In this document: one piece after another, positions 1 to 64,000 of the stretch
Position numbering within the stretch: position 1 is the stretch's first letter
How the letters are laid out: every line of letters starts with the position of its first letter
Assembly (NCBI GenBank): GCA_944362705.1
Contig: CALVTO010000002.1
Location: forward strand, 140,818 to 204,817
DNA from: an uncultured Clostridia bacterium
GTDB taxonomy: Bacteria > Bacillota > Clostridia > Christensenellales > UBA1242
Length of the DNA: 64,000 bases
Direction: 5' to 3'
Translations under genes and position numbers: made by a program
Notes under the pieces: generated by a model
Told to the model about the DNA's origin: nothing
The model's database searches: none
What the model saw: only the letters and a program-made list of their open reading frames with translations

Positions 1-441
1 ACCCTGTGTACTAAAAAAGTGGGCATAGGTTGCGCCTGTGTTTCCGTGCGCATCTTCTCCTGCTGAAATAGCCACAACAGAAAACAGTGTTTTTGCTGTA
101 ACAGCCGAAACATTTTCGGTTCCATTGGGATAAACTTGTATAATATTATCTTGTTGTATTTGTTGTGCAAATTTGTTTTGCGCAATGGCTTGTACCAAAA
201 GCGTGCATAAAACAATGTTAAGTACAAGTAATAAAGCAAATAAAATACCAAATACGTGCTTTTTTTGTACTTGTACACTCGACGTATTTTTAGCAGATGT
301 TACTTTTGTCGTTCCGCGTGATGGTTGTGCATATTTCTGCTCTCTGGGGGATGTTGGCCACGCTCGACGTGTTTGACCAACGTTTCTCGAACGCGAAATG
401 GGCACATCATCGTATGGTATTTTATTTACGCTTTTCTCCAT
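1..441 (-). CDS. 5' part of a CDS running off the left edge: basic N-terminal tail, one TM helix, then the start of an extracytoplasmic domain (HtrA-like protease is only a guess)
   Basis: The minus frame is open from the ATG at 439-441 to position 1 (147 codons, no stop). Translation: MEKSVNKIPYDD...HVFGILFALLLVLNIVLCTLLV...SVVAISAGEDAHGNTG. There is a TAATG overlap with the stop of the upstream ORF. It is absent from the ORF track because it has no stop. Confidence 0.5.
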   Translation of the reverse strand, partial: MEKSVNKIPYDDVPISRSRNVGQTRRAWPTSPREQKYAQPSRGTTKVTSAKNTSSVQVQKKHVFGILFALLLVLNIVLCTLLVQAIAQNKFAQQIQQDNIIQVYPNGTENVSAVTAKTLFSVVAISAGEDAHGNTGATYAHFFSTQG

Positions 442-1973
442 TATTTTACTTCCAATTTACTCCTTTTAATTAGCATATATACTCCGTAAGCAATCACTCC
501 TACCACGGCAATACCCAACATGACGCCAATAAAAATATAGGTTTGGGTATTGGACCCCGCGTTTACATTTTGCGCTTGTATGGAAACAACAACCGCGTCA
601 TACACTTTTTCATTTTCGGTGCCCGCGTTTGCAATAGGCGTTATGATAATTTTTGCGCTACCTTCGCCCACCGCTTTATAGGTAATGGTTTTTGTTGCCG
701 TGTTTACTTCAACAATTTCTAATACACTCTTATTGGAACTTTCTACAAAAACTTGTACATGTTCACTAGAAATATCTACAAGCGTATATGTAAATGTATA
801 GGTTTCACCCACCGTTAAATTTTGTGAAGTTGTTCCCAATTTTACAGGGTAATACACCTCTACACCTTTTACCAAGAATTCGGCCATCGTATATTTTTCT
901 GAGCCACTAACGACATATTCGTAAGAAATCATATAATTTCCCGTATATAAAAGTTCAAGCGACACCCCTTTTTGTACATCTTTAAACTTAATGGTTGTGC
1001 TTCCTTTTTCATAACTTGGGTGCGTAATACGTATTTGCCAATGATCTAAATTAGACGTTGAAATCATTTTATCGCCCCACCACGCGTATGTGATTGCGGG
1101 CGTTGACCCATCGGTTGGTTGTAGCGCTGGTAATGTGTATACATCGCCTTGATACACACTTAGGCCTTGCTCTACTCTATTTTGCAAGTAACCAAAACTC
1201 GCTTTACAGTTTCGTATAGATTTTGCTTCTACAACGCTGGCTGACGTGTTTTGCATAGCATCAATATAAAAATGGTAAAAATATTTTGTATAACATGTAC
1301 CTGCAATATTTGCCTGTGTATCGTACTCACAAACTTCTATACTTGTAAACGTTAAGTATTTTCCACCTGCATATACCGTTCCAATTTGACTGAGTTTGGT
1401 ATTATCTTCATATGTCTCTTGGTACATAGGAAGTTGAATTAAAAACCATGCATTCGGTTCGATAACCGAACCGGCACTTCCTTCTGTATTTTTCTTCATT
1501 TGGGCGTTCAAATATTCTGGCTCTAAGTTCCATTCTAAGTACGCACTATCTGAAACTTTTAATTTTACATGTAAACCACGAGTGGTATTATCTGCATTAT
1601 AATACCAAAAATATAAAGAATATTTTGTTGCTGTTTTATCAGTAGAATACGGAATATCGGTATAACTGTTTACAGGTATTTGTATGGGCGAAAAAGCATC
1701 TATATAACTTGTACTACCCGTTATGTTATCCGTAGGGATACTAAAATACCCTTCTTCTACCCCTGTTGTGCTTTCACCACTTTCATCCCAAACCGTAAAC
1801 GGTGATGTGGCTAGCCCATCGTTGGTATAAGGGTGATACAACTCTCTATATGTAGCCGATAAAGATTGTGCGCTGGCCATATGTGACGAAACACTTGTTC
1901 CCACGAAAACAATAGCGCAAATACATAACGCTATACAACCTAAAACTTGATACCATAATTTATGTTGTTTCAT
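441..1973 (-). CDS. Surface protein with signal peptide, Ig-like (Big_2-like) C-terminal domain and C-terminal TM anchor
   Basis: 510-aa ORF. The N-terminal signal/TM is LGCIALCICAIVFVGTSVSS..ASAQS. It has an Ig-like segment (TITYKAVGEGSAKIIITPIANAG) and a C-terminal hydrophobic helix plus KRSK. Confidence 0.6.
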   Translation of the reverse strand: MKQHKLWYQVLGCIALCICAIVFVGTSVSSHMASAQSLSATYRELYHPYTNDGLATSPFTVWDESGESTTGVEEGYFSIPTDNITGSTSYIDAFSPIQIPVNSYTDIPYSTDKTATKYSLYFWYYNADNTTRGLHVKLKVSDSAYLEWNLEPEYLNAQMKKNTEGSAGSVIEPNAWFLIQLPMYQETYEDNTKLSQIGTVYAGGKYLTFTSIEVCEYDTQANIAGTCYTKYFYHFYIDAMQNTSASVVEAKSIRNCKASFGYLQNRVEQGLSVYQGDVYTLPALQPTDGSTPAITYAWWGDKMISTSNLDHWQIRITHPSYEKGSTTIKFKDVQKGVSLELLYTGNYMISYEYVVSGSEKYTMAEFLVKGVEVYYPVKLGTTSQNLTVGETYTFTYTLVDISSEHVQVFVESSNKSVLEIVEVNTATKTITYKAVGEGSAKIIITPIANAGTENEKVYDAVVVSIQAQNVNAGSNTQTYIFIGVMLGIAVVGVIAYGVYMLIKRSKLEVK

Positions 1974-2050
1974 ATAGTTAGTGTAAAACTCCTATCTCTT
2001 TTTATGCAAAGTATAATATGTAGGCCTTTGCGTTGTCAAATAAACACTGT

Positions 2051-2719
2051 TTATTTCTCCCAGCGAATAGGCTCTTGCCCGTGTTGTTGCAAAAACGCAT
2101 TACATTGCGAAAAGGGCTTTGACCCGAAAAAACCCTGGTAAGCTGACAACGGGCTTGGGTGCGCTGAACAGATCACTTTATGCAAAGGGTTATGAATATA
2201 TTTTGCTTTATTTTTTGCATTTGCACCCCATAGTATAAATACCATAGGCGCATTTTTTTCTGCCAATTTTTGAATAACAACATCGGTAAATGTTTGCCAA
2301 CCATATTCTTTATGTGCATTTGGCTTACTTTCTTCTACCGTAAGAACCGTGTTAAGCAAAAATACACCTTGTTTTGCCCAAGATTGTAAAAAACCATTAC
2401 GATTTTGCATAGAAACATGCAAATCAGTTTCTAATTCTTTAAAAATGTTTTTTAACGATGGCGGTAAAGGAATTCCCGGCAGTACGGAAAAACTTAGACC
2501 ATGCGCTTGCCCTGGTTGATGGTATGGGTCTTGCCCTAAAATAACAACACGCACTTGATCGTATGGGGTTAAATGAAACGCTTGAAACACCTGATGTTGT
2601 GGCGGATATATGTTTTTGTTTTTATATTCTTGGTGTAATTTTTCAAGCATATGCATAAAATATGGCTTTTGTATTTCTGTTTGCAAGACATCGTCCCATG
2701 AATTTCGAAATAATTGCAT
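2051..2719 (-). CDS. ung: Uracil-DNA glycosylase (family 1)
   Basis: Carries the GQDPYH water-activating motif and the HPSPLSA leucine-loop motif. Length is 222 aa. Confidence 0.95.
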   Translation of the reverse strand: MQLFRNSWDDVLQTEIQKPYFMHMLEKLHQEYKNKNIYPPQHQVFQAFHLTPYDQVRVVILGQDPYHQPGQAHGLSFSVLPGIPLPPSLKNIFKELETDLHVSMQNRNGFLQSWAKQGVFLLNTVLTVEESKPNAHKEYGWQTFTDVVIQKLAEKNAPMVFILWGANAKNKAKYIHNPLHKVICSAHPSPLSAYQGFFGSKPFSQCNAFLQQHGQEPIRWEK

Positions 2720-2814
2720 ATCTACCTCTTTTTACATGTACATTGTAGCACATAAACGCAAATTTCACAACAAAACAGTGCATAAAAAAATGCAGGCACA
2801 TGCCTGCATATACA

Positions 2815-3231
2815 TTATCTCTTAGAGAATTGTGGAGCTTTACGAGCTTTCTTCAAACCATATTTTTTACGTTCTTTCATACGAGGGTCACGTGTTAAGT
2901 AACCTGCTGCTTTTAATTCTGGTTTAAAGCTTTCGTTTGCAATAACCAAAGCACGTGCAATACCATGACGAATGGCACCTGCTTGACCTGTAAACCCACC
3001 ACCATAAACGTTAACCACTACATCGTACTTTTCTTGTGTGTTTGTTAAAACAAGTGGTTGACGAACAATTGTTTTTAAAGTTTCCAAATGGAAATACGCA
3101 TCGATACTTTCTTTATTGATGGTAATGGTTCCTTTACCTTCTGGAATTAAACGAACGCGAGCAATCGCTTTTTTTCTTCTACCGGTGCCCCAGAATTGCA
3201 CCTTTTTATTTGCTGTTTTCTTTCCTGCCAT
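2815..3231 (-). CDS. rpsI: 30S ribosomal protein S9
   Basis: Contains [19 protein letters not shown] and a C-terminal KKAPQFSKR. Paired with rplM. Confidence 0.97.
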
Positions 3232-3237
3232 GATTTT

Positions 3238-3681
3238 TTACCTCTTTTCTACCAATTTAATTTCTACTGGGTTTTGTGCTTGATGATTGTGTTCTGCGCC
3301 TTTGTAAACGCGTAATTTTTTAATCATTTGACGACCAATGCGGTTTTTAGGTAACATACCTTTTACTGCTTCGCGTACAACAAAATCTGATTTTTCTTTC
3401 ATCAATTTATCATAGCCAATTTCTTTTAAACCACCAATATAAAGTGTGTGATAACGATAAAATTTTTGTTCCATTTTTTTACCAGTTAACACAAGTTTGT
3501 CAGAATTGATAACAATGACATGGTCACCACAATCGACAAATGGTGTAAACTCTGGTTTATTTTTACCGCGTAAAATGCTTGCTACTTGGCTGGCTAAACG
3601 ACCTAGTGGCATACCTGTTGCATCTACAACATACCATTTTCTATCTGACTCTTTAACATTTTTTGCCATTACTGTTTTCAT
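3238..3681 (-). CDS. rplM: 50S ribosomal protein L13
   Basis: N-terminus reads [18 protein letters not shown], typical of uL13. It sits upstream of rpsI. Confidence 0.97.
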
Positions 3682-3800
3682 AATTTATTTAAACCTCTTA
3701 ACATTTCGTTTGTTTTAGCAAGATGCAAAAAGAGCAGTGTTCGGCCTGCCTTTGCACGCATATGCTTTTGTATTGTATAACACCAGCCATATTTTGTCAA
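3682..3800 (-). promoter_or_regulatory. rplM-rpsI promoter (TTGACA-17-TACAAT) plus a ~90-nt structured 5' leader (possible L13-type r-protein leader)
   Basis: On the minus strand the -35 TTGACA is at 3795-3800 and the -10 TACAAT at 3772-3777. The leader contains the stem GCAAAG...CUUUUUGC. The leader family was not verified. Confidence 0.5.
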
Positions 3801-3835
3801 TAAAAAACTTGAATTTCTTACGAAATTTTACGTTT

Positions 3836-4591
3836 TTATGCTTTTTCATCTAAACTTTCATACACAACGTTTTTTAAGTATAACCCATATGGAGGAACGG
3901 TTTCTCCTGCTAAGGTTCTCTTTTTTTGCTTAATGACGTTTTCTAAGTCTTGCACCGTAAGTTTTCCTTTACCAACTTGCAATAATGTTCCCATAAGAAT
4001 ACGCACCATGTTATACAAAAAGCCATTGCCTGTAACCACAAAGGCATACATATTTTCTGCCAAGTTTTCTATATGTGCTTCGTAAATAGTGCGAACAAAA
4101 TCGGTTTTCCCACTATTCTGTGCAACAAAAGCGCCCCAATCTTTCGTTCCAACCAAACATGCACATGCTTGTTGCATGGCTTGTATGTTTATTTCTTTAG
4201 GAATTTGCAATGCCCTATTTTCTAAAAAAGGGCGCGCGGTTTTTGAAACATAAAAGACATACATATACGTTTTTCTTTTTGCAGAAAACCTAGCATGAAA
4301 CGCATCATCTATTTTTTGAAGTTTTAAAAACTGAATATCTTTGGGTAAAAAGAAGTTTAAAGACCGCATAAGCGCATAAGCTTGTTTTTCATTTGCAAGC
4401 GCAAAAGAAACCACCTGCCCTAATGCATGCACGCCCGCATCGGTTCTTCCGCTTGCTTCTACCATAACTTCTTCCCCTGTAACTTTTTTAATTGCTTGCT
4501 CTAAGCACTGTTGCACGGTAGGAAGCCCCTCTTGTTTTTGAAACCCATGATACCCTGTTCCAATATACTCAATAACACCATAATATTTCAT
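3836..4591 (-). CDS. truA: tRNA pseudouridine(38-40) synthase TruA
   Basis: Carries the GRTDAGVHA catalytic Asp motif. Length is 251 aa, with classic truA-rplM-rpsI linkage. Confidence 0.9.
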   Translation of the reverse strand: MKYYGVIEYIGTGYHGFQKQEGLPTVQQCLEQAIKKVTGEEVMVEASGRTDAGVHALGQVVSFALANEKQAYALMRSLNFFLPKDIQFLKLQKIDDAFHARFSAKRKTYMYVFYVSKTARPFLENRALQIPKEINIQAMQQACACLVGTKDWGAFVAQNSGKTDFVRTIYEAHIENLAENMYAFVVTGNGFLYNMVRILMGTLLQVGKGKLTVQDLENVIKQKKRTLAGETVPPYGLYLKNVVYESLDEKA

Positions 4592-4732
4592 GCCTTTAGC
4601 ATACCCTAAAGCATAAAAAATTGCAAGTTTTATATGCTCTTCTCACGTTTGTTTGTATATTTCCTTTGACGGAAAAGCATTTTTTAGCATATACTTTATG
4701 TATATACTTATATTATATTTAGGAGAAAGAGT

Positions 4733-7700
4733 ATGCAAACGTTTATTACGGTAGACGGTAACACCGCTGCAAGCAACATTGCTTATAAATTTTCAGATAT
4801 GGCCATTGTTTATCCAATTACGCCATCATCTCCTATGGCCGAAAATGTAGATAAGTGGCAAGCCGACAACAAAACCAATCTTTGGGGTAACAAAGTACGT
4901 TTAACCCAAATGCAATCAGAAGCAGGCGCTGCCGCTGCTATGCATGGCGCGCTAAATGCAGGTAGTTTAGCAACCACCTTTACATCTTCTCAGGGGCTTT
5001 TACTTATGCTACCAAATATGTATAAAATGGCGGGCGAATGCTACCCTGCGGTTATTCATGTTGCCGCTCGAACCGTAGCTACACATGCTTTAAGCATATT
5101 TGGCGACCATTCGGATATTTACGCCGCCCGCACAACAGGGTTTAACATGCTATGTGCTTCTAACGTACAAGAAGCACAAGATTTTGCAGTGTTTGCGCAT
5201 GTAACTGCATTAAAAGCACAACTTCCGTTTTTACACTTTTTTGATGGGTTTAGAACAAGCCATGAAATTCACAAAATAGAAACAGTAGACGATGCTGTTT
5301 TACAACAGATGCTTCCTAAGCAAGCATTTTTAAATTTTAAAAAATCAGCACAATCGAGTGCGCACCCAACGCAACGTGGAACAGCGCAAAACCAAGATGT
5401 TTATTTTCAAAACCGAGAACTAAGCGAAGTTTTATACCGCAATGTTCCTACGCTTTTGGAACAAACGATGCGTGAGTTTCAAACGCATACAGGCAGAAGT
5501 TACCATTTGTTTGATTACGAAGGAGCTCCTGATGCTACAGATGTTATTGTTGCCATGGGTAGCGGTACAGAAACGATTGCCGAAACAGTAGCGTTTTTAC
5601 AAGCGCAAGGTAAAAAAGTGGGCGTTGTAAAAGTGCGTTTATTTCGCCCTTTTTCTGCAGAGCATTTTTTAAACGCTTTACCGTTAAGCACAAAAAATAT
5701 TACCGTGTTAGACAGGACAAAAGAGTGTGGTGCTATGGGAGAACCATTATATGAAGAAGTATGCACTGTTTTACAAGAATTTGCACGGGACAAAATAAAA
5801 ACGTTTGCCGGACGATATGGGTTAGCCAGCAAAGAATTTACACCGGCTATGGTGGTTGCTGTTTTTGAAAACATGCAAGCAAAAGCACCTAAAAATCATT
5901 TTTCTGTAGGTATTCAAGACGATATTTTACACAACAGTTTGCCAATAAACCACGCGTTTTACATACCGCAAAACGGTACAATGCAATGCAAATTTTATGG
6001 CTTAGGTAGCGACGGAACGGTTAGTGCAAACAAAGCAAGCATACAAATTATTGGTCAACAAACACCCCTTTATGCCCAAGGCTATTTTATGTACGACAGC
6101 AAAAAAAGCGGCAGTGTAACCGTTTCGCACTTAAGATTTGGGAAAGAGCCGATTCGCTCCACGTATTTAGTGGAATACCCAAATTTTGTGGCGTGCCACA
6201 ACCCTACCTTTTTACAAAAGTTTGATTGTTTAGAAGGCATAGCAGAACACGGTATTTTTCTATTAAACGCACCTTGGGATATGGAAATGTTAGAAAAAGA
6301 ATTGCCCGCACAAGTAAAACAAACTTTGGCAAAAAAACAAATACAAATATATATCATTGACGCGCAACATATTGCTCAGACCATTGGTTTAAATAAACGC
6401 ATAAACACCATAATGCAAGCTTGCTTTTTTAAATTAACCAAGTTATTGCCTTGGGAAACTGTAAAAACCCTTATGAAAGAAGCAGCAACAAAAAATTACG
6501 CAAGCAAAGGCGACGCTGTTGTGCAAATGAACTATAAAGCCATTGATGTTGCTGACGAATATTTACAAAAAGTTGTGGTTCCTGCGCATTGGCTACAAGC
6601 GACCAGCAACGCCAGCAACAACGCGATAGAAGACGCATATTACACAAACTTTATAAACCCTATTTTATCTATGAAAGGTGACGCATTACCACTTTCCGCT
6701 TTTTCTGTAAAAGGCGAAGTAAAAACGAGTACAAGCAGATTAGAAAAACGTAATATTGCCACAAGTTTACCAGCATGGATTGCGGAAAACTGTATTCAAT
6801 GTAACCAATGCGCACTCGTGTGTCCACATGCATGCTTACGCCCCGTTTTGCTACCTGAAAATGCTTCTTTAATAAAAGAAGTAGGCGCCGTGCCTGCACT
6901 AGGGATTCCGGGATATTATTACAAAATGCAACTCTCCCCTATGGACTGCACGGGTTGCGGAAACTGTGCACATGTTTGCCCTGCTTTAAAAAAGGCGTTA
7001 GAAATGCAAGATAAAGAAAAAATACTTGATGTGCAAGCTGCATTATATTATAAGCTTAGAAATGTAGATAACCCTGCAACAATGTTTTCTAAATTTAGCG
7101 TAAAGGGGAGTCAGTTTGAACGACCATTGTTTGAATACAGTGGCGCGTGTGCAGGTTGTGGCGAAACGCCATACATAAAATTGTTAACGCAATTATTTGG
7201 TTCTACGCTTATGATTGCCAACGCAACTGGTTGTTCAAGTATTTATGGGGGCTCTTGCCCTACTTGCCCATACACAACGGATAAAAACGGACGTGGGCCT
7301 TCTTGGTCGAATAGTTTATTTGAAGACAACGCAGAATTTGCATTAGGTATGCATGTAGCGAACCAAGAAAATGAGCGACACCTTGAAGAGAAAATGAAAA
7401 CATTAGCACAAGCACAAGAAAGTGTTTCTGCTCTTGCAAAAACTTGGCTAGCAAAAGAAAATCGAACAGTAGAATTAGCCCAAGAAATAGAGCGCGAAAT
7501 TGTGTTAAATATGAAACGTAAAGATTCGTATGGCGCTTTGTACCAGGAAATTTACGCTTTACGCAATTATTTTGTACCACAAACCGTATGGGCTATTGGT
7601 GGCGATGGCTGGGCGTATGACATTGGTTTTGGCGGCATAGACCACGTGATAAGCACAAATGAGAATGTAAAAATTTTAATATTAGATACGGAGGTATATT

Positions 7701-8209
7701 CTAATACCGGCGGACAAGCTAGCAAAGCAACGCCAATAGGTAGTGTGGCTAAATTTGCCACCACAGGTAAAACGACGCAGAAAAAAGATTTAGCACGCAT
7801 TGCCATGACGTACCCAAACTGCTATGTTGCACAGGTTTCTATGGGTGCAAACCCAGCACAAACCATTCAAGCCTTTAAAGAAGCACAGGAGCACAACGGG
7901 CCTAGCATAATTATTGCTTACTGCCCTTGCATTAACCACGGCATAGATATGAGCCAAACGCAAGCGTATGAAAAAGAAGCAGTAACGAGCGGATACTGGA
8001 ACTTATTCCGCTACAACCCGAATCATGAGCATCCATTAACGCTAGACCCCCCATTCCCTGCTACTGATATACAAGCTTTTTTACAAAAGCAATCGAGATA
8101 TTTTACACTTATAAAGAAAAACCCTACGCACGCAGAACAACTGCTTGATGCGCAAAAAGAGCACGCGAAACAACATTACCAAACTTTAAAACAAGAGACG
8201 GAAAATTAA
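4733..8209 (+). CDS. nifJ: Pyruvate:ferredoxin (flavodoxin) oxidoreductase, single-polypeptide type
   Basis: 1158 aa. It has two ferredoxin-type CxxCxxCxxxCP motifs (CIQCNQCALVCP, CTGCGNCAHVCP) and the TPP region GGDGWAYDIG. An AGGAGA RBS precedes the start. Confidence 0.95.
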   Translation: MQTFITVDGNTAASNIAYKFSDMAIVYPITPSSPMAENVDKWQADNKTNLWGNKVRLTQMQSEAGAAAAMHGALNAGSLATTFTSSQGLLLMLPNMYKMAGECYPAVIHVAARTVATHALSIFGDHSDIYAARTTGFNMLCASNVQEAQDFAVFAHVTALKAQLPFLHFFDGFRTSHEIHKIETVDDAVLQQMLPKQAFLNFKKSAQSSAHPTQRGTAQNQDVYFQNRELSEVLYRNVPTLLEQTMREFQTHTGRSYHLFDYEGAPDATDVIVAMGSGTETIAETVAFLQAQGKKVGVVKVRLFRPFSAEHFLNALPLSTKNITVLDRTKECGAMGEPLYEEVCTVLQEFARDKIKTFAGRYGLASKEFTPAMVVAVFENMQAKAPKNHFSVGIQDDILHNSLPINHAFYIPQNGTMQCKFYGLGSDGTVSANKASIQIIGQQTPLYAQGYFMYDSKKSGSVTVSHLRFGKEPIRSTYLVEYPNFVACHNPTFLQKFDCLEGIAEHGIFLLNAPWDMEMLEKELPAQVKQTLAKKQIQIYIIDAQHIAQTIGLNKRINTIMQACFFKLTKLLPWETVKTLMKEAATKNYASKGDAVVQMNYKAIDVADEYLQKVVVPAHWLQATSNASNNAIEDAYYTNFINPILSMKGDALPLSAFSVKGEVKTSTSRLEKRNIATSLPAWIAENCIQCNQCALVCPHACLRPVLLPENASLIKEVGAVPALGIPGYYYKMQLSPMDCTGCGNCAHVCPALKKALEMQDKEKILDVQAALYYKLRNVDNPATMFSKFSVKGSQFERPLFEYSGACAGCGETPYIKLLTQLFGSTLMIANATGCSSIYGGSCPTCPYTTDKNGRGPSWSNSLFEDNAEFALGMHVANQENERHLEEKMKTLAQAQESVSALAKTWLAKENRTVELAQEIEREIVLNMKRKDSYGALYQEIYALRNYFVPQTVWAIGGDGWAYDIGFGGIDHVISTNENVKILILDTEVYSNTGGQASKATPIGSVAKFATTGKTTQKKDLARIAMTYPNCYVAQVSMGANPAQTIQAFKEAQEHNGPSIIIAYCPCINHGIDMSQTQAYEKEAVTSGYWNLFRYNPNHEHPLTLDPPFPATDIQAFLQKQSRYFTLIKKNPTHAEQLLDAQKEHAKQHYQTLKQETEN

Positions 8210-8214
8210 AAAAA

Positions 8215-8238
8215 GAAAGGCAAAAACGCCTTTCTTTT
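8215..8238 (+). terminator. Intrinsic terminator of nifJ
   Basis: Hairpin GAAAGGC-aaaaac-GCCTTTC followed by TTTT, 6 nt after the stop codon. Confidence 0.7.
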
Positions 8239-8421
8239 CATGTTTTTTATTTACATATGATTTACCAGAATATGTATATAATTTTTCTCACAAAATCATT
8301 TTATTATATTTTCATCAATGAAAACAACCTTTGCATACATAAGAAAGAAAACTTACAAAAGAATACTTTTTTACAAGAAAACACCCGAATTTCGACAATT
8401 TATTTTTGGTATATTTTCTTA

Positions 8422-8555
8422 TAAATGCAGTATACTATTACCAGAACCGGATAACTCCATGGGACGATAACCCACCGGTTCTCGCTTCCTTTTATTTTAA
8501 AAAAAGTTCGTTTTCGCTTTTCCGGACTTTCCCACCGATTTTCGGTGGTTTTTTT
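8422..8555 (+). ncRNA. Candidate small RNA / structured element (unclassified)
   Basis: An extended -10 (TGGTATATT) lies at 8407-8415. An 8-bp stem AGAACCGG/CCGGTTCT (8443-8450/8475-8482) is followed by a T-rich run, and the element ends in a strong plus-oriented terminator. No RBS-bearing ORF is present. Confidence 0.3.
8532..8555 (+). terminator. Plus-strand intrinsic terminator ending 5 nt from the convergent 108-aa ORF
   Basis: Hairpin CCACCGA-ttt-TCGGTGG followed by T7. The T-run is on the plus strand only. Confidence 0.65.
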
Positions 8556-8559
8556 ATGG

Positions 8560-8886
8560 TTAAATTGTTTTGATGGCTTCCCCGCCTGAAAAACCTGGTA
8601 GCGAACCTAATTTTAGTAGCATTTCCCATGGGGAATCTTCTTCTTGAATTCCCGCCATTTGGGCAATATCTTTTCTGTTTTGTGCTATACTAACCCACCT
8701 AGCAAATTCTGGGAACAACGTTTTTGATTGTTTATTGACTGAGCCCCATAAAGTATAGTCTACACAACCTAAACTTTTTTTCTTGCATAGTTGCTCTTGT
8801 TGAGGGTTTGAGTTGTATACATACATACCGTTTTCATAAGATAAAACACCCATGCAACAATTGTACTGATATAACTCTATTTTCAT
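8560..8886 (-). CDS. HipS-like protein (resembles N-terminal subdomain 1 of HipA)
   Basis: 108 aa. The pattern MKIELYQYNCCMGVLSYENGMYVY...TLFPEF...EMLLKLGSLPGFSGGEAI parallels HipA N-terminal / HipS sequences. An ATGA start-stop overlap with the upstream kinase ORF and an AAGGAGG RBS sit inside the kinase 3' end. Confidence 0.5.
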   Translation of the reverse strand: MKIELYQYNCCMGVLSYENGMYVYNSNPQQEQLCKKKSLGCVDYTLWGSVNKQSKTLFPEFARWVSIAQNRKDIAQMAGIQEEDSPWEMLLKLGSLPGFSGGEAIKTI

Positions 8887-9911
8887 CTTGCCCGCCCCTC
8901 CTTTTCTTGTAAATAATTTTCTGTATGTTTTTGCAATAACTTAAATAATCGTTCAACGCGATTGGTAAAAATAAATTGCGCATCTGTTTTTAAAAAAGCT
9001 TCGTTTTCACTCAAACCTGCTTTTGCACATGCTTTTTCTACAACATTTTCACCACGAATTTTATTGATAAAAAAGCTTTGCAATTCTGGATTTTGTAACA
9101 CAAGTTCTGCCAACTCATCTTCAAACGTCTCTAACATACCTTTTTTAGGAATCATGGTCCAAGCTCCGCTTGCTTGTTGGTATTTATCACATATTGTACA
9201 TGTGGATATACCTAACATTGGAGCGCATCTGTTAAATATGTTGTCTATCAAACCATATGGCCTTCTTGTATTGATGCTTTGTTCGGCCATGGTTTTTAAG
9301 TAAGTTGTTGAACGGTTATATTTAAAACAATTTCCATTGTCGTAAATTTGCGCTGGTATAAGTTTACCCTCTTCATTCACTAAAAATGTGACGTTGTATG
9401 CATGCCTATCCATCTGTCCGGTTAAATAATCTATTAAACACATTTTCTTTAACTGCATCATACAAGACTCGTCAATTTCTATTTCTGAGTTGTTTTGTTT
9501 TAAATTGTTTAAAGCCGCCTCATAACTATGTAACGTATTTTTTATACCTATTTCTTTCCCATTTTCATTATCATAAATAAAATTGCGGTAACCAATAAGT
9601 AGCGTGGCCCCACTAATTTCTACATATTTTTTAGGGTTATAGTCTTTTGTGATAACGCCATGGACTTCTACACCATTTTCTACAAAACTTGCTAAATGGT
9701 ACTCCGCGCATGGCAACCCAACCTGCCGACAAATTTCATAATATAAAATTTCACCAATATCTTCACAAGTATTATCTGCACTATTTTGCTTAAACAACCA
9801 TCTACCATCATCACGGTTTAAAAATTCAAACCAAAATTTTGCTCGCTTGCCACGTTGTTCTACACTGTTTTCTTTTACAATGTTTTGTGGCATAATATGT
9901 AATCTTTCCAT
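8883..9911 (-). CDS. HipA_C-like Ser/Thr kinase domain protein lacking the N-terminal subdomain
   Basis: 342 aa. It has a GKRAKFWF loop near the N-terminus, the catalytic motif D168-R-H-A-Y-N173 (LIDYLTGQMDRHAYN) and Y-D191-N-G. A GGAGAA RBS precedes the start. Confidence 0.65.
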   Translation of the reverse strand: MERLHIMPQNIVKENSVEQRGKRAKFWFEFLNRDDGRWLFKQNSADNTCEDIGEILYYEICRQVGLPCAEYHLASFVENGVEVHGVITKDYNPKKYVEISGATLLIGYRNFIYDNENGKEIGIKNTLHSYEAALNNLKQNNSEIEIDESCMMQLKKMCLIDYLTGQMDRHAYNVTFLVNEEGKLIPAQIYDNGNCFKYNRSTTYLKTMAEQSINTRRPYGLIDNIFNRCAPMLGISTCTICDKYQQASGAWTMIPKKGMLETFEDELAELVLQNPELQSFFINKIRGENVVEKACAKAGLSENEAFLKTDAQFIFTNRVERLFKLLQKHTENYLQEKEGRAR

Positions 9912-9928
9912 ATGTTTCTCCTATAAAA

Positions 9929-9957
9929 ACTATACAAGTAAACCGATATTTTGTCAA
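9929..9957 (-). promoter_or_regulatory. Sigma-A type promoter of the kinase/HipS-like bicistron
   Basis: On the minus strand: TTGACA (9952-9957), 17 nt spacer, TATAGT (9929-9934). Confidence 0.6.
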
Positions 9958-9960
9958 TAC

Positions 9961-9987
9961 AAAAAAATGCACCATTTGGTGCATTTT
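9961..9987 (-). terminator. Intrinsic terminator of the 84-aa ORF, insulating it from the kinase operon
   Basis: The minus strand reads AAAATGCACC-aaat-GGTGCATTTT followed by TTT. It overlaps the stop codon of the 84-aa ORF. Confidence 0.65.
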
Positions 9988-10240
9988 ATCTTCCCATACC
10001 CATTTCTTGTTGCTCTTGCTGTTCTTTATACCTTTTTGTGCGTTTATCAACAGTATGCGCATCTTCATATGCAATAGCGGCATCTCGCTGTGCAATTATG
10101 CGATTTAAACGACGGCGATACGCCTCTTCACTACTGCGCATATCTTCCACCTCGGTACGACGCTTTACATATACTCCGGCATCGATCCAAGATTTTCTCG
10201 AATTTACTTTTTCATCTAAACGATTTGAATTTATGCTCAT
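9986..10240 (-). CDS. Small basic helical protein, function unknown
   Basis: 84 aa with a GGAG RBS (AACAGGAGTGAATTATG). It is flanked by its own promoter and terminator. No recognisable HTH. Confidence 0.5.
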   Translation of the reverse strand: MSINSNRLDEKVNSRKSWIDAGVYVKRRTEVEDMRSSEEAYRRRLNRIIAQRDAAIAYEDAHTVDKRTKRYKEQQEQQEMGMGR

Positions 10241-10261
10241 AATTCACTCCTGTTAGTTTTG

Positions 10262-10289
10262 ATTATAGCATACAAGCATATTCTTGTAA
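10262..10289 (-). promoter_or_regulatory. Promoter of the 84-aa ORF
   Basis: On the minus strand: TTACAA (10284-10289), 16 nt spacer, TATAAT (10262-10267). Confidence 0.5.
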
Positions 10290-10314
10290 ATATTCTTTTT
10301 GAAACTTTTTACTA

Positions 10315-10863
10315 TTATTTTTTTTGCCCATTGTGCACCGTTTGGTATTGAGACAATTTCCTTAATACTTCACTGCAAGCACGCATAGCGCTCATGTTAC
10401 TTACATTTACTGTTATTTCTGCAAATCTTTTGCAATTTTGCATGCGTCGTTCAATTTTTTTTCTTGCTATGGCGTATAATCTTTTTTCTTCTGCGGTTGC
10501 ATAAGTTTGCTGATGTGTTTTTGCGTATACGGTTTCTAAAGGCAAATGCAAATACACAAATATTGTTTGGTACTTCATTGCTTTGCAATTACGTACCTTT
10601 TCGACGCTACCCGATTCAAAACACATGACTGTGTTTGTAAAACTAGAAGCATATTTTATAATTTCTTTTTCTTTTTTTCTGTAATATTTTTCACCATAGT
10701 TTTTTAAAAGTTCTTGTAAAGAACGTGGTTGATGATCGAATAAAAATAGGTCTTCTGCATTAAAGTAAAACATTTGCAAACGCTTTGCTAATTCTTCCGC
10801 CACTGACTTACCCATAGGGTTATACAAACAAACAATACTTAAACTATCCACGGAAAGCATCAC
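10315..10863 (-). CDS. Shikimate-kinase-like P-loop protein with degenerate active-site motifs
   Basis: It aligns by eye along the whole AroK fold (IVCLYNPMGKSVAEELAKRL..., VYLHLPLETVYAKT). However, the Walker A is YNPMGKS instead of GxxGxGKS, and the GGG shikimate loop is replaced by ESGS. Confidence 0.55.
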   Translation of the reverse strand: MMLSVDSLSIVCLYNPMGKSVAEELAKRLQMFYFNAEDLFLFDHQPRSLQELLKNYGEKYYRKKEKEIIKYASSFTNTVMCFESGSVEKVRNCKAMKYQTIFVYLHLPLETVYAKTHQQTYATAEEKRLYAIARKKIERRMQNCKRFAEITVNVSNMSAMRACSEVLRKLSQYQTVHNGQKK

Positions 10864-12154
10864 CTGCCTTTTTTGCAGATTTTTTTACCTTAGAATACGT
10901 AACTTTTCCCTTCACACTTATAATAGCAATGGTAAGTATAACACCTATGCCTAAACATATTTGCCACCAACGAATACGTTCGCCTATGCTTATAGCTTGA
11001 CCCGAAGCATAAATGGTTGCGTTAGACTCTTGTTGCGCAGCCCCAATAGCAATGTTCCCTTGCTTATCGGTACGCAACAACCCACCATTTTCTTCTGTAA
11101 CATTGCATATTTCTTGCGCTCTTTGTAAAAACGAACTGTTTGGGTGCTTATATTTATTATTTAACCCGCAAGAAACCACAATAAATTTAGGTTGAATAAA
11201 CTTTAAAAAGTCTTCTGTGGAACTTGTACCACTACCGTGATGGCCGGCTTTATATATAAGAACATTTTGTAAACTTTGTTTTTGCTCTGCTGTATAAACG
11301 CCTCCATTTACTCTTTCTAAAAAATCTTTTTCAACCGCTGTTCCCGCATCGCCCGTGAATAAATAGCTTTCTTCTGCATACACAATGTTAATGATTGGCG
11401 AGTAATCGTTTGGGTTGGAATAATATTTTGTAGGGTAGCCTATATCACCCATAGGTTGCACGTTCGTTGCATACACTTCAGGTGCGTACCACGTAACCGT
11501 ATAACTACTGCCTATAATTTCTAATCCATCGTAGTTGACAAAGACGTTAGACTCTGTTTTGCCTGTGCTTGTTGTGTATGTTTCTTCGTATATAGCAGTA
11601 ATGGTTTCGTTATAAATAATGGTATCAATTTTGGAATATGAAAAATCGGTATACGTTTCTGTATAAAAATCGATGTACCCCGCAGTAGCTAGTGCCTCAT
11701 CTTCCGCAAATGCTCCGCTTTTTTCACAAGCTAATTGAAATGGCCTATATATATTTTGCACTTCAAACGCCTCTAGTACCGCCTGTGCACCACCCACGTG
11801 GTCGCTATCGGAGTGCGTTAGTACAAAGTAATCGAGTTTTGTTACATTTTCTTTTTGCAAATACGTAACAACATCATCGCCGTATTCTTCTTCACCTGCA
11901 TCTATGAGCATAGTTTTTCCATCTGGAAACTTAATAAGCGTGCTATCTCCTTGCCCAACATCTATATAATGCACTTGAAACTCTTTTCCGCTTACCGACT
12001 CGTACGAGCCAATTTGAGCAGGAACCTTACCAATGCCCAATGCATTTTCAATTTGTGTTGACCAAATACATGATAAGGCAAGTATTGCAATAATGCTTAC
12101 AATACAAATAAATTTTATTTTAAAATTGGATTGTTTTGACGAAACTCTTGCCAT
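10844..12154 (-). CDS. Membrane-anchored MBL-fold hydrolase, ComEC/Rec2 C-terminal-domain-like
   Basis: Contains HYIDVGQGDSTLIKFPDGKTMLIDAG and LTHSDSDHVGG motifs. N-terminal and C-terminal TM helices flank the domain. It overlaps both neighbouring genes. Confidence 0.75.
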   Translation of the reverse strand: MARVSSKQSNFKIKFICIVSIIAILALSCIWSTQIENALGIGKVPAQIGSYESVSGKEFQVHYIDVGQGDSTLIKFPDGKTMLIDAGEEEYGDDVVTYLQKENVTKLDYFVLTHSDSDHVGGAQAVLEAFEVQNIYRPFQLACEKSGAFAEDEALATAGYIDFYTETYTDFSYSKIDTIIYNETITAIYEETYTTSTGKTESNVFVNYDGLEIIGSSYTVTWYAPEVYATNVQPMGDIGYPTKYYSNPNDYSPIINIVYAEESYLFTGDAGTAVEKDFLERVNGGVYTAEQKQSLQNVLIYKAGHHGSGTSSTEDFLKFIQPKFIVVSCGLNNKYKHPNSSFLQRAQEICNVTEENGGLLRTDKQGNIAIGAAQQESNATIYASGQAISIGERIRWWQICLGIGVILTIAIISVKGKVTYSKVKKSAKKAGDAFRG

Positions 12155-12993
12155 TTTTTCTTCTCCTTACGAGATAACTTTTTGGAAAGCAAATAGAATA
12201 TTTGTTCTTTATGTGCCAAAGCTTCTTTATACCCAATATCTATCATTTCTTCTAACCCATCTAATTTAGAGGACGAAAATTCTGTTAAATTAGGTTGTAA
12301 TACAACATCGGCTAATGGCATACGCGATTCTACATTTGCATGCATCATAACGCCAATGGTAGATTTTAATAGTTTAAACATTTTGGTAGATTCCGTTCCT
12401 TTGCCCCGCGTACTGTTTACGTCAACAGCAATCACTCTATCTGCGCCCATTTTTCGAGCAACGTCACATGGCACATTGTTTTTTAACCCACCATCAACTA
12501 AAATCATGTCGTTGTATACAACAGGCTTAAACACACCCGGAACACTACTTGAAGCCGCTGCCGCCTTAGCTACGCTTCCTGCATAAATATCTACCTCTTG
12601 CCCGTTTTTCATGTTGGTACAAACAATTCCTAATGGTATTTTAAGTTCACTAAAAACTTTATCACCGCCTAAAAGTTGTTGCATATATTCTTCCACTTTT
12701 TGCGACGAAGATGGCATAAAGAAAAATTTACTAGATTTTACATCTTTTACTTTAATGTTTTTTGCAATTTCAATAAGTTCATCTACCGTTTTACCAGCGC
12801 AAAACAAAGCACCAACCAAACTGCCAACGCTGGTTCCTGCAACGATATCTACTTCCACACCCCACTCGCTTAGCGCTTTTAACACGCCCAAATGACCAAA
12901 ACCGCGCGCGCCACCACCGCCTAGCACAAGCCCTAGACGAATGGACGGATGTTTTACAGGTTTGTTTTTTCTTTTCCAAAATAAAAATGCCAT
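12115..12993 (-). CDS. Patatin-like phospholipase (RssA/YlbK-like)
   Basis: Has the GGGGARG oxyanion loop, the GTSVGS nucleophile elbow and DGG with the catalytic Asp. Confidence 0.9.
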   Translation of the reverse strand: MAFLFWKRKNKPVKHPSIRLGLVLGGGGARGFGHLGVLKALSEWGVEVDIVAGTSVGSLVGALFCAGKTVDELIEIAKNIKVKDVKSSKFFFMPSSSQKVEEYMQQLLGGDKVFSELKIPLGIVCTNMKNGQEVDIYAGSVAKAAAASSSVPGVFKPVVYNDMILVDGGLKNNVPCDVARKMGADRVIAVDVNSTRGKGTESTKMFKLLKSTIGVMMHANVESRMPLADVVLQPNLTEFSSSKLDGLEEMIDIGYKEALAHKEQIFYLLSKKLSRKEKKKWQEFRQNNPILK

Positions 12994-13054
12994 ATAGTTT
13001 CCTTTCTTTTAGTATACAATGTTCGCAAAAATCGTGCAAGCAATACAACTTGCC

Positions 13055-13083
13055 AATAAAAAAAAGAGCCTAATGGCTCTTTT
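13055..13083 (-). terminator. Intrinsic terminator after the 816-aa ORF
   Basis: The minus strand reads AAGAGCC-atta-GGCTCTT followed by a long T-run, directly after the stop codon. Confidence 0.75.
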
Positions 13084-15534
13084 TTAAACTTTTTCTACCA
13101 CAACCAAAACATCCATTAGGTTGGTATCGCCAGCCACTGAGGTTGTTGTTATGGTTAACACACCGTTTTGTGAAGTTATTGGTTCTTCCCCTTGCATATA
13201 CGTTAACGTATACGCATCTTTATACGCTTCATCTAACGTAATAACAATGGTTATTTCGTTGCCGTATTGAGAAACAGCAACCAAACTTTCGCCCATTGGA
13301 TATAGCGTTTCGTTTTCATTAACATTTACTATGTAAGTAACACTATCGCCTTCCGGCATTTGCAAACTTAAACGCACCGCTATTTGTTTCATTTGCGTTG
13401 TTAAAGTAATGCCTTGCAACTGTTCTAACGTACCATTGGTTTGTAACGTTACAACTTCCATGCCATTATCTATTTTACGTGAAAGCGTATAATTTTCTGG
13501 CGCAGAAGACGTTAATGTGTACACATGCATCTGCCCAGCCACATTTGTTTGCTTCATATCAAAAGACGTTACTTGCTTGCTATAAATTTGCAACACACCT
13601 TCTTGCACGGCAAACCATTCTGGATTGGTTTGTTCTATAGCAACATTACCTGTTAATGCGATTGTATATGGCAATACTTCAAACACAAAATCACTTATGC
13701 CAAGTTGTTCTATAGAGTAATCAGTAGCTACGCAAGAAATAAATTCAATTTGCTTTTGTGTGCTATTGCTTAAACATTCAAACGAATACACATTATTTCC
13801 ATACAAGTTGCCATCGATGGTTACTTTTTCGTTATTTACAAGACCTTGAATAACCAATTCGTTATCATAAATATTGGTTCCACTGTAAATCAATTTTAAA
13901 GAAGCTGGTTGAATCAGCATGGTTTCGTTTTCGTATGTAATACCCGTTTTAGGAATGTAATACTTGTGTTCTGTTAAGAAAATACCATCTTCACGTTCAT
14001 CAAACACCAAAGCAAACGAAGCTTGTTGTTGTGTAGTTGGAAACGCGTGTAGGTTGTTTGCATACGTTATTTTAAAGTCGTTTGTTAAAATTTCTCCGCC
14101 AATATTTGCCTGCACATTTTCGTACGCTAAGCCGTTATATGCAACTTCTGTTTCAGTAAAACCAAACACGGCGTTATTTTTAATTGTACCCTTAGTTATT
14201 GTAAACGTATCTTTTAATATTTCTGTAGATGTATTTGTTTTTGTAATACTTGCAACATTAGAAATATTTACATGCACATCAAAAACTTCACCCGAAGCAT
14301 TTTTTGTGATTTGCCAAATAAATTCGTTTTCTACTGGGCTAACCGGCGTAAATTGCAACATATCACCTACAAATTGATATGTATATTCAGATGGTAAATA
14401 AGCATAGCCACATCCAGCGTTGGTAACATAATCTGTATCCGTTAATTCGGTTACACTATAAAAATTCTGCACCGAATAATTATTTATCCCTGTGTTCATC
14501 ATACCAATAACGTACGAGTATTTATAATTGTCTCTCGCATTATTTCTATGTGTATAATAAATTCCATCACCGGAACCGCCACCAACAGAACATTTATAAA
14601 CTACGCCATTAATATTTACGCCATGCGCGCTTTCATAGCAATCGGCTACCGCCACACCAAATATTTCCTCACAACGCTGAGAACTGTCATTGTAGAATGT
14701 AACCGTAGAATTTCTTTCCGCATATACGTTTTCTATATATGGTGTATTGCCATTAGATGAATATGATTCTCCAGCAATCATTCCATAACGAAAAGCTGAA
14801 CCGAATTGTTCTTCGGCATCTAACGCAATAGTGTTGTTTTGCACAACAGAACAATTTGAAATAACAGCAGAGCCTTCCATGCGCCCAGCAAAACCACCAA
14901 AGCGGTTACTTGTTCTATCCGTTGGCACAGTCCAAGCAGCAACTGTGTTAAATCCAATATGTTGATCTATAGTTAACGCACAATTTTGTATTGTACCATT
15001 TATAAGTTTTGCACAAACAACGCCTGAATAAAGTTCTTGATTGTTTTTAGATGTACTGCTATTGATTAACATATCGTATGTGCCATTTACAACAAAATTT
15101 ATGTTTCTTACTGTACCATAAATTATATCTGCAAAAAAGGCAATTTCATTTGTTGACACATCAGCAGTAGTGACCTGCGAAGCATACCCCGGCAAATAAA
15201 TTGTATGCCCATCTCCATCTAGTATAGAACCTTGCAAAATTTCTGCATTATGGTTTGCAATAACAACTCCGCCATAACCGGCAACGCTTGAATCGCCACG
15301 CCACTCAAGCGTTATATCTTGTGTAAGTTTTGCCGAAGGATTATTTGATTGCACGCTATTTACATTGGTTAACCAATCTTGTAATTGCGTTTGATTAGAA
15401 ATTTCATAAATGGCACGTGGCGTCACTTCTGCAAAAGACCTTGCAATAAGAAACGGCAAAGCAACGGCTAAAGCAACAACAAACACAAATGCCGAGCTAA
15501 TAGCAATGATTTTTGCATATCGTGTTTTTTTCAT
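13084..15534 (-). CDS. Large secreted surface protein (possible GLUG-type motifs)
   Basis: 816 aa with a signal peptide (AISSAFVFVVALAVALPFLIARSFA). It has repeated G-rich motifs (FGGFAGRMEG, GMIAGESY, SGVVCAKLINGTIQNC). No enzymatic motif was recognised. Confidence 0.6.
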   Translation of the reverse strand: MKKTRYAKIIAISSAFVFVVALAVALPFLIARSFAEVTPRAIYEISNQTQLQDWLTNVNSVQSNNPSAKLTQDITLEWRGDSSVAGYGGVVIANHNAEILQGSILDGDGHTIYLPGYASQVTTADVSTNEIAFFADIIYGTVRNINFVVNGTYDMLINSSTSKNNQELYSGVVCAKLINGTIQNCALTIDQHIGFNTVAAWTVPTDRTSNRFGGFAGRMEGSAVISNCSVVQNNTIALDAEEQFGSAFRYGMIAGESYSSNGNTPYIENVYAERNSTVTFYNDSSQRCEEIFGVAVADCYESAHGVNINGVVYKCSVGGGSGDGIYYTHRNNARDNYKYSYVIGMMNTGINNYSVQNFYSVTELTDTDYVTNAGCGYAYLPSEYTYQFVGDMLQFTPVSPVENEFIWQITKNASGEVFDVHVNISNVASITKTNTSTEILKDTFTITKGTIKNNAVFGFTETEVAYNGLAYENVQANIGGEILTNDFKITYANNLHAFPTTQQQASFALVFDEREDGIFLTEHKYYIPKTGITYENETMLIQPASLKLIYSGTNIYDNELVIQGLVNNEKVTIDGNLYGNNVYSFECLSNSTQKQIEFISCVATDYSIEQLGISDFVFEVLPYTIALTGNVAIEQTNPEWFAVQEGVLQIYSKQVTSFDMKQTNVAGQMHVYTLTSSAPENYTLSRKIDNGMEVVTLQTNGTLEQLQGITLTTQMKQIAVRLSLQMPEGDSVTYIVNVNENETLYPMGESLVAVSQYGNEITIVITLDEAYKDAYTLTYMQGEEPITSQNGVLTITTTSVAGDTNLMDVLVVVEKV

Positions 15535-15601
15535 TTATAAAACCTCCTTTTATAAAGTTTGTAAAGTGTGCTTTTCATAAACATTTTGTTCCTTATTTTT
15601 C

Positions 15602-18600
15602 TTAAACAATGGGCGCAGGACTATCGTCTTGCGCATTCCATTGACCAGACCAATATATAGTTACATTTGTTAAACTATTTTCAGACCATGTTTCAGGTTT
15701 TTGTGTAGCGTAACTAAAAATATGGCACGAAACCGGTAAAGACGTATCGTATATATACATTACATTTTCGTGTAAAATAATGTTTTGCAACGCAATAACA
15801 GCTAATGATTGAACCCCGCCGTTATCTGCGTCGAACGCGTTTTCTGCAATAGCAATCGTTAAGCTTGGTAATACAAAGGTTGCTAGGTCTTTACCCATAG
15901 CGTATTTAATAAGCACAGACATATCTTTGCTATATAAATTTCCTTCATAAGCGGTATAGTTTGTATTATCGGTTGCTACAGTAAAGGTGTGCATACCTGT
16001 TAAACCATCAAAAGCATGCAACTCTATAGCAACGACTTGCGCTGGTATGTGCAATGCGGTTAAGCCTGTACACCCCGCAAAAGCATAATTGCCAATAACA
16101 AGTAACGCGTCGCCTAAAACAATTTCATTTAATTGTACACAATTTGCAAAGGCTTCGTGTGAAAGTGTTGCTACTTTTTCCATTCCTGTAACTGTTGTTA
16201 AATTTACACAATTTTTAAATGCTTGTGATCCAATTTCAACCACAGTATTAGGTAGCGTTACAGAAGTAATACTGCTACCCATAAACGCTTGTTGTTTCAC
16301 TTTGGTAACTTCTAGGCCATTATAATGTGCTGGAACTAAAATATCTGTTTCTTGCGCAGAACCGATAGATACAACATACGCATCATCAACTCGTTCAAAC
16401 AACAAGCCTTCTGAGAATTGTTCTTCGGTATATTGTGGAGTAAATTCAATATCTTCTACAATATATTCTGGAATTTCTTTATCCCAACCACTAAACATAT
16501 AGCTTGTTGACGTTGTACTGTTTTTTATTGGGTTGGATTCTGGTGCAACAATCGCTGTTTTATATGGTATGGTATCTTGCTTGAATACACCGCCACTAGC
16601 ATCTTTAAAGGTATAGGTAAACATTTGAATTCCCCAATTAGCCGTAAAGTGCTTTTCTCCGTAACTACCCTTTTCAATGGTCACGGTATTGGTGGTTCCT
16701 TCAATACCTGTACCTGACCAGCCGATAAATGTGTATCCAGTGCGTGTAGGTGTTGGTAAAACAAACGTTTCTGTTAACATTGTATAGGTATCTCTTGTAG
16801 AACCATAATCTATAACGTCGTCATCACCCGTAGAATCCGGGGTGCTTGTGTAATATATGTTATAGGTAATTGGTTCCCAAACGGCGGTTAATGTGACATC
16901 GCCCGTTGTGCCTTTCGCAATCGTAACTTCGGTTTGCGTGCCATCCACACCATCACCCGTCCAACCTACAAATGTATACCCTTCTCGGGTTGGTGTTACA
17001 ATAACTATTTCGTCTACTACCGTAAATGTAGTTTGGTTATTATTTATATAAGTGCCTTCACTGATTTCTTTTTCAGTTACTTCATAGTTATTTTCAAAAA
17101 TGATATGATACGTTATAACTTCCCAATACGCTACAAATGTTACATTACCAACAGAACCCTTTGGAATGACAACATTTTTTTGAGGCTCACTAGAAGCATC
17201 TCCTTCTTTTACCCAACCTAAAAAGGTATATCCTTTTCTTGTTAAGTTTGAAAGAGTGATATCATTTGATGTAATGGTATACGATTGTGGATTTGTATTG
17301 GTTATGCTTTCACTTTCTGTTACTTCTGGGTTGTGTTTATATGTAATGGTGTATGCAATTTCTTGCCATACAGCTGTAAATACTTTATCCCCCGTGTTAC
17401 CTTTTTCTATTTCTACAACCATTGTAGGTTCTTCAACGTCATCATATAGCCAGCCTAAGAAAGTATAACCCTTTCTTACAGGAGCAGTTAACGTAAAGGT
17501 TTCTGTTGCTACATTATAACTTGTAGGGTTAGAGTTGGTAATCTCCTCTGCATCTGAAATACTTGGCGTATGTTCATAGCGAATCGTATACTCTTCTATT
17601 TCCCATACGGCAGTAAACGTTTTTTCTCCCGTGCTACCCCTTTCAATTTGAACTTCTTTTGTTGGAACATCTACACCAGAATAGGTCCAACCTATAAATA
17701 TGTAGCCATTTCTTGTAGGTTCTTGTAAGGCAAATGTTTCTGTAGTAAATGTGTAATTTGTAGCATTGTTATTTACAACATCGCCACTACTCTCAGGACT
17801 ATTTTCAAATATAATAGCGTAAGTTGTTAGTTCCCAATGTGCAGTAAATGTTTTATTACCATAACTTCCTTGTTCTACAGTTACGTCTTTTTGTACGCCA
17901 GAAATGCCTGTTCCTGACCAACCAACAAACGTATAGCCTTTACGCGTTGGCTGGCTTAAAGCAAATGTTTCTGTATTTATGTTATAAGAAACATATTGCG
18001 ATGCATTGTTGTTTACAATTTCATCAAACCCTACTTCTTCCACAGGGTCGTGCTTATATATAATGTTATAGGTTACAACTTCCCATTTAGCTATAAATGT
18101 TTTGTTGCCCATACTACCTTTTTCAATGGTTATATTTTTTTGTGGTTCGGTTTGATTTTCTTTATCTACCCAACCTAAGAAAATATACCCTGTTCTTTCT
18201 GGATCGATAAGCGTAATTGTATCGGTTACTATGGTATACGTTGTAGGGTTTGTATTGGTTACATGATCGTAGGTTTGTTCTATTGGATCGTTTTCATAGG
18301 TAATGGTATATTCGGTAAGTTTCCAATTTGCTGTAAATTGTAAGTTTCCAGTAGTACCTTTTTGAATAGTAACTTCTTGTTGCGTACCTACAATGCCTGT
18401 TCCTGACCAGCCAACAAATGTATAGCCTTCACGCGTTGGCGCTTTTAAAACAAAAGACTCTGTTTCAACATCGTAAGTTAAAACATTTTCATTGTTAATC
18501 ATTTCGCCTTCGCCGGCTTCTGGGCTGTTAAGATATGTAATGGTATATGTATCTTTTTCCCAAACCGCTTGTATCGTTTTATTTCCAATAGAACCTTTAG

Positions 18601-19870
18601 AAATTGTTTTTTGTAAAACAGGTTCATCATCTACACCTATTTCTTTCCAACCTAAGAAAGTATACCCTTTTTTTGTTGGATTTTTTAGCACAAAATTTTC
18701 CGTTTCAATGGTGTAATTTGTAGGGTTATCTAGTTGCTGGTCTACACCTTCTAGACCTTCATATGTAATGGCATATTCTTGCATAGAATAGTTTGCTATA
18801 AAAGTAACATTCGATAAAACCGTGTAAGGAAATTGTACAGGACTTCCACTTACAAGCCAACTATGCACAATATACCCTTCTCGCGCGAAATCAGGTGCAT
18901 CTACTGTAAATGTTTCTTCTACTACGCCAGAAGCAATTCTTTCACCTTTGAATAAAAATTCATATGTGAACATGTGATATTTATACATGGAAATTGTATA
19001 AACAATACTCGTGGACGCATCTGTTGAAAATACTTTTAAGTAAATTTCATGCAAACCTGCTCTATCAAATGCATATGTATGGCCTAACTTTTGAGAAAGA
19101 TCGGCATCGGCGTAAAGTTCCCACTGAACATTTCCTTGAACCTCTATTAAAGCATCGAAATCTAAAGATGCTACATCGTTTCGAATATCGGTTTTAGAAA
19201 ATGTTAAGGTTTCGGAATCATACGTGAACCCAGTAATGCCATCTATGTTATAGCCCACAATTTCAAAGGTGGCTTGCAATTCTAAATCGTTATAATTTGG
19301 TCGAGAAACAACGGCACGTATTTCGTAAACACCTGCATTTTTCACGCGAACTTCACTTACAGGTTGTTGTGCGTCATTTACATAATATTTAACTGTGTAA
19401 GCATCAGTCATTCCGCTTACGGCAAATACATAATACTCATCATTAAATGGTACCGTTTTGCCTGTAAATGTAACACCTTGAATATCTGCTGGAACAATCA
19501 CAAATGTGAAAATTTTTGAAATAGTTTCGTAGGTTACTTTTATTTCATGCGTTCCAACTGAAACCAATTTTGCCTCATCTTCGGCAGAAATGGTTACTTC
19601 GTTCATGGTAATATCTTTTACAGAATTATCATCGTAAATCACGCGGAAGGTAACCGCATTTTTATTAAATGTTTCGTTATATGTAATATTTGACACGTTT
19701 GTGGTAAGTACAATGTCGGTAACCACAGGCTGCGTTTTTTTCATTAAAAAAACCGCGGCAACTGCGCCACCTGCCAAAATGAGAATGAGCAACGGAATGA
19801 AGATTGCTAACCATACTTTTTTCTTGCTTTTTTTATTTTCCGTTGCATTTGAAAAAATTTCTTGCGCCAT
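15602..19870 (-). CDS. Giant cell-surface protein: N-terminal TM anchor, Ig-like region, about 11 Listeria-Bacteroides (Flg_new) repeats, and a C-terminal BspA-type leucine-rich repeat domain
   Basis: 1422 aa. The repeat signature (R/K)xGYTF(V/L/I)GW...G...F(T)AxW is seen about 11 times. The LRR_5-like tail reads ITSVTLPNTVVEIGSQAFKNCVNLTTV / FANCVQLNEIVL / FAGCTGLTALHIP. Confidence 0.8.
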   Translation of the reverse strand: MAQEIFSNATENKKSKKKVWLAIFIPLLILILAGGAVAAVFLMKKTQPVVTDIVLTTNVSNITYNETFNKNAVTFRVIYDDNSVKDITMNEVTISAEDEAKLVSVGTHEIKVTYETISKIFTFVIVPADIQGVTFTGKTVPFNDEYYVFAVSGMTDAYTVKYYVNDAQQPVSEVRVKNAGVYEIRAVVSRPNYNDLELQATFEIVGYNIDGITGFTYDSETLTFSKTDIRNDVASLDFDALIEVQGNVQWELYADADLSQKLGHTYAFDRAGLHEIYLKVFSTDASTSIVYTISMYKYHMFTYEFLFKGERIASGVVEETFTVDAPDFAREGYIVHSWLVSGSPVQFPYTVLSNVTFIANYSMQEYAITYEGLEGVDQQLDNPTNYTIETENFVLKNPTKKGYTFLGWKEIGVDDEPVLQKTISKGSIGNKTIQAVWEKDTYTITYLNSPEAGEGEMINNENVLTYDVETESFVLKAPTREGYTFVGWSGTGIVGTQQEVTIQKGTTGNLQFTANWKLTEYTITYENDPIEQTYDHVTNTNPTTYTIVTDTITLIDPERTGYIFLGWVDKENQTEPQKNITIEKGSMGNKTFIAKWEVVTYNIIYKHDPVEEVGFDEIVNNNASQYVSYNINTETFALSQPTRKGYTFVGWSGTGISGVQKDVTVEQGSYGNKTFTAHWELTTYAIIFENSPESSGDVVNNNATNYTFTTETFALQEPTRNGYIFIGWTYSGVDVPTKEVQIERGSTGEKTFTAVWEIEEYTIRYEHTPSISDAEEITNSNPTSYNVATETFTLTAPVRKGYTFLGWLYDDVEEPTMVVEIEKGNTGDKVFTAVWQEIAYTITYKHNPEVTESESITNTNPQSYTITSNDITLSNLTRKGYTFLGWVKEGDASSEPQKNVVIPKGSVGNVTFVAYWEVITYHIIFENNYEVTEKEISEGTYINNNQTTFTVVDEIVIVTPTREGYTFVGWTGDGVDGTQTEVTIAKGTTGDVTLTAVWEPITYNIYYTSTPDSTGDDDVIDYGSTRDTYTMLTETFVLPTPTRTGYTFIGWSGTGIEGTTNTVTIEKGSYGEKHFTANWGIQMFTYTFKDASGGVFKQDTIPYKTAIVAPESNPIKNSTTSTSYMFSGWDKEIPEYIVEDIEFTPQYTEEQFSEGLLFERVDDAYVVSIGSAQETDILVPAHYNGLEVTKVKQQAFMGSSITSVTLPNTVVEIGSQAFKNCVNLTTVTGMEKVATLSHEAFANCVQLNEIVLGDALLVIGNYAFAGCTGLTALHIPAQVVAIELHAFDGLTGMHTFTVATDNTNYTAYEGNLYSKDMSVLIKYAMGKDLATFVLPSLTIAIAENAFDADNGGVQSLAVIALQNIILHENVMYIYDTSLPVSCHIFSYATQKPETWSENSLTNVTIYWSGQWNAQDDSPAPIV
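16421..18973 (-). repeat. Tandem in-frame coding repeats (~70-80 codons each, about 11 copies), Flg_new-type
   Basis: Periodic recurrence of YxITY...PT(R)xGYTFxGW...xKGxxGxxxFTAxW in the translation of aa ~300-1150. Confidence 0.75.
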
Positions 19871-19939
19871 ACTCCCCCTCTATTACGCGTTCCTTTTGTT
19901 AGCATGCGTTACACGCTTCATTTTTATGATTGTAAGACT

Positions 19940-19967
19940 ATTATAGCATAAAAAAAATAACCGTCAA
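19940..19967 (-). promoter_or_regulatory. Promoter of the giant surface-protein gene
   Basis: On the minus strand: TTGACG (19962-19967), 16 nt spacer, TATAAT (19940-19945). Confidence 0.55.
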
Positions 19968-20072
19968 ACAAATATACGATAGTCATACTTAAAGAAAAAT
20001 AAATAAAACATTGCTTTAAAATAAAAGTAATGCAATATGCCATATAAATGCATGTTCTAAAATCATTTTGAT

Positions 20073-20108
20073 AAAAAAATAAAATAATAAAAAATATTAT
20101 TTTATTTT
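20073..20108 (-). terminator. A/T-only perfect inverted repeat downstream of the IMPase-family gene (weak terminator candidate)
   Basis: A 14-bp stem AAAATAAAATAATA / TATTATTTTATTTT with a 5-nt loop, followed by T residues on the minus strand. Confidence 0.35.
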
Positions 20109-20115
20109 ATGATTT

Positions 20116-20904
20116 TTATTTTTTATTGTTTTTATATATCTTTTCACTTTCTGTAATTAGTTTTTGCACCAAATTTGCAAGTTCTTGGTTGGCTAGCGAA
20201 ATATGTATTGGGTTATGCAACATAGTTGTGTGCAAAGATACACCACCCGCTTTTTCGCATAAAAACATACCTGGCAAATAATCCCACACATTATCGGCAA
20301 ACAAAATATACCCATGCGCTTTGCCGTGAGCGACAAGCGCAAACTCGCAACCAGCTGAACCTAAATTGCGTGTGCGCATAATTTGTTCAGATAATTTTTG
20401 CTGAAACATACATGCACATGTATTCATATTTTTATATTTTACATTTACGTTGCCCATATAAAAAAGTGCGTTTTCTGGTTCTACATTAGATTGAACGTGG
20501 ATAGGCTTTCCGTTACAAAAAGCGCCTTGATTTGAAGCGAAATATAACTCTTTACTTGTTGGAATAAAAATAACAGAAGCTTGTACGGCTCCATTATGAA
20601 CAAACGCCATTTGAATACACCAATCTCGTATGTTGTTTGCAAAACTTAATGTTCCGTCAATAGGATCGATAACCCAACAACGACCCTGTAATTGAGAAGT
20701 ACTATGAAATTCTTCACTTACAACATAATCGTTTGGAAAATGTTTTTTCAATTGCTCTATAATGAACGTTTCGGTTGCTAAATCAAGTGTTGTAACTAAA
20801 TCTTTTTCGCCTTTTGCTGAAACCTCAAATGTATGCTTTTGAATGATGTGTTTATATGCTTGTTTTACCACTTGCTGTAAAAATTTTTCTTCTTTTGCGT
20901 ACAT
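20116..20904 (-). CDS. Inositol monophosphatase family protein (SuhB-like)
   Basis: Contains the WVIDPIDGT and WDYLPGMFLCEKAGG motifs. The start was moved to the ATG at 20904, which follows GGAGG. Confidence 0.85.
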   Translation of the reverse strand: MYAKEEKFLQQVVKQAYKHIIQKHTFEVSAKGEKDLVTTLDLATETFIIEQLKKHFPNDYVVSEEFHSTSQLQGRCWVIDPIDGTLSFANNIRDWCIQMAFVHNGAVQASVIFIPTSKELYFASNQGAFCNGKPIHVQSNVEPENALFYMGNVNVKYKNMNTCACMFQQKLSEQIMRTRNLGSAGCEFALVAHGKAHGYILFADNVWDYLPGMFLCEKAGGVSLHTTMLHNPIHISLANQELANLVQKLITESEKIYKNNKK

Positions 20905-20976
20905 GCTGACCTCCATTTCTTTACAACGTTAGTGTACCACATTTTTTACAAATTACCAATAAAATATAAATAGATG

Positions 20977-21003
20977 TAAAAAAAAGCAGGAACACTTCCT
21001 GCT
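20977..21003 (-). terminator. Intrinsic terminator after the acidic coiled-coil protein gene
   Basis: The minus strand reads AGCAGGAA-gtgt-TCCTGCT followed by T8. Confidence 0.75.
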
Positions 21004-21011
21004 TTTTACAA

Positions 21012-21833
21012 TTATTCTTGTTCGCCAGTTTCGCCAGCTGCAATTAACGCTTCTAGTTCTTTAATTTCTTCATTGTAACGAACTTGTTCAGCACTTAAGA
21101 AATCTCTCATTTTAACCGTTTGATTGTATTTATCTTTATTTTTTGCTAAATATGCTTCGGCGTCTGCTATAGATGTTTTTAATTCGGTAATTAAAGCTAC
21201 TAATTCTTCTTGTTTTTGTTTTTTCTCTGGATCAACATCTTTAATATCGTTAACTTTATACATTACCAAATTTAAGTTAGCTAAGTCACCAGCTTTACGA
21301 TTTAACAATTTTTTATTACGTGTAATACGGCGTTGTGTTCTTTCGTATTTCGTAATAAATTTTTTCTTTTTGTCTAAATCTTTTTCTACTTTTGCCAAGC
21401 TCTCTTTAATTTTTTCCATGCGAATATTGTAGTCGAAAACTGGACCTTCATTGACAACAACAACTTCTTCTTTTGCCTCTTCTTTTTCTTCTTCGGCGAT
21501 TGGTGTAGGTTCTGCTGGAACTTCTTCTTTAACAGGTTCTTCTACAACTTCCTCTACTTCTTGTTCTGGCTGTTGTTCTTTGGTTTGCTCTTCAACAACT
21601 TCTTCTACCTGCGTTTCTTCTACAGGTTCTTCCATGGCTTGTGATTTTTCTTCTAACGCTTTAAGCATAGCATCTAAATCTATTTCTTCTTCATCATCGC
21701 CACTGTTTTCTGGTTTTTCTTTTCTTAATTTTTTACCCATAGTAATTTCTACAAAGAAAGCAATGGTAAAGGTAAGCACAACAATGATAGCCGCAACAAA
21801 ACAACAAATAATAAAAATTTTTAAGTTCTCCAT
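21012..21833 (-). CDS. Membrane-anchored acidic coiled-coil protein, unknown function
   Basis: The start was set at ATG 21833 (RBS AAGGAGAAAAAAATATG). It has an N-terminal TM (IFIICCFVAAIIVVLTFTIAFFV), an E/V/P-rich acidic tract and a K/E-rich helical C-terminus. Confidence 0.55.
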   Translation of the reverse strand: MENLKIFIICCFVAAIIVVLTFTIAFFVEITMGKKLRKEKPENSGDDEEEIDLDAMLKALEEKSQAMEEPVEETQVEEVVEEQTKEQQPEQEVEEVVEEPVKEEVPAEPTPIAEEEKEEAKEEVVVVNEGPVFDYNIRMEKIKESLAKVEKDLDKKKKFITKYERTQRRITRNKKLLNRKAGDLANLNLVMYKVNDIKDVDPEKKQKQEELVALITELKTSIADAEAYLAKNKDKYNQTVKMRDFLSAEQVRYNEEIKELEALIAAGETGEQE

Positions 21834-21875
21834 ATTTTTTTCTCCTTTTTTACAGCTTTCGCTGATAAAATACAC

Positions 21876-22222
21876 TGGTGGAGGCGACGGGAATTGAACC
21901 CGTGTCCAAGAAACGAAAAATTACTGTTCTACATGCTTAGTTAGTATTTATTTCGTAAAAACGTTTCTACTAACAAACCCTGTTTTTACGTTGCACGCAT
22001 TGTGTTTAAGTGCATGAACTTGGTGCGAAGCACATGTACCGATCTGCCTAAATAATGCCCGCAACGCCCGACAGCCCTGCGTTTTGGACAACTAACTGCA
22101 AGTTACGCAGCTAATGCAAAATTTTCGTTTGCGTTTATTTTGTTTTGGTTGATTACGCCAGACCAACCTGCCGACATGCTGTATGTAATTTTACAATTTC
22201 CCGTCGAAACCAAAACGCCCCC
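21876..22222 (-). ncRNA. ssrA: tmRNA (SsrA)
   Basis: The 5' end reads GGGGGCGTTTTGGTTTCGACGG. The 3' tRNA-like end reads GGACACGGGTTCAATTCCCGTCGCCTCCACCA. An internal tag ORF ends ...ALAA-stop. It lies immediately downstream of smpB. Confidence 0.92.
22103..22132 (-). other. tmRNA tag-peptide reading frame, predicted tag ANENFALAA
   Basis: Reads GCA AAC GAA AAT TTT GCA TTA GCT GCG TAA. The resume codon was assigned by analogy with clostridial tags. Confidence 0.7.
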
Positions 22223-22231
22223 TTATGGTGG

Positions 22232-22675
22232 CTAAAAAGAAGCCACTTCTCTTTGCGCTTCACGCGTTAAATCTTTTTCTTTTAGCGCCTGACGTTTATC
22301 ATGTAGTTTTTTACCACTCGCTACGGCAATTTGCATTTTTGCCCAACGCCCTGAAAAATAAATTTGTAAAGGTACTAACGTATAGCCTTTCATTTTTACC
22401 TGACGTTCTAGACTACGCAACTGCTGTTTCGATAGTAAAAGTTTGCGGGTTCGCAATGGATCGGCCGTTTGCCAAGTTGCTTGTTTATAAGGTGAAATAT
22501 GCATTCCTATAATGTAAGCTTCGCCGTTTTTCAGTATAATGTAACTATCTTTTAACTGGCAACTTCCCTTTCGTATGCTTTTTATTTCACAGCCTTGTAA
22601 CACAAGCCCTGCTTCAACGGTTTCATGTATGAAATAATCATGATATGCTTTTTTATTTTCTGCAACTGGTTTCAT
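22232..22675 (-). CDS. smpB: SsrA-binding protein SmpB
   Basis: Contains NKKAYHDYFI and GCEIKS...G motifs. Length is 147 aa, adjacent to ssrA. Confidence 0.95.
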   Translation of the reverse strand: MKPVAENKKAYHDYFIHETVEAGLVLQGCEIKSIRKGSCQLKDSYIILKNGEAYIIGMHISPYKQATWQTADPLRTRKLLLSKQQLRSLERQVKMKGYTLVPLQIYFSGRWAKMQIAVASGKKLHDKRQALKEKDLTREAQREVASF

Positions 22676-22854
22676 AAGCGGATTTCCTTTTACATTTTGC
22701 TTTTGAAACTATACATAGTATAGCACAAATATTTTATGTTTTCAAGATGCAAATGTAATTATTTTTTAAAATTTCATAGTTTTAACAGTATAAAACCTAT
22801 GTTTTTGCAAATTTTTATAAATTTTTCTTACAAGAACATGGCGTTTTCGTTATT

Positions 22855-24987
22855 TTAACCTTCATTTTCTGCAAGTTCGAATTGAACTCTTCGCATAACC
22901 AAATCAACTTCTTTCACTTTTACAAATAGTTTTTTACCTAAAGCAAATGCATGTTTTTTGCCTACCAAACGATATCTTTTTTCTTCGAATATGTAATGGT
23001 CTTGCGGTAAATCTTCGGTGTAAATAAAGCCCTCTACCGTGTTTTCTAGCGATACAAAAATACCGCTTTCAATGACGCCTGTAATTGTTCCGTTGTAGAT
23101 TTCGCCGATATGTTTCGACATGAATTCAGCCTTCTTTAAATCGTCAACCGCCCTTTCTGCCTCATCGGCTCTGCGCTCGGTTAAACTACTTTGCTCACTT
23201 GCAACCACAACATAGTTTTGCAATGCTTGCAAAGTACCGCCTTGTAAAGTTCCATGCAACCAATGTTTAATAATGCGGTGAATGAGTAGATCGGGATATC
23301 TTCGAATAGGACTGGTAAAGTGACAATAATTTTTTAAAGCCAACCCAAAATGCCCCAAATTTTCAGGTGCATACCTTGCTTTTTGCATACTTCTAAGCAT
23401 AACCGATGAAATAATCGTTTCGGTTTCGGTACCTTGTACTTGATGCAAAACGGCTTGTAAATCGATTGGCTTAACGCGATCAGGCGATGCCTGCAAAGAA
23501 AGCCCAAACGTTTGCAAATATTCTTTAAACGCTTTGATTTTTTCTGGTGTTGGTGTTTCATGCACACGATAGACGAAAGGTGCTTTAAGTTCGTGCATTT
23601 GTTTTGCTATTACTTCATTGGTAAGTACCATAAACATTTCAATTAAGCGTTCGGAAAGTGTACGTGGTTTGCGTTTAATGTTTACCACTTCGTACGCTTC
23701 GTTCAGTTCGAAAGCAACTTCTGGCAAGTTAAAATCGATATTCCCTTCTTTTTCACGTTTTTCTATAAGTATTTGCGCTAATTGCGCCATAGAATCGAGC
23801 ATAGGCACAACATCTTTGTATTTTGCGCGCATTTCTTGGTTGTTTTCAAAAATTTGCGTAACTTCCGTATACGTCATTCTATGCGCAGATTCCATATAGG
23901 TTTCCGCAATTTCGTGATGAACAACATTACCTTTTTTATCCATTTCCATAAATACAGATAACGTAAGTTTATCTGTTTTTTCATTTAAAGAACATACATC
24001 ATTCGATAATTCCACCGGAAGCATAGGTAGCACCATATCTGGAAAATACACACTTGTACCGCGCAAAAACGCTTCTTGATCGAGCGCAGAACCCGCTTTT
24101 ACGTAATGCGAAACGTCGGCAATATGCACGCCTAAGTAATAATTTCCGTTTTTCTTCATTTCAAGTGAAATAGCGTCATCGAAATCGCGAGCATCTTCCC
24201 CATCGATGGTAATACATTTGATGTTTCGTATGTCTTTACGTTTTTTGAGTTCTTCGACCGACGGACGTACGGCAACTTTTTTTGCTTCTGCTTGCACATT
24301 TTCTGGGAATGTTTCTGTTAAATTAAAACTACGAACAACGGCTAAGGTACTTACTTTAAAATTTGTACTATCTCCTAGAATTTCTGTAATTTCACCTTGC
24401 GCCATGGTTGTTCTAGATGGATAAACCGTTATTTTGACAACCACTTTATAATTTTCTGGAACATTTTTTGCAGAAAGCATAGGAACAAAAACAGTATCTG
24501 TAAAGCGCGTGTCGTCTGGAATAACGAGCACACCGCCAACGGTAGCGCGCGTTGTGCCCACCAAACTGGTTACCCCGCGCTCTAAAATTTTAATCACTTC
24601 CGCTTCTGCTTTTTTTACTTTGCGACCAATTCGTTTTGCATTGTTTTTTAATTGAAACAACACGGTATCACCATGAGTCGCACCGTGCAAATCTCTTTCA
24701 CGACATAAGACGTCTTCTTCCAAATTTTCGCATCGCAAAAACGCATAGTCTTGACGGGTGCCTACAACTACGCCCTTATGCACATTGGTTGCTTTTGCCG
24801 TAAGCGCATATTTATGTTTACTTGTTAGCAACAATTTATCAGCTTTGACTAGTTTTTCAAGTTCTTCATGTACAATTTTAGTATCAAATCCTCGCGCAAA
24901 ACCACACATTTTTACAATTTCTTGCAATGTAAAATACGTTTGTTTGCTTTTTTGCATTTGATTGATAATATGTTCTTGAACAGTCAT
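22855..24987 (-). CDS. rnr: Ribonuclease R
   Basis: 710 aa. It has RNB domain motifs (IDGEDARDFDDAIS, HFGL..YCHFTSPIRRYPDL) and a C-terminal S1 domain. Classic rnr-smpB linkage. Confidence 0.92.
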   Translation of the reverse strand: MTVQEHIINQMQKSKQTYFTLQEIVKMCGFARGFDTKIVHEELEKLVKADKLLLTSKHKYALTAKATNVHKGVVVGTRQDYAFLRCENLEEDVLCRERDLHGATHGDTVLFQLKNNAKRIGRKVKKAEAEVIKILERGVTSLVGTTRATVGGVLVIPDDTRFTDTVFVPMLSAKNVPENYKVVVKITVYPSRTTMAQGEITEILGDSTNFKVSTLAVVRSFNLTETFPENVQAEAKKVAVRPSVEELKKRKDIRNIKCITIDGEDARDFDDAISLEMKKNGNYYLGVHIADVSHYVKAGSALDQEAFLRGTSVYFPDMVLPMLPVELSNDVCSLNEKTDKLTLSVFMEMDKKGNVVHHEIAETYMESAHRMTYTEVTQIFENNQEMRAKYKDVVPMLDSMAQLAQILIEKREKEGNIDFNLPEVAFELNEAYEVVNIKRKPRTLSERLIEMFMVLTNEVIAKQMHELKAPFVYRVHETPTPEKIKAFKEYLQTFGLSLQASPDRVKPIDLQAVLHQVQGTETETIISSVMLRSMQKARYAPENLGHFGLALKNYCHFTSPIRRYPDLLIHRIIKHWLHGTLQGGTLQALQNYVVVASEQSSLTERRADEAERAVDDLKKAEFMSKHIGEIYNGTITGVIESGIFVSLENTVEGFIYTEDLPQDHYIFEEKRYRLVGKKHAFALGKKLFVKVKEVDLVMRRVQFELAENEG

Positions 24988-24996
24988 AGTTCCTCC

Positions 24997-25689
24997 TTAC
25001 ATATGCACTTTTTTGATAAGTGCTTTTTGCAATTTTTGTTTTTTAAATATTAAAACAAAACTCAGTAGCCCCAGCGCCGTACAAAGAGAAGCCACAACGG
25101 GCCAATTAGCACCTGCGACCCAGCAATACTTAATAACAAACAACACAAGGCTATATAACAATAAGCGTAAACTTGCTTTTACATACACAAAATCTCGTTT
25201 ATTTGAGACGAGACATAAAATATTTACCAATATTGTAAAGCCCAGCAACACGCTTGGAACAGCATACACAATACTCCAGCCAAACACGGTTTGAAACAAA
25301 TGATGGTTATACCCATCAATAAATACTAATAACAAAGCAGTAAATAAAGCCATTTGCGTTAAGCTATATAAGTAAAACCCTTTAACTTTAAAAGGACGAA
25401 CAAAAACGAAGTATAAGCACAACAAACTAACTACCGGATACAAACACCAAAAAATGGTATCGCGAAAAATAACATTGATAAGCACGCACAACGCAGCAAA
25501 CACAATACACGCATTGCGTACAAATTGCACCCATTTACCGCGTTTTATTTGAGATGCATCGTATATTGGAAATGTAGTGTCTGTAATGGCTGTTTGCGCT
25601 TGGCTGCCTAAGTATTTCCCGCATAGCGGACAGTTGGTCACATCTGCAGAAACTTCTACATGACACGCCTTACAATATTTATTTTGCAT
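24997..25689 (-). CDS. Zinc-ribbon plus polytopic membrane protein (DUF6320-like, by recollection)
   Basis: The start was set at ATG 25689 (RBS AGGAGAG). The N-terminal motif is CKAC...CPLC, followed by about 6 hydrophobic helices. Confidence 0.55.
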   Translation of the reverse strand: MQNKYCKACHVEVSADVTNCPLCGKYLGSQAQTAITDTTFPIYDASQIKRGKWVQFVRNACIVFAALCVLINVIFRDTIFWCLYPVVSLLCLYFVFVRPFKVKGFYLYSLTQMALFTALLLVFIDGYNHHLFQTVFGWSIVYAVPSVLLGFTILVNILCLVSNKRDFVYVKASLRLLLYSLVLFVIKYCWVAGANWPVVASLCTALGLLSFVLIFKKQKLQKALIKKVHM

Positions 25690-27100
25690 ACAAATCTCTC
25701 CTATCGGTGTAGATATATACATCTATGTTATGCGCAGAAAGAAACCGGAAAAAATCTTTTTCCAAATTTCGTTCTTTAATTTTTGAGTTAAATGATATCA
25801 CCAACGAATCATTAAAACAAATAGCAGCCACGCCTTTTGTGTTATATTTGGGTCTTCCTAAATTAACTTCATAGTGCGAAATGTGGTTGGAAAACTCGTC
25901 AGGCGCTTGTACAACACCAATGTTAGAAAACGCGAGCGTTTGATAATCTTCCCCTAGTAATTTAAAACTTATATTGATAACAATATCTTTTAGTGCTAAA
26001 GGAAGTAGTTTTATACATGCATTTTTTTGAATTTTCGTGTTTGCATTGATATTTTGCAATAAAAACTCTTTATTGATTTTTTGGAAAGCTTGCGAAAATA
26101 CTTCAATAATTTCTTCTAAAGTTTTTTCTTGTGTATTTTCTATTTCTACGTTAATATAACTTGAAAAATTGCGCAAGGTTTCTTTTTCGAAAAAAGGACG
26201 AAGATCGATAGGCACTGAAATTTTTACAGGTTTTTTGGCACCAATATTTCGCTTATGCACCACGTAAGCTAGTAAACTACATAAGAATATAGAAAGTTTG
26301 GTTTTGTATTCTTTGGCGATCTCTTTGACTGCCTGCGCACGCATTTTACCATACGTGGTTCCCCCCTTGCCTTCATCTTCGGGAGTCCCTTTTATTTTTA
26401 ACGCTTTACGTTCTTTATGGGAATTGCTTTTACCATGGTTTGTAACCACTTGAAACGCATCTTGCGTTTCTTCTTCACTAGGAATATCTAAATAATTTAC
26501 ACAACCTTTAAGTGAAGATATAGGTTTTTGTTGCAGAGAAAAATAGCGATGCAATAACGTATTAAAAAACAGTAAAGTACCTCTGCCATCGGATACCGAG
26601 TGAAACACTTCTACAGAAATACGGTGATGAAAATATAAAATACGTATTAAATGCTCAACTCCATGCAAATCGAAATAACTACATGGAAATTCATGCTCTT
26701 GTTGTACTTTAGGAAAACTTGCTTTTTGGTCAAAATAATGCCAAAAAAGCCCATTTTTTAATGTTACATTAAAGGTGGGAAAACGCGGCATAATATCATT
26801 GACTGCTTGTTGCAGATATTCTGGCGAAACGGGCTCTTTCAAAACAGCACTAAAGCGGTATACAAAAGTCCACCCATGCCTACCTGCCGAAGGGTAAACG
26901 AGCGCGGCATTATCTAAACGAAACCAATTTGAAATTGTACGCAAACGCCTAGCTTCTAATTCCTTACGCACAATTTTTAATTTTGCTTTCTTTTCTATGT
27001 GTTTTTGCTTTTTTACTTGCTTTTGTTGCTGTTTTACAAGAACCGCTTCTCGCCGTTGTTGTTGTTTTTGCAATTTTTGCTCTTGTTTTTGTGCATTCAT
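25679..27100 (-). CDS. Condensation / alcohol-acetyltransferase-like acyltransferase with a K/Q-rich N-terminal extension
   Basis: The HxxxDG motif appears as FHSVSDGRG, and the family-typical N-terminus as WFRLDNAALVYPS. Length is 473 aa. Confidence 0.55.
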   Translation of the reverse strand: MNAQKQEQKLQKQQQRREAVLVKQQQKQVKKQKHIEKKAKLKIVRKELEARRLRTISNWFRLDNAALVYPSAGRHGWTFVYRFSAVLKEPVSPEYLQQAVNDIMPRFPTFNVTLKNGLFWHYFDQKASFPKVQQEHEFPCSYFDLHGVEHLIRILYFHHRISVEVFHSVSDGRGTLLFFNTLLHRYFSLQQKPISSLKGCVNYLDIPSEEETQDAFQVVTNHGKSNSHKERKALKIKGTPEDEGKGGTTYGKMRAQAVKEIAKEYKTKLSIFLCSLLAYVVHKRNIGAKKPVKISVPIDLRPFFEKETLRNFSSYINVEIENTQEKTLEEIIEVFSQAFQKINKEFLLQNINANTKIQKNACIKLLPLALKDIVINISFKLLGEDYQTLAFSNIGVVQAPDEFSNHISHYEVNLGRPKYNTKGVAAICFNDSLVISFNSKIKERNLEKDFFRFLSAHNIDVYIYTDRRDLYAK

Positions 27101-27204
27101 ATGTTTAGTGTACCAAAATTGTAAGGCACTTGTAAATTAAAATGCAATCACCTGCCTTTTTTCCATAGAAATTAAAGTACAATTTTGTAAAAATGAATAG
27201 AAAA

Positions 27205-27230
27205 TAAAAAAAGAACCATTTGGTTCTTTT
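27205..27230 (-). terminator. Intrinsic terminator closing the alpha operon (after rplQ)
   Basis: The minus strand reads AGAACC-aaat-GGTTCT followed by T7. Confidence 0.8.
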
Positions 27231-27233
27231 TTT

Positions 27234-27743
27234 TTATACTAATTCAACAATAGCCATGCTTGCGTTGTCACCACGACGAATGGTTGTTTTTAAAACGCGA
27301 GTGTAACCGCCTTTTTGGCCAAGTTCTTCAGCACGACGATCGTATTTAGGTGCTATTTCATCAAATAATTTTTCAATTAGTGGATGTTTTACATCTGATT
27401 TACGAGCTTTAAAACTTGCTGCTTTTTCGCCTGCTGCTTTTTGTTCTTCACGTGGTTTTAACATGCCAAGTAATGTTCTACGTGCTGCTAATTTTTTAGC
27501 GCCGTCTTTTGAAATGGTAACTTTCTTTTCTTTACCCTTACTATCGGTTGTTGTTTTTTCTTCAGTAACAACATCTTTGTAAGAGTTGATAGCTAGTGTG
27601 ATACATTTCTCCGCAAGACGAGCAACTTCTTTTGCACGAGATTCCGTGGTTTCGATTCTACCATACCATAACAAATCAGATGCCATATTGTTTAACATAG
27701 CAAGTCTTTGATCGGTTGGTTTGCCCAATTTTTTTGTACTCAT
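27234..27743 (-). CDS. rplQ: 50S ribosomal protein L17 (long form, with an internal basic insertion)
   Basis: The N-terminus reads LGKPTDQRLAMLNNMASDLLWYGRIETT and the C-terminus GGYTRVLKTTIRRGDNASMAIVELV. It follows rpoA. Confidence 0.95.
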   Translation of the reverse strand: MSTKKLGKPTDQRLAMLNNMASDLLWYGRIETTESRAKEVARLAEKCITLAINSYKDVVTEEKTTTDSKGKEKKVTISKDGAKKLAARRTLLGMLKPREEQKAAGEKAASFKARKSDVKHPLIEKLFDEIAPKYDRRAEELGQKGGYTRVLKTTIRRGDNASMAIVELV

Positions 27744-27763
27744 ACTACAACTTTTCTCCTCTT

Positions 27764-28720
27764 TTACTCATCTTTGGTGCGAAGACCTAAACCCATGTCT
27801 TCTAGTTTATGAATCACTTCATCTAACGATTTTCTGCCTAGGTTTTTCACTTTTAACATATCATCTTCGCTTTTCTTAATTAAATCTTCTACTGTGTTGA
27901 TATTTGCTCTTTTTAAGCAGTTATAAGAACGAACAGAAAGATCCATGTCTTCGATGCTCATTTCTAATAATTTTTGAACTTTGTCTTCTTCACGGCTAAC
28001 TAAAATAGACGTATTTTTCATGTCTTCCACAAGTTCTACAAACATGAAAATGTGGTCATTTAGCAATTTTGCTGCCAAACTTACAACTTCTTGTGCAGAC
28101 ATTGTGCCGTTTGTAGTAACTTCTAAAACCAATTTATCGAAATCGATGTTTTGACCAACACGAGTATTTTCTACGTCGTAACTTACACGTTTTACTGGGG
28201 TGAAAATTGCATCGATTGGAATATACCCAATAGGGGCATCTTCTATTTTATTATCTTCTGCAGCTACATACCCTCTGCCACGTCCAACCGTGATTTCCAT
28301 ATCAATTTCACCGTCGGTTTCTAACGTGCAAATGTAAAGATCTGGATTTAAAACCGTTACTTCATCATCGGCCGTAATGTCAGAAGCGTATACAGCACCT
28401 GTTTTATTGGTTTTTAATTTTAAAACCTTTTTAAAATCTCTATCATCTTTTGATGTTTTAACAGCTAGATTTTTTAAATTTAAAACAATTTCTGTAACAT
28501 CTTCTTTTACACCTTTGATGGTTGTAAATTCATGTTGCACACCTGCAATTTTAATTCCAATGGCAGCTGCCCCTGGTAAACTTGATAGCAATACTCTACG
28601 AAGCGCGTTACCAATGGTTGTACCAAAACCCTTTTCTAGTGGTTCTAATACAAACTTTGCGTATGCTCCGTTTTCGCCTTCCTCGCATGAAATTCTTGGC
28701 TTTTCAATTTCCAATATCAT
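27764..28720 (-). CDS. rpoA: DNA-directed RNA polymerase subunit alpha
   Basis: Contains GFGTTIGNALRRVLLSSLPGAA and the C-terminal domain sequence LSVRSYNCLKRANINTVEDL. Confidence 0.97.
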   Translation of the reverse strand: MILEIEKPRISCEEGENGAYAKFVLEPLEKGFGTTIGNALRRVLLSSLPGAAAIGIKIAGVQHEFTTIKGVKEDVTEIVLNLKNLAVKTSKDDRDFKKVLKLKTNKTGAVYASDITADDEVTVLNPDLYICTLETDGEIDMEITVGRGRGYVAAEDNKIEDAPIGYIPIDAIFTPVKRVSYDVENTRVGQNIDFDKLVLEVTTNGTMSAQEVVSLAAKLLNDHIFMFVELVEDMKNTSILVSREEDKVQKLLEMSIEDMDLSVRSYNCLKRANINTVEDLIKKSEDDMLKVKNLGRKSLDEVIHKLEDMGLGLRTKDE

Positions 28721-28745
28721 AGTGTATTCTCCTTAAACGTTATTT

Positions 28746-29372
28746 TTATTTAGAGTATAATTCGACAATCAAGTGTTCCTCAATTGCTAAATCGATATCA
28801 TCTCTTGCAGGAAGTGCTACTACTTTACCTGTTAATTTTGTTGTATCGAATTCTAACCATTTTGGTACGATAACTTTAGATTCTTTAACAGCTTTAAATA
28901 CTTCTTTGCCTTGTTTATTCTCTTTAACTGAAATAACATCGCCTACTTTAACTTGGTAGGATGGAATGTTTACACGTTTACCATTGACACAAATGTGGCC
29001 ATGGTTTACAAGCTGACGACTAGCTGCGCGACTTGGTGCTAAACCTAAACGGTATACAACGTTATCTAATCTTCTTTCAATTAAAGATAACATGTTTTCA
29101 CCAGTAATACCACGCATTCTTTCTGCTTCTTCATAGTAACTTCTAAATTGTTTTTCTAATAAGTTGTATGCCCTTTTTACCATTTGTTTTTCACGCAACT
29201 GTTTACCATAAGGGGATACTTTTTTACGCATTGTGCTTGCGCCGTGTTGTCCTGGTGCAAATGGGCGTTTTTCCATTGCACATTTTTTAGAAAGGCATCT
29301 TTCACCTTTTAAAAATAGCTTCTTACCTTCACGTCTGCACAATCTGCAATCTGATTCTGTATATCTTGCCAT
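28746..29372 (-). CDS. rpsD: 30S ribosomal protein S4
   Basis: The N-terminus reads [26 protein letters not shown]. An S4 domain ([12 protein letters not shown]) is present. Confidence 0.97.
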
Positions 29373-29384
29373 TCGTGTTTCCTC

Positions 29385-29777
29385 CTATATTCTTCTACGT
29401 TTTGGTGGACGACATCCATTGTGAGGGATTGGAGATACATCACGAATTAACGTTACTTCTAACTCTGCATTTTGTAATGCGCGAATAGCGTTTTCTCTAC
29501 CATTTCCTGGACCTTTAACATACACCTCAACAGATTTTAAACCATATTCTTTTGCACCTGCGGCTGCCTTTTCAGCGGCTTGACCTGCTGCAAATGGTGT
29601 GCTTTTCTTGTTTCCTTTATAACCTAAACTACCTGCACTAGACCAAGCTAAAACGTTGCCTGCAACATCGGTTATGGTTACTAATGTGTTATTAAAAGAA
29701 GCATGAATATGCACGATACCTTTATCAACATTGGTTGTAATTTTACGTTTTTTTGTTGTTTTTTTAACTTGTGCCAT
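29385..29777 (-). CDS. rpsK: 30S ribosomal protein S11
   Basis: Contains [18 protein letters not shown] and a C-terminal [13 protein letters not shown]. Confidence 0.97.
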
Positions 29778-29790
29778 TACTTATTTCTCC

Positions 29791-30156
29791 TTACTTCTTC
29801 TTTTTAGAACTAACTCTTGGCCCTTTTCTAGTTCTTGCATTGCTACTTGTTCTTTGACCACGTACTGGTAAACCTTTACGGTGACGTACACCACGGTAAC
29901 TACCAATTTCCATTAGGCCTTTAATACTCATAGCGACGTCTCTTTTTAAGTCGCCTTCAACAATTACATTTTTTTCAATGTAATCACGAATAAGAGTGAC
30001 TTGATTTTCTGTTAAATCTTTCACTCTAACGTCTGGGCTAATGCCCGTTTCTTTTAAAATTTTGTTTGAAGTAGAACGGCCAATACCGAAAATATAGGTT
30101 AAGCCAATTTCTACACGTTTATCGTTTGGTAAATCTACACCAGCGATTCTTGCCAT
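29791..30156 (-). CDS. rpsM: 30S ribosomal protein S13
   Basis: The N-terminus reads [26 protein letters not shown]. Confidence 0.97.
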
Positions 30157-30243
30157 GGTTTTCCTCCAATTTCATAGATTCAAATTTTTTTATATGAACA
30201 TAGTTGTTCTTTGCCGCGTTCAACTATGGTTTTTTTCGTATTT

Positions 30244-30360
30244 CTAACCTTGCACTTGTTTGTGTCTAGGATTTTTAGAGCAAATTACGCGAATTTTGCC
30301 ATCTCTTTTAATAACTTTGCAGCTATCACATCTTGGTTTAACACTAGGTTTAACTTTCAT
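30244..30360 (-). CDS. rpmJ: 50S ribosomal protein L36 (zinc-binding form)
   Basis: Hand-translated as [38 protein letters not shown]-stop. It falls below the ORF-track size cutoff and lies between infA and rpsM. Confidence 0.93.
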
Positions 30361-30384
30361 ATCCTTACTCTCCTTTTACAAGCG

Positions 30385-30603
30385 TTATTTATTACGCCAT
30401 ACAATTCTTCCTTTCGTTAAGTCGTACGGACTCATTTCCATTTTGACGGTATCACCTTCAAAAACTTTAATGTTGTTTTGTCTTAATTTACCTGATAGGT
30501 ATGCCATGACAATATGACCATTCATAAGTTTTACCTTAAAGGTTGCACCCGGCATAGCTTCTACAACCACACCTTCGGTTTCAATAACGTCATCTTTACT
30601 CAT
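30385..30603 (-). CDS. infA: Translation initiation factor IF-1
   Basis: 72 aa, with [20 protein letters not shown]...[13 protein letters not shown]. Confidence 0.97.
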
Positions 30604-30621
30604 AGGTTTTTCTCCCTTACA

Positions 30622-31365
30622 TTATAGCGTTAATATCTCTACGCCTGTTTTTGTTATTACGATTGTATTTTCATAATGTGCAGATGGTAAGCCATCACGA
30701 GTTTTGCAAACCCATTCTTTTGGAAAACTCATTGCGTAAGACCCCATATTTACCATGGGCTCTACAGCCAATGTCATGCCTGCAACTAGTTTCATGCCTG
30801 TGCCTTTGTTGCCATAATTTGGTACGTTTGGTGCTTCGTGTAAATTTGCGCCCACTCCGTGCCCAACCAAATCACGCACAACAGAAAAGCCATGTTTTTC
30901 AACATATTCTTGTACCGCACCGCCAATATCGCCTAAGCGACTGCCTTCTTTAATGTTTTTAATACCTTCAAAGAAGCTTTGCTTTGTGACATCGATAAGT
31001 TTTTGTTTTTCTGGGCTAATGTTACCCACTGCATATGTACGTGCTGCATCTGCATGGTACCCATGTACCACAGCACCCACATCTATACCAATAATTTGCC
31101 CCTCTTGTAAAATTTGGTCAGCACGAGGTATTCCGTGCACCACAACATCATCTACCGAAGTACACAACGTTGCAGGGAAACCTTGGTAATGCAAAAAAGA
31201 TGGTTTTGCTTTATGCTCTATTATATATGCATGCGCAATTTTGTCAAGTTCTAAGGTGGATATTCCCGGCTTTATAACCTTTTCAAGTTCCTGAAATAAC
31301 CCGCTTAAAATTTTGCCTGCCTCTCGCATATATGAAATTTGTTTTTCATTTTTAATGGTTATCAT
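30622..31365 (-). CDS. map: Methionine aminopeptidase type I
   Basis: Carries metal-ligand motifs (IGIDVGAVVHGYHADAARTY, GHGVG, EPM). Conserved position after adk. Confidence 0.95.
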   Translation of the reverse strand: MITIKNEKQISYMREAGKILSGLFQELEKVIKPGISTLELDKIAHAYIIEHKAKPSFLHYQGFPATLCTSVDDVVVHGIPRADQILQEGQIIGIDVGAVVHGYHADAARTYAVGNISPEKQKLIDVTKQSFFEGIKNIKEGSRLGDIGGAVQEYVEKHGFSVVRDLVGHGVGANLHEAPNVPNYGNKGTGMKLVAGMTLAVEPMVNMGSYAMSFPKEWVCKTRDGLPSAHYENTIVITKTGVEILTL

Positions 31366-31984
31366 GTTTTTTGATTGCCTCCATAATGCCTTGATAAACG
31401 GTTAGCATATCGGCATCGCCTTCCACAACTTCCAAAATGCCCATGGTTTTATATTCTTCAATCATGGGTTGTGTTTCTTTATGAAACACTTGTAAACGAT
31501 TTCGTATGGTTTGTACGTTATCGTCGGAGCGAATCATAAGAGCGCCCCCACACTTAGGGCAACGCTCTGTAACCAAATGCGAAATATGATATGTTTCTCC
31601 ACAACTGGTACATACACGTCTGCCCGTTAAGCGTGCTTCTAGCGCACTATCTTCAATTTGAATAAGTACGGCTACGTCGGTTTTAATTTTTTTAGAAATT
31701 GCTTCTAATTGTTCTTTATTTCTTGGAAAGCCATCTAATACAAACCCTTTTTTACAATCAGGTTGCTTTAAACGTTCTTCTAATAATTTAAGCACAAGTT
31801 CCATAGGTACAAATGCACCTTTATTCATATACTCTTTCGCTTGTAACCCAAGTTCTGTACCTTGTTTTACAGCTTGGCGAAGTAAATCGCCCGTAGATAT
31901 ATGTGCTAAATGTAAATTTTTACATACAAGCGCAGCTTGTGTGCCTTTACCTGACCCTGGTGCGCCTAAAAGAACAACGTTCAT
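31352..31984 (-). CDS. adk: Adenylate kinase with zinc-binding lid
   Basis: Has the GAPGSGKGTQ P-loop and the lid motif CTSCGETYH...CPKCGG. Confidence 0.96.
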   Translation of the reverse strand: MNVVLLGAPGSGKGTQAALVCKNLHLAHISTGDLLRQAVKQGTELGLQAKEYMNKGAFVPMELVLKLLEERLKQPDCKKGFVLDGFPRNKEQLEAISKKIKTDVAVLIQIEDSALEARLTGRRVCTSCGETYHISHLVTERCPKCGGALMIRSDDNVQTIRNRLQVFHKETQPMIEEYKTMGILEVVEGDADMLTVYQGIMEAIKKHDNH

Positions 31985-31993
31985 ACTTTCCCC

Positions 31994-33307
31994 CTAAAGA
32001 ATGTTTTTATGTCTTTTCATCATAAGTTGTGCATCAAGTGCTGTACCGAACTCGATAGCAACACTTACAACGATTAACATACCTGTTGCAGTAAACGCAT
32101 TTAACAATTCTAGCGAACCACCAGCAACCAATCTAAATATAATAGATGGAACAATAGCAATAAATGCTAAGAAAATAGCTCCAAACAACGTAATTCTTTT
32201 AGATACTTTGGTTAAATAATCGGTGGTTGGTTTTCCTGGACGAATACCTGGAATGAACCCGCCATGTTGTTGAATGTTTTGTGATACATCAACAGGATTG
32301 AATTGAATTTGTGCATAGAAATATGCAAAAAACAATATAAGTAAGCCAACTAAAATACTATATACAACGCCACCAGCGCCTAAATAGTCATAATAGAATT
32401 TCGCAAACCAACCACTATCCCTTGTAACACCCGCTAATTGCATAATGATATTTGGGAACGTAATAATAGCTGTTGCAAAAATAATTGGCATAACACCCGT
32501 TCCATTTACTTTAAGTGGTATATAACTGTTTTGACCACCATACATTTTTCTTCCTTTAATTTGTTTTGCATATTGTACAGGAATTTTTCTTTCTGACATA
32601 TCGATAAACACAATTAAAGTGAAAATAACAAATGCTAATGCTAAGAAACCTAACAATTCCCATCCTGCAGACATGTTGCCAGAGAACATGTTGGAAATAG
32701 CATTCACAATAGATTGTGCAGCTGTTGCAATAATACCTACAAAGATGATTAAAGATACACCGTTGCCAACTTGACGTTCGGTAATTCTATCACCTAACCA
32801 CATAGTAAAGCATGTACCTGCAACAAACACAAGCACAACAAAGCAAGCCGTTAACCAAATTGGCGCGTTTGCACCAAATACAGAAACTAAATTATCTGTA
32901 CCAAAACCCAACACAATACCAATGCCTTGCGCAATAGCTAAAATAATAGCAACAATTTTGGTAATTAGATTTATTTTTTGTTTTCCGTCATCGCCTTGTT
33001 TGCTTAGTCTTTCTAATGCAGGAATACCTACCGTAAGTAATTGCATGATAATAGATGCGTTAATATATGGGGTAACACCCAATGCTAAAAACGCACCATT
33101 TGCAAGCGCACTACCTGTAACCGCATTTAGTAAGCCGAGAATTCCAACACCCGTTTCATTTGAAATGGCCGAAGCGTATGCGTCGGGGTTAATACCTGGT
33201 ACTGGAAGGAAGCAGCCTACCCTATATATTAGTAACAACAAAACGGTTATTAATATATTGCGTCTTAATTCTTTATTCCTAAAAGCTTCCGCTAGGGTTT
33301 TAAACAT
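31994..33307 (-). CDS. secY: Preprotein translocase subunit SecY
   Basis: 437 aa, 10-TM pattern. Conserved position between rplO and adk. Confidence 0.96.
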   Translation of the reverse strand: MFKTLAEAFRNKELRRNILITVLLLLIYRVGCFLPVPGINPDAYASAISNETGVGILGLLNAVTGSALANGAFLALGVTPYINASIIMQLLTVGIPALERLSKQGDDGKQKINLITKIVAIILAIAQGIGIVLGFGTDNLVSVFGANAPIWLTACFVVLVFVAGTCFTMWLGDRITERQVGNGVSLIIFVGIIATAAQSIVNAISNMFSGNMSAGWELLGFLALAFVIFTLIVFIDMSERKIPVQYAKQIKGRKMYGGQNSYIPLKVNGTGVMPIIFATAIITFPNIIMQLAGVTRDSGWFAKFYYDYLGAGGVVYSILVGLLILFFAYFYAQIQFNPVDVSQNIQQHGGFIPGIRPGKPTTDYLTKVSKRITLFGAIFLAFIAIVPSIIFRLVAGGSLELLNAFTATGMLIVVSVAIEFGTALDAQLMMKRHKNIL

Positions 33308-33759
33308 TAAATCACCTCTACACTGCCACCGGCTTTGGTAATTTTATCTATTGCAGATTGAGAGAATTTAGCTGCTTTTACGTTAAGTGCTTTTGTTAAT
33401 TCTCCGTTACCAATTACTTTTAAGCCGTATGGTTGGATTTTACTAATAACTCCTTTACTTTTTAAGAATTCAGCAGTAATGGTTGTATTGGTATCAAATT
33501 GTTCTAACAAACTAACATTGATTACTGTGTATTCCTTCCTCCAATTATTTGTGAAACCACGTTTAGGTAATTGACGAATTAAAGGCATTTGACCGCCTTC
33601 GAATCCTGGACGAACGCCACCGCCAGAGCGTGCATTTTGACCTTTGTGACCTTTACCGCTGGTTTTGCCTAAACCAGAACCAATACCACGACCTAATCTT
33701 TTGTTAGAAAAGGTGCTGTTTGGTGCTGGAGATAAAGAATGTATATTCATTTCACTCAT
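33307..33759 (-). CDS. rplO: 50S ribosomal protein L15
   Basis: Contains [41 protein letters not shown]. Confidence 0.96.
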
Positions 33760-33771
33760 GACGCTAGCCTC

Positions 33772-34275
33772 CTACTTTACTTCCTCAACGGTTACCATGT
33801 GACGAACCACATGTATCATACCGCGAGTTGCAGCATTATCTGCAAGTATTGCAGAACTACGGATTTTCTTTAACCCTAATGCTTGAATTGTTCTTTTTTG
33901 TTTTATTAAAGCACCGTTAGTACTTCTAACCAAGGTAACCTTAACTTTAGGACCTTGCACTTCTTTTTTTGCAGGAGCAGTTTTAACTTCAGCTACTGGA
34001 GCTTCTACTTTTACTTCTGCTTTTACTTCTGCTTTTACTTCTTTTACAGGAGCTTTTTTTGCAGAAGCAGTTTTTGCTGTTTTTGTTGCAGCTACTTCTT
34101 TGGTAGCTGAAGCTTTTGTTGTTGCTGATTTTTTTGTTGCAGCCGTTTTGGTTGCAGGTTTTGTTTCAGCAGTTTTTGTAGCGGTTGTTTTTGCTGCTGG
34201 AGCTTTTTTTGCAGTTGTTTTTTTCGTTTCTGCTGTTGCTTTTGCAGTTGCTACTTTTTTTGTTGTTTCTGCCAT
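33772..34275 (-). CDS. rpmD: 50S ribosomal protein L30 with a ~105-aa Lys/Ala/Thr-rich N-terminal extension
   Basis: The C-terminal 60 aa (KVKVTLVRSTNGALIKQKRTIQALGLKKIRSSAILADNAATRGMIHVVRHMVTVEEV) form a canonical uL30. A strong AGGAGG RBS sits at the distal ATG (34275), and no Met lies near the core. Confidence 0.9.
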   Translation of the reverse strand: MAETTKKVATAKATAETKKTTAKKAPAAKTTATKTAETKPATKTAATKKSATTKASATKEVAATKTAKTASAKKAPVKEVKAEVKAEVKVEAPVAEVKTAPAKKEVQGPKVKVTLVRSTNGALIKQKRTIQALGLKKIRSSAILADNAATRGMIHVVRHMVTVEEVK

Positions 34276-34284
34276 AATAGCCTC

Positions 34285-34800
34285 CTATAAAATTTCTTCT
34301 ACTTTTTTACCGCGAAGTTGTGCAATTTCTTCTGCAGTTTTTAAAGATAACAACCCGTTCATTGTTGCTTTCACGCAGTTTACAGGATTGTTAGAACCAT
34401 ACATTTTACAAGTAATGTTTTTAATGCCAACAAGTTCTACAACATCACGTACAGGACCGCCGGCAATAATACCATTACCTTCTTTAGCAGGTTGCATAAT
34501 AATTTTTGTTTTTTCATATTTACCAATCACTTCGTGAGGAATGGTACCGTTGATAATAGAAATGGTTTTTAAATCTCTTTTCGCAGCTTGTGTTGCTTTT
34601 TCAGAAGCCATTGGAACTTCTGCGCCTTTGCCCATACCCATTCCAACTCTACCTTTTTTATCGCCAACCACAACAAGCGCGCTAAAACGCATTTTTCTAC
34701 CACCTTTAACAACTTTGGTGATACGGTTAACGTCTACGACTTTCTTTTCGAATTCATCAACCGGTCTTTCAAATTTTTTCTCAGATCTTTCTCTTGCCAT
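34285..34800 (-). CDS. rpsE: 30S ribosomal protein S5
   Basis: Contains VVDVNRITKVVKGGRKMRFSALVVVGDKKGRVGMGMGKGAEVP. Confidence 0.97.
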   Translation of the reverse strand: MARERSEKKFERPVDEFEKKVVDVNRITKVVKGGRKMRFSALVVVGDKKGRVGMGMGKGAEVPMASEKATQAAKRDLKTISIINGTIPHEVIGKYEKTKIIMQPAKEGNGIIAGGPVRDVVELVGIKNITCKMYGSNNPVNCVKATMNGLLSLKTAEEIAQLRGKKVEEIL

Positions 34801-34811
34801 AGCTTATCTCC

Positions 34812-35180
34812 TTAGAACTTCAATCCAGCTTCTCTTGCGCCTTCAGCTAAACGTGCAACACGTCCAGTGTAGATGTAACCACCGCGGTCGAAAACAACTT
34901 CTTTAATTCCTGTTTTTAACGCGCGTTTTGCAACATCTTGACCAACAAGGTAAGCTTGTTCTTTTTTATTTTTTCCAGCCATTTTTGTGGCAAGTTTTTT
35001 GTCAAGAGTAGAAGAACTGCAAAGTGTGTTACCTTTTGTGTCGTCAATAACTTGTGCGTAAATGTTTGTGGTTGAACGATAAACATTTAGACGAGGACGT
35101 TCAGCAGTACCAACAACTTTGTTTCTGACTCTTGCATGCTTTTTTACTCTTATTTCGTTTTTATCAGCTTTACGAATCAT
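34812..35180 (-). CDS. rplR: 50S ribosomal protein L18
   Basis: Contains [20 protein letters not shown] and a C-terminal [14 protein letters not shown]. Confidence 0.97.
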
Positions 35181-35193
35181 ACTTTTCTACTCC

Positions 35194-35757
35194 TTATTTC
35201 TTTTTAGATGCTTTCTTAACTTCTTTGCGAAGTACGAATTGATCTTTGTAACGAATGCCATATCCGTGATATGGTTCTACAGGTTTAACGGCTTTGATAT
35301 CGGCAGCAACTTGACCAACAAGTTCTTTATCGATACCTTTAACGCAAATTTCTGTAGCATTTGGTGTGGTAATTTCAATACCTGTAGGAATTTCAAAATT
35401 TACAGGATGTGAAAAACCAATGTTCATAACAAGTTTGTTACCATTAACTTGTGCTTTGTAACCAACACCGCTAATTAAAAGTGTTTTAGAATACCCTTCC
35501 GTAACACCTTTTACCATGTTGGCAAGTAATGCACGATATAACCCGTGTTTGCTACGAACTTCTTTTTGATCGTTTGCGCGAGTTAATACTAGGCAGTTTT
35601 TACCATCTACTTCTGTTTTATTTACAGTAATAACGGACATATCTACCCATTCACGCAATGTACCTTTAGGGCCAGTAACAATAACGTTTCCATCGACAGT
35701 AATATCAGCGGTAACGTTTTCTGGAATCATAATAGGAGCTCTACCAATTCGACTCAT
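35194..35757 (-). CDS. rplF: 50S ribosomal protein L6
   Basis: The start was set at ATG 35757 (MSRIGRAPIMIPENV, RBS AGGAGG). The ORF-track start lies further upstream, inside rpsH. Confidence 0.95.
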   Translation of the reverse strand: MSRIGRAPIMIPENVTADITVDGNVIVTGPKGTLREWVDMSVITVNKTEVDGKNCLVLTRANDQKEVRSKHGLYRALLANMVKGVTEGYSKTLLISGVGYKAQVNGNKLVMNIGFSHPVNFEIPTGIEITTPNATEICVKGIDKELVGQVAADIKAVKPVEPYHGYGIRYKDQFVLRKEVKKASKKK

Positions 35758-35767
35758 AGTGCACCTC

Positions 35768-36169
35768 CTACCATACGTAAGCAAGTACTTCGCCACCAAC
35801 GCCAAGTTTTCTTGCTTCCCTATCTGTCATAATACCTTTGCTGGTGGAAATGATGGCAATTCCTAAACCATTTAATACTTTAGGAAGTTCGTTGCTACCA
35901 GCATAAATACGTAAACCTGGTTTTGAAATTCTTTTTAAACCAGAAATAACTTTTTCGTTATTAGGACCGTATTTTAATGTAATTAGAAGGTTTGGTTGCA
36001 CACTGTTTTCATCAACAACAGTTACACCTTGAATATAACCTTCGTTTAAAAGGATATTGGCAATTGCAAGTTTCATTTTAGATACAGGAACAATTGCTGT
36101 TTCGTGTTTTGCAGTTTGTGCATTACGAATACGTGTAAGCATATCTGCAATAGGATCTGTAACGATCAT
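35768..36169 (-). CDS. rpsH: 30S ribosomal protein S8
   Basis: The start was set at ATG 36169 ([25 protein letters not shown]). Confidence 0.95.
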
Positions 36170-36180
36170 ATGTGTGCCTC

Positions 36181-36366
36181 CTACCAACTAGATTTTTTCA
36201 CACCAGGGATTTCACCCTTGTATGCTAATTCTCTAAAGCAAATTCTGCAGATACCGTATTTTTTCAAAACGGCATGTGGACGTCCACAAATACTGCAACG
36301 TGTATATTCACGTGTAGAGAATTTTTGCGACTTTTGTTGTTTATTGATCATTGATTTCTTTGCCAT
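36181..36366 (-). CDS. rpsN: 30S ribosomal protein S14 type Z (zinc-binding, 61 aa)
   Basis: Has the [20 protein letters not shown] CxxC...CxxC motif and the short form length. Confidence 0.96.
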
Positions 36367-36376
36367 AGTACACTCC

Positions 36377-36943
36377 TTATGCTTTAAAAGGCATGCCCAT
36401 TAAAGACAACAACGATTTAGCTTCTTTATCTGTTTTAGCAGTTGTAACGAAGCAAACATCGAACCCACGAATTTTTTCGATTTTATCGTAAACAATTTCA
36501 GGGAAAATAAGTTGTTCTTTAACGCCAATAGCGTAGTTACCTCTACCATCGAAAGATTTGGTAGATACGCCTCTAAAATCGCGCACTCGAGGAAGCGCAA
36601 TTGCAATGAATTTATCCATAAATTCATACATTCTATCCCCACGAAGAGTCACCTTGGCACCAATGCTCATACCCTCTCTTAATTTGAAGTTTGCGACAGA
36701 CTTCTTAGCACGGGTAACCACAGGTTTTTGACCTGCAATTGCAGCAAGTTCTTCTACTGCAAGTTTGAAGGATTTACTGTTATCTTTTACATCACCTAAG
36801 CCCATGTTTAAAACAATTTTTTCTAAACGAGGAACTTCGTTAACGTTTTTGTAACCGTATTCTTTAATAAGCGCAGGAACGACTGTTTTTTTGTATATAG
36901 CGCGTAGTCGATTTACTGCACTTGTTTCTTTATTTGTACTCAT
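36377..36943 (-). CDS. rplE: 50S ribosomal protein L5
   Basis: Contains [15 protein letters not shown] and [28 protein letters not shown]. Confidence 0.97.
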
Positions 36944-36967
36944 TTGTTTTCTCCTATAAAATTTTGA

Positions 36968-37504
36968 CTATTCAGCTTTTTTAGCAGTTGTTTTTTTAGC
37001 TGTTGTTTTTTTTGCTGGAGCTTTCTTTTCTGTTGCTTCAACTTTTTTTTCAGCTTTTACTTCAACTTCTGCTTTTTTTGCTTTGGATGCAGTCTTTTTT
37101 GCTGGAGCTGTTTCAGCGTCAGCAGTATCAACTTTTTTTGCAGGTGCTTTTTTAGCTGTTTTCTTTTCAACTTTTGCACTTGCAGCATCTAGTGACTTAC
37201 CGCACTTGCATACGCGAATTTTTTTACCATCTTCCATTTTGTGGTATACGCGTGTTGCTTTTCCACAAGCAGGGCAAACGATCATAACGTTAGAAACATG
37301 AATGCTTCCTTCTTTTTTAATGATGCCACCTTTATCTTGTGCACTTTTTGGTTTTGTATGGCGAGAAATGATGTTTACGCCTTCTACCGTAATTCTTTGT
37401 TTTGCAGGGAAGCAAGCCAATACTTTACCTTGTTTGCCTTTATCTTTACCAGCAATAACCACTACGGTATCGCCTTTACGAACGTTTAGATTACCTTGAC
37501 TCAT
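36968..37504 (-). CDS. rplX: 50S ribosomal protein L24 with a zinc-ribbon insertion and a ~70-aa Lys/Ala-rich C-terminal extension
   Basis: The uL24 core reads [22 protein letters not shown]...[19 protein letters not shown]...VCKCGKSL. The tail [11 protein letters not shown]...[19 protein letters not shown] follows in the same frame up to the stop at 36968. Confidence 0.9.
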
Positions 37505-37513
37505 AGTTCCCTC

Positions 37514-37882
37514 CTATATAACTTCTGGTGCAAGAGAAATAATCTTCATGAAATCTTTATCACGTAATTCACGAGCAATAGGCCCAAAAATACGAGTTCC
37601 TCTTGGTTGTTTTTGGTTATCAATAATAACAGCTGCATTATCATCAAATTTAATGTGGCTGCCGTCGTTTCTGCGAATACCTTTGTGTGTACGAACGATA
37701 ACCGCTTTCACAACATCACCTTTTTTAACTGTGCCCCCTGGGATTGCAGATTTTACAGAGGCAACAATGATATCGCCGATGTTACCGCTACGTCTAAAAG
37801 AACCGCCTAAAACGCGAATACACATAATTTCTTTTGCACCGGTATTATCTGCAACTTTTAATCTAGTTTGTGGTTGTATCAT
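37514..37882 (-). CDS. rplN: 50S ribosomal protein L14
   Basis: The N-terminus reads [27 protein letters not shown]. Confidence 0.98.
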
Positions 37883-37896
37883 ATTTAGCCTCCTTA

Positions 37897-38163
37897 TTAT
37901 TTAACTTTTTCTACAATACGAACAAGACGCCAGCGTTTATCACGACTTAACGGACGAGTTTCAGCAATTTCAACTGTATCGCCAATAGAGCATTCATTCT
38001 TTTCGTCGTGTGCTTTAAATTTTGTTGTTTTGTTGATGGTTTTTTTGTAGATAGGATGTTTATCTTTGGTATGCACAGCAACTACAATGGTTTTATCCAT
38101 TTTGTCGCTTACAACAATGCCAATTCTTGTTTTTCTTAAATTTCTTTCCATTGTTTCTGCCAT
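37897..38163 (-). CDS. rpsQ: 30S ribosomal protein S17
   Basis: Contains [16 protein letters not shown] and a C-terminal [16 protein letters not shown]. Confidence 0.97.
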
Positions 38164-38173
38164 AATTTATCTC

Positions 38174-38449
38174 CTATCTTTTTTTTGCAACTTTTTTTGT
38201 TGTTGTCGACTTTTTGGTTTTTGCTACTGCAACAGGCATAGCGTCTTTTGCCCCGCGAATATTTAATTCACGTTCACGCAAAATGGTTTGCACTTTTGCA
38301 ATATTTTTCTTGCATACGTTTAGAGCCATTGGGTTTGCTAAGCTTCCCGTTGCATGACTAAAACGTAAGTTGAATAATTCTGCTTTTAAATCGTTTAATT
38401 TAACTTGCAATTCTTCGCTTGTTAAACTTCTTAATTCTACTGCGTTCAT
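38174..38449 (-). CDS. rpmC: 50S ribosomal protein L29 with a ~25-aa basic C-terminal tail
   Basis: The core reads [26 protein letters not shown]. The tail is [18 protein letters not shown]. Confidence 0.95.
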
Positions 38450-38892
38450 TAAGCGTTAGCCTCCCCATTTGTAGTTTCTTCTTGTTGTTCACGCGTTACA
38501 TATTTAATTTTGCAAGGAAGTTTGTGAGATGCTAAACGTAAAGCTTCACGAGCAACTTCTTCTTTAACCCCAGCAATTTCAAATAAAACGCGACCTGGTT
38601 TTACAACTGCAACCCAGAATTCAGGGCTACCTTTACCAGAACCCATGCGGGTTTCTGCTGGTTTTTTCGTAACTGGTTTGTGTGGGAAAATATTTATCCA
38701 AACTTTACCACCACGACGGATATAACGCGTCATGGCAATACGAGCTGCTTCTATTTGGTTAGAAGTAATCCAGCAAGGTTCAGTTGCTGCAATACCAAAT
38801 TCACCACGGCAAACTTTGTTACCACGGGTAGCAACACCGGTCATTCTGCCACGTTGTTGTTTTCTTCTTTTAACTCTTTTAGGCATTAACAT
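38449..38892 (-). CDS. rplP: 50S ribosomal protein L16
   Basis: The N-terminus reads [19 protein letters not shown], with [19 protein letters not shown] further on. Confidence 0.97.
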
Positions 38893-39550
38893 GTTTGTCG
38901 CCTCCTTCGGTCAACTTCTTTTTACCAAGAATTTCACCTTTGTAAATCCAAACTTTAACACCCAATTTACCATAAATGCTTGATTCAGCAAAACCGTAAT
39001 CAATATCTGCACGCAAAGTTTGTAGTGGTAGTAAGCCTTCTAGATAGAATTCGCTACGAGCGATATCTGCGTTGTCTAAACGACCGCTAACCATAATTTT
39101 AATACCTTTAACGCCAGCTTTTTGTGAACGGCTTAATGCTTGTTTCATGGCACGACGGAAACCAACACGTTGGTCTAGTTGTGCTGCAACACTTTCAGCA
39201 ACTAATTGTGCGTCTAAATCTGGTTGTTTAATTTCAATAACATTGATATTTACTTGTTTGCCACCAGCAACTTTAGAAATTTCTTTCTTCATTGCTTCAA
39301 CGCCTACACCCTTTTGACCAATAACCATACCAGGGCGAGATGTGCTTAAAGAAATGTTTACTTTATCAGCACTACGTTCAATATACACGCGAGCAATACC
39401 ATAGTTTTTATATTTGTTTTTAATAAATTTTCTAATTTTGTTGTCTTCAAGAAGGAATTTAGAAAAATCTTTCTTGTTTGCATACCATTGGCTATCCCAG
39501 CCTTTAATGATACCAACTCTTAGTCCGTGTGGATTAACCTTTTGTCCCAT
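38879..39550 (-). CDS. rpsC: 30S ribosomal protein S3
   Basis: The N-terminus reads [27 protein letters not shown] domain is present. Confidence 0.97.
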
Positions 39551-39559
39551 AATTCCCTC

Positions 39560-39949
39560 CTAGTTATTTGCCGCATCTAAAATCACGGTGATGTGACTTG
39601 TGCGTTTTTTAATAGAATGTGCTCTACCTTTGCTTACTGGGTTAAAACGTTTTAACACAGGACCACCATCGGCAAAACATTCGCTAACCACTAAATCAGC
39701 TTTGTTCATACCCATGTTGTTTTCAGCATTAGCAGCTGCGCTGTTTAATACTTTTAAGATATATGAAGCGCCTGCATTTGGCATATTTTCCAAAATGGCA
39801 GCAGCTTCTGTGTATTTTTTGCCACGAATAACATTTAGAACGATTCTCACTTTGGAAGGAGAAATTCTAACGTATTTTGCAACAGCCATTGGACGTTTGT
39901 CAGCGGTTGCTGCTCTTTTGGCAGTTTTTTCACGCATACGTGTAGCCAT
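39560..39949 (-). CDS. rplV: 50S ribosomal protein L22 (short basic N-terminal extension)
   Basis: Contains [23 protein letters not shown] and [15 protein letters not shown]. Confidence 0.96.
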
Positions 39950-39951
39950 GT

Positions 39952-40245
39952 TTATTTTCCTCCCTTAACTGATACCGATTTCGCGGTTTTATCTTTATGA
40001 CCTTTAAAAGTTCTTGTTGGCGCAAATTCACCTAATTTGTAACCAACCATTTCTGTTGTAATGTAAACAGGAACGTGTTTTCTTCCGTCATGAACTGCAA
40101 TGGTATGACTAACCATTTCAGGGAAAATAGTAGAAGAACGTGACCAAGTTTTAACAACTTTTTTATCGCCTGTTTCATTCATTTTTTCAATTCTTTTCAT
40201 TAGCCTTTCTTCAACGTAAGGGCCTTTTTTAATACTTCTGCTCAT
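39952..40245 (-). CDS. rpsS: 30S ribosomal protein S19
   Basis: The N-terminus reads [11 protein letters not shown], with [32 protein letters not shown] further on. Confidence 0.97.
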
Positions 40246-40253
40246 ATTTCCTC

Positions 40254-41081
40254 CTAGTTCACGCGTTTAACCATAAATTTATTTGAAGGATTTTTCTTTC
40301 TTCTAGTCTTATGACCAAGAGCTGGTTTACCCCAAGGAGTAACTGGTCCTGGACGACCAACTGGAGATTTACCTTCACCACCACCATGTGGGTGATCTAC
40401 TGGGTTCATAACTACACCACGAACGGTAGGACGAACGCCCATGTGTCTTTTTCTTCCGGCTTTACCTAAAGAAACGATTTCGTGGTCTAAGTTACCAATT
40501 TGACCAATGGTAGCACGGCATGTAGCCAATACTTTTCTCATTTCGCCAGATGGCATACGTAACGTTACGTATTTACCTTCTTTTGCCATGTATTGTGCGC
40601 TGTTACCAGCACTACGAGCAATTTTACCACCGCGTCCTGGTTGGAATTCAATGTTGTGAACCACAGAACCTACTGGAATGTTTTCTAGTGGTAATGTGTT
40701 ACCAACCTTTACTTCAACGTCAGTACCGCTCATAACGGTATCGCCAACACTTAAGCCTAAAGGCGCTAAAATGTAGCGTTTTTCACCATCTGCATAGTGT
40801 AAAAGTGCAATATATGCAGTACGATTTGGATCGTATTCAATAGATGCAACTTTTGCAGGAATGTTGTCTTTATCTCTTTTAAAATCAATAATTCTGTATT
40901 TTTGTCTATTTCCACCACCGATATGACGCACTGTAATTCTTCCGTAAGAGTTACGGCCACCTGTTTTTTTAACGGTATCTAATAAGGATTTTTCAGGGGT
41001 TGTTTTTGTAACTTCTTCAAAAGATGCAGTTGACTTTGCGCGTTGTCCGGCTGATGTAGGTTTATATTTTTTTAAAGCCAT
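40254..41081 (-). CDS. rplB: 50S ribosomal protein L2
   Basis: Contains [31 protein letters not shown]. Confidence 0.98.
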
Positions 41082-41101
41082 TGTACCTTTTCCTCCTAAG
41101 A

Positions 41102-41392
41102 CTATTGTAAACTATCGAAGAATTCAATAGATTTGCTATCTTTGGTTAATTGAACAATAGCTTTTTTAATGTTACCTGTTAAACCTTCGTGTTTTCCTTG
41201 TCTTTTCATTTTTCCGTGCGTATTGATAATGTTTACGCTATCTACTTTTACTTTGAAAATTTCTTCAATTGCCAATTTTACTTGAGTTTTGTTTGCAGCT
41301 TTTGCAACTTCAAATGTGTATTTTTTGTTCGCAATGTCCGCATAACTTTTTTCAGTTAAAATCGGTCTAATAATACAATCATGTGCTCTCAT
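41102..41392 (-). CDS. rplW: 50S ribosomal protein L23
   Basis: Reads [23 protein letters not shown]. Conserved position. Confidence 0.95.
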
Positions 41393-42012
41393 TATACTGC
41401 ATACTCCTTCTCAATTTCTTTAACGGCATCTTTGGTAATAACAACTTTTGCATTGGAAACAATGTCGTAAGTTGAAGCAATATCTGCTGTTGTAGTTGTA
41501 ATGTTTGCAAGGTTTGCGCTTGCGCGAATTACGTTGTCGTTATTTTCTAATGTAATAACTACTGCTGAACTATTTACGCCTAAATTTTCTAAAATTTTAG
41601 CCATTTCTTTTGTTTTTCCAGAAACTTCTAAGTTTTCAACAACAACAAAGTTCTTTTCTGCAACTCTTGTAGATAATGCACTTACAAAAGCCGCTCTTTT
41701 CATTTGTTTGTTTACTTTTTTAGAGAAATCTCTTGGCTTTGGTGCAAATACAACACCACCTTTAATCCATTGTGGTGCACGAATGCTACCTTGACGAGCA
41801 TTACCTGTACCTTTTTGTCTCCAAGGTTTTCTACCACCACCACGCACTTCTGTACGAGTTAAGGTAGATTTGTTGCCTTGACGAGCGTTTGCTAGTGTAG
41901 CAACAACTACTTGGTGAATTAAAGCTTCGTTGTAAGGAACGCCAAATACTTCTTCTTTTAACGTTACTTTACCAACTTCTTTACCTTCTAAATTATAAAC
42001 TTTTGTTTGCAT
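41392..42012 (-). CDS. rplD: 50S ribosomal protein L4
   Basis: Contains RQGNKSTLTRTEVRGGGRKPWRQKGTGNARQGSIRAPQW. Confidence 0.97.
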   Translation of the reverse strand: MQTKVYNLEGKEVGKVTLKEEVFGVPYNEALIHQVVVATLANARQGNKSTLTRTEVRGGGRKPWRQKGTGNARQGSIRAPQWIKGGVVFAPKPRDFSKKVNKQMKRAAFVSALSTRVAEKNFVVVENLEVSGKTKEMAKILENLGVNSSAVVITLENNDNVIRASANLANITTTTADIASTYDIVSNAKVVITKDAVKEIEKEYAV

Positions 42013-42029
42013 AATTTCCTCCCCGCCTT

Positions 42030-42659
42030 TTAGTTAGCCTTTACAGCAGAGCAGATTGTAACTAACCCACCTTTAGCACCAGGAATAGCACCTTTTACTA
42101 AAAGTAAATTTCTCTCTACATCAACTTTTGCAATTTCAAGGTTTTGAATTGTAACCTTTTCATTACCATATTGACCAGGCATTTTTTTGTTTTTAAATAC
42201 ACGGCTAGGATCAGAGTTTGCACTCAAAGAACCTACCCCACGATGGTAACCAGAACCGTGAGCCATAGGACCACGATGTGTATTCCAACGTTGAATTGTT
42301 CCTGTAAAACCACGACCTTTGGTAAAGCCTGTAACATCTACTAAATCACCCGCTTTAAATACATCGCATTTTACAGCGCTGCCAATATCTAAACCTTCGG
42401 CAGAAATTTTAAATTCTTTTAAATATTTTTTTGGCGCAACATTTGCTTTCTTTAAGTGCCCAGCTTCTGCTTTAGAAATTCTATTTTCTTTTGTATCTGC
42501 AAAAGCAACTTGCACTGCATTGTAACCATCTTTTTCTTCTGTTTTAATTTGTGTTACGTAGCAAGGACCTGCTTCTACAACAGTAACTGGAATTACAACG
42601 CCGTTTTCTGTAAAGATTTGTGACATGCCAATTTTTTTGCCAAGTATAGCTTTATCCAT
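42030..42659 (-). CDS. rplC: 50S ribosomal protein L3
   Basis: Reads ILGKKIGMSQIFTENGVVIPVTVVEAGPC, with FTKGRGFTGTIQRWN further on. Confidence 0.97.
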   Translation of the reverse strand: MDKAILGKKIGMSQIFTENGVVIPVTVVEAGPCYVTQIKTEEKDGYNAVQVAFADTKENRISKAEAGHLKKANVAPKKYLKEFKISAEGLDIGSAVKCDVFKAGDLVDVTGFTKGRGFTGTIQRWNTHRGPMAHGSGYHRGVGSLSANSDPSRVFKNKKMPGQYGNEKVTIQNLEIAKVDVERNLLLVKGAIPGAKGGLVTICSAVKAN

Positions 42660-42677
42660 TGTAACTTCCTCCTGTTA

Positions 42678-42986
42678 TTAAAGCTTAATCTTAATATCTA
42701 CGCCTGAAGGAAGATCAATCTTCATTAAGCTATCTACTGTTTTAGCAGATGGATTGTAGATATCGATTAGTCTTTTATATGTTCTCATTTCAAATTGTTC
42801 GCGTGAATCCTTATCTTTGTGTGGTGCACGTAAAATTGTTACCACTTCTCTTTCCGTTGGCATAGGTATAGGACCCGAAACCTTAGCGCCAGCTTTCTTT
42901 GCAGACTCCACAATTCTTGCAGCAGATTCATCTACAAGGTTATGGTCGTATGCTTTTAATTTAATTCTGATTTTTTGTGTAGCCAT
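42678..42986 (-). CDS. rpsJ: 30S ribosomal protein S10
   Basis: The start was set at ATG 42986 ([15 protein letters not shown]) with GGAGG 8 nt upstream. The ORF-track start is too close to the RBS. Confidence 0.96.
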
Positions 42987-43189
42987 TAGCATTCCTCCAT
43001 ATATTTATTTTTAGGTAAAACTTCTCAGCGTGCATCCGCTCAAAATCATGAAAAGCCCGCCTAACGCCGCAATCTTTTGTTGCGACTATTGTCCGCAAAA
43101 GTTCTCTGCTTGAAGCATTTTGCAGTAACCTTTCGCTTCTTCCCACAATGCAACGTCGTTAGTATACTACACGCACGGGTGCGTGTCAA
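42987..43189 (-). promoter_or_regulatory. S10-operon promoter (TTGACA-17-TATACT) and a ~170-nt 5' leader
   Basis: On the minus strand the -35 is at 43184-43189 and the -10 at 43161-43166. The long GC-enriched leader has several short complementary segments. No family was assigned. Confidence 0.55.
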
Positions 43190-43237
43190 GAGTTTTCTTT
43201 AAATTTTTACAAAAAATTTTCAAAAGTTTTTACATAG

Positions 43238-43265
43238 AAAAAAAGTGCCGAATTTCGGCACTTTT
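43238..43265 (-). terminator. Intrinsic terminator of the 465-aa ORF
   Basis: The minus strand reads GTGCCGA-aat-TCGGCAC followed by T7. Confidence 0.8.
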
Positions 43266-43270
43266 ACGGA

Positions 43271-44668
43271 TTATCTTTGCGCTTGTTGTTGGTTTTCTTG
43301 TTGCTTTGTTTGCATATGTTCTTGCACGTAAGCTTTTGACGTTTCTAGTATAGAAACTATTTCTTCACGAGGGTAAGCGACGTCTATGTAATACCCTTCA
43401 TTCCTTTTCTCTACTACGCCATCTTTATCTTCTTCTACAGTTATGTAAAAATCAGGCTCTCGAGAATCAGGAGACACACCTTCTTTTTCTGCATCTGATT
43501 CTTTGTGCGCATACATAGTTATGCAACGCTCTTTGCCAAATGTTAAAAAACGATTGTCTTTCCACATATCACCAGTTGCACCAATAACATCCAATTTTTT
43601 TACATCGGCTGAGCCTTCTTCCATTTGTTCTACACGATACATTTCAAACTGCAACATTTTTAATACGTCGAACATTTCCAAAGGCAAATTCAATTTGCCA
43701 GATATTAACTTAGTTTGAGAATACGGAGCAATTGCATGCGTGGTGGTTGTTTCACCCGTTGCACGATTCACCCTATCCGTTTTTTCCATTAGCATTAAAT
43801 TATAGGTTAAATGTCTATTATCTATAACGTAGTAATACGTTTTTGTTTCCGTAACATCGGCATAAGATGTTTTCTTTACAACTTTGATATTTTTCAAAAC
43901 GTCTTCCATGGTAGGATTCCCTTTTGCGTAAGTATTGATATACGTTCGAGATTCTTCCTCTGAAAGATTTTGGCTAGATGCCAAAACTCGTTTACCTTCT
44001 TTTTCGGCATACACTTCTTTTGTTACAAGCGGAAGAAGCGCATACTGCGCTGGCTCTTTTAAAATAGTTACCGGAACATAATTCATTTTATATACCGTTA
44101 CTTCCTGTTCACCCGTTTTTTCTTCCTTTACAAACGGCGCAGGCAACGTTTCCACTTTATTAAGCAACTGCTGTTTGATAATTTCATTCGTATAACTAAC
44201 TATTTCCGTGAAAACTTCTTTTACAAACGCCTTATTTTCAAACGGTAAGTAATGTATATTTTCTGGATTTAACAAACACGCAATAACACACAATCTTTTA
44301 TTGTAACGCAACTCCGGCCCTCTTTGTAAAAAATAGGTACTTAATGGGTATTGCCACATAAACTCTTCTACAATGTCTGGGTCGTTTCTATATTTTTGCG
44401 GAATAGTTGATACCATAGTTCCAGATTTTATGCGCGTTAAATACATATTTTTCCAAACCGATGTAGAAAACGTTTCTCGAACACTCTGCTTGGCTGAATG
44501 TAACCATTGCTTAATTTTATATACCACACCCTGTTGCCCAAATGTAAACTCATCGGGTATTTCATCTTCTTTTAATACTTTTTCGCGCGCAGAAAAAGCA
44601 ACATCACCGCGCATGATATCTTTATAAAAAATTTGAATGTTTTTTCTTTTTTCCGCAATTTGTTTCAT
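43271..44668 (-). CDS. Hypothetical protein, 465 aa (possible DUF4116-like repeats near aa 95-160; unverified)
   Basis: A long ORF with its own promoter and terminator. No catalytic motif was recognised. The segment YRNDPDIVEEF...LRYNKRLCVIACLLNPENIHYLP recalls DUF4116 repeats. Confidence 0.5.
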   Translation of the reverse strand: MKQIAEKRKNIQIFYKDIMRGDVAFSAREKVLKEDEIPDEFTFGQQGVVYKIKQWLHSAKQSVRETFSTSVWKNMYLTRIKSGTMVSTIPQKYRNDPDIVEEFMWQYPLSTYFLQRGPELRYNKRLCVIACLLNPENIHYLPFENKAFVKEVFTEIVSYTNEIIKQQLLNKVETLPAPFVKEEKTGEQEVTVYKMNYVPVTILKEPAQYALLPLVTKEVYAEKEGKRVLASSQNLSEEESRTYINTYAKGNPTMEDVLKNIKVVKKTSYADVTETKTYYYVIDNRHLTYNLMLMEKTDRVNRATGETTTTHAIAPYSQTKLISGKLNLPLEMFDVLKMLQFEMYRVEQMEEGSADVKKLDVIGATGDMWKDNRFLTFGKERCITMYAHKESDAEKEGVSPDSREPDFYITVEEDKDGVVEKRNEGYYIDVAYPREEIVSILETSKAYVQEHMQTKQQENQQQAQR

Positions 44669-44685
44669 ATTCTTTACCTATAAAA

Positions 44686-44714
44686 AGTATACCACAACCT
44701 TTCTAAATCGTCAA
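44686..44714 (-). promoter_or_regulatory. Promoter of the 465-aa ORF
   Basis: On the minus strand: TTGACG (44709-44714), 17 nt spacer, TATACT (44686-44691). Confidence 0.6.
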
Positions 44715-44718
44715 TAGG

Positions 44719-44748
44719 TAAAAAAATAAGAAGTGTGTGCTTCTTATT
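44719..44748 (-). terminator. Intrinsic terminator of the class I lysyl-tRNA synthetase gene
   Basis: The minus strand reads AATAAGAAG-cacaca-CTTCTTATT followed by T6, directly after the stop. Confidence 0.8.
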
Positions 44749-44749
44749 C

Positions 44750-46327
44750 TTAAAATTGTAAAAGTGGTAAATACTTATCTTTTGCCAACGCTCCTAAAAA
44801 CAAATATAATCTTGGGCCAGAGGCAGAACCTATTAAGAGCATATATACGTTTTCAAAAAACTTCTTTTGTAATTCCATGTCTTGTTTTTTATCGTTACCC
44901 TCACGGCGAGGAATATCGTACAATATGGTTTGCAATTCTTCTAAAGTCACTTCTTTACTAGAAAGTTTATCGTACATAGCACGAATATCCTTCTTTTCTT
45001 CGCCAGAAAGTGATGCGTAGTATGCTTCATTTTTTTCTTTTAATAAATATGCACGCTTTTCAGGCATATAGGTATTCATTAAGTAAGCAATTCTTGGCAA
45101 ACGTTCATCTATATCGGCCTCGGTTACTTGAGGATCTAATTTTTTAAACAATGCAATGGTTAAGTTTCTATCAAAATTTACAATACTTCCTAGCGTTGCT
45201 AATAGTTGTGCCGATACTTTATTTGGCTTAGGTTTTTTTGTCGTGCACAATGCATAATACATAGTTGATTTTATATTTTCTGGACAGTTATCTTTAGAAA
45301 GCGCTTCGTACATTCTGTCAAATTCATGGTACAAACGTAACGCTTCTTCATCTAGGCAGAAATTAAAAGCTTGCCTGGAATCTGGTCGAACGTATATCCA
45401 TAAAAGCATTTCTGGCGGATACACTTTTAATGCTTCTGCTGGCGTAAAGTTTAAACCTGTGGAACTACTCATTTTACCCGCTAAACCTTTAATGCCTACA
45501 AACTCATACATCACAAAGTCTGGGGCTTCTTTTCCATACAACTCTTTAGAAAATACTTTACCTACTGTATAACTACTACCTTTGGTGCCGTGGTCTTTAC
45601 CACCTGGTTCAAAGTCTACATCTTCTACCGCCCAACGCATTGGCCAATCTACTTTCCATACCAATTTTAACATATGGTAATCGCGGACACGAACAGTTTC
45701 GGCATGGCCACACTTTTTACATGTGTACGTAATGGTTTCACCATCTTCTGACACATAGGTAACAACCGTAGAATCGTGCTTACATTTTCTACAATATACG
45801 CTAATTGGCACGTACTCTTCTCTACCTTCATCGGTTGCTTCTTGCGATTTATATTCATATAAAACATCGTAGATAAACCTTCTATTTTTTAATGCATGAA
45901 TTATTTGTTCGGTATATCTTCCTTCTTTGTAACATTTAGATTGGTCTATGTATTCCGCTTCAATGCCTAATTGCTCCATGCTTTTTTTATACGCTTCCAT
46001 AAAATGTTCTGCATAACTATTATGACAACCATACGGATCTGGAATTTCGCTATACGGCATGCCTACATACCCATCAAAACTATCGCCAATATCTTTTTTT
46101 ATATCTGCTGGAATTTTACGCAATCTATCAAAACTATCCCACGATAAGTAAAAACGCACATCTTTACCCGCGCGCTTTAAACCCTGCGCCACAAAAAAGC
46201 TGGTAATAAACTCTCTAAAATTGCCTAAATGTATATTTCCAGAAGGACTAATACCCGCTGCACATGTAAACTTTTGTTTTTCAGGATATTTTTTAATTAA
46301 CGCTTCTACCGCTGCATCTACCCACAT
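44750..46327 (-). CDS. lysK: Lysyl-tRNA synthetase, class I
   Basis: Collinear by eye with archaeal/spirochaetal class I LysRS. Matching segments: the GISPSGNIHLGNFRE (HIGH-type) motif, MPYSEIPDPYGCHNSYAEHF, VDFEPGGKDH, the YEFVGIKGLAGKMSSSTG (KMSKS-type) motif and a C-terminal GPRL. Confidence 0.9.
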   Translation of the reverse strand: MWVDAAVEALIKKYPEKQKFTCAAGISPSGNIHLGNFREFITSFFVAQGLKRAGKDVRFYLSWDSFDRLRKIPADIKKDIGDSFDGYVGMPYSEIPDPYGCHNSYAEHFMEAYKKSMEQLGIEAEYIDQSKCYKEGRYTEQIIHALKNRRFIYDVLYEYKSQEATDEGREEYVPISVYCRKCKHDSTVVTYVSEDGETITYTCKKCGHAETVRVRDYHMLKLVWKVDWPMRWAVEDVDFEPGGKDHGTKGSSYTVGKVFSKELYGKEAPDFVMYEFVGIKGLAGKMSSSTGLNFTPAEALKVYPPEMLLWIYVRPDSRQAFNFCLDEEALRLYHEFDRMYEALSKDNCPENIKSTMYYALCTTKKPKPNKVSAQLLATLGSIVNFDRNLTIALFKKLDPQVTEADIDERLPRIAYLMNTYMPEKRAYLLKEKNEAYYASLSGEEKKDIRAMYDKLSSKEVTLEELQTILYDIPRREGNDKKQDMELQKKFFENVYMLLIGSASGPRLYLFLGALAKDKYLPLLQF

Positions 46328-46409
46328 ATATTTTTCTCCTAAATTTTATCTTATATAAAATAACAAAACGCCGACATTCCGTCAAGCGTTTCAATAAATG
46401 ACTTATGTT

Positions 46410-46892
46410 TTACCTAGCTCTGCCGCGCAAACTTTCTACGTATTCCATATAGGGAACAATTTTGCCGTCGGCATACACAACATCGTCTCCATCAAACTCC
46501 ACAAGTTTGTGGTACGACTTATCTTCTATAAAGTTTTGTACTAAATCTTCGGTAAATACAAAAGAAGATGGATGTTTTTTGCTTAATTCTGTTTCTTCTT
46601 TACGTGCTGTTTTTTCAAATTTTGCAAACACAGAAACGTTTTTATGCTTTTCTACAATGTAATTTAACATAAATGCAGGTACAGCCTCGTAAACAAGAAT
46701 ATCTACAAAGCCACCCATAAAAACCTTTACTTTTACACTTGGCTCTGCCGCCATACCGTTTTTACGTAATGCATAAATATCCCATGCTTTTTCTACTTCG
46801 GGCGATGCATCAAAAGCACTTTGTTGCACATACAGTTCTTTATCTGTTTCAAAATAGGTTAATGTATCTTGTTTAATAATTATTTCACTCAT
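46410..46892 (-). CDS. Hypothetical protein, 160 aa
   Basis: An ORF upstream of, and co-oriented with, lysK. No motif was recognised. Confidence 0.45.
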   Translation of the reverse strand: MSEIIIKQDTLTYFETDKELYVQQSAFDASPEVEKAWDIYALRKNGMAAEPSVKVKVFMGGFVDILVYEAVPAFMLNYIVEKHKNVSVFAKFEKTARKEETELSKKHPSSFVFTEDLVQNFIEDKSYHKLVEFDGDDVVYADGKIVPYMEYVESLRGRAR

Positions 46893-46980
46893 TGTTTTTC
46901 ACCCAATAAAAAGTGTACTGCGTTTTTGCTATGTTGTCAAGATAGAAAAAAAAAGACACTTAATGAAGCAATATAAAAGT

Positions 46981-47018
46981 AAAATAAAAAGACCTTTACC
47001 AAGTTATAAAGGTCTTTT
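46981..47018 (-). terminator. Intrinsic terminator after the DUF1858-like gene
   Basis: The minus strand reads AAAAGACCTTTA-taacttgg-TAAAGGTCTTTT followed by a T-rich run. Confidence 0.7.
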
Positions 47019-47094
47019 TCATATATTGCATTAAAATGATACGATACTTCGTATGATGTTTTGCACCATACGAAACATGTAATCATTTTTATAT

Positions 47095-47301
47095 TTACAT
47101 ATGTTTGTTAAGTTCTTCCACCATAGCGTCTACATCAACGCCATGAACCATAGCTGCTTGCTCTAATGTTTCCATACGACTCATAGGGCAACCTAGGCAA
47201 TGCATACCAAACGAAGTTAAAATGGGTGCTAAATTTGCATTTAACGTTAACACTTGCTCAATCGTCATTTGTTTTGTAATGGTTGCTTTTTTCTTTTTCA
47301 C
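47095..47301 (-). CDS. DUF1858 / hybrid-cluster-protein-associated redox disulfide domain protein
   Basis: 68 aa. Reads MTIEQVL...FGMHCLGCPMSRMETLEQAAMVHGVD, typical of this small family. Confidence 0.7.
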   Translation of the reverse strand: MKKKKATITKQMTIEQVLTLNANLAPILTSFGMHCLGCPMSRMETLEQAAMVHGVDVDAMVEELNKHM

Positions 47302-47379
47302 AATATACTCCTTACTATTTTCATAGTTGTTTTTTTTATTTTATTATTTTAATTTTATTATTTTTATTTTGCTTTTCAC

Positions 47380-48630
47380 TTACGCTTTAGGCTTATTTTT
47401 GCTACCCTTTGGTCTACCTCTGCCACGTTTAGGCTTGGTAGGTTGTGTGTTTTCTACCACGCGTTTTGCTTCCGGAAGCGTAACATTACCATCTTTATAT
47501 CTTTGCATAGCGTCAATTAAATCTCGAATAGATGTTTCAATCTTTTTTGTTTTTTCTGGGGACATTTGCGATGTATCTTTCGCCATTAGTCGTTCTACTC
47601 TTTCCATAGCGTCTTGGAAATCTTCATCGGTTAAAACAACAATTGGCTTATTTGCATCTTCTTTTCTAGGTCTGCCCCTACCTCGTTTAGGGCGAACAGC
47701 CAACGCAGAAAAATCTTCTACATTTTCATCGGCATCTTCCGTTGCTAGCGTATTCTGCATTTGCGCTTCTAACAACCGCAATGCCTTTTCTGCATCTTGG
47801 TCTTGCGTGTTTACACTATAACTTTGATGGAATACCGCCAAAGCATTTTGGCCTTCATCTTTAAACATAAGTTCTGGCACAGGTGCTTGATTTCTCTTCT
47901 TCTTTTTTTGTTTTTCTTGCCCACAGGCAACGCGATGAAATGTTTCGTTTTCGTAGATATTAGAAACAAGCGAAATAGCTTCTTCATACCCTTCAAAAAT
48001 AACGGATAAATTTACACGTTCGTCCATAACATCGAGCATGTCTTGAAACGATTCAGCACATGCTTTTAAGGCAAAGTGACGAATAGCTGTGTAAATATAA
48101 TATGTTATGGTCATGAGAATAAAATAAAGAATGGGTATAAGTGCGCTTTCAAACCATAAACTTGTTGTAACGGTGGAAACCCCTTCACTTAAGGTTGCAA
48201 AAGAAAATAAATATAAGGCAAACGTTGTAATATAAATGCAAGCCTTCATGATGGAACGGTTTTGTTTAAAAATACCACCAAATATTTGGCCATCTATACA
48301 TTCTTCTTGTTTTAAATAATCGCTTGGAGAACCTTTTACCGTAAGTTCATATTTTTTCCAAGAGCGACGTGCGCTGGCTGGGAAATGCACTAATAATTGT
48401 GAAAAAGAGGCATAATTATCTTTAGTGACAACATTGCTTTTTAAAAAGCTTACAATTTTATTACTACGGCGAATAAACTTATTTTCGTAACTAAACACAA
48501 TAGATAAAAGGCACCATATAACTAAGCCGGCCCATAAAACCAAAGCCACCTTTAACAAAATATCTGGTGTTAGAACGCCAATTAAAACATTAAAACTTGT
48601 ACGAATATATTCAAATATTTCCATAGGCAA
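47380..48630 (-). CDS. Polytopic membrane protein with a C-terminal soluble region carrying two HMGA-type AT-hooks
   Basis: 416 aa with about 3-4 hydrophobic helices in the first 190 aa. The AT-hook cores are RPKRGRGRPRKED (aa 313-325) and KPKRGRGRPKGSKNKPKA (aa 399-416). Confidence 0.65.
   Translation of the reverse strand: MPMEIFEYIRTSFNVLIGVLTPDILLKVALVLWAGLVIWCLLSIVFSYENKFIRRSNKIVSFLKSNVVTKDNYASFSQLLVHFPASARRSWKKYELTVKGSPSDYLKQEECIDGQIFGGIFKQNRSIMKACIYITTFALYLFSFATLSEGVSTVTTSLWFESALIPILYFILMTITYYIYTAIRHFALKACAESFQDMLDVMDERVNLSVIFEGYEEAISLVSNIYENETFHRVACGQEKQKKKKRNQAPVPELMFKDEGQNALAVFHQSYSVNTQDQDAEKALRLLEAQMQNTLATEDADENVEDFSALAVRPKRGRGRPRKEDANKPIVVLTDEDFQDAMERVERLMAKDTSQMSPEKTKKIETSIRDLIDAMQRYKDGNVTLPEAKRVVENTQPTKPKRGRGRPKGSKNKPKA
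47383..47433 (-). other. AT-hook 2 coding segment (PKRGRGRPKGSKNKPKA)
   Basis: Direct translation. It is near-identical in pattern to the eukaryotic HMGA hook PRGRPKGSKNK. Confidence 0.7.
47662..47694 (-). other. AT-hook 1 coding segment (RPKRGRGRPRK)
   Basis: Direct translation. The R-G-R-P core is flanked by basic residues. Confidence 0.7.
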
Positions 48631-48734
48631 CTCCTTATGCTAAGTATAGCATATTGGTTGGGGCTTGACTACTTAATTATAAGCACATTTTTTGTTTTTT
48701 TTATTTTTTTTGTTATTTTTTAAAAAAATAAATA

Positions 48735-48749
48735 TTTATGCACAAATAT
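48735..48749 (+). repeat. 15-mer TTTATGCACAAATAT (copy 1; contains TTATGCACA, which matches the DnaA-box consensus TTATNCACA)
   Basis: Direct reading. Copy 2 starts 97 bp downstream. Confidence 0.6.
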
Positions 48750-48831
48750 TTTTTTAAATGTTGATTATATTTTTTCACATATTATACATAAAACATTTTA
48801 CATGAATAATAATGATAAAATATGTTTTGAT

Positions 48832-48846
48832 TTTACGCACAAATAT
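48832..48846 (+). repeat. 15-mer TTTACGCACAAATAT (copy 2, 14/15 identical to copy 1)
   Basis: Direct reading. Confidence 0.6.
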
Positions 48847-49003
48847 GTAAACACAAATAAAATAAAAATACAAAAATATGTATTATTAAAAATATTAAAT
48901 ATTTATTATTTTATTTTTTATAAATATATTTTTTATTTTTCTAATGCAAACACTGAAATATATTTATTTTTTTCTAAACTATATTCACTTTTATGTGTTC
49001 CGT

Positions 49004-52000
49004 TTATTTTTTATTTAAAGGAACTTCCAATAATTGATGAGAAACAAAAGAATAAATATACGCTTTGCAAGGTTTATTAGAAAAACTTGCTTGCGCAGCT
49101 TGCGCATACAGCGAAAGTTGTGGTTGATATTTTTCTATAATATGTTTTGCGTTTTTGATAGCCGTGTATTTGTAATCGACCACCACAATTTCTTTCTCTT
49201 TTTCTATAAGTAAATCGACCACACCCTGCACAAGCACAGGACGCGTGCCCTGCATGCCTATTTGCGCAGGCTCTACTTGCATTAAAAATTCCGCTTCTTT
49301 TTTTACCTGCTGTGCTTGCGCGCACAAAGGTTTTAACGTTTGTATAGCGCGTAAAATATGCTGTAAGGACAGTTGCTGTGCAACCGCGCGAGAAAGCAGA
49401 TTGTTTTCCACAAGGCTGGTAATGGCTTGTTGTACCATTTCGGCAGTAACAAGTTTTAGTGGCAACACTTCCATAAGTTTATGGTACGCCGTACCTAGTT
49501 CTGGGGTGGTTTCTTCTTCAAACACAATAGGGTAAAAAACATCTTCTCTATTTTGTTCAAGCACTTTAGAAACCGTGGTTTTCGTAACGAGTTGCACGTC
49601 TTGCATGTATGGATACGGCTTTTGCAAGTACGCAAGCAACGCTTGCGAAAATGTACCCTTTGCAATAGGCGGAGCAACTTGTTTTTCTTGAAATGCCATT
49701 TCTTCAATTTGCGCTACCGTGAATGTATGTTGCTGGTAGCCGATTTGCTCTAAAAATGCTTTTGGCGTGTGGTGCAAACCATACATAATCCAATCGGCAA
49801 AATTATCGGTGCGCGATGGTTTAGGCACTTGGCCGGCTAGTTGTTTTTGTGTAACTGTACCCACCACAACCAAATGGTGCACGGCACGTGTTAATGCTAC
49901 ATACAATAAACGTGCGCGTTCTTCTTTTGCTTGCATTTCTTCGCTGAGTTTTGCGGCAAGCCAAGCAACGGTAGGATTTTTAATGCGCTCAGAAGGGCTG
50001 AAATACTCTAACCCAATGCCAATTTTTTTAGAAAAAATAAGGTCGGTTTGCGTATCTTTATTATTCGCTTTTTTACCTACCCCTGCCAAGATGACCACAG
50101 GGTACTCTAACCCTTTACTTTTATGAATGGTGGTAATATTAACAGCGTTAGCTTGCGAAGCAACAGATGTTTTCATATCTATTTTTTCAAGATTCTGCAA
50201 AAACTCTGTGAGCATTTGATATTTACCACTTTCTATTTTTTGTAAAAAGATTTGCAGGGTTTGTAGTTTTTTCTCGCCGTTTGTTTGGTTTAGAATAGAT
50301 TCTTTAAAATTCGTTTCTTGTAAAATAGCCTTCACAAGTTCGGCCACAGAAAGATATTTACTACGTTCGAAATACTTTGTAACAAAGGACATATACGCGT
50401 TCATTTTTTGCATGGTGCTTGCCGAAACACCACCTTCTTGCAATGCTTTTAAAAATGCTTGATGGTAGTATTTTTCTGCTGGATACAACATGCGAATTTC
50501 GCTGAGTTCTTCTAACGTAAACTTAAACACATTGGATGTAAGTACGCCAAGCATAGGAATATCTTGGTATGGGTTGTGAATAAGTTCGAGCATTTGCTTT
50601 AAAATTTGCAATACATCTTCATCGAAAATGCTTGTGGTGATATCTGTAAGCACAGGAATACCGGCCTGCAAGCACACCCTTTGAATAGGCTCGACAACAT
50701 TTTCACGGCTGGCGGTAAGTATGGTGATATCTTGATACTCTATAGGCCTTACAGTTTGCGTTTTGGTATCGAACATAGGTTTACCAATAAACTGCTGTAT
50801 GGTGCGCGCAATTAAAATAGCTTCGCGGTCGGTTTCATCTACAAAAGAAGGGTTTTGCTGAATTTCTTTTAAAACACTATACACGCCTTGCGGTTTTTCC
50901 TCTTCCGCCTCAGGCGCGGTTGGTTTTACAATAAAACAACCTTGCACTACCGGAAGCGCGCTTGCTTGCGGAATAGAAACTTCACCATGCGTGAGCATGT
51001 TTTCGTTTTTATAATCTACCCCGCCGAACTCCTTGGTCATGACGCTTTTAAACACCATATTCACAAAGTGCAAAATGTTTTCGTTAGAGCGGAAATTATC
51101 GTTTAAAAACAAAAGTTCGGCTTGGGCGTCTTTATGCTTATAGCGTTCCATACGGTTAATAAAAATTTGCGGTTCGCACAGACGAAAACGGTATATACTT
51201 TGTTTAACGTCGCCTACCATAAATAAACTATCGGGCTTAGCAATACACGCAAGAATTTCTTCTTGCAGGTAGTTGGTATCTTGATACTCGTCTATAAAAA
51301 TATATTTGTATTTTGTTCGAACTTCTTCTTGTACATCTTTTTCTTGCAGTAGTTGCAATGTAAATTGCTCTAAGTCGCCAAAGTCGTAGGCGCCTTTTTC
51401 TTTTTTTAACGCGTGATACAAGGTTTCAAACTCTTGTGCTAGAGAAAACAACATAGCAACGCGCGGTGCGGTTGCCGTAAGTTTTTGTTGCATTTCATTA
51501 AGTGTACCAAGTTCGGCAAATGATTTAACAACCGCCGCATAGGAAGCTTTCCATTCTTTCACTTGCTCTGCCCACTCTTTTTGTTCAGGCGTTTTACCCG
51601 AAGGTGAGCGACGCGAAACACATGCTTGTAAAGCTTGATAAAACGATGGTAAGGTATGACACTCTATAAGAGATAATATTTCTTCGTTATATTCGTTAAG
51701 CATTTGAAGCATGGCGTCCCAATTTTTGATTTGTTTACGCAAATGCAGTAATGGTTCAAGCACGGCATGCAATTTTTTTGTGTATGCGCTTACAATATAC
51801 CGTCCTGCTATGTTTTTTTCTAAATTGGGTTCGTAGGACTGCATAACCTGTTGCGCCCACGCCCTAGGTTGCGTTTGTACGCGCATAAATTGAAAGATTT
51901 TTAAAATGGTATTACGTAATTTTTGATCGCTACGGCTTTGCTGTAATACGTCGGCAAGGTCGAAAAAGGCGGAATCGGCATTTTGTATATGTGTTTCAAA

Positions 52001-52411
52001 AAGTTGTTCCATAGCCTTTTCTTGCAAAATAGCCGACTCGTCTTCATCCATAACGACAAAGGTTGGGTCGAGCCCTAATTTATAAAAGTAGGTTTTTAAC
52101 ATTTTCGCACAAAACCCATCGATGGTGGAAATATCGGCGATGGTGGCAACTTCTTGCATTTGCGTTTTTATATAATCGGTTTTTTGCGGAAGTTTTTCAA
52201 ACTCTTTTAATAGTTTTGTCTTCATTTCTCCCGCGGCAGCCTTTGTAAATGTAACAATGAGAAAAGACGTAATGGGAACTTTATCGTTTACGACAAGGTC
52301 GACAATACGTTTTGTCATGACAAAGGTTTTTCCGCTACCTGCGGAAGCGCTGACCAATAATGATTTGCCTCGACTATGAATGGCTTTATCTTGTGCCGGT
52401 GTTAGTTTCAT
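49004..52411 (-). CDS. addA: ATP-dependent helicase/nuclease subunit A (AddA/RexA)
   Basis: Has the UvrD-type Walker A (SASAGSGKT), DEYQDT, and the C-terminal RecB nuclease motif GVVDLLIEKEKEIVVVDYKYT. The start is ambiguous: ATG 52411 or TTG 52426. Confidence 0.9.
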   Translation of the reverse strand: MKLTPAQDKAIHSRGKSLLVSASAGSGKTFVMTKRIVDLVVNDKVPITSFLIVTFTKAAAGEMKTKLLKEFEKLPQKTDYIKTQMQEVATIADISTIDGFCAKMLKTYFYKLGLDPTFVVMDEDESAILQEKAMEQLFETHIQNADSAFFDLADVLQQSRSDQKLRNTILKIFQFMRVQTQPRAWAQQVMQSYEPNLEKNIAGRYIVSAYTKKLHAVLEPLLHLRKQIKNWDAMLQMLNEYNEEILSLIECHTLPSFYQALQACVSRRSPSGKTPEQKEWAEQVKEWKASYAAVVKSFAELGTLNEMQQKLTATAPRVAMLFSLAQEFETLYHALKKEKGAYDFGDLEQFTLQLLQEKDVQEEVRTKYKYIFIDEYQDTNYLQEEILACIAKPDSLFMVGDVKQSIYRFRLCEPQIFINRMERYKHKDAQAELLFLNDNFRSNENILHFVNMVFKSVMTKEFGGVDYKNENMLTHGEVSIPQASALPVVQGCFIVKPTAPEAEEEKPQGVYSVLKEIQQNPSFVDETDREAILIARTIQQFIGKPMFDTKTQTVRPIEYQDITILTASRENVVEPIQRVCLQAGIPVLTDITTSIFDEDVLQILKQMLELIHNPYQDIPMLGVLTSNVFKFTLEELSEIRMLYPAEKYYHQAFLKALQEGGVSASTMQKMNAYMSFVTKYFERSKYLSVAELVKAILQETNFKESILNQTNGEKKLQTLQIFLQKIESGKYQMLTEFLQNLEKIDMKTSVASQANAVNITTIHKSKGLEYPVVILAGVGKKANNKDTQTDLIFSKKIGIGLEYFSPSERIKNPTVAWLAAKLSEEMQAKEERARLLYVALTRAVHHLVVVGTVTQKQLAGQVPKPSRTDNFADWIMYGLHHTPKAFLEQIGYQQHTFTVAQIEEMAFQEKQVAPPIAKGTFSQALLAYLQKPYPYMQDVQLVTKTTVSKVLEQNREDVFYPIVFEEETTPELGTAYHKLMEVLPLKLVTAEMVQQAITSLVENNLLSRAVAQQLSLQHILRAIQTLKPLCAQAQQVKKEAEFLMQVEPAQIGMQGTRPVLVQGVVDLLIEKEKEIVVVDYKYTAIKNAKHIIEKYQPQLSLYAQAAQASFSNKPCKAYIYSFVSHQLLEVPLNKK

Positions 52412-55400
52412 GAATTTGTGCCGCAATCTCCTCTAAATTCCATTGTTTATTTGCTTTACGTACATGCACACGTTGCCCACTAATAAGTGCACATGTAATG
52501 CGGTATGGACAATACGTACATGGCAATTTTTTATCCACCTGCAAAGGTGATGGTGTAATGCACCCTTTACGCATTTCTTCTACGGCTTGTACCGAAAGAT
52601 GCTCGGCGTATGCAATAAGGTCCTCTAATGTTACCGAGCTTACCATGTGGCTTTCTTCTTTAAGTTCTATTTCCCCCGATGCTTGATGCGCTTTATCTGC
52701 TTTAATGCTTGCTTTAATAAAAGCACTTTTCGGATTTTGCAGGCTAAGCGATGTATCCATCATGCGGACATAGCCAATATCTGCAATAAAATATCCTTGC
52801 ATACGGTATTGTTCTACCCCTTGTGGCTCTGTTGATGACAAGTAGTAATTACGTATTGGGTAATAAAACGCTCCTACCGGTTGTTTGGCAGTGAAATGTT
52901 TCATGGCAGAAAGATACATAAAAAGTTGTATTTTTTTACCATAGTACAATTGATAGGCAGATAAATCGATTTGCCCTGTTTTATAATCGATTAAGCGATA
53001 CAAGTTGCCGTTAGTATCTATGCGGTCAATTTTACCTTCTAGGCTTATGCCGTTGGTTAATGTAACGGCAGGTATGGTAGCATGTTCGCCAAACACAACC
53101 TCTTCCCCCGCATAACGGAAATTTGAATTTTGTTGCGCTGTGTACAATGCTTCTGCCAAACGCTTTGCTTCACTTTTTAAAGCGCGCAATAAGAGCACAT
53201 CGGCCTTTGTTGCATATACTTCTTGCGCAGCAATTTGTTCGGTAATGCTATGCGCAAGCGCTTGTATTTGTTGTGATGTATAGGTTTTATTTTGTATAGC
53301 CTTTACAAACTTTTCGGCAAAGGCATGTAAAAAGTCACCAATATCCATTGGCTCGAACACGGCTTCTTTACGCGGTTGCATACGCAAGCCGTTTTCTGCA
53401 AAACATTTAAACGGACACGCATAATACGACTCTAGCCTTGTAATACTTGTTTTTTTGTTAGGAAAATACAAATGTTCGGCGTTTTGCAACATAGTGTTTT
53501 GTTGCATATTTTGAATTGCTGGCTGTTGTGGCAGGGTTGCTTTTAACGTTTGGTACACACTTTCTTGCTCTACTACTTCGCCTTTTTGCTTTTTTTGTTC
53601 GGCAATAACCAGTTGCTCTGTAGCATGTTTTATGTTACCTAACATACACCACATAGATTGTTCGTTTTGCTGCATGTGTTGTAGTAGACTTGGAATACTT
53701 CCAAACATTTCGGCTAACTGCAAAACAACAGTAGAAGGTTGCACTTCCTCGCCCGAAAGCGTTTTCGGACATGTTACCGTTAATGCCTGACCTGCAGATA
53801 ACAAGGCTTGAAAACAAGCAAAACGCTCACGAGCGTTGACGGTTTTTATAGTTGGCTCTATTTTTTTTGCAAATGCATTGGAAAGCACTTGTAGTTCTTG
53901 GTCGCGAATCATGCCACAATCTTGTTGCGAAAGTGGGAATTTACCACTTACCGCACCACAAACATAGAGTTTTTTTAGACCAAACCAGTTTTGTTGCACC
54001 GTACCAATAAGAACGGAATCTTGCACTTGTGGGAGCACATTTATATTTTGGCTTTGTGCGCCCGCTAGCAAAATAGACATGCACTCATCTGCTGTAACCA
54101 CAGTTTCGCCCATAATTTGTTTGGCGGTTTCTAAAAGCGTTTGCAAATGCGCATACGCTTGTTTGGTGATACCACTTTTTTCTTTTTCGCCATTTGCCCA
54201 TTGCCACGCCGAAATTTCATTCAACTGCCCTACCACATTTTGTTGTTGCATAAAGTTTTGTAAGGCTTGCACCCACTGTGCTATGCTTTGCTTAGCAGGT
54301 AACGAGGTTACAAAAGCAAAATGTTGCGTGCAAAGTTTTTGTCTTACTTTTTCGGCCACAATATATTCCGCCGATGGCTTGCCATTTTCGTGCATTGCAC
54401 CGCGCGTGAAAGGTTGTAAAAATTCTCCATGTTGCACGCCATATGCTAGGCAATAGTTTTCAAAGGCGCTACTTTCGGCCACGCTTAAATTGCATAATAC
54501 GTTTTGACTAAATAGCAATACATCTTCTTGGTCGAAATTGCGCTGTTTTAAACGAAACAAACTTTCTACATAGGAAAACAATGGATGCTCGGCAAGTGTA
54601 GAACTTTGTTGCATAAATACAGGAATTTGATAATCGGCAAAGGTGCTTTGCAAAAGATGTGTATAATGCTCAATTGCTGGGCAGAGCACCCCAATTTCGT
54701 GATACCTTAAACCATGCATTTTTACATCTTGCATAATGCTTTGTGCTAAAAACATAGTTTCTTCTTGCTCGTTAGATGCAAAACCGACTGTAACATGATG
54801 CGCATGCGGATATACGTATGGTTGATAGGTATACAGATGCTGTTGTATGGCTAAAATTTCTGGAGCTAACACGTCGGGCAGGCGCGTTGCGGTATACGCT
54901 AGGTGCAAGGAGTCGCCTAGATGCTTTATGTTTTCAAAAAACTCGTTTTCGGTAATATATGCGTTTTCCGTTCCCGCCATATACGAACAACTAACCGTAG
55001 TGGTTTTTGCCGTTTGTATAAGTGATTTTATACAAGTATATAATTGCGCGGTGGCATTTTCGAAGCCAATAATATACACATGGCTTTGTTTTATTTTTGC
55101 ACTAGTTAAAATAAGTTCGGATAGTGCATATAATTTATCAGATGCATCGATATATTTCGATTGCAGATACGTTTCGTACCACGCATACATTTGAAAGACA
55201 TCGTGCATTTTTATTTTTAGGTTTGGCGCAACCGATTGATAGCACACTTCAGCGTCTTGCAAACCAACGTGGCTACTTTTTAATTGCGTAATAGTTTCGT
55301 ACATGGTTTGCGCAAAGCCCGCACTTTTAGCTGTTTTTTTAAAGCACACAAGCTCGTTTATATGTTCTAGAGCAAGCTTTCGAATAAGCATAATGCCTGC

Positions 55401-55652
55401 TTCTTTGCTTAGAAATGCTTGGTTATTGGTTTTTAATTTTTCAAACAATCGGCGAAAGGTAACAACTTCTACCAGCATGGTTGCCCCACCCTTGCTCTGC
55501 GAAACGACCATTTGCTCTACTTCAAGAGAGCGCGTTTCTGGCACTAAAATATAAGCGTGCATTTGCGTTTTTTCCGCTTGTTGCACCGCTTTTTTAACGA
55601 CATATTCCATACTAGTTTTATAGTACGTGCTTGTATAAATGCTTAATTTCAT
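52386..55652 (-). CDS. addB: Helicase-nuclease subunit B (AddB/RexB type) with C-terminal Fe-S cysteines
   Basis: 1088 aa upstream of and overlapping addA. Cysteines: CPFKCF plus CTYCPYRITC. The nuclease motif is IDRIDTNGNLYRLIDYKTG. The N-terminal Walker A is degenerate (YTSTYYKTS). Confidence 0.85.
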   Translation of the reverse strand: MKLSIYTSTYYKTSMEYVVKKAVQQAEKTQMHAYILVPETRSLEVEQMVVSQSKGGATMLVEVVTFRRLFEKLKTNNQAFLSKEAGIMLIRKLALEHINELVCFKKTAKSAGFAQTMYETITQLKSSHVGLQDAEVCYQSVAPNLKIKMHDVFQMYAWYETYLQSKYIDASDKLYALSELILTSAKIKQSHVYIIGFENATAQLYTCIKSLIQTAKTTTVSCSYMAGTENAYITENEFFENIKHLGDSLHLAYTATRLPDVLAPEILAIQQHLYTYQPYVYPHAHHVTVGFASNEQEETMFLAQSIMQDVKMHGLRYHEIGVLCPAIEHYTHLLQSTFADYQIPVFMQQSSTLAEHPLFSYVESLFRLKQRNFDQEDVLLFSQNVLCNLSVAESSAFENYCLAYGVQHGEFLQPFTRGAMHENGKPSAEYIVAEKVRQKLCTQHFAFVTSLPAKQSIAQWVQALQNFMQQQNVVGQLNEISAWQWANGEKEKSGITKQAYAHLQTLLETAKQIMGETVVTADECMSILLAGAQSQNINVLPQVQDSVLIGTVQQNWFGLKKLYVCGAVSGKFPLSQQDCGMIRDQELQVLSNAFAKKIEPTIKTVNARERFACFQALLSAGQALTVTCPKTLSGEEVQPSTVVLQLAEMFGSIPSLLQHMQQNEQSMWCMLGNIKHATEQLVIAEQKKQKGEVVEQESVYQTLKATLPQQPAIQNMQQNTMLQNAEHLYFPNKKTSITRLESYYACPFKCFAENGLRMQPRKEAVFEPMDIGDFLHAFAEKFVKAIQNKTYTSQQIQALAHSITEQIAAQEVYATKADVLLLRALKSEAKRLAEALYTAQQNSNFRYAGEEVVFGEHATIPAVTLTNGISLEGKIDRIDTNGNLYRLIDYKTGQIDLSAYQLYYGKKIQLFMYLSAMKHFTAKQPVGAFYYPIRNYYLSSTEPQGVEQYRMQGYFIADIGYVRMMDTSLSLQNPKSAFIKASIKADKAHQASGEIELKEESHMVSSVTLEDLIAYAEHLSVQAVEEMRKGCITPSPLQVDKKLPCTYCPYRITCALISGQRVHVRKANKQWNLEEIAAQIHETNTGTR

Positions 55653-55751
55653 ACATTTTCCTTTGCGTTTAGTGTAGCATACTTATAAACTTTTTTCAAT
55701 GATTTGACGACAACGCGCGGAAAGAATATACTTTAAGTGGAGATAAAAAAT

Positions 55752-56462
55752 ATGAGTATAGAAGTATTATATTCAATTGCAATTTTGCTTATGGTGCCTG
55801 CTTTTATTTTTGTGGCTATTTCGCAAAGCAAAGTGCATAGCACCATTAACCAATACTCAAAATACCCTAGCAATATAAATAAGCCCGCTCACCAAGTGAT
55901 TGCTGACGTATTGAACGCAGAAATTGGTACAGGCAAAGTGAACATAAGAATAGGCAACAGTGACCACTACAACCCTAAAAAGAAAGAGATTGTGCTAACA
56001 AAAAAAGTTTACGAAAGCACAAGCATTGCCGCCATTGGTATTGCCTTGCATGAAGCTGGACACGCTTTGCAAGACGCAAAAGGTTACAAACCTATGAAAA
56101 TAAGGCAAGCCATTGCGCCGATAGTTTCATTTGGAGCTTCGTTTGTTTGGGTTTTCTTTATTATTGGTACCGCCTTATTGGTAGCCTCGTATTTTGCTGG
56201 CGCGATTATGTTATATATTTCTATTGGGCTTTATGCCTTAACTACTTTATTTTATTTAATTACTTACCCTGTAGAAAAAGATGCATCAAGAAGAGCACTC
56301 GCCATTGCGAAACAACAACAAATTTTTACCGATGACGAACTTTTGGGCGCCGAAGTGGTATTACGTTCGGCGGCACGCACCTATTTAGCCGCACTTGTTA
56401 TGAGCATGGTGGAACTATTTAGGTTTATCTTACTTGCGCTTTTGTATATAAAAAGAGATTAA
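55752..56462 (+). CDS. YugP-like membrane zinc metallopeptidase
   Basis: Has the HEAGHALQ HExxH motif and flanking TM helices. The start was set at ATG 55752, after GGAG. Confidence 0.8.
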   Translation: MSIEVLYSIAILLMVPAFIFVAISQSKVHSTINQYSKYPSNINKPAHQVIADVLNAEIGTGKVNIRIGNSDHYNPKKKEIVLTKKVYESTSIAAIGIALHEAGHALQDAKGYKPMKIRQAIAPIVSFGASFVWVFFIIGTALLVASYFAGAIMLYISIGLYALTTLFYLITYPVEKDASRRALAIAKQQQIFTDDELLGAEVVLRSAARTYLAALVMSMVELFRFILLALLYIKRD

Positions 56463-56609
56463 ACAAAATCTTGTGTAAAATTTAAACAAGGCGATGCCAT
56501 TTTAATTGACAAAAATGAGCTATATTATTGGATTGCTCATTGTACTGTTTCAATGTTCTGTACTCCTGCTTGGACAAAAGAACAACATAGATTGATAGAA
56601 GGATAATTT

Positions 56610-57452
56610 ATGAAAATTATTGAAGTTAAAACAAAAAGCGAAAACTCTCTGTTTGGTTGCTTATATGGGGAAAAATATAAAGACATCTGCGTGATTATCA
56701 CAAACGGAACTTGTGGAAACATTTTTGAAAACAAGTTTTTACAAATCGTTGGCGAAGAATTGGAAAAGAATAAAATTTCTTTCATCTATGCTCACAACAG
56801 CGGTGCTTTTCACAGAATAGATACACCAACAAGAAGTGGAAAACCTATCGGCAACACATATGACCTTTTTGACAACTGTTTAGAAGATTTACAAAGCTTT
56901 GTTGATTTTGCGAAAGATTATGGCTTTAAACACATAATTCTTGGCGGACACTCTTATGGAGCAAACAAGGTTGTGTATTATTTATCTCAAAATCAAAAAG
57001 AGAAAATTGATAAATATATTTTAATTTCCCCGACTGATACCGAGAGATTAAAAGACCATGAGCAACTTTCCGTTGATAAACTTATGCCAATTGCAATGAA
57101 GTTTAAAAAAGAGAATAAACTTGACGAAGTTATGCCAGAGATGTTTGACAATTATAACTATTACACCGCTCGTGCATTCTTAGACTTTATTAAAAATAAG
57201 CACGCCAAAAATCTTCCTGTATATTCAAAACATGGAGATTGGAAACAGCTGAAAAGTATAAGACAAACAGCACTTTTTGTTATGGGCGAAAAAGATGACT
57301 TTGCATTTAATGACACTATTAAACATCTTGAAACAATCAAAGAAAATACAAAAACTAAAAATTCTGTTGTGAAAGTTATTGAAAATTGCGGACACACATT
57401 TAGAAACAAAGAAAAAGAACTTGCACAAGTGATTTTAGATTTTGTTAAATAA
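56610..57452 (+). CDS. Alpha/beta-fold hydrolase
   Basis: Has the GGHSYGANK nucleophile elbow (GxSxG) and a C-terminal CGHTF (His). Length is 280 aa. Confidence 0.7.
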   Translation: MKIIEVKTKSENSLFGCLYGEKYKDICVIITNGTCGNIFENKFLQIVGEELEKNKISFIYAHNSGAFHRIDTPTRSGKPIGNTYDLFDNCLEDLQSFVDFAKDYGFKHIILGGHSYGANKVVYYLSQNQKEKIDKYILISPTDTERLKDHEQLSVDKLMPIAMKFKKENKLDEVMPEMFDNYNYYTARAFLDFIKNKHAKNLPVYSKHGDWKQLKSIRQTALFVMGEKDDFAFNDTIKHLETIKENTKTKNSVVKVIENCGHTFRNKEKELAQVILDFVK

Positions 57453-57482
57453 AAAACGAACTTAAATTTTAAGTTCGTTTTT
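57451..57482. terminator. Bidirectional terminator between the hydrolase gene and rplI
   Basis: Palindrome AAACGAACTTAAA-t-TTTAAGTTCGTTT flanked by an A-run and a T-run. Confidence 0.7.
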
Positions 57483-57516
57483 GCTGTTTCAAAGTTTACA
57501 GCCCTTAAGCTCTTTT

Positions 57517-57954
57517 TTATTGTACTTGTATTTTTATGCTTACAGAAACTTCGGCATAAAGTTTAATATGTGCAGTGTATGTGCCCGCGGACTTTATGGC
57601 TTGCGGTAATTCTATTTTCTTTTTATCAATAGAATAGCCTTGTTTTTCAAGTTCTTCGGCAATTTCTTTATTGGTAACCGAACCAAACATTTTTCCATTT
57701 TCACTGACTTTACCTGTAAATGTAATGGTTACATCTTTTAATTTCGCAGCGATTTGTTTAGCCCTAGCAAGTTCTTCTGCCCTTTTAGCTTCTGCGGCAC
57801 GTTTTTGTGCATTGTTGATAGATACGTTTTGTGCGTTTGCCGGCACGGCTAATTTATTTTTAAATAGGTAGTTGGTTGCATAACCATCGCTTACTTGAAT
57901 AACATCACCTTTTTTGCCTTGCGCTTTCACATCTTGCGTTAAAATAACTTTCAT
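57517..57954 (-). CDS. rplI: 50S ribosomal protein L9
   Basis: The start was set at ATG 57954 (MKVILTQDVKAQGKKGDVIQVSDGYATNYL, RBS AAGGAGAA). Confidence 0.95.
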   Translation of the reverse strand: MKVILTQDVKAQGKKGDVIQVSDGYATNYLFKNKLAVPANAQNVSINNAQKRAAEAKRAEELARAKQIAAKLKDVTITFTGKVSENGKMFGSVTNKEIAEELEKQGYSIDKKKIELPQAIKSAGTYTAHIKLYAEVSVSIKIQVQ

Positions 57955-58053
57955 AGTTTTCTCCTTTACTGGTAGTGTAGCGAATACATACGTTTTTGTC
58001 AAATGGGTTTAAAAATTTTTATTGTGTTTACACTTAAAAAGGAGGAAATATGT

Positions 58054-58344
58054 ATGGTAGGTTTACGATGCAAACGATTTGATTGCAAATATAACAAAGA
58101 TTTTAATTGCGAGGCGCGCAACATTATGGTGACAGAACACGCGTGTTGTAAAACATTTGAAAAAGACAAACATAAAACGGAAGCGCCACAAAACCTAGTG
58201 CCACAAAAAATGTTACAACGAAATACAGATATTTCTTGCGAGAGTGCATGCATTTTTAATGAAGAAGGCAAATGCATTGCCAACGGTATTACCATTATTG
58301 AAAAAGCAAAAGCTCCGCATTGCGTTAGTTTTATGCCTAAATAA
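58054..58344 (+). CDS. Cysteine-rich DUF1540-like protein
   Basis: The start was set at ATG 58054, after AGGAGG. It has two repeats of the C-x-x-x-x-C...H/C pattern (LRCKRFDCKYN...HACC; ISCESACIFNEEGKC...PHC). Confidence 0.6.
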   Translation: MVGLRCKRFDCKYNKDFNCEARNIMVTEHACCKTFEKDKHKTEAPQNLVPQKMLQRNTDISCESACIFNEEGKCIANGITIIEKAKAPHCVSFMPK

Positions 58345-58386
58345 AAAAGACACGTCTTTTTTGCTGATTAGCGCATATACTAGAAC

Positions 58387-59415
58387 ATGAATACAAAGAT
58401 AATTGATGCGACTATATTTCTTAATAATTTAAAAGAAATACAAAAACGAGCGCAAAAAGAGTTATGCGTTATGGTAAAAGCCGACGCTTACGGGCACGGC
58501 TTAAAAGAAATAGCCTCATGTTTACAAAACACCCCCTATGTTTGCGGTGTTTTTTCGCAAGCAGAGGGCATAGATTTACGAAAATATTTACCCAAACACC
58601 GTATTTGCGTATTTGGCATGTTGGAGGACGTAAAAACGTGTGTAGAACAAGGCTTAGAAATTTCGGTGCATAGTTTACAACAAGCCAAACAGTATTACAC
58701 CGAAGGAAAAAAAAGGGGGCTTTGCAGTGCATTACGTGTACACATTGCCATTGACACAGGCATGCACCGTTTTGGCTTGCAACAGCGAAAAGAGCTTTGT
58801 AAAACCTACGCCTTTTGTAAAAAACATTTTACACTCTGTGGCATATATACACATTTTTGTACCATAGACACAAACTTACAATTTTTTAAACAACAACAAG
58901 CACTTTTTCAAGAAAGTTTACAAAAGCTAGGCGAAAGGCTCGCCTATGCCACACATGTTGGCGGTGGATTATGTTTAGACGCTACACCAAGTTCTATGTT
59001 ACGTGTTGGGTTACTTGCCTATGGGTATGGCGCGCCATGGGTAAAACCATGTTTACAGATAAAAACACAAATTATGGAAATGAAAACATTACATAAAGGC
59101 GATATGCTTGGCTATAATGAAGGGTTTATTGCCACAGAAACTATGCGCGTGGGTATAGTTCCTTTGGGGTATGGCGACGGAATAGACATGCGTTTAAAGG
59201 ACCATTACGCCTTTATGGTAAACGGAACGGAACGTAAAATTATAGGCAATGTATGCATGGACTGCTGTTTTATTCCTTTACAGAAAAAAGACAACGTGGG
59301 CGACGAAGTGTGCGCCTTGCCGGCTAACCGTTGGGCTGAACAAATGAATGCATCGGTGTATGAAGTGCTGTGCAATCTTAAGCATATGCGCGCTTACAGT
59401 AAAATAAAACAATAA
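58387..59415 (+). CDS. alr: Alanine racemase
   Basis: Has the PLP-lysine motif VKADAYGHG, PLGYGDGI, and the second-site motif GNVCMD. Confidence 0.85.
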   Translation: MNTKIIDATIFLNNLKEIQKRAQKELCVMVKADAYGHGLKEIASCLQNTPYVCGVFSQAEGIDLRKYLPKHRICVFGMLEDVKTCVEQGLEISVHSLQQAKQYYTEGKKRGLCSALRVHIAIDTGMHRFGLQQRKELCKTYAFCKKHFTLCGIYTHFCTIDTNLQFFKQQQALFQESLQKLGERLAYATHVGGGLCLDATPSSMLRVGLLAYGYGAPWVKPCLQIKTQIMEMKTLHKGDMLGYNEGFIATETMRVGIVPLGYGDGIDMRLKDHYAFMVNGTERKIIGNVCMDCCFIPLQKKDNVGDEVCALPANRWAEQMNASVYEVLCNLKHMRAYSKIKQ

Positions 59416-59446
59416 AAAAACCGCTTGATAAGCGGTTTTATTTTTA
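59414..59446. terminator. Bidirectional terminator between alr and rplL
   Basis: Hairpin AAACCGCTT-gata-AAGCGGTTT flanked by an A-run and a T-run. Confidence 0.75.
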
Positions 59447-59465
59447 CACACATTTTTTAAAACAA

Positions 59466-59840
59466 TTATTGTAATTCTGCAGTTGCGCCTGCTTCTTTAA
59501 ATTTAGCAACCATTTCTTTTGCTGCTTCAGCAGGAACGTTTTCTTTTACAGTTTTTGGAGCGCCATCTACAACAGCTTTAGCATCTGCTAAACCTAAACC
59601 TGTAACTTCACGTACAACTTTGATAACGTTGATTTTGTTAGGACCAACTTCTTTTAATACAACGGTGAATTCGCTCTTTTCTTCTTCAGCTGGAGCTGCT
59701 GCAGCACCTGCTGCTGGAGCGGCAACTGCCATTGCAGCTGCAGAAACACCAAATTCTTCTTCTAATGCTTTTACTAGATCGTTTAATTCTAAAACGGTCA
59801 TTTCTTTTATTTCATTTACAAATTTTTGAATATCTGCCAT
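59466..59840 (-). CDS. rplL: 50S ribosomal protein L7/L12
   Basis: Has an Ala-rich hinge and [21 protein letters not shown]...AGATAELQ. Confidence 0.97.
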
Positions 59841-59867
59841 TTTTATATTCTCCTTTTTCTACTTTTT

Positions 59868-60356
59868 TTACGCGTTTTTCTTCGCAATTTCGCTAAGCGC
59901 TACGGCTAAGCTGCGCATTGGTGATGTAAGCATACCAAGCAATTGTGCAACCAAAACTTCTTTGGAAGGAATGGCTGCTAGTTCTTTGATTGCTTTTTCG
60001 TTTAAGATTTTGCCTTCTACATATGCAGATTTAACTTTCATTGTTTTTACTACTTTTGCGTTATCTACTGCAATTTTTGCAGGGGCTACAACATCTTCGG
60101 TTGAAAAAGCTACGGCTGTTGGACCTTCTAGCACACCATCTTCGAATGCAATGCCTAATTCTTCAAAAGCGCGTTTTAAAAGTTTGTTTTTATATACTTT
60201 GTATACAACGCCACTTTCACGGAATGTATTACGAAGAGCGGTATCTTGCGCTACGTTAATGCCTTTGTAATCTACCAAAACAATGGCTTTACTGTTTTGT
60301 GCATGTGCTTTAATTTCGTCTACAACCACTTTTTTTAGTTCTAGATTTTCCGACAT
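59868..60356 (-). CDS. rplJ: 50S ribosomal protein L10
   Basis: The start was set at ATG 60356 (MSENLELKKVVVDEI, RBS GGAGGG). The ORF-track start extends into the leader. Confidence 0.95.
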   Translation of the reverse strand: MSENLELKKVVVDEIKAHAQNSKAIVLVDYKGINVAQDTALRNTFRESGVVYKVYKNKLLKRAFEELGIAFEDGVLEGPTAVAFSTEDVVAPAKIAVDNAKVVKTMKVKSAYVEGKILNEKAIKELAAIPSKEVLVAQLLGMLTSPMRSLAVALSEIAKKNA

Positions 60357-60540
60357 GGTTTCCCTCCTACATTTTTTGTGTGTAAAAGCAAATAAAAAAC
60401 CCTTATGCAGTTTTGGCACACGCATAAGGGGACAAAATTTACCCTAACTTTGTTTGTGTACCTAGGCAAGATATTTAAGGACTTGTGCGTAAGCTCTGCC
60501 CACTTGCTGTCTTTGGCTGACAAAGATGATTTATTTACGT
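60357..60540 (-). promoter_or_regulatory. rplJ 5' leader with a terminator-type attenuator (L10-leader-like)
   Basis: On the minus strand, the hairpin CCCTTATGC...GCATAAGGG (60400-60430) is followed by TTTTTTATTT about 35 nt upstream of the rplJ RBS. Position and architecture match Firmicute L10 leaders. Confidence 0.6.
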
Positions 60541-61739
60541 TTTGTAGTATATACCGTTTCTTCGGGGTTGTCAAGTGTTTTTTCTTTTTTTGCTCTTTCA
60601 GAATTGCTTTTTGTAACGTTAGAATCTACAAGCACAATTTTACCTGCCCGCTGTGCCAAATTTAAAGGTAGACTAGGCGTAAAACCTTCTTCGGGCCCCC
60701 TTACTTTTACTAAAGCATGTACGTGCTTATCTAAATATTCTGCCAATAATGTTGCCGGTAGTTCGCGTATGTTTGCCATTTTGGTAACCGCATAAGCAAC
60801 AGATAAATTTTCGTATAAATGCTGACTTGGAATTTGATTTTTCTTCTTATGATAATTAACAAATTCTGCATACAATTTTAAACATACGGCGTCTGTATAT
60901 ATAATCTTTGAGCCTTGCCCTTGACTTGAATACCCAAGTTCACCTAAAAGTTCTTCTTCAGTTAACGGCTCATTGCATAGGTTTGGCTTAGTTAAAATAG
61001 TTTTCTCTAAAAATTTTTGCATTGTAGTTTCTAGCTTTTCTGGTACACGACAATATTCTGGTACTTGATTTAATTTTTGTACGTTTCTATATAATAGCTC
61101 TATATAATCAAGTGCTTTTGCCACAGGGCTATATACATAACCTGCTTGTCGCATGTACTCATATATATTGACTTGTTTTTCTTGTGCCATAAAACACAAA
61201 GATTTAAAAGCTACAAAATCTTCACGAATTTGCGTTATGTTTTTTTGTGGATACTTTTTTTCCATAAAGCGTTTTTCTTGTTTTTCAGTAACGAAATAAA
61301 AGCGTTTTTCAATTTTAATATCATCCCCATAAATGGAAGAAAGCATATCATCAGCTGTAATGCCTAAAGAAAAAGCATAAAAGGTTACTTTGCCATATAT
61401 TTCTGGATACAGCACCTGCATTCCATATATTTTCCCTTTATGTAAACATTCTTCTAAGGCATTTTGCACTTGTACAAAAGTTTTTATGCCATATTTATCA
61501 AAAAACTTTTCTGAAACATCTTTCATTCTATAGCCTGTTTTTTTACGCCACTCACGATTTGATGCTTGCATTTGATATTCCCTTATAATGCCATGCATGA
61601 TGTCTTGTGTTTTTTTACCTGTGCGTTTGGCCAACCTGTACACATATACCTGCACATAATCTGGCAAATGCTTTATTGTAATATAGCCGTCTGGGTCTTG
61701 TGCTTTCATAAGAGTTACAGCAATTTCTTCTTTATTCAT
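60531..61739 (-). CDS. Hypothetical 402-aa protein inserted between rplA and rplJ; the N-terminus resembles a ribbon-helix-helix motif
   Basis: The start was set at ATG 61739 (RBS AAAGGGGAA). The segment ITIKHLPDYVQVYVYRLAKRTGKKTQDIMHGIIREY fits the RHH pattern (beta strand, helix ending A..xG, second helix). Looser copies of the pattern recur downstream. Confidence 0.5.
   Translation of the reverse strand: MNKEEIAVTLMKAQDPDGYITIKHLPDYVQVYVYRLAKRTGKKTQDIMHGIIREYQMQASNREWRKKTGYRMKDVSEKFFDKYGIKTFVQVQNALEECLHKGKIYGMQVLYPEIYGKVTFYAFSLGITADDMLSSIYGDDIKIEKRFYFVTEKQEKRFMEKKYPQKNITQIREDFVAFKSLCFMAQEKQVNIYEYMRQAGYVYSPVAKALDYIELLYRNVQKLNQVPEYCRVPEKLETTMQKFLEKTILTKPNLCNEPLTEEELLGELGYSSQGQGSKIIYTDAVCLKLYAEFVNYHKKKNQIPSQHLYENLSVAYAVTKMANIRELPATLLAEYLDKHVHALVKVRGPEEGFTPSLPLNLAQRAGKIVLVDSNVTKSNSERAKKEKTLDNPEETVYTTKRK
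60546..60574 (-). promoter_or_regulatory. rplJL promoter embedded in the last 15 codons of the upstream 402-aa ORF
   Basis: On the minus strand: TTGACA (60569-60574), 17 nt spacer, TATACT (60546-60551). Confidence 0.6.
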
Positions 61740-61762
61740 ACGTATTCCCCTTTTCACTTGTT

Positions 61763-61791
61763 AGTATACCATATACTATTTGTTTTTTCAA
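61763..61791 (-). promoter_or_regulatory. Promoter of the 402-aa ORF
   Basis: On the minus strand: TTGAAA (61786-61791), 17 nt spacer, TATACT (61763-61768). Confidence 0.6.
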
Positions 61792-61794
61792 GAT

Positions 61795-61825
61795 ATAAAA
61801 AAACAACCCTTACAGGTTGTTTTTT
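61795..61825 (-). terminator. Intrinsic terminator after rplA
   Basis: The minus strand reads AAACAACC-tgtaag-GGTTGTTT followed by a T-run, 7 nt after the rplA stop. Confidence 0.75.
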
Positions 61826-61831
61826 ACAGTT

Positions 61832-62521
61832 TTAGTTCATAGAATAGTTGACTTTTACGCCAGGGCCCATAGTGCTTGCCACAGCAACACTCTTTAAGTA
61901 AATACCTTTTGCCGCTTGTGGTTTTGCTTTAATTAACGCATCCATAACAGCAACCATATTTTCTTTTAAGTTTGCTACGCCAAAGCTCTTTTTACCAATG
62001 ATAACGTGAACAATAGCTGTTTTATCTAGACGATATTCTACTTTACCAGCTTTAACATCTTTAACAGCTTTTGCTACATCTGGTGTAACTGTACCACTTT
62101 TAGGGTTTGGCATTAAACCACGTGGCCCTAAAATTCTTGCAATACGACCTACTAAACCCATCATATCTGGTGTAGTGATGCAGGCATCGAAACCTAACCA
62201 GTTTTCTTTCATGATTTTTTCAATCATATCTTCTGCGCCAACAAAATCTGCGCCTGCGGCTTTTGCAATATCAGCTTTTTCACCTTTTGCAATAACCAAT
62301 ACTTTTACAGATTTACCTGTACCATGTGGAAGTACAACGGTTCCACGTACTTGTTGGTCTGCATTTCTTGGGTCTACCCCAAGTTTTACGTGCAATTCAA
62401 TAGATTCATCGAATTTTGCGCTTGCTGTTTCTACAACTTTTGCAAGTGCGCTTTCAACATCGTAAGATTGACCGCGTTCTACTTTACTTGCAACTTCATT
62501 AAATCTTTTACTGTGTTTCAT
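61832..62521 (-). CDS. rplA: 50S ribosomal protein L1
   Basis: Contains [21 protein letters not shown] and [15 protein letters not shown]. Confidence 0.97.
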
Positions 62522-62533
62522 AACGCGCGCCTC

Positions 62534-62962
62534 CTAACCTTCAATTTCAACGCCCATGCTACGCGCTGTTCCTTTTACCATGCTAATAGCTGATTCTAAA
62601 CTTGTTGTGTTTAGATCTGGCATTTTTGTTTTTGCAATTTCTTCTACTTGTGCCATGGTAAGTTTGCCGACTTTATCTTTGTTTGGTTTTGCACTTCCGC
62701 TTTCAATACCTAGCGCCTTTTTAATTAGAACGGCTACTGGTGGTGTTTTTAACACGAAAGTAAATGAACGATCTTGATAGATAGTCATTTCTACAGGAAT
62801 AATTAACCCTGCTTGGCTCGCTGTTTTGTCGTTAAAATCTTTAACGAATGATGGAATGTTAATTCCGTGAGGTCCTAAAGATGAGCCGACTGGAGGACCT
62901 GCAGTTGCTTTGCCCGCTGGTAATTGTAATTTTACTACCGCGGTAATTTTCTTTTCTGCCAT
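62534..62962 (-). CDS. rplK: 50S ribosomal protein L11
   Basis: Contains [26 protein letters not shown] and TKMPDLN. Confidence 0.97.
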
Positions 62963-63108
62963 TTTTCTCTCTCCTTTATTTCAACAGAAATAGGTTGTGG
63001 TGCTTATAGAGGCATGACATAAATTTACCTCCTCCCACATTTGTATAAAAGCACTACGTGCGTTATACCACTTTTTACAGTTTAACGAGATGTGGCTCGT
63101 GCTTTACG

Positions 63109-63642
63109 TTATTGTAAAACATCTATTTGAACAAAATCTACATCTACCGGAGTTAAACGCCCAAACATTTCGACGTTTAGTTTGCATTTTTGGTTCTCGT
63201 TATCAACTTCGGTAACTTCTCCAACAAAACCTTCTAGCGGGCCAGATGTAACTTTTACTTGGTCGCCTACACGAACGGTCATATCTATTTTAATTTTTTC
63301 AAGTTGCATTTTGCGCACTTCTACATCTGGTAGAGGTAAAGGACGGCCATCTGGGCCTGCAAAACTTGTAACCCCACGCGTATTAACAATGGTGTGCCAC
63401 AAACTATCACGATATTTCATTTTTAATAAAACATAACATGGAAATTTTTTGCGTTGCACAATTTTCTTTTTTCCATTCTTTTCTTCCACTACGTCCATCA
63501 TGGGAACTTGAACGTCGAGAATGGTATCTTCTAGTGCATTCTTTTTAATAACTTTTAATAAGCTATCTTTTACCATGTTTTCATAACCTGTTAAGGTGTG
63601 GATGACATACCACTTTGGTTCTAAATCGTTTTCATTTTCCAT
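63109..63642 (-). CDS. nusG: Transcription termination/antitermination factor NusG
   Basis: The NGN domain reads KWYVIHTLTGYENMV. The KOW motif reads VGDQVKVTSGPLEGFVGEVTEVD. Confidence 0.95.
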   Translation of the reverse strand: MENENDLEPKWYVIHTLTGYENMVKDSLLKVIKKNALEDTILDVQVPMMDVVEEKNGKKKIVQRKKFPCYVLLKMKYRDSLWHTIVNTRGVTSFAGPDGRPLPLPDVEVRKMQLEKIKIDMTVRVGDQVKVTSGPLEGFVGEVTEVDNENQKCKLNVEMFGRLTPVDVDFVQIDVLQ

Positions 63643-63681
63643 AAACTTTTACGAAACTTTTTTCGCCTCCCCTTATTTATT

Positions 63682-63963
63682 TTACACGATAAGTTGAATT
63701 AAAAAACTTACAAGTGAATCGATACCTAAAACAAGCAACATAAAAATAAGCACAACAGAAATAACCATGCCTGTTTGTTTCATGGTTTTGCCAAAAGAAG
63801 GCCAGCTTACCTTTTTAAGTTCGCTTATTGTTTCTTTTGCGCGATTTCTTTTTACTTTTTCAGGTTTCTTTTCTTTCTTTTTTGCTGGCTTTACGTCATT
63901 AAGTTTTACGTTGGAATTTTGTTTTACTTCCATTTGCTTATTGCTATTTTTGTTTTTAGCCAT
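63682..63963 (-). CDS. secE: Preprotein translocase subunit SecE with a ~45-aa Lys-rich N-terminal extension
   Basis: The C-terminal core reads ISELKKVSWPS...TGMVISVVLIFMLLVLGIDSL. Conserved position upstream of nusG. Confidence 0.88.
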   Translation of the reverse strand: MAKNKNSNKQMEVKQNSNVKLNDVKPAKKKEKKPEKVKRNRAKETISELKKVSWPSFGKTMKQTGMVISVVLIFMLLVLGIDSLVSFLIQLIV

Positions 63964-63977
63964 ACAAGTGCTCCTGT

Positions 63978-64000
63978 TTATTTTGTTTCTTTATGTACCG
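63978..64000 (-). CDS. rpmG: 3' end of 50S ribosomal protein L33 (partial, runs off the right edge)
   Basis: The minus frame reads ...V H K E T K stop (TAA at 63978-63980), the typical bL33 C-terminus. Expected position upstream of secE. Confidence 0.6.

Follow-up and report, generated by a model that had tools for sequence, protein, structure and literature searches.

Hip kinases are a paradigm of persistence and of toxin-antitoxin biology. To our knowledge, what has been learned about them experimentally comes entirely from the HipBA and HipBST systems, and the architectures lacking a helix-turn-helix (HTH) partner, namely hipJS, hipIN and hipL, are predictions so far. The stand-alone HipA-like core kinase CtkA (JHP0940) of Helicobacter pylori has been described as a secreted, host-acting enzyme, and we know of no HipS-like partner reported for it.

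In the tricistronic HipBST systems of E. coli O127 and Legionella pneumophila (structures 7AB3, 7VKB and 8EZR), HipA is split into a core kinase, HipT, and a separate protein of ~100 aa, HipS, which has the fold of the N-subdomain-1 of HipA; hipS lies 5' of hipT, and the third product is the HTH protein HipB. In these cases from E. coli and Legionella, the only tested ones in which the HipS-type domain occurs as a separate protein, it is the antitoxin (PMC10627512, PMC9325769), and its mechanism of inhibition has been described (PMC10627512). A kinase-first arrangement with a downstream HipS and no DNA-binding partner was named hipJS by Gerdes, Baerentsen & Brodersen (2021, mBio, PMC8262856), who recorded just 2 cases among 1,239 modules. 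The hipIN arrangement of the same survey, comprising a kinase and a downstream HipS(-HIRAN) protein termed HipN, was recorded in 14 cases, and the entry for experimental tests of both hipJS and hipIN is "None" (Table 1, PMC8262856). Related to these is PDC-M03, a phage-defence candidate of the PADLOC collection whose function is only predicted.

Against this background we studied a locus in a 64,000-nucleotide stretch of DNA from an uncultured Clostridia bacterium (hereafter the window). The locus harbors a genuine two-gene unit, read throughout on the minus strand, in which a gene for a HipA-family protein kinase of 342 aa (8883..9911) is followed by one for a small protein of 108 aa (8560..8886) with a predicted HipS antitoxin fold. 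Both ORFs are syntenic in the related loci L001, L003 and L004 and show dN/dS ratios of 0.1-0.2 (about 0.2 for the kinase and 0.10-0.18 for the partner), and on these grounds we regard them as real genes. The stop codon of the kinase and the start codon of the partner overlap in the tetranucleotide ATGA (8883-8886, read directly from the sequence), an overlap of 4 nt that is identical in L001-L004. The Shine-Dalgarno sequence of the small ORF, AAGGAGG (8897..8903), lies within the 3' end of the kinase gene, 10 nt 5' of the ATG. As the overlap and the internal Shine-Dalgarno sequence are both kept in L001-L004, translational coupling of the two genes is supported. The kinase gene is preceded by its own Shine-Dalgarno sequence, AGGAGA (9917..9922), which ends 5 nt 5' of the ATG starting at 9911, and by a putative sigma-70-type promoter, TTGACA-17-TATAGT (9929..9957), agreeing with the consensus at 11 of 12 positions. 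Promoter-like sites are not enriched (6 found versus 9.4 expected from shuffles), for which reason we regard this element only as a plausible promoter of the unit. Terminator-like sites, in contrast, are enriched (7 versus 1.2 expected), and one such intrinsic terminator, with a 10-bp stem followed by a T-run (9964..9987), lies directly 3' of an upstream ORF of 84 aa and separates it from the kinase promoter. No clear minus-strand terminator was found 3' of the small ORF, and the hairpin at 8532-8548 carries its T-run on the plus strand. Domain searches recovered no HTH domain in the 342-aa, 108-aa or upstream 84-aa ORFs. A first-pass annotation of this DNA had described the two overlapping ORFs, the motifs of the kinase, the AAGGAGG inside its gene, the promoter and the terminator 5' of it, and all of these are present; its picture of a coupled pair lacking an HTH gene and situated among housekeeping genes is likewise supported.

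The 342-aa protein is predicted from its sequence to be a HipA_C-type core Ser/Thr kinase lacking the ~100-aa N-subdomain-1, as the first-pass annotation had proposed. It is recognized by the Pfam profile HipA_C (PF07804) above cut-off (38.4 bits versus 30.5; E = 1.3e-9; residues 21-208), and by the PADLOC profile PDC-M03A (E = 1.2e-23), the latter covering only residues 12-203. When the profile of the kinase family was compared with solved structures, the best match was CtkA (3AKJ; E = 1.3e-5), and HipT of Legionella pneumophila was among the best, with E = 1.3e-3. All four core motifs of HipA_C, that is, the Gly-rich loop, D-x-H-x-x-N, D-N and the ATP-binding Lys, are present. The Gly-rich loop (G21-K-R-A-K-F-W-F28) occurs already at residue 21, leaving no room for an N-subdomain-1. 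This loop, K41 (the ATP-binding Lys), the catalytic loop D168-R-H-A-Y-N173 and the segment Y190-D191-N-G193 with the Mg-binding D191-N192 are invariant across seven close homologues, and K41, D161, D168-R-H, N173 and D191-N192 are invariant even in relatives with 23-27% identity. A pattern scan of genome contigs for the kinase returned no match.

The 108-aa protein, which the first-pass annotation had likened to HipS, presents a more divided picture, in that the similarity is evident in the predicted fold and not in the sequence. An AlphaFold2 model built from 66 family sequences (pLDDT 94.5, pTM 0.87) places it in the HipS / HipA N-subdomain-1 fold. In a Foldseek search of the PDB with this model, ranks 1-16 were occupied exclusively by HipS (7ab3, 7vkb, 8ezr) or HipA N-domains (7czo, 2wiu, 4pu4, 3tpe and others), with TM-scores of 0.46-0.61 and probabilities up to 1.00 across these 16 matches; the best was 7ab3_E (E = 1.7e-3, probability 1.00, TM 0.58/0.61). 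At the sequence level, profile comparisons with hhalign relate the partner family to the N-domains of HipN-type (HipS-HIRAN) proteins (E = 2e-6, probability 89%), and these in turn to the classical HipA N-subdomain (E = 2.6e-4). The direct comparison of the partner family with the classical HipA N-subdomain alignment detected no similarity (probability 2.7%). Searches of PDB sequences with the partner, both as a single sequence and as a profile, gave chance matches and no HipS or HipA chain, although a classical HipA N-subdomain profile, used as a positive control, does recover HipS chains. Neither Pfam nor NCBIfam matched the 108-aa protein of the window. Among 66 family members the most recurrent Pfam family is Couple_hipA (PF13657), which is matched weakly by 5 (best E = 0.006), and the only recurrent PADLOC family is PDC-M03B, matched by 13; for the protein of the window the PDC-M03B match (E = 0.0026) spans only profile positions 18-104 of 248. 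No viral protein sharing the fold of the partner came up in a search of the viral fold library BFVD. We conclude that the small protein corresponds to a HIRAN-less version of the HipN-type N-domain, its closest family in sequence being the HipS-like N-domain of HipN. W64 of the partner is not conserved across its family. As to where Glu63 and Trp65 of HipS (the latter forming a wedge in the E. coli protein) would be placed on the partner, a naive motif match and the transitive hhalign alignments give different answers. As observations in their own right, the variability of W64 and the lack of a significant match in sequence to HipS, to Couple_hipA or to the classical N-subdomain of HipA speak against the partner being an antitoxin.

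These features define the unit as a bicistronic member of the HipA kinase superfamily that lacks an HTH protein and has the hipJS/hipIN architecture, where the comparison with hipJS is made against its published description. In common with hipJS, which is likewise a predicted toxin-antitoxin module, it combines a short core kinase devoid of N-subdomain-1, with the Gly-rich loop close to the N-terminus, and a HipS-like-only gene directly downstream, with no DNA-binding gene adjacent. The hipJS-group kinases are, however, shorter, with 279-321 aa compared to 342 aa for the present kinase and 340-392 aa in relatives. The HipS of hipJS branches with the HipS of HipBST and the HipA N-subdomain; the only branch that the partner described here resembles in sequence is the HipN-type one, as judged by profile comparison rather than by phylogeny. 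With hipIN and PDC-M03 the unit shares a PDC-M03A-type kinase encoded first, a partner encoded second and no HTH protein, and its partner can be aligned to the HipS-like domain with which PDC-M03B/HipN begins. In the hipIN examples that we compared (L017-L022 and L024; kinases of 293-311 aa, partners of 230-249 aa) HipN, at about 240 aa, carries a HIRAN domain that the 108-aa partner lacks. Conversely, the kinase of the window has about 130 additional C-terminal residues outside the PDC-M03A profiles. These hipIN examples come from viral or prophage contigs, in contrast to the core-chromosome location of the present module. HipBST resembles the unit in being a split HipA with a core kinase and a separate N-subdomain-1-like protein; it supplies the best structural matches to the partner model, and its Legionella HipT is one of the sequences that the kinase profile matches best. 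It differs in possessing HipB, in its reversed gene order, in having a HipS that is found by the HipA N-subdomain sequence profile, and in the S-psi-S autophosphorylation motif, for which the alignment of kinase homologues revealed no conserved equivalent (S16 of the kinase, too, varies). CtkA, a stand-alone core of similar size (325 aa), is matched only over profile positions 102-233, i.e. the catalytic core. The suggestion of the first-pass annotation that this might be an undescribed organization is thus superseded by the naming of hipJS and hipIN in 2021 (PMC8262856) and by the PADLOC PDC-M03 relatives; the layout had been named, though not characterized, so that the condition under which the annotation would have withdrawn this suggestion, a named and characterized family, holds in part.

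Nor is the kinase-first order, which had been put forward as a distinguishing trait, a peculiarity of the unit. The partner family comprises 87 clusters, and in 6 of 6 independent lineages examined a partner homologue adjoins a homologue of the HipA_C-like kinase. In other lineages the HipS-like gene lies 5' of the kinase or flanks it on both sides, and gene order is therefore free and no defining trait of the family. Further versions are fused to Tpt1/KptA (P0087) or to Sel1 repeats (P0065). The presence of a HipS fold alone does not imply inhibition, since active HipA itself contains this domain as an integral part. One might accordingly view the 108-aa protein as an obligatory structural or activating subunit of a split HipA holoenzyme, with no antitoxin function and with control exerted elsewhere, for instance by autophosphorylation or an external trigger. 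The mobility of the small gene around the kinase, the fusions to unrelated proteins and the roughly stoichiometric co-production that would follow from translational coupling are all compatible with this proposal, as is the conservation of the partner across very different kinase alleles (see below), which is what a generic structural subunit would show. Against it stands the antitoxin role of the separate domain in the tested HipBST systems of E. coli and Legionella (PMC10627512, PMC9325769), in which core kinases of the HipT type are toxic in the absence of HipS, and we consider the holoenzyme unlikely.

The module occupies a fixed position in a core-genome block comprising patatin, MBL, SKI-like, the 84-aa ORF, the kinase, the 108-aa ORF, PFOR, truA and rplM, and this position is retained even in relatives in which synonymous sites are saturated (L004). 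The GC and GC3 of the module equal those of the flanks, and no mobile-element genes were detected near it in the window. Recent horizontal acquisition was considered and rejected on account of the flank-like GC/GC3 and the conserved synteny. Separately, stable vertical inheritance among housekeeping genes at normal GC is unlike a typical mobile module and is an observation that speaks against a toxin-antitoxin interpretation.

Within this stable setting the kinase, in contrast to its partner, is a mosaic of old, recombining alleles, and its gene varies to an unusual degree among strains that are otherwise almost the same. Between the window and L003 the flanking genes differ with dS of 0.04-0.07 and the surrounding backbone is 93-98% identical, as is the partner at 96%, whereas the kinases have a dS of about 1.9 (saturated) and only 52% (alignment columns) or 54% (BLASTP) amino-acid identity. 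Mosaic blocks are evident in the kinase among L001, L013, L015 and L016, and a single partner cluster at 90% identity, with 36 members, pairs with five kinase clusters (27, 3, 1, 1 and 4 members). The exchange of kinase alleles around an unchanging partner points to the N-terminal half of the kinase, which is the better conserved one, as the probable site of contact with the partner. The combination of old kinase alleles exchanged by recombination with a constant partner fits a role in conflict or defence. These patterns also bear on the proposal that the kinase has been domesticated as a chromosomal, non-toxic signalling module acting on a host protein in a physiologically controlled manner, with no role in addiction or defence. 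The fixed location of the block, the flank-like GC with no mobile elements nearby and the purifying selection on both genes would all be expected of such a module; when a single species harbors old divergent alleles and mosaics within the gene, this is, on the contrary, typical of conflict or balancing selection. Distant members of the family occur in unrelated contexts, adjoining genes for XRE-HTH and M78 peptidase proteins or a Fic gene, and the closest profile family is a candidate for phage defence. We therefore hold domestication to be quite unlikely. It may be noted separately that in a toxin-antitoxin pair under tight co-evolution one would not expect the kinase to swap alleles around a fixed partner.

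Two further elements of the locus raise the question of a third component. The lineage-specific, charged 84-aa ORF (9986..10240, with its own promoter at 10290..10262, both on the minus strand) accompanies the module in synteny at every close locus, and in L003 it has diverged jointly with the kinase (dS 1.35 versus 0.04-0.07 in the flanks). It has no significant Pfam family, the sole match being DUF4890 with E = 0.035, far below cut-off. The other is an ultra-conserved non-coding element of ~190 nt (about 8366-8556) that abuts the stop codon of the partner and shows 100% identity to its counterpart in L004, compared to about 70% for coding DNA. The element gave no match in Rfam or tRNA scans, nor was it recovered by scans of genome and metagenome contigs. 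A system in which one of these two were the real regulator or antitoxin would account for the synteny and joint divergence of the ORF, or for the identity and placement of the element. Yet the 84-aa ORF is set apart by its own promoter and by the terminator that precedes the promoter of the kinase, none of the distant modules has a homologue of it alongside, and its sequence does not follow the kinase mosaics of L001, L013 and L015; the non-coding element for its part is absent from the distant loci. Such a three-part system thus seems very improbable. The 84-aa ORF probably does not belong to the module in general, and its candidacy as a general third component was dropped in view of its absence beside distant modules and its transcriptional insulation. 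The idea of a non-coding RNA directed at the ribosome-binding sites of the module is also unsupported, as the predicted pairing with the site of the partner ranks an unremarkable 8 of 47.

On balance we lean, with only modest confidence, towards an HTH-less unit of the hipJS/hipIN type that acts as a toxin-antitoxin or abortive-infection-type module, its partner keeping the kinase inactive. Under such a mechanism the small protein would bind the N-lobe of the kinase in trans, at the site taken by N-subdomain-1 in HipA, and hold it in the inactive state; kinase set free might then phosphorylate an essential translation factor, the prime candidate being an aminoacyl-tRNA synthetase, and bring about growth arrest. 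In a unit devoid of a DNA-binding partner, the level of expression would depend on the near-consensus, constitutive promoter, and the ratio of the two proteins on translational coupling, in place of autorepression.

The fusions to Tpt1/KptA and Sel1 repeats, the duplication around a single kinase and the placement on either side also give rise to another reading, which we regard as doubtful. Here the HipS-like protein would act as a docking or sensor domain of a conserved, generic kind that serves interchangeable ancient kinase alleles, and not as an allele-specific antitoxin, with recombination and balancing selection maintaining the kinase alleles at a "hot spot" of the core genome. If this were true, the family, which has no Pfam entry and counts at least 87 clusters compared to the 2 recorded hipJS cases, would form a branch of its own among Hip systems, lacking both HIRAN and HTH. 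Specificity in this branch would reside in the C-terminal half of the kinase, which is hypervariable, and the logic of control would be unlike that of HipBST.

The locus is an incremental advance that would not surprise a specialist. It does show, from the structural model, that the small partner of an HTH-less module, though invisible to Pfam, has the HipS fold, and this partner belongs to a partner family far larger than the two published hipJS cases. As the selection of modules by Gerdes et al. generally demanded a DNA-binding neighbour (PMC8262856), HTH-less modules may have been under-sampled. Finally, the locus amounts to a natural experiment, in that a partner that hardly varies is paired with several kinase alleles that differ greatly, and this set of alleles could reveal which surface of the kinase is recognized by the HipS-like domain, and whether the domain inhibits the enzyme or completes it.

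The unit consists of two genes on the reverse strand, a 342-aa HipA_C-type kinase ORF (8883..9911) and, 3' of it and overlapping it by ATGA, a 108-aa partner ORF (8560..8886); the unit has no HTH gene. The two are translationally coupled through the ATGA overlap and a Shine-Dalgarno AAGGAGG within the kinase gene (8903..8897, reverse strand), 10 nt ahead of the partner ATG, and AGGAGA precedes the kinase ATG on the same strand. A putative promoter, TTGACA-17-TATAGT (9957..9929, reverse strand), agrees with the consensus at 11 of 12 positions, and upstream of it an intrinsic terminator (9987..9964, reverse strand) closes a separate 84-aa ORF; no clear reverse-strand terminator was found 3' of the partner ORF. 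Both genes are conserved under purifying selection (dN/dS 0.1-0.2). The overlap, ribosome-binding site, promoter, upstream terminator and kinase motifs are all present as the first-pass annotation had described them, and the two-gene unit is confirmed, with the promoter remaining a consensus match only.

The Pfam HipA_C domain (PF07804) covers kinase residues 21-208 (38.4 bits against a curated cut-off of 30.5), and the profiles of PDC-M03A, the kinase component of the PADLOC defence candidate PDC-M03, match it with E = 1.2e-23. Among solved structures, a profile built from the broader kinase family recovers CtkA (3akj; E = 1.3e-5) and Legionella HipT (E = 1.3e-3). The motifs G21-KRAKFWF, D168-RHAYN173 and Y-D191-NG are invariant across seven homologues, and K41, D161, D168-R-H, N173 and D191-N192 are retained even in relatives with 23-27% identity. 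As the Gly-rich loop begins at residue 21, the ~100-aa N-subdomain-1 of HipA is absent from the protein; its ~130 C-terminal residues are uncovered by the PDC-M03A and Pfam matches. Judged from its sequence, this is a core Hip kinase with intact catalytic residues.

The partner has no match in Pfam or NCBIfam, PDB sequence searches gave chance matches only, and alignment of its family with the classical HipA N-subdomain using hhalign reached a probability of 2.7%; in a positive control the same N-subdomain profile does recover HipS chains. Sequence methods alone would leave a HipS identity unsupported. An exhaustive HMMER search for the family yielded 87 representative clusters, nearly all of them stand-alone proteins of 102-125 aa. 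The AlphaFold2 model from a 66-cluster alignment is confident (pLDDT 94.5, pTM 0.87; only 53 pLDDT from three sequences), and Foldseek comparison of this model with the PDB placed only HipS (7ab3, 7vkb, 8ezr) and HipA N-domain chains at ranks 1-16 (TM 0.46-0.61 across the full length; top match E = 1.7e-3, probability 1.00), while a viral structure library returned nothing. PDC-M03B, the partner component of the same candidate, is the sole recurrent PADLOC match in the family (13 of 66 members). The family profile also aligns over 90 columns with the HipS-like N-domains of HipS-HIRAN (HipN) proteins, a set of seven fetched from viral contigs (E = 2e-6, probability 89%), and these N-domains show a weak match to the classical HipA N-subdomain (E = 2.6e-4); the profile-level link to HipS thus runs through HipN. 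The proposal that the small ORF is HipS-like is supported by the fold matches and by this profile alignment, and the protein resembles a HipS-like domain of the HipN type that lacks HIRAN.

In each of the six lineages with retrievable genomic context, the partner gene immediately adjoins one for a HipA_C-like kinase homologue. The kinase comes first in the window lineage (the window and loci L001-L004 and L013-L016), in a Clostridia MAG (L008-L011; a 382-aa kinase, with divergent XRE-HTH and M78 peptidase genes nearby) and in the L012 lineage. At L005 (4429-6312; NCBI GCA_964368755.1) a 392-aa kinase stands between 122-aa and 103-aa HipS-like paralogues, the pair having E-values of 9e-19 and 1e-36, and a Fic-domain gene occurs ~1 kb downstream of the module. 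The partner precedes the kinase homologue, and overlaps it, in the lineages of partner clusters P0056/P0096 (L006 6001-6815, L007, L025 169-1382) and P0098 (L026 1110-2536, L027). Kinase homologues of these two lineages were recognized by hhalign with probability 93-98%. Their catalytic loop reads D-C-Y-A-H-N in L025 and L026 versus D-R-H-A-Y-N, the L006/L007 copy is truncated before this region, and the PDC-M03A profiles do not match the full or near-full-length homologues of L025 and L026; these proteins could be either divergent kinases or pseudokinases. An alanyl-tRNA-synthetase-like gene directly precedes the module in L006 and L007. Since arrangements vary between lineages, the permuted order emphasized in the first-pass annotation, though present in the window, is no family trait but one of several arrangements. 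Rare fusions combine the HipS-like domain with an N-terminal Tpt1/KptA RNA 2'-phosphotransferase (P0087, 309 aa; PF01885, E = 1e-22) or with a Sel1 repeat (P0065, 399 aa), and in P0026 (269 aa) and P0050 (299 aa) it is joined to C-terminal regions with no Pfam match. Given these fusions, the domain may act beyond kinases, regulating or docking other effectors.

Ten organisations of Hip genes were distinguished by Gerdes, Baerentsen and Brodersen (mBio 2021; PMC8262856). Among them are hipJS, in which a short kinase is followed by HipS and a DNA-binding partner is lacking (2 of 1,239 modules), and hipIN, a kinase with HipS-HIRAN downstream (14 modules). The origin of hipJS from hipIN by HIRAN loss was a speculation of that study, whose Table 1 gives "None" for experimental tests of both, and a full-text literature search found no later papers using either name. 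Modules in that study were as a rule selected for the presence of a DNA-binding neighbour, and this criterion would account for the apparent rarity of HTH-less modules. PDC-M03 is one of 145 guilt-by-embedding candidates. The organisation, earlier proposed as perhaps undescribed or rarely described, is therefore not new; the module is a new, divergent member of a named, experimentally untouched class, hipJS/hipIN-like.

The window is core chromosome with ribosomal-protein operons, rpoBC, tmRNA and an L10 leader, and the host has 36.9% GC and TGA as a stop codon. Ribosomal protein L2 (40254-41081) is the only member of its 90%-identity cluster, and neither the kinase nor the conserved non-coding element beside the module turned up in two scans across 185,579 species-representative genomes. 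The host thus seems to belong to an uncultured lineage that is poorly represented. In relatives, a syntenic block comprises genes for patatin, MBL, a SKI-like protein, the 84-aa ORF, kinase, partner, PFOR, truA and rplM, and reaches L004, where synonymous sites are saturated. Given this synteny and a GC content equal to that of its flanks, the module is old and vertically inherited in the window lineage.

Between the window and L003 the flanks show 93-98% DNA identity (dS 0.04-0.07), and dS rises to 1.35 in the 84-aa ORF and ~1.9 (saturated) in the kinase; amino-acid identity is 44% for the 84-aa ORF, 52-54% for the kinase and 96% for the partner. The kinase and 84-aa ORF form a mosaic hypervariable segment (window 8902-10240, L003 5201-6644), seen also in L001, L013, L015 and L016, where the internal blocks that differ from the window vary from locus to locus and lie mostly in the kinase C-terminal half; the adjoining HipS-like gene is 96-98% identical. 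Kinase dN/dS stays near 0.2; the variants are old, recombination-shuffled alleles and not the product of a burst of positive selection. One 90% partner cluster (36 sequences) pairs with five kinase clusters (27, 3, 1, 1 and 4 members). Such conservation across kinase alleles, the free gene order and the occurrence of the domain in active HipA would suit a split HipA in which the partner is an indispensable subunit, a reading we consider unlikely; a regulatory kinase pair, domesticated and non-toxic, seems somewhat less likely still.

The highly charged, conserved 84-aa ORF (9986-10240, reverse strand) has its own terminator and a strong promoter, TTTACA-17-TATAAT with an upstream TG (10290..10262, reverse strand). 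All its homologues terminate in ...EMGMGR, the L003 allele carrying a 28-aa insertion; Pfam offers nothing significant (only DUF4890, E = 0.035, far below cut-off), and no homologue was found beside distant kinase modules. The adjacent SKI-like protein (10315-10863, reverse strand) matches Pfam SKI with E = 2e-18, yet its scores are far short of all the NCBIfam cut-offs for shikimate kinase; its apparently degenerate Walker A region reads ...LYNPMGKSV..., and the protein is perhaps not a canonical AroK. The non-coding element of ~190 nt (~8366-8556, forward strand; L001 9342-9552, L003 6957-7167, L004 4799-5009) is located in the interval from PFOR to the HipS-like gene. It is far more conserved than the surrounding genes, with 100% identity to L004 across 8431-8520 against ~70% in adjacent coding DNA. 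Its forward strand bears a promoter-like site (8370-8399), two hairpins, one at 8443-8482, and, ahead of seven T residues, a terminator (8532-8548) whose stem carries a compensatory change in L004. Rfam and tRNA scans gave no match, and neither the genome nor the JGI metagenome collection contains its core pattern. The element appears to be a small RNA gene that has escaped annotation and is oriented convergently to the module; the candidate novel RNA would be ~150 nt long, with its 3' end 4 nt from the partner stop codon. The stretch from the PFOR terminator to this element (8212-8340), unalignable between strains that are otherwise near-identical (L001, L003), is a small local variable region. 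That a neighbouring element, the 84-aa ORF or this RNA candidate, is the true regulator is very improbable: the ORF is confined to this lineage and insulated at the transcriptional level, and the RNA candidate has no special complementarity to the module.

The module thus combines an intact core kinase, a HipS-fold partner, translational coupling and obligate gene linkage with the lack of an HTH gene. In HipBST, which comprises the HTH protein HipB, HipS and the kinase HipT, HipS occupies the N-subdomain-1 site of HipA, and HipS residue Trp65 keeps the Gly-rich loop in an outward, inactive position (PMC10627512). If the present module works in the same way, the kinase would be restrained by the partner docking on its N-lobe, and once released it would arrest growth by phosphorylating a translation factor; such a toxin-antitoxin or abortive-infection module is the reading that, on balance, we favour. 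In a module that lacks a DNA-binding protein, regulation would depend on a constitutive promoter together with coupled translation. The feature is real, and the original structural intuition of a split HipA-like kinase with a HipS-like partner was right; its interest lies mainly in the pairing of a hypervariable kinase with an invariant partner, and in the size of a partner family that has no Pfam entry.
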